The notes under the pieces were generated by a model. That model worked only from the letters and a program-made list of their open reading frames with translations. It was not told the origin of the DNA and made no database searches. 16,490 nucleotides of DNA, taken from assembly GCA_024626585.2 (NCBI GenBank), contig JANKJI020000002.1:69532388-69548877 (forward strand). The letters run 5' to 3'. Each line of letters begins with the position of its first letter. Position 1 is the first letter of the stretch. Source of the stretch: Ginkgo biloba (lineage: Eukaryota > Plantae > Ginkgophyta). The translations under genes and the position numbers were made by a program. Shown here in pieces: positions 1 through 16,490 of this stretch.

Positions 1-58
1 TTTTATTTCTCTTGGGTAAAAGGATTTTCTATTTTGAAAGGGCTCCCCATTGTTATAG

Positions 59-153
59 GCTAGAAAAACCAAGCAAAATTGACATTAAGGAAGGAAAGAA
101 CAAATTTACATGCTAGACAAACTAGGCAAATTTGACATAACAAGGGAAAGAAC
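59..153. repeat. Imperfect direct repeat, period 53 bp
   Basis: gctagaaaaaccaagcaaaattgacatt..ggaaagaac (59-101) versus gctagacaaactaggcaaatttgacata..ggaaagaac (112-153). Confidence 0.7.
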
Positions 154-1340
154 TAAGGGAATCAATGAAGAAATCTTTAAATGGATCCTATAGTTATTGA
201 TGGGTAGGGAAGATCTTATGGTCTATATATAGCTAATTAGCTATTATTTTTTAATAAACTTTTCAAAAATGAGATTCGCCAATATGTCAATTTAATGAAA
301 AATCTTAGTTTATTCGCCAAATTTATTTTAAACTATGAGCAAAACATTTATTTTACCAGTTCACTTATAATGTATATATTAGTTATTTTATATTGTAAAA
401 ATATTTGTAATTAATTATACTTATAAAAAATAAGTCAAACCTCAAGATTTTGTCTCCTGGTGGAATCACCANNNNNNNNNNNNNNNNNNNNNNNNNNNNN
501 NNNNNNNNNNNNNNAGAGTTCTCAAGAGAGATGATTGAGGTCTACTATAAGGCACCTCCACTCAGTGTGTGAGTTGTGTCAAATCCTCAATGGGCAACTC
601 TTAGGAACATAGGGCGATCCTAACCATTGCAAGTTAGCTCGTGGTGAAGTTATAGCAATCCAATTTGCCTTTAAAAGTAACCCTAGCACTTCAATTACAT
701 CCTTTAGCTTTCCTATACTTCAATTTTGGCTTGTACTCTATTCCACATTGATTGTAAAGGGGCTTAAGTATTGATTTTCTTATTTTGAGGATGGATAGAG
801 TTGATTCCAAGAAGTGCAACATGGCTTAGCATCAAAATCTTGCAATTTGCAGTATCGAGAGGCTACCAAATTAGTGCCAAGTGTAATGTGAAGTTTCTAG
901 GAGAGGAGCAACCCTCTTTAGGGCATTAATTGTTGCATATTGATGGTTGAAAATAAGAGAGTTTATTTTGTAGCTGTAATCTTCTTTGGATGTCAGGGAC
1001 TCCCCTATTCAATAGGATACAAATTTATTAAGTGGCCTTGAGCTATAAGTATGGTCAATCCACTTATTTGGAAGAATTTTCATGGTTATGTTACCATTTT
1101 CATATATGAACTTGTAATTGTAAAAGGGTGAAAAGAATATTGGGATTAGGGCACCTCTTTTCAAGCAGTACTNNNNNNNNNNNNNNNNNNNNNNNNNNNN
1201 NNNNNNNNNNNNNNNNNNNNNNNNNNNNNNNNNNNNNNNNNNNNNNNNNNNNNNNNNNNNNNNNNNNNNNNNTAGAAGGTTTTAGTCCTTTACTAGGCAT
1301 GTAGTGTAGGGCCCATGAACCTAAAGTTAGTAGAAGGTTT

Positions 1341-1502
1341 GAAAAGATACCCATAATTGATTGATGGCTATTTGGTTGGAAGAATATCCATGTTACATTT
1401 AGCCATTGGATTGAAACAATACCCATGAGTGATTGATGGCTATTGGGGTGAAACGATACCCATGTAGATTTGTTTAGGATTGCAAAGATACCTAGGATTG
1501 AT
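1341..1502. repeat. Degenerate minisatellite, about 36-bp unit with 72-bp higher-order period
   Basis: Units start gaaaagatacccat, ggaagaatatccat, gaaacaatacccat, gaaacgatacccat and gcaaagatacctag. Units 1 and 3 share tgattgatggctatt. Confidence 0.7.
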
Positions 1503-4023
1503 AATGCTTGTATATGATTATTTAATAATGTACCAATGCTTATATAACTACTAGATAAGGGACGAGCCTCCTTAAAGTATATATAGATTAGCAACCCTAT
1601 CTATGTACTTGTATGTGTTGAGGATTTAGAATGCTAATGCCTTGATGAGTGTTGGTGGAGCTTCTTATTTACAAGTGGTAAGTAGCAGATTTGTTATATT
1701 AAAGCATGTAAACTTGAGTTTTGTCTTGCTTATTAGGAGGGACAAGAGGATAATTGCACATGAGATGGCCTATAAGAGGGTTTGCATATTCATTGTCCTT
1801 GATTGGTCTATTTACCATTGTAGACAATGAGGAAGATGGCTCTAAAGCATAGCATAGTTGTATATTCTTTGCTTGAATAAAGTATTTTCTGTGTTGAGAA
1901 CTAAGGGGTTATCTAGCTCATCTTTGACTCATCTTATGTGCATATGAAGTGGCATATTTTAGGCATTTGTAGTCCATGGAGTTGGGTTAAGTAGCATTTG
2001 AAGGTCCAAGGCATGTTCTGTTTTGTGTTTTAGCTAGTTCTAGTTCATTCTATATGTTGCTAATTTCCATACAATTTATATCTATGTGCCTTTTATGATG
2101 GATTTAGAGCTCATGCGGTAGATTGTACAAGGCTTCAAGGGTGAGAGGAAACCCTTGTTAAGTGGAGCTGCATGTGGCATGGCATCTGTCAAAAGAAATT
2201 GGAACTTATAATGTATGGTTATTGCATCTTACAACCACACTTATCTTTTGCCATTTGTTAAAGTTTGGACTACAAAGTGTGCTCTTGTGATGATTGAATG
2301 TTTTGGCATGGAAATAAAGAGTTATGTCTACCCTCACTATCATGCTAAGATGGTAAGTGCATTTTGTTGTGGTTGTGGAATGCTTTACAACAACTCTGCA
2401 GATGGTTTGAAGGAATTTGTACTAATGGAGAAAAAGCCTGAGCACATATTGTACATGTGTCAAAGCATTGTGCCTAATGTAAAGCGGACTTGATTGGATT
2501 CTCTTGATAAATGTGCATGGAAATAGGTTCCCATGTGTTTTATGCATGTGTAGTTGCATAGATGATATAAATGTATGCTAGAATTCCATGTAGCCTCTGA
2601 ATTTCTTAGTAATAAGGCCAAGCTTGTGATAAATCTACTTGGGTTTGAATGCTATGTCATAGTCATGCATTCTTATTCTGGCCATGTGTTTCCACATATT
2701 GTTGTTCTCCCAATGTGGTTTTTACAGAACCTTTTGGGTAGTGTTGTTTTAGTTGAGTATTAAAATCATTATAGTTGATATGGGGTTGATCCTCTAAGGG
2801 TTGTACTAATTGAGACTCGCATTGGGTTTCCATTTGTTTTGAATGAAAATAATACCATAGTTGAAAAGTATGTTATGTAGAAAATTTCATTCCTATGAAT
2901 ATATATCTACTAAGAATCATATAAATAAAAATATTCTTTCTCTTCATATGTTCTATCATGAATGATTTTTAAGAGTGCTACCCTTGAAATTTGTAGAACT
3001 AACCACATCAAAGGTGAAATTGGTATCTTGCCCAATAGTCTAAGAAGTAATTGGATTAGAATTTATTTTACATCTACTTCATTCTCAATAGAGTTACCAC
3101 ATTTATTTAAACTTTAATATCAATGCATAACCTTGGTGTACCCCCAATGGATCAATCTTTTCATANNNNNNNNNNNNNNNNNNNNNNNNNNNNNNNNNNN
3201 NNNNNNNNNNNNNNNNNNNNNNNNNNNNNNNNNNNNNNNNNNNNNNNNNNNNNNNNNNNNNNNNNTAGGATAGTACAAGCCATGGCTCGTGTGAGCATTG
3301 TATGATTTAGAGGCATAGGACTATTGACAGTGAGGGGAGGGCTAGAACTCTCATAACCCTCAGGAGATGGTATTGTGCTATGAGGTGTGCTAGCACTCAT
3401 AGTGGGTCGTTCTTCTCAACTGACTGACATTGGTTTGTGCACTTGTGTTATTGCTTACATTTATTTACTATGCAGTCAATATGCCATATGCATGGAGATG
3501 AACGAGTGCCAAAAAGGAGTTGAAACAGAACTATGCCTATCACTCTTCTTTGTTGAAATCAAGCGGGGAGGCTGTTTGATGTTAATGGTTAACATTCATG
3601 CATCAGAGGTTTGGGTGGTAGCGATGCATCATGGCCAACAATGGTTGTTAGTTCATGTTGCCAAAACCATCCCTGCCCCTAGCAGTTTAGCTGTTTGAGT
3701 TTTGTATATGTTGACACCTCCAATACATCATGATTTAATATAAATGAATATTTTATGTATTTATTTATTCATGCATTGCACTCTGATGATTCATGTTTTC
3801 TATAAGCAATTAATATCTTTAGCATTAAGGGCTAAGAGGCAGGGCTGTTACAATAACATGTTTCAATGGAACACGTATAATTATCAATATAAAAAAATAT
3901 CAAATTATTTGATATTTCATTCTACATTTCATAAAGAACAAAAAGGAAATGATCCATTTAGCACATACCTTGCAGTTGCCCTTTCCAAACTTTATTGAGA
4001 TCTAACAGTATATTGTCTTGCAG

Positions 4024-4132
4024 TATGTCCGGCGACTTGGAACAATTGCTTCGTCTGATGAAAATGCGGAGGAGGCATGCCTTCGTCTGTTCTCTCATAT
4101 TTTTGCTCTTCATGTTGCTCATCTTACCACAG
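4024..4132 (+). CDS. Internal exon A of a divergent heme oxygenase-like gene (YVRRLGTIASSDENAEEACLRLFSHIFALHVAHLTT-G)
   Basis: Branch-like CTAAC at 4002-4006 and acceptor TTGTCTTGCAG ending 4023. Donor AG|GTTTTG at 4133. Open frame with several retained CpGs in a CpG-poor background. Ends in phase 1, matching exon B. HIFALHVAHLTTG aligns without gaps to plant HO1 HFYNIYFAHSAGG. Confidence 0.85.
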
Positions 4133-4497
4133 GTTTTGTGCTGCCCTTGTCTTCTCTGTAAAATTGAAAATGTAGCAGAAGCTAGCTTCTATCTATTAAA
4201 GTGGATTCTTCACATTATAGTCAAGTCATTCTTGTTATGATGAAATAATAATATGATTGGATAACCTATTTAACTCATGTGATTAAAGGAAGGTTGAGAT
4301 GGTATTATCTTTCATAATATCTTCTAATGAATATAATTCAACTATATCCTGCAAAAAATAATTGATCTCTTTCATATTTTTTAATCCATGAGATAGTNNN
4401 NNNNNNNNNNNNNNNNNNNNNNNNNNNNNNNNNNNNNNNNNNNNNNNNNNNNNNNNNNNNNNNNNNNNNNNNNNNNNNNNNNNNNNNNNNNNNNNNN

Positions 4498-5340
4498 GAT
4501 GGCCAGATTTTTTCGACAAGACCTCATTTTATGGAAACAAATTGGGATATATAAAACTCCAGAACCTGTGGCCTCCCACCCACTCTGCTCAAAAGCATAA
4601 AAAAGTAAAAACAATATCTTCCTCCTATTTCCAGACAATGCCCCATCGAAAAGCATAAAAGGTCTGTTCTTCTCTTCTGGGAGAAATCTCCCTCACATAA
4701 GATTTCATAGTAAATGTGTTTTGGTCAGTGGAAATTCCCTTCTTTTTTCATAAATTCAAGTTGAGCACATTTCTTTCATTCTCTGCAACGGTTGAAAGGG
4801 AGCTGTGAACGAGCTGCATCTATGGAAGAAATGTTTCTTTGTTTATGTAACAGTGTTTGAAGAGAAGTTTTGCAGGTATATTGTGCATCAAGACAGTGCC
4901 AAAGTTCCAAATACAAAAGTCCTTCTGTGGGAGTTGATTTTGGTATTTTTGTTTGTGGACATCTATGGGTACAAAATAGAGAGATTACTCAGATTAGTAA
5001 ATGATTTATATTTCTTGGTCAATCATAACTTTCTCCATCTTTGCCTATTTTCTGCACCAAATGCCTTGTCAGGTCTAAAATGTGGATGGATTCAATTTAC
5101 GTCTGCTCATGAGAAATGTTCTCAGAATTTACTCCAAAGAACTTTGTTTCAGTAGATGATGAGAAAGAATTCAAGAATTTTGGACCAAATGTGTTTTCTT
5201 TTTCCAAAATTTCTGTCCTTATTTTGTTTACATTGCTTCATTTGCAGGTCTAACCTTAGACAAAGTATCAGCTATTGTTTTCAGATAAATTCAACCTGCT
5301 TCCGATCTTCTTTCTCTACCTCGAATCTAATGCATTCTAC
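4498..5340 (-). mobile_element. Possible highly decayed LINE ORF2 3' remnant (RNase H-like FDGA motif)
   Basis: Minus strand reads ..RPFMLFDGALSGN.. (FDGA at 4639-4650) and later ..GSGVLYI.., resembling plant LINE RNase H FDGASQG..GAGGVLY. Flanks are too degraded to confirm. Confidence 0.25.
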
Positions 5341-7980
5341 CTCACATCTAGTGCATTTAGTTTAGTTTTGAAAGCATGAATTCAGTGTTGGAAATGCTTG
5401 TTAGGTTTACTGCTATGTCAAATCGCTTCTTTGCCCATTGATGTCTTTCATTGTATCTTGAAATAATTGCCACTTGAATGTTATGTGTTGACACATTGCT
5501 ACAAGCCATGCACACACATACAAAAGAAAGCAGTTATATATGTTCCAGCTCCCTACTCCCTGCTTGTAGGAACCTGCATATGCAGAACTCGAGCATGGGT
5601 TAGTACAATACATGAGGCACTTGGTGGTTTTCATTAAGGCTTTGATTGTTAGGGCATTGGATCAACAGCATCTCCAACATTGTAGGCCTTATAATATTAT
5701 ATACTAGATGATCCTCCAACCACAGGCAAGAATCTGTCCTGCTCCCCCTTACATGGTGGGAATGGATACACAAGCATTACATACCATGCTATTTTCCATT
5801 GCCTACCCAGGCTTTACATGTTGGCAATGCCTCCAACAGGCCTTACATGTGTGTGGTGCTACTTTATTCAACCACAGAGGTCGGTGCCTGTTGAGCCCTT
5901 GTCCAGCCAAGTAGGTCGGTCTGAGATAGCTATTACCTTACAAGGTCTATTTTAGAGGCAATACAATATGGAGATGCATGTTGGACCTTTGTCCACTAGC
6001 AATACAAGTTCAATGATCAAGGCCATGCATTAAATCAATCATTCACTATAGAAGTTAGACACAACTTGTACTGCGGTGCACATAGTTCAATTCAACACTG
6101 ATGTATATTAATTTATGACAGATTCATCAAGCATAGAGTTATACAGTGCGCACTTATGCATAGTTTTCTGCTTATCTAATTGCACTAATTACCATCACAA
6201 TGAATTCTGAAATCTGAACAGAAAGAAGACAAAGGACAAAAAGTTAAAACCTTCTGAAAATCTGCAATAAATTCAGAAGTACATCTGTTGTTACATATGT
6301 ACAGCTATGATTAGATATGATTAAGGTTGTACGCCTGCTAGTACAGATGTATAGTATTAACAGTCCTCTTTGCCACCCATCGCTCATTATTATTGTCATA
6401 AATGCTGATTGGATTCATTTATTTGAAGACAGTATTACTGCTATACTGGTTAATCAGAATCTTGGTCCTACAGGCCATTAATGATAAATATGATTTGTCC
6501 TTCATAATTGCCATCTCCCTCTACAGTAAAGGCTTCTGTACTGTAATAAATGCAGTCCATGGGTTGTTTTTGGATACATCTCTGCCTTAAGAGGATAAGA
6601 ATATCTCATGTGCTCCTAGCACTACCACAATTATCGCCATCTATTGGGATGGCATTGGATAGTTCAACAAACCTCTCCACCACCTGGGGCTACACAGTCA
6701 TTGCAGTTTCTAGTCTTTGCACAACAAACCCTACTCTAGCCTTCTCCTCCTCAACCTTCTCAAAGTTTAACACTAGGGTCTTCTCATCTGTATGTGGTTA
6801 GTGTACATAGGGATAAGAAAAACAAACTAACAATACTACTGGATCAAGCCTCCAAGAAAGTTGGAAAGTTGAAGAAAGAACCTTGAAACATTTGGACTCG
6901 ACTGCTTGTTCAAGAAATAGTTGCTCCATTTGAAAATTGTGGTGTAAAATCGAGCATGGTCTAGTAGAGAATCATGCAAACTCCTACAGCATTGTGTAAA
7001 CAGATAGATGCACTGNNNNNNNNNNNNNNNNNNNNNNNNNNNNNNNNNNNNNNNNNNNNNNNNNNNNNNNNNNNNNNNNNNNNNNNNNNNNNNNNNNNNN
7101 NNNNNNNNNNNNNNNNNNNNNNNNNNNNNNNNNNNNNNNNNNNNNNNNNNNNNNNNNNNNNNNNNNNNNNNNNNNNNNNNNNNNNNNNNNNNNNNNNNNN
7201 NNNNNNNNNNNNNNNNNNNNNNNNNNNNNNNNNNNNNNNNNNNNNNNNNNNNNNNNNNNNNNNNNNNNNNNNNNNNNNNNNNNNNNNNNNNNNNNNNNNN
7301 NNNNNNNNNNNNNNNNNNNNNNNNNNNNNNNNNNNNNNNNNNNNNNNNNNNNNNNNNNNNNNNNNNNNNNNNNNNNNNNNNNNNNNNNNNNNNNNNNNNN
7401 NNNNNNNNNNNNNNNNNNNNNNNNNNNNNNNNNNNNNNNNNNNNNNNNNNNNNNNNNNNNNNNNNNNNNNNNNNNNNNNNNNNNNNNNNNNNNNNNNNNN
7501 NNNNNNNNNNNNNNNNNNNNNNNNNNNNNNNNNNNNNNNNNNNNNNNNNNNNNNNNNNNNNNNNNNNNNNNNNNNNNNNNNNNNNNNNNNNNNNNNNNNN
7601 NNNNNNNNNNNNNNNNNNNNNNNNNNNNNNNNNNNNNNNNNNNNNNNNNNNNNNNNNNNNNNNNNNNNNNNNNNNNNNNNNNNNNNNNNNNNNNNNNNNN
7701 NNNNNNNNNNNNNNNNNNNNNNNNNNNNNNNNNNNNNNNNNNNNNNNNNNNNNNNNNNNNNNNNNNNNNNNNNNNNNNNNNNNNNNNNNNNNNNNNNNNN
7801 NNNNNNNNNNNNNNNNNNNNNNNNNNNNNNNNNNNNNNNNNNNNNNNNNNNNNNNNNNNNNNNNNNNNNNNNNNNNNNNNNNNNNNNNNNNNNNNNNNNN
7901 NNNNNNNNNNNNNNNNNNNNNNNNNNNNNNNNNNNNNNNNNNNNNNNNNNNNNNNNNNNNNNNNNNNNNNNNNNNNNNNN

Positions 7981-8010
<30 letters not shown>
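7981..8010. repeat. (TC)n microsatellite abutting the 965-N gap
   Basis: About 15 TC units visible; probably continues into the gap. Confidence 0.95.
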
Positions 8011-8014
<4 letters not shown>

Positions 8015-8037
8015 AGGGTAGAACTTAGTGCCTATTT

Positions 8038-8501
8038 TGACGAGGTTATCCCTAAACATTTTGTAGAAGGATGGGTTCAACCTTAGCCATTGGTTGCAAA
8101 TTAACCGGGCACCACTTGGGGATTACGCGAACAACACCTAGGTGTTGCTTGGGGGTTTGCTCGGGGATTAATATTTTTGGTGATTATCTTATATATCGAG
8201 GGTTGGTCATCAATGATTAGGTGTGTCAACTATGACCAACAACCACTCACCTACATGTACAATGGGTGCTATAAAGACCTCCCCTTCATTTTGTGATAGC
8301 ATCGTCATCGTGCATATACTTGACTTCATTATTGACAATTCCCTATGTATTCATGTATTCCTTGGATGATCAGTAATACATATCATTGTTGCTATAGCCT
8401 GATGTCTTGTGTGTATATGATTGCTCTCAGTGATTGTCAACAACAATCCCCAAACCCTTAATTTTGATTTAGATCCATAACTTAGGAATCTATACTCAAC
8501 A
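8038..8501 (+). mobile_element. Solo-LTR-like remnant (about 460 bp)
   Basis: Ends ...CTCAACA. Candidate decayed start TGACGAG, two mismatches from TGTTGAG. Internal TATAAA at 8270-8275 followed by a pyrimidine run. No target-site duplication (TSD) visible and the 5' boundary is uncertain. Confidence 0.45.
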
Positions 8502-8519
8502 AGGGCCTTCCATCTTGTT

Positions 8520-9090
8520 TTATTTGAGCAACTAATGTATTCAGCATCAAATATCTGAAAAGTGAATGACTACACATTTGGCACCTCTCAACAGCCCCAA
8601 AGAATTTATCTTGCAGATCTCCTTGACAGAGACACAACACAGGAAAGGCCCAAGTGTTCCCTAACTTTTTATGTGGCCCGTGAAATTAGCTTTATGGACC
8701 TTTCTCCACATTAACATGCTTGTTTTGGGTTGTCTTCATTTGTCCCAGATGAATTTTCAGACGCTGCCCATCTCTATTATTTCATTTAGAATGGATATTG
8801 AAGCTCCTTATAGAAATCTTTCCAATTGAACTCTTTTCCTAGTGATTGCCTTCATGAACTTTCTCTCTTTTGTTTTGTCAAATTTTCTCTCCAATTTCCC
8901 ATTATGATGTGCTGAGAAGCATGTCAATAGCCTTCAACTCATCTAGGGATCGTGGTGTCGACAAGCTCTCTAGGATTTCCCTACTTAGCCAAGCTCCTCC
9001 TTTCAAGCACAGTCCCAATCCATTAATTTTATCTTTGATTACTTGAAGCCCTCTCTTTTGATAGGATAGCCAAAAACCCTCCATTTGTAA
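8520..9090 (-). mobile_element. Decayed L1-type LINE ORF2 fragment including a zf-RVT domain remnant
   Basis: Minus strand from 8759 reads *KFIWDK*RQPKTSMLMWRKVHKANFTGHIKS*GTLGPFLCC, matching the zf-RVT pattern WKxIW..PK...W......RG..GP..C. Upstream FWLSYQKRGLQVIKDKI resembles the post-RT region of plant LINEs. In-frame stops are present. Confidence 0.6.
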
Positions 9091-9277
9091 TCACAAAAGT
9101 TAGTGCAAACCCATGTATACATCTATTCTAGCATATTTATGAGAGTAGATAATGTCAGCTTTCATTACGAGGTTTCAAGGTTCCTTGTATTAAGCTTTGC
9201 CACCTATCATAGTATGAATGCTTACACAATTATGTTTTTATCTGTGGTTGATAAGGGTAGTGGATTTTCATGTACAG

Positions 9278-9363
9278 GAATGCGAATTGGTGTCAAAGCT
9301 GTGGCTTCCTTGCCATCAATGGTTGGAGGAAAGGCTGTTAATTTCTATCGTGATTATCCCCAG
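9278..9363 (+). CDS. Internal exon B of the heme oxygenase-like gene (G-MRIGVKAVASLPSMVGGKAVNFYRDYPQ)
   Basis: Acceptor TTTTCATGTACAG ending 9277 and donor CAG|GTATCA at 9364. Phase-1 start completes the Gly codon from exon A. GMRIG...NFY matches plant HO1 GRMIG...EFY. This is the tail of the supplied ORF 9103..9384. Confidence 0.85.
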
Positions 9364-9777
9364 GTATCAATTTTTTTTTGTTGAAAAGGTGGTGTTGTTG
9401 CAATTTTTATTTCTTTATTGGAAATGCTTGAAATATAATTTGACTTGGTGTAAAACCCCAGTAGTTGAGAAACCATCTTGACGCAGGTTTGAACAAACAT
9501 ATTTTGATCACTAGTGACTGTGACCCTTCTTGCCATCTAAACCCAGGCTAATGATTTAGGAGGAGCATCCCGAATCATTGCAGCAAATCATTGTTTAGTT
9601 GATCCTTTCTCATTTGGTTGTTGTTGCTTCAAGGGAAAGTACACAAGGTTTATGAATGGATGGGGAGATGAGAAGTTGGGAACCTTGTTGTGTATATCAC
9701 TGCTAATGCTTTATACTTAAACATGAAGTATGCAAGGATCTAATGCTTGGGATTTCTTGTGTAATGTGTCTGAGCAG

Positions 9778-9861
9778 CAAGCTTCGGATCCTCTCAAAGT
9801 GTTCATTGAAGCTGTAAACAGAGCTGGTAAATTCCTTACTTCAGAGGATGATCGTGAAAAG
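9778..9861 (+). CDS. Internal exon C of the heme oxygenase-like gene (QASDPLKVFIEAVNRAGKFLTSEDDREK)
   Basis: Branch-like CTAAT near 9740 and acceptor GAGCAG ending 9777. Donor AAG|GTACAA at 9862. 84 nt, phase 0/0. Aligns to HO1 [27 protein letters not shown]. Confidence 0.8.
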
Positions 9862-9974
9862 GTACAATAAGAAGTTTTGTTCTTTCTGAAAGGCATTTCG
9901 TTTGTTTGCAAGTTACTGTAACTTTTTGTAGTTGCTTAAAGTCATGTTATGTTTTTATCACGTTGAAAAATCAG

Positions 9975-10043
9975 ATCATGCTGGAACTTCCAAAAGCTAT
10001 CCAAAAGACGAGCTTACTTCTAGCAGTTCTTGCTGTGGAGTAA
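9975..10043 (+). CDS. Terminal coding exon D of the heme oxygenase-like gene (IMLELPKAIQKTSLLLAVLAVE*)
   Basis: Follows a 113-nt T-rich intron (9862-9974) ending TCAG. Phase 0, TAA at 10041-10043. Length and hydrophobic pattern match the last HO helix (HO1 CLEETEKSFKYSGEILRLILS*). Confidence 0.8.
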   Translation: MMLELPKAIQKTSLLLAVLAVE

Positions 10044-10099
10044 TTTTTCCTTTGCACATTTTCCTTGCACTTGGTTGTCTTTATAAATTACTATTGTTT

Positions 10100-10105
10100 A
10101 ATAAA
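10100..10105 (+). promoter_or_regulatory. Candidate polyadenylation near-upstream element AATAAA
   Basis: AATAAA about 57 nt after the stop codon in U-rich 3' sequence. The hexamer is common in AT-rich DNA. Confidence 0.3.
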
Positions 10106-10430
10106 TATCAGCTCCAGTAGCTATGTATTTCATGTATTTTTTTGTTTCCTTCTAGTGGCAATCATAAATCCAATGTCCTTTTATTACAATTATATGTTGG
10201 AGTTANNNNNNNNNNNNAGACACAGGCTACTGCAAACAGCAAGAACTTTGTCTTCGCAACAAATTGAATGAGAGAGTTGGAATTTTTGTCTACTCTATTC
10301 TCACATTATTGCCAGCTGTACTGATCTAGAAAGCAGTTTATTATTGAAAGCAATCCATCCTGTTCTTTGACTCCTTTAGGTCTTCAGCAAGGCATCCTAT
10401 CCAGAGTAGAGCCTTATCATGAACGTTGGC

Positions 10431-10873
10431 AATATATTCATGAAAAATCACAGTTTCCTGGTCTCCTGACATNNNNNNNNNNNNNNNNNNNNNNNNNNNN
10501 NNACAAATAACATGATCCATTGATCATAATTGAGTTTATTTAATGATCTTGCTATCAGTTTATAATGATTAGATTTACCTGGTGAATATCAGTTTGGATT
10601 TAATGTATCCTGCAACCTCCAATATATGCTGCAACAAGAAGTTCATGTTTTTATGATTAAATATATTCATGAAAAATCACATTTCCGGGTTCTCCTGACA
10701 TTTAGCATGTGCCATGGATAACATGATCCATTGATCTCAATTGAGTTTATGTAACGATCTTGCTTTCAGTTTACGATGGCTAGATTTATCTGGTGAATAA
10801 CAGTTTGGATTTAATGTATCTTGCAACCTCCAATATACTGCAAAATGAAGTTCATGTTTTTATGATTAAATAT
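10431..10873. repeat. Tandem duplication, two copies of about 210 bp (10431-10659 and 10660-10868)
   Basis: Both copies run from aatatattcatgaaaaatcac to gaagttcatgtttttatgatta with scattered substitutions. Copy 1 contains a 30-N gap. Confidence 0.95.
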
Positions 10874-13225
10874 GTTTGAAAACTAAAATTAATTATGTTT
10901 TAAATGCCTCCCAATAATCCAAGATTGGAGAATGCGGACAGTAGAGACAATTTGGAGGATTTTGCATTGGAAAGTCATTGATGAATTTCTATAACATGTT
11001 GCTGCCAAATTCCTCTCAAGAGGAAGACAGCTCGGCATGAAGTATGTGGTAGGCTTTCTTGGAAATTTATTGCCAATGAAATAATACTTCCTATGCGTCT
11101 AGTCTTGGAACGTATATCCTTTTGACTGTTCAATTTCTTGTGATATTTGTTCTTTTTAGAAAATGGCCTTTCCCTTATACTACCTTGAGCTTGGTAGGCG
11201 ACATGTTACAGGCTCTTACCTCTTGTAAAAAACTGCATACAAATGCATCTCCAAGTATCAGTCGAGCATTAGAGCAAGCATATCATTCTATGGGTAGTAC
11301 CTAGACGATAAACTAGTGTGATGGAATCACATCTAATCCAATAAAACATTAGAATAGTAGATTTGTTCCAAGGCTGTAGCCATTATCTGTAAAAAGCTCA
11401 AGGCAAGAAAACTCATGACCAACTTTTAGGGTCTAACACCCTACAGGGTTATTCACATGGCTCCAAATGTAAAACCTTAGTATCCCTAAAGACTTTTAAG
11501 AGTGCCCAGCTATCTTTCATACTATATTCCACTTGTGCAACCATCTTGTTCCATTGTAACCTCTTTGGTAGTACCCTTTGTTATAGACAAATAATAGAAG
11601 CAAGGCAGCTCTAGGCCTGTTCTGATCCGATATGTCTCATTCATATCAGTGGATCGTCCCTCTCTAGCAAACCTTAAGCTGGATATCTTTCAAGGTGGTG
11701 TTGCCACACAACCTTATCAGAAGCTATCTTTTCAGTTGGTATTGTCATTCAACAGTTTTAATACATATAATGCGAACAAACAACTTAAAACATGCCACAT
11801 TTTGAGTTGGTAGCAAGCATTAATAAATGTTCAATCATTATCCTTTCCTCTTCTTTTATGCTATAGATAAGGACAATCATAATTCTTGCTGACACATAAA
11901 AAATTGTGAGCATTGGCCCTCTAACACACATGGATATAAATAATGAGGATTTGAGTCCTCTTGTACTATGTATGCTTTCAGCCATAAAGAATAAAACCAA
12001 TAAGAAGGCCTGTTTTCAAGCACCTCTTGCAAGGCATCAAAATGCTTAAAGAAAGAAAAGCCTAAAAAAGCATGGCAATCCCTGGACTAATTAAAATGCA
12101 ATCATTTAACCTAGGATAAAACCTCAGTGCAATTTAAGTCATGTAGAGCATAGCAATAATCTGTCATAACAAGACATTACCACCTTAGGCAAAATGGCAT
12201 GTATAGGGNNNNNNNNNNNNNNNNNNNNNNNNNNNNNNNNNNNNNNNNNNNNNNNNNNNNNNNNNNNNNNNNNNNNNNNNNNNNNNNNNNNNNNNNNNNN
12301 NNNNNNNNAATGGCATGTATAGGGTACATCAATACTTTGGAAATTATGATGAGAAAAATCTTAATGTTTTCAAGCTTCAAACTATCGCTAGTCATTGAGA
12401 AAGAATAACAGTCCCTTAGGCATATGAGATATAGTAAACTCTTCATGTAAGAACAATGCACATGTTTCGAAACCAAAAAACATTTTTTTAACCATGCAAA
12501 AAGCATAACAATGCTCCCTAATGAACAAAATATACAGTTTTTCATGGTTGTACTCACATGTAGACTTGTCTTGGGAAGATATGCCTGCCTTACACCTTGT
12601 TGAGTTCAAACCCCATTGTTGACCATGAAAGCAAGTTGCTACAACGCTCTCAAAATCAGGTTTTAAAACTCGCTAACAACTAACGCAATTGCTAAATCTT
12701 GAGATAGGGTTTATAAACCAATTTGCGCAAATGGTAGGTTAGAGAAGCTCTTGTGATGCAAAAATTTCCCTACTAAGGGGATTGCTCTTATTTGGAAGCC
12801 TATAAGGCTTGTACAAATGTCCAACAAATCTCTTTTAGTAATTCAACCTCTTTTAAGGCAATATGGAAGCAATTCAAAATTCTTCTTGGGGCAACATAAT
12901 AAAGTATAGGTGAAAATGATGAAGGTAGGTTGTGACAACAATTCATAAAAAGTGTTTCTATGTTTATCTGTAGCCAAGTAATTTGTGATGCACTTAATTT
13001 TTCGATACAATGGCCAAGTTGGCTATGTTGTTATGATGTCAGGGAGATGTCACCATTGCACTGTGAAAGCTACATGACGACCAACTATAGAATGGTCATT
13101 TTTTTTTTATACGACGTTTATTTAGTTCCCTTTACCACTCATTTTGAATGAATATTGAGGCTTACATATTTGACATATTTGACATAAAGATTTAAGGGGG
13201 AGATGGCATTTAATAATTGACCGAG

Positions 13226-13586
13226 TGTTGATGGATTTTGAGACACATGTATAGATAATGATATATGATTTAGATCATACCCAATTCCCACCTCAGATTG
13301 TAGGAAATTCAAGAAGAAGTTAGAATAGGTAATTGGTCAAGTAGTTTATCAATGATAACTATATCCATTGTATAAATATCTTGTTGTTTATTGTAATTGT
13401 ATGAGCGTTGGTTTGGGGATTTAGATTATGACAAGTAAGTTTTTATTCTCTACTATAATAAATAATGATGATTCTTACCTACTGCTCGTGTTAATGTGTG
13501 GATGATGATGTGTTCAATTTGATAGTTAATATAGATGGTAGATCGTAGGTAACACATGGTTTGTAGGGTGCTAAAACCATCCAACA
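13226..13586 (+). mobile_element. LTR-like element (361 bp) with TG...CA termini
   Basis: Starts TGTTGATGGATTTTGAGACAC. Reverse complement of the end is TGTTGGATGGTTTTAGCAC. TATAAAT at 13371 and AATAAA at 13457. Polypurine tract (PPT)-like AAGGGGGAGA at 13194-13203. No clean TSD. Confidence 0.65.
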
Positions 13587-13657
13587 TTGGTTCGATTGCC
13601 TTTTATGAACTCGTTTCTCACTATAACAATTTGTGAGAACAAAATGGATGACTTCTA

Positions 13658-14026
13658 CCATTGTATGTGATGCACTCTAGTTGACCTAGGGGCATCAACC
13701 TTCTTAAGGGATTGTTCAAAATCTATTGATTCAATGGATCACATTAAATCAGATCACAATATTGTTGTAGTTTATCCTTCATATGCACCCTTAGCCATTA
13801 ACTACATGTCCACTTTATCTATCAATTTCTCATTATTCTCAACCAAGGCATCTATAATAACATCCTATGCACTAGTGTTCCTTTTTACATTAAACCAATT
13901 ATTCTCATATTTCAAATTAACAATATTTCCCTCATTTGGAATTCCAAATAGGCCATGTATTAATCTTCCATCAATCCTCATATACTTGTTTCTCAAAATA
14001 GTATCACCAGTTTACATTACAAGATA
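13658..14026 (-). pseudogene. Decayed TE-associated ORF fragment
   Basis: One minus frame stays protein-like but has several stops. It contains RIDGRLIHGLFGIPNEG (13928-13978), similar to the IxxxxIxxxxGLPxxG motif of plant-mobile-domain and retrotransposon accessory ORFs. Confidence 0.35.
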
Positions 14027-15139
14027 AGTTCTTTGACCAAATTTGTATGGCATACTAGCCTTTGAACTACCAACATTAGATGAATATGTGATTATTCCAC
14101 TCATTTTTGAAAGTTTATTCATTTGCATTCAATTGATGTACCAACATAATATTTGTTGATTCTTTATTATATTTATCCCATTCTTTTAGGATTGCATAAT
14201 CAAATACCACATTCATATAATCTTCCATGTCTTATAGAATAATTTCCACCAAGATCATCCTAAGTACCATTTTTCTTTTCACAAAATTTATCCCAACTAT
14301 CAGAGTAATTTCTAAAATCAACTTTGAATTTAAATCAAGATTAGAAATAATTTCCACCAATAAATTTATCTTTAAAATAATTGTTGTAAGCAAATTTATT
14401 TTTCAAATCATAATTCTTGGTTGTGATGGCATCTAATATTTAAATATTAGTCATATTACATTCTTATCACACTTATTATGCCTTTTTTAAGGGTTTTTTC
14501 ATTCGAATTCACTGCATTAAAGGTTCCATGGTGTTTGTATATATTTCCATTATTTTTACATCAAAGTCATTGATTTACATATCCAATATCAATATTTTAC
14601 CGTATTTGCAAGGTTCTCCTTATTCTCAAACTTTGAAACTTTTTGTGTGACATGGTCATTTCCTCAAAATAATACTTAGTCATAATTTTTACTTTATTTT
14701 GTATATTTTATCCTATTTAATCAATATGTCACTATTTGTGAATCATCTCTTATTAGTCACATCACTTTCACCATTCACACGAGCTTCCCAATTTTTGGAC
14801 AATGAATCATCTTTCACGACTTGAACTTTTATTTTAACTTCTTTGTAAAAAAATCCAAGTGTAATAATACATTTCTCACTTAAACACTTTGATAATTGTT
14901 TAGTTTACTTTCTTGAAAGTGATTATCTAACCCTTAGTTAAGATCAATACTTAAACACTCTTCCTTGATCATTTTCATTTGATCCTTTGCTAAAATATNN
15001 NNNNNNNNNNNNNNNNNNNNNNNNNNNNNNNNNNNNNNNNNNNNNNNNNNNNNNNNNNNNNNNNNNNNNNNNNNNNNNNNNNNNNNNNNNNNNNNNNNTG
15101 TTGGAAAAAGAAGATGCAATTATAAAATACTCATCCAAA

Positions 15140-15208
15140 AAAGATGCCATCTATAAGTAGAAGGGGAGGCAAATCCATATAACAAGCCATTTTATAGATG
15201 GCATCTTT
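15140..15208. repeat. Perfect 17-bp inverted repeat with 35-nt spacer
   Basis: aaagatgccatctataa (15140-15156) and ttatagatggcatcttt (15192-15208). Confidence 0.9.
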
Positions 15209-15652
15209 CCAAAACTAAATCGGTCAAAACTTATAGTTTCCTCTATATATTTATATATTTAGCCTCGTCAAAATTGAGAGCCAAATGGTTATATTCTATT
15301 TGTCAAAAGTCACTCATGAAATATATGAAATGATGACCAACTATCTGGAGTACCTCTCTTTAATATTTATAAAAATGATATGAATGACTCTACTAAAGCA
15401 TGAAAGAAGAAAAAGGCTTATTATAACATGATTTATATGGAATATTCTGTGTGATGTTGCATAATCACATTATAAAGAGGAAAGAGACATTTTACTTGAA
15501 GGATGAGAGTTGAGAATTATGTGTGTGTTATGTGTTGGAGTTATTGAACATCTTAATGGAGAGTTGTTTAAGTTCTATATAGGTCTTTCACTTTGAAGTC
15601 ATTGATGTACTTATGAATGGATGCATTTCTAATCTATCCATTTGATTGCCTA

Positions 15653-16464
15653 ACAACATTGGCTCAATAGCTAGTGTGGGATTTTATGACAACCAATACA
15701 ATGGTTAAAATGGAAAGAAAATATAAGAGCAATCCAATCTATGAAAACAACTATAAATAAGAATAAGCCTCCTCTAATGTAAATTGTCAATAGTAGTAGT
15801 AGAATCTACATACCATTTTTATCATGGGAAACCAAACCATCAACTTGAAAACATAAATGGTGATCAATAGCATTTGTGTGCATCTTACTAACCATCTCTT
15901 TACAAGCAAAAAATATGAAATATTTATTAAGTCAATGAGCATAATGTACAATCACATACACCAAAACTTTATAAGTAATAAAAAACATACATGGAAGAGT
16001 TGAACTTATAGCATTCACTCTAGAATAAGAATTAATTATTATGTCACCTCTCATCTTGACAAGGTCTTTACAACATCATCTCAATAGTCAATAGGGGATA
16101 TTGTGACAAACATATAATGCTTTAAATGGTAATAAAATATAAGAACAATTTAAACTAAGAAACAACTATAAATAATCATAAACCTCCTCTAACATAAATT
16201 ATCAATAGCAATAGTAAAATTTGCATACTTATGTCATCATCAACTTGCAAACATGAATCATGGTGGTCAATAACACTTGTATGCATCTCATTAGCTAGTT
16301 CTTAACAAGACAAAAATACGACACATTTAATAAGTAAATGAATGTAATTTATAATCACATACACAAAAAGTAATTATGAAGATACCTGGAAGAGTTAAAC
16401 TCATAATGTGCAGCCTAAAATAATAATTCATTACCATGTTGCTTCCTATCTTGCCAAGGGCTTC
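15653..16464. repeat. Old tandem duplication, two diverged copies (about 417 and 395 bp)
   Basis: Colinear shared blocks acaacat..ctcaatag, aaaatataaga, aaacaactataaataa, cctcctctaa, catcaacttg, aatcacatacac, tggaagagtt and atcttg.caagg in 15653-16069 and 16070-16464. Confidence 0.9.
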
Positions 16465-16490
16465 ACAATACACATTTGTTTTTAGCCACA

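Follow-up and report, generated by a model that had tools for sequence, protein, structure and literature searches.

The analyzed window, a stretch of 16,490 nucleotides of Ginkgo biloba DNA, contains the last four exons of a transcribed gene that, in our judgment, quite probably belongs to an unstudied streptophyte subfamily of heme-oxygenase (HO)-fold proteins whose members most likely act as non-canonical tetrapyrrole binders. In the literature, the heme oxygenases of plants are divided into HO1 and HO2. We read the present family as a third HO-like subfamily in plants, set apart by its motifs and profiles and, with regard to HO2, by published description. The locus reveals an HO-fold lineage that is ancient, under purifying selection and altered in its active site.

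Gene structure and transcription

The four coding exons lie on the forward strand between positions 4024 and 10043, with GT and AG at every intron boundary as read from the sequence, and encode 115 residues (36 + 1 + 28 + 28 + 22) followed by a TAA stop codon at 10041–10043. The single residue is a Gly whose codon is split at the first junction (g|ga, phase 1), and the remaining two junctions are of phase 0. The fourth-from-last exon of the gene (4024–4132) encodes YVRRLGTIASSDENAEEACLRLFSHIFALHVAHLTT and the first base of the Gly codon, and covers the helix preceding the distal helix as well as the start of the distal helix, with both conserved His residues included. It is followed by intron 1 (4133–9277; GT..AG, phase 1), seen as a skip of 5145 nucleotides in RNA, the length of which should be considered provisional, as assembly gaps lie inside it at 4398–4497 and 7016–7980. 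The next exon (9278–9363) encodes (G)MRIGVKAVASLPSMVGGKAVNFYRDYPQ, which comprises the remainder of the distal-helix motif HLTTGMRIG and the FYRDY motif, and is followed by intron 2 (9364–9777; GT..AG, phase 0). Exon 9778–9861 encodes QASDPLKVFIEAVNRAGKFLTSEDDREK, intron 3 (9862–9974; GT..AG, phase 0) measures 113 nucleotides, and the last coding exon (9975–10043) encodes IMLELPKAIQKTSLLLAVLAVE, which corresponds to the terminal helix and is nearly identical among the orthologues in the family alignment. A likely polyadenylation signal, AATAAA, can be seen on the same strand at 10100–10105, 57 nucleotides past the stop codon.

The RNA data consisted of two contig sets (X1 and X2) and two raw polyA RNA-seq runs (X23 and X24). 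The joints 4132->9278 and 9363->9778, the latter a skip of 414 nucleotides, are present in all four, and the joint 9861->9975 is present in X2 and X24, with the X1 contigs reading through the retained intron 3. The exon coordinates, splice sites, phases (1, 0, 0) and 115-residue peptide proposed earlier by a sequence-only reading of this DNA, together with its three junctions, are thus borne out by sequence and RNA. The acceptor at 4024 is also confirmed, since RNA reads clipped at 4022–4024 carry upstream exon sequence ending in ..STTQAIAYAK. The gene is weakly expressed (depth of about 1–2 in 6% of each raw run). We consider it confirmed that the four Ginkgo exons are real, expressed and correctly spliced.

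A tblastn search of the 16.5-kb window with the Cryptomeria orthologue matched the exons with E-values of 6.5e-12 (4024–4132), 3.4e-10 (9278–9363) and 3.5e-16, the last two exons being also supported by tblastn, and returned no other match at E < 1. Judged by these E-values, a chance origin of the exons can be regarded as excluded. One should still take into account that the locus might be a decaying pseudogene, a chance set of open reading frames or an artefact of scaffolding across gaps, given the many assembly gaps, the low expression, the broken published gene model and the retention of intron 3 in one RNA data set. Such a reading is already contradicted and keeps hardly any probability: precise GT..AG splicing is found in independent studies and under a second organism label, the reading frame is uninterrupted, no invariant residue has been lost, dN/dS is 0.26, the intron positions are common to Marchantia and an orthologue is collinear across the gap-bearing intron.

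The locus had been described as a four-exon gene, of which the exons stand while the size of the gene does not. In the gymnosperm orthologue P0004, the four exons correspond to residues 266–301, 303–330, 331–358 and 359–380, with residue 302 being the split Gly. As P0004 is collinear across every junction, no coding residues are hidden at any of them, gaps included. The Ginkgo exons are the last four of a larger gene, the 5' part of which, about 265 residues, is outside the window. In Marchantia, the orthologous gene has nine exons, and its last four intron positions are identical to those of Ginkgo. The 30-nucleotide upstream-exon end obtained from the clipped reads is absent from the window, even with 2 mismatches or when searched as 11- or 12-mers, and tblastn of full-length orthologues revealed no upstream exon within positions 1–4023. 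The 5' exons must therefore be located outside the window or, with lower probability, within the gaps 472–514, 1173–1272 or 3166–3265.

The gene had also been called hidden, which is true only in part, as the mis-spliced 2016 gene model Gb_14732 (P0037) overlaps the locus and orthologues are already in the databases. When mapped onto the window, the first exon of this model (8921–9010, forward strand; 100% tblastn match of P0037 residues 1–30) is false and not part of the gene, with neither read depth nor a joint in the RNA data. The model exons at about 9541–9645 and 9727–9777, inside intron 2, have no supporting RNA joint. In the family tree, the partial Ginkgo model forms a long branch because of these spurious segments, and its placement within the family is thus not possible. 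The RNA-supported exons correct the Ginkgo annotation at this locus.

An orthologous family among streptophytes

Orthologues were recovered with the 36-residue exon as query and afterwards from whole-family searches. They range over conifers, ferns, lycophytes, mosses, liverworts and zygnematophyte algae, and include Cryptomeria LOC131037351, Marchantia MPTK1_6g20090, Selaginella SELMODRAFT_413620 and Physcomitrium LOC112282303. The gene for the Taxus orthologue spans 175 kb. Searching 5.8 billion proteins gave no angiosperm among the organism-named hits, and 10 further hits came from unnamed assemblies. Searches with the family profile (E ≤ 0.1) and with a C-terminal region from Riccia (E ≤ 10) returned family members only, and the topology of the family tree follows the plant lineages. 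Databases label the orthologues either as 'uncharacterized protein' or, automatically, as 'heme oxygenase (biliverdin-producing)', and our literature search, locus tags included, found no paper on this family. The lack of a flowering-plant member among the named hits would explain why model-plant genetics never met the family. Marchantia and Physcomitrium, where knock-outs are easy, both carry the gene, such that a role in tetrapyrrole metabolism or signalling is directly testable.

In the alignment of 26–29 members (P0003 numbering), H283, H291, G295, R297, G299, F317, Y318, Y321 and E350 are invariant. The Ginkgo exons hold every family-invariant residue of the C-terminal half, namely the two distal-helix His residues, TTG, MRIG, FYRDY and the terminal helix, and the family motifs YAKY, HLTTGMRIG, FYRDY and ELPKA.Q.TSLL occur in order, with ..AIAYAK contributed upstream by the RNA reads. 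By these motifs and by the shared last four intron positions, the Ginkgo peptide is a member of the streptophyte HO-like family. The separate, uncharacterized subfamily that was suspected earlier can indeed be recognized by its own invariant motifs and wide phyletic range. Ginkgo and P0004 are 72% identical over 114 codons, and the dN/dS of the Ginkgo exons, together with the kept invariant residues and the conserved intron positions, supports purifying selection on the gene, in line with the sequence-only reading.

Heme-oxygenase fold and homology

The Ginkgo peptide was analyzed exon by exon, and fold and profile work was carried out on orthologues. Pfam and PDB sequence searches with single exon peptides gave nothing useful, as these are too short; no PF01126 match was found for any of the four, nor for P0001 and P0002. 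Weak, sub-threshold PF01126 matches were obtained for 10 of the 29 orthologues (best E 7.7e-5), and no family member has an entry other than '-' in the precomputed Pfam field, which agrees with the high divergence noted earlier. When searched against the PDB with HMMER, the family profile matched Arabidopsis HO1 (AtHO1; 7eqh, E 5.4e-9) and soybean HO1 (GmHO1; 7cka, E 3.2e-8), with residue-level alignment over the distal helix and the FY motif.

The AF2 model of the Cryptomeria orthologue P0003 has a pLDDT of at least 89 over the part that matches the window. Superposed on 7eqh_A (AtHO1) in VIA-align over residues 126–372, this model, which is of the orthologue and not of the joined Ginkgo peptide, gave a Z of 21.9 and an rmsd of 2.8 with 204/212 residues aligned; its Z with the soybean enzyme was 21.3. 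The best 50 Foldseek matches of the orthologue model are all heme oxygenases, and the closest language-model clusters are PF01126 throughout. We thus consider the HO fold, as predicted for the orthologue, and the homology to plant HO1 to be confirmed, and with them the HO-type fold that the sequence-only reading had proposed.

As the homology to plant HO1 is genuine, one should ask whether the gene is simply the Ginkgo orthologue of HO1 or HO2, seemingly divergent since only a short C-terminal piece was read. Presumably, Arabidopsis HO2 (AtHO2) resembles the YAKY and SH..SI..SH patterns of the family somewhat more than HO1 does, which would count in favor of such an assignment. The phyletic ranges might also be complementary, with HO2 in angiosperms and the family elsewhere, and HO2 is likewise without the His ligand (PMC9433822). 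Nonetheless, the identity of full-length orthologues to AtHO1 and GmHO1 amounts to only about 20%, no member reaches the PF01126 cut-off or has a precomputed Pfam domain, and the members show invariant motifs peculiar to the family and about 90 additional N-terminal residues but no Glu/Asp-rich spacer of the HO2 type. No angiosperm is named among the hits, and Marchantia has a family gene (P0018) though it is described with a single HO gene (10.1101/2023.10.30.564862). We thus regard an ordinary HO1 or HO2 orthologue as highly improbable.

Active site and proposed function

The ligand of AtHO1 (His86) and its distal-network residues were taken from the literature (PMC9433822). In the family, the proximal helix, seen in orthologues as the Ginkgo helix is outside the window, reads PFYExLVxRLQLLESKG and thus offers no conserved His ligand. 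In the family alignment, position 138 is almost always Gln and position 141 is occupied by Glu or Asp; the register is ambiguous, with the RLQ versus RLH motif pointing to Gln138 and the gapless structural range (126..372 versus 71..282) to Glu141. The segment that follows the helix is KGDIKIVQAKPLPPFERW, with no acidic spacer, while the defining features of HO2 are a His-to-Arg change and, following the proximal helix, a Glu/Asp-rich spacer (PMC9433822). In the distal helix, HLTTGMRIG takes the place of the AHSAGGRMIG of plant HO1, such that in Ginkgo and all other members AHLTTG stands for AHSAGG, with Thr at the first position of the GG pair. From the distal hydrogen-bond network of AtHO1, Ginkgo has His for His206 (AHL), Tyr for Tyr230 (FY), Arg for Lys231 and K-A-V for K-E-L (Lys225–Leu227), and the family retains the equivalents of Tyr116, His206, Tyr230 and Lys231. 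Invariance among the polar residues of the family is limited to two His, one Asp and one Glu besides Tyr, Lys, Arg and Gln residues. With its distal network retained and HLTTGMRIG strongly conserved, the family could equally well have a catalytic function.

Since the equivalents of Tyr116, His206, Tyr230 and Lys231 are kept, the tetrapyrrole pocket of HO has probably been preserved. With no conserved proximal His and with the distal Gly replaced by Thr, canonical heme cleavage would most likely be absent. The product would then be a protein that binds or sequesters a tetrapyrrole or has a regulatory role, of the same general kind as the inactive Arabidopsis HO2 and Plasmodium falciparum PfHO. 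A plastid location is probable, as guessed from the look of the orthologue N-termini.

It is also conceivable, although we hold it to be unlikely, that the product is a working but non-canonical enzyme, either an oxygenase of heme or another tetrapyrrole with a non-His axial ligand (Gln/Glu) or an HO-like diiron oxidase. In favor of an enzyme, the distal hydrogen-bonding residues have been retained and HLTTGMRIG does not vary between algae and Ginkgo, a degree of conservation beyond what a passive binder seems to need. In addition, dN/dS is 0.26 and the diiron N-oxygenase HrmI is among the structural matches. HO-like diiron enzymes are, however, expected to use three His and three carboxylates as ligands, and the invariant set of two His, one Asp and one Glu falls below this; the two His residues are, moreover, inherited from plant HO1, where neither ligates metal, and the Z of HrmI is 13.5, true HOs reaching 17 to 22. 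As in AtHO2 and human HO-1 mutants, HO activity is abolished when the His ligand is lost and distal glycines are substituted, which also counts against an enzyme.

A further, rather improbable reading takes the family to be a dedicated handler of a non-heme tetrapyrrole, and possibly a missing accessory factor for the synthesis of chlorophyll in the dark or for the regulation of that synthesis. Oxygen ligation through Gln/Glu would be well matched to a Mg-tetrapyrrole, for example Mg-protoporphyrin or protochlorophyllide. The apparent range of the family, which extends from streptophyte algae to gymnosperms and leaves out the angiosperms, resembles that of light-independent protochlorophyllide reduction. 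Under this reading, the gene would belong to a pathway that was given up in angiosperms. A non-canonical tetrapyrrole binder remains our preferred reading.

Comparison with known systems

HO-like diiron oxidases and oxygenases (HrmI, 9N1E) share the same broad helical scaffold with the family, although with the much lower structural score given above; the full diiron ligand set is not conserved, and the sequence homology of the family is with the canonical HOs. The divergent PfHO of the Plasmodium apicoplast (8ZLD) has the same HO fold (Z 18.4, rmsd 2.5) and serves as a precedent for a pseudo-HO: its His ligand is gone, it is directed to an organelle and its N-terminal extension has a separate role (PMC11634067), targeting being only guessed for the family. 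However, its sequence relationship to the family is undetectable and it represents a separate lineage, which acts in apicoplast gene expression, while nothing in the family suggests nucleic-acid binding. Arabidopsis HO2 is, as proposed here for the family, a plant HO-fold protein without the His ligand, likely a pseudo-enzyme, for which tetrapyrrole binding or regulation would be the comparable role. By published description, the family differs from it in having Gln/Glu and not Arg at the ligand position and in having no acidic spacer, and HO2 is an angiosperm protein recognized by the standard HO models, which the family is not.

Plant HO1 (Arabidopsis HY1/GUN2/HO1, 7EQH; soybean HO-1, 7CKA) differs from the family in sequence (about 20% identity), in the conserved proximal His, in AHSAGG as opposed to AHLTTG and in lacking the additional conserved N-terminal region of about 90 residues (KGFG..IDPxVAAKGKVDFVRVESWG..LENLKxKSFSP); all family members are below the PF01126 threshold, with no angiosperm found by name. 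Nonetheless, plant HO1 and the family share the all-helical HO fold (Z 21.9 and 21.3), a C-terminal half with its helices and motifs in matching order and the equivalents of Tyr116, His198, His206, Ile213-Gly214, Phe229-Tyr230 and Lys231, the last as Arg.

Exon structure and splicing

Four exons of the Ginkgo gene lie on the forward strand of the window, at 4024-4132 (YVRRLG..AHLTT, 36 residues), 9278-9363 (MRIGVKAV..FYRDYPQ), 9778-9861 (QASDPLKV..DDREK) and 9975-10043 (IMLELPKAIQKTSLLLAVLAVE, ending in a stop codon); the first three are flanked by AG and GT and the last is preceded by AG. As a Gly codon (GGA) is split across the first junction, with one base in the first exon and two in the second, the intron phases are 1, 0 and 0 and the peptide comprises 115 residues. 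The sequence-only reading had proposed these exons with the same coordinates, splice sites and phases, all of which are present in the window sequence, and this observation is thus confirmed. Its heme oxygenase (HO)-like interpretation is also supported, with corrections to exon number and annotation.

Junction-spanning RNA, which that reading had proposed to look for, was found at every junction, with GT..AG borders throughout. The joint 4132/9278 appears in contigs of two RNA contig sets (X1 and X2) and in unassembled polyA reads from two RNA-seq runs (X23 and X24), 9363/9778 is found in all four of these data sets and 9861/9975 in X2 and X24. It should be noted that RNA depth over the locus was low, at ~1-2 from 6% of each raw run. 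Both assembly gaps (4398-4497 and 7016-7980) fall within the first intron. Given the 4132 to 9278 joint and the alignment of a gymnosperm orthologue (P0004) to the four exons at residues 266-301, 303-330, 331-358 and 359-380, with residue 302 being the split Gly, the two sides of the gaps belong to one transcript, in order and in frame; the gaps thus conceal no coding residue.

The gene extends beyond the window. Six X23 reads and one 879-nt X2 contig are clipped at 4022-4024 and continue upstream of 4024 as in-frame ..STTQAIAYAK, a sequence that a search found to be absent from the entire window. The Marchantia orthologue gene has nine exons, and its last four introns are at exactly the Ginkgo positions (..YAK/Y.., ..HLTT(G)/MRIG.., ..FYRDYPx/.. 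and ..EQ/VM..). The Ginkgo gene thus probably also has nine exons, of which the window contains numbers 6-9, and is not the four-exon gene originally described. As the Taxus orthologue gene spans ~175 kb, a 5' part lying beyond a 16-kb window is to be expected.

Some RNA departs from this splicing pattern. The last intron (9862-9974, 113 nt) is read through in X1 by contigs at 9775-9921 and 9919-10009, reflecting either a retained-intron isoform or pre-mRNA; this form meets a stop two codons past the exon (..REKVQ and stop) and loses the terminal helix. A few X24 reads lie inside the first intron (5010-5409 and the 5673-5848 region), where one contig from X2 aligns to 5673-5693 and 5822-5848 with 115 foreign letters between, and so looks like a repeat copy from another genomic place. 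This RNA probably comes from a transposable-element remnant within the intron.

The published gene model

The gene had been called hidden, a description that stands only in part: it is already overlapped by the published model Gb_14732, but that model is mis-spliced and truncated. Its 159-residue protein (P0037, EukProt) maps at 100% to 8921-9010 and to true exons 2-4 of the window, and the model also takes 9541-9645 and 9727-9777, inside the second intron, as coding exons. No RNA joints at 8921-9010, 9541-9645 or 9727-9777 were seen in X1, X2, X23 or X24. The true upstream exon is 4024-4132, and Gb_14732 needs replacing. A 254-nt X2 contig (depth 3.2) at 9413-9665, wholly in the second intron and colinear with the genome, is unspliced precursor or DNA in X2, and may be the source of the model's error. 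Downstream, 10044-16490 holds no convincing coding sequence, with just four ORFs of at least 70 residues, which are of low complexity or span gaps.

Fold

Single exon peptides, being too short, gave nothing useful against Pfam and the PDB. The family profile matched just two PDB entries, at E 5.4e-9 for Arabidopsis HO1 (AtHO1, 7eqh) and E 3.2e-8 for soybean HO-1 (7cka), in an alignment spanning the whole window-encoded region. PF01126 was the sole Pfam family matched by many members (10/29, best E 7.7e-5, none strong), and no member carries a precomputed Pfam domain.

Structural tests were made on the Cryptomeria orthologue (P0003), standing in for the Ginkgo peptide. Its AlphaFold2 model has a pLDDT of at least 89 over residues 259-373, the window-encoded part. 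The best 50 Foldseek matches in the PDB were all heme oxygenases, plant HO1 first. In VIA-align, the model superposed best on AtHO1 (Z 21.9; rmsd 2.8 for 204 residues, pairing model residues 126-372 with chain residues 71-282) and soybean HO-1 (Z 21.3), with other HOs, including the Plasmodium falciparum HO-like protein (PfHO), at 17-19 and a diiron HO-like N-oxygenase at 13.5. ESM Atlas neighbours were PF01126 clusters. The HO fold that had been proposed is borne out by these profile matches and by this superposition.

All family members also share a conserved N-terminal region (P0003 residues 1-125), encoded outside the window, with the motifs KGFG, a Lys-rich stretch, IDPxVAAKGKVDFVRVESWG and LENLKxKSFSP. 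It has a pLDDT below 50 and no Pfam match; an insignificant first HMMER domain pairs KGFG with the KGF of AtHO1, directly before the proximal helix. The Cryptomeria isoform X4 (P0001, 325 residues) lacks, relative to P0003, 48 residues that make up the HO fold's second long helix, and would be an exon-skipped product unable to fold as an HO.

Distribution and descent

A phmmer search with the 36-residue first exon against 1.84 billion representatives returned two proteins, one from Cryptomeria japonica, and searches with the Cryptomeria protein and the family profile yielded ~35 relatives. Named relatives come from seed plants and ferns (Cryptomeria, Taxus, Ginkgo, Adiantum, Ceratopteris), lycophytes and mosses (Selaginella, Diphasiastrum, Physcomitrium, Ceratodon, Sphagnum), and liverworts and algae (Marchantia, Riccia, Calypogeia, Spirogloea, Closterium). 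No angiosperm occurs among the named matches, ten Logan-derived matches carrying no name; the C-terminal family motifs are long exact words, expected in any angiosperm orthologue. Database names are "uncharacterized" or "hypothetical", with some UniRef entries automatically named "heme oxygenase (biliverdin-producing)", and literature searches found no published studies of the family.

In the family tree, liverworts, mosses, ferns and conifers each form a supported group, which fits vertical descent. Compared exon by exon with a gymnosperm cDNA (L003) over 114 codons, Ginkgo has 72% amino-acid identity, dN 0.17, dS 0.65 and dN/dS 0.26; in the comparison with a moss cDNA, synonymous changes have reached saturation. 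Riccia fluitans and R. sorocarpa have several full and partial copies (P0020, P0026, P0031, P0035, P0036, P0038), some fused to unrelated domains (C2H2, TPR), which looks like local duplication and fragmentation.

Active site and relation to known heme oxygenases

In AtHO1, heme is ligated by His86, and Tyr116, His206, Tyr230, Lys225-Leu227 and Lys231 form the distal hydrogen-bond network (PMC9433822). In the HMMER alignment, the Ginkgo exons keep His206 (AHL), Phe-Tyr230 (NFY) and Lys225 (KAV), with Arg replacing Lys231; the earlier His in the distal helix (SHIF) is likewise retained. The HO1 motif AHSAGGRMIG becomes AHLTTGMRIG, invariant from Closterium to Ginkgo. The proximal helix (PFYExLVxRLQLLESKG), known from orthologues alone, has no conserved His; the ligand position is Gln138 according to the RLQ versus RLH motif and the spacing to a conserved Trp, or, alternatively, Glu141 if the structural range is read without gaps. 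Heme cleavage is abolished when the His ligand is lost, as in AtHO2, and likewise when the distal glycines of human HO-1 are substituted. With no conserved proximal His and an altered distal glycine, the protein is inferred to have a function other than the canonical one, and tetrapyrrole binding is the likeliest. Pseudo-HOs are known as a class, comprising AtHO2 and PfHO (PMC11634067).

Judged by identity, motifs and the description of HO2, the comparison indirectly supports a putative subfamily separate from both described plant subfamilies. The family shares about 20% identity with HO1 structures, every member scores under the threshold of the Pfam HO model, and invariant motifs particular to the family occur along with a conserved N-terminal extension of ~90 residues. 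The acidic spacer and Arg that define HO2, as described (PMC9433822), are absent, and no angiosperm member was found, which also favors separation. Finally, Marchantia has been ascribed a "single HO gene" (2023 preprint, 10.1101/2023.10.30.564862), with which its gene of the present family coexists.
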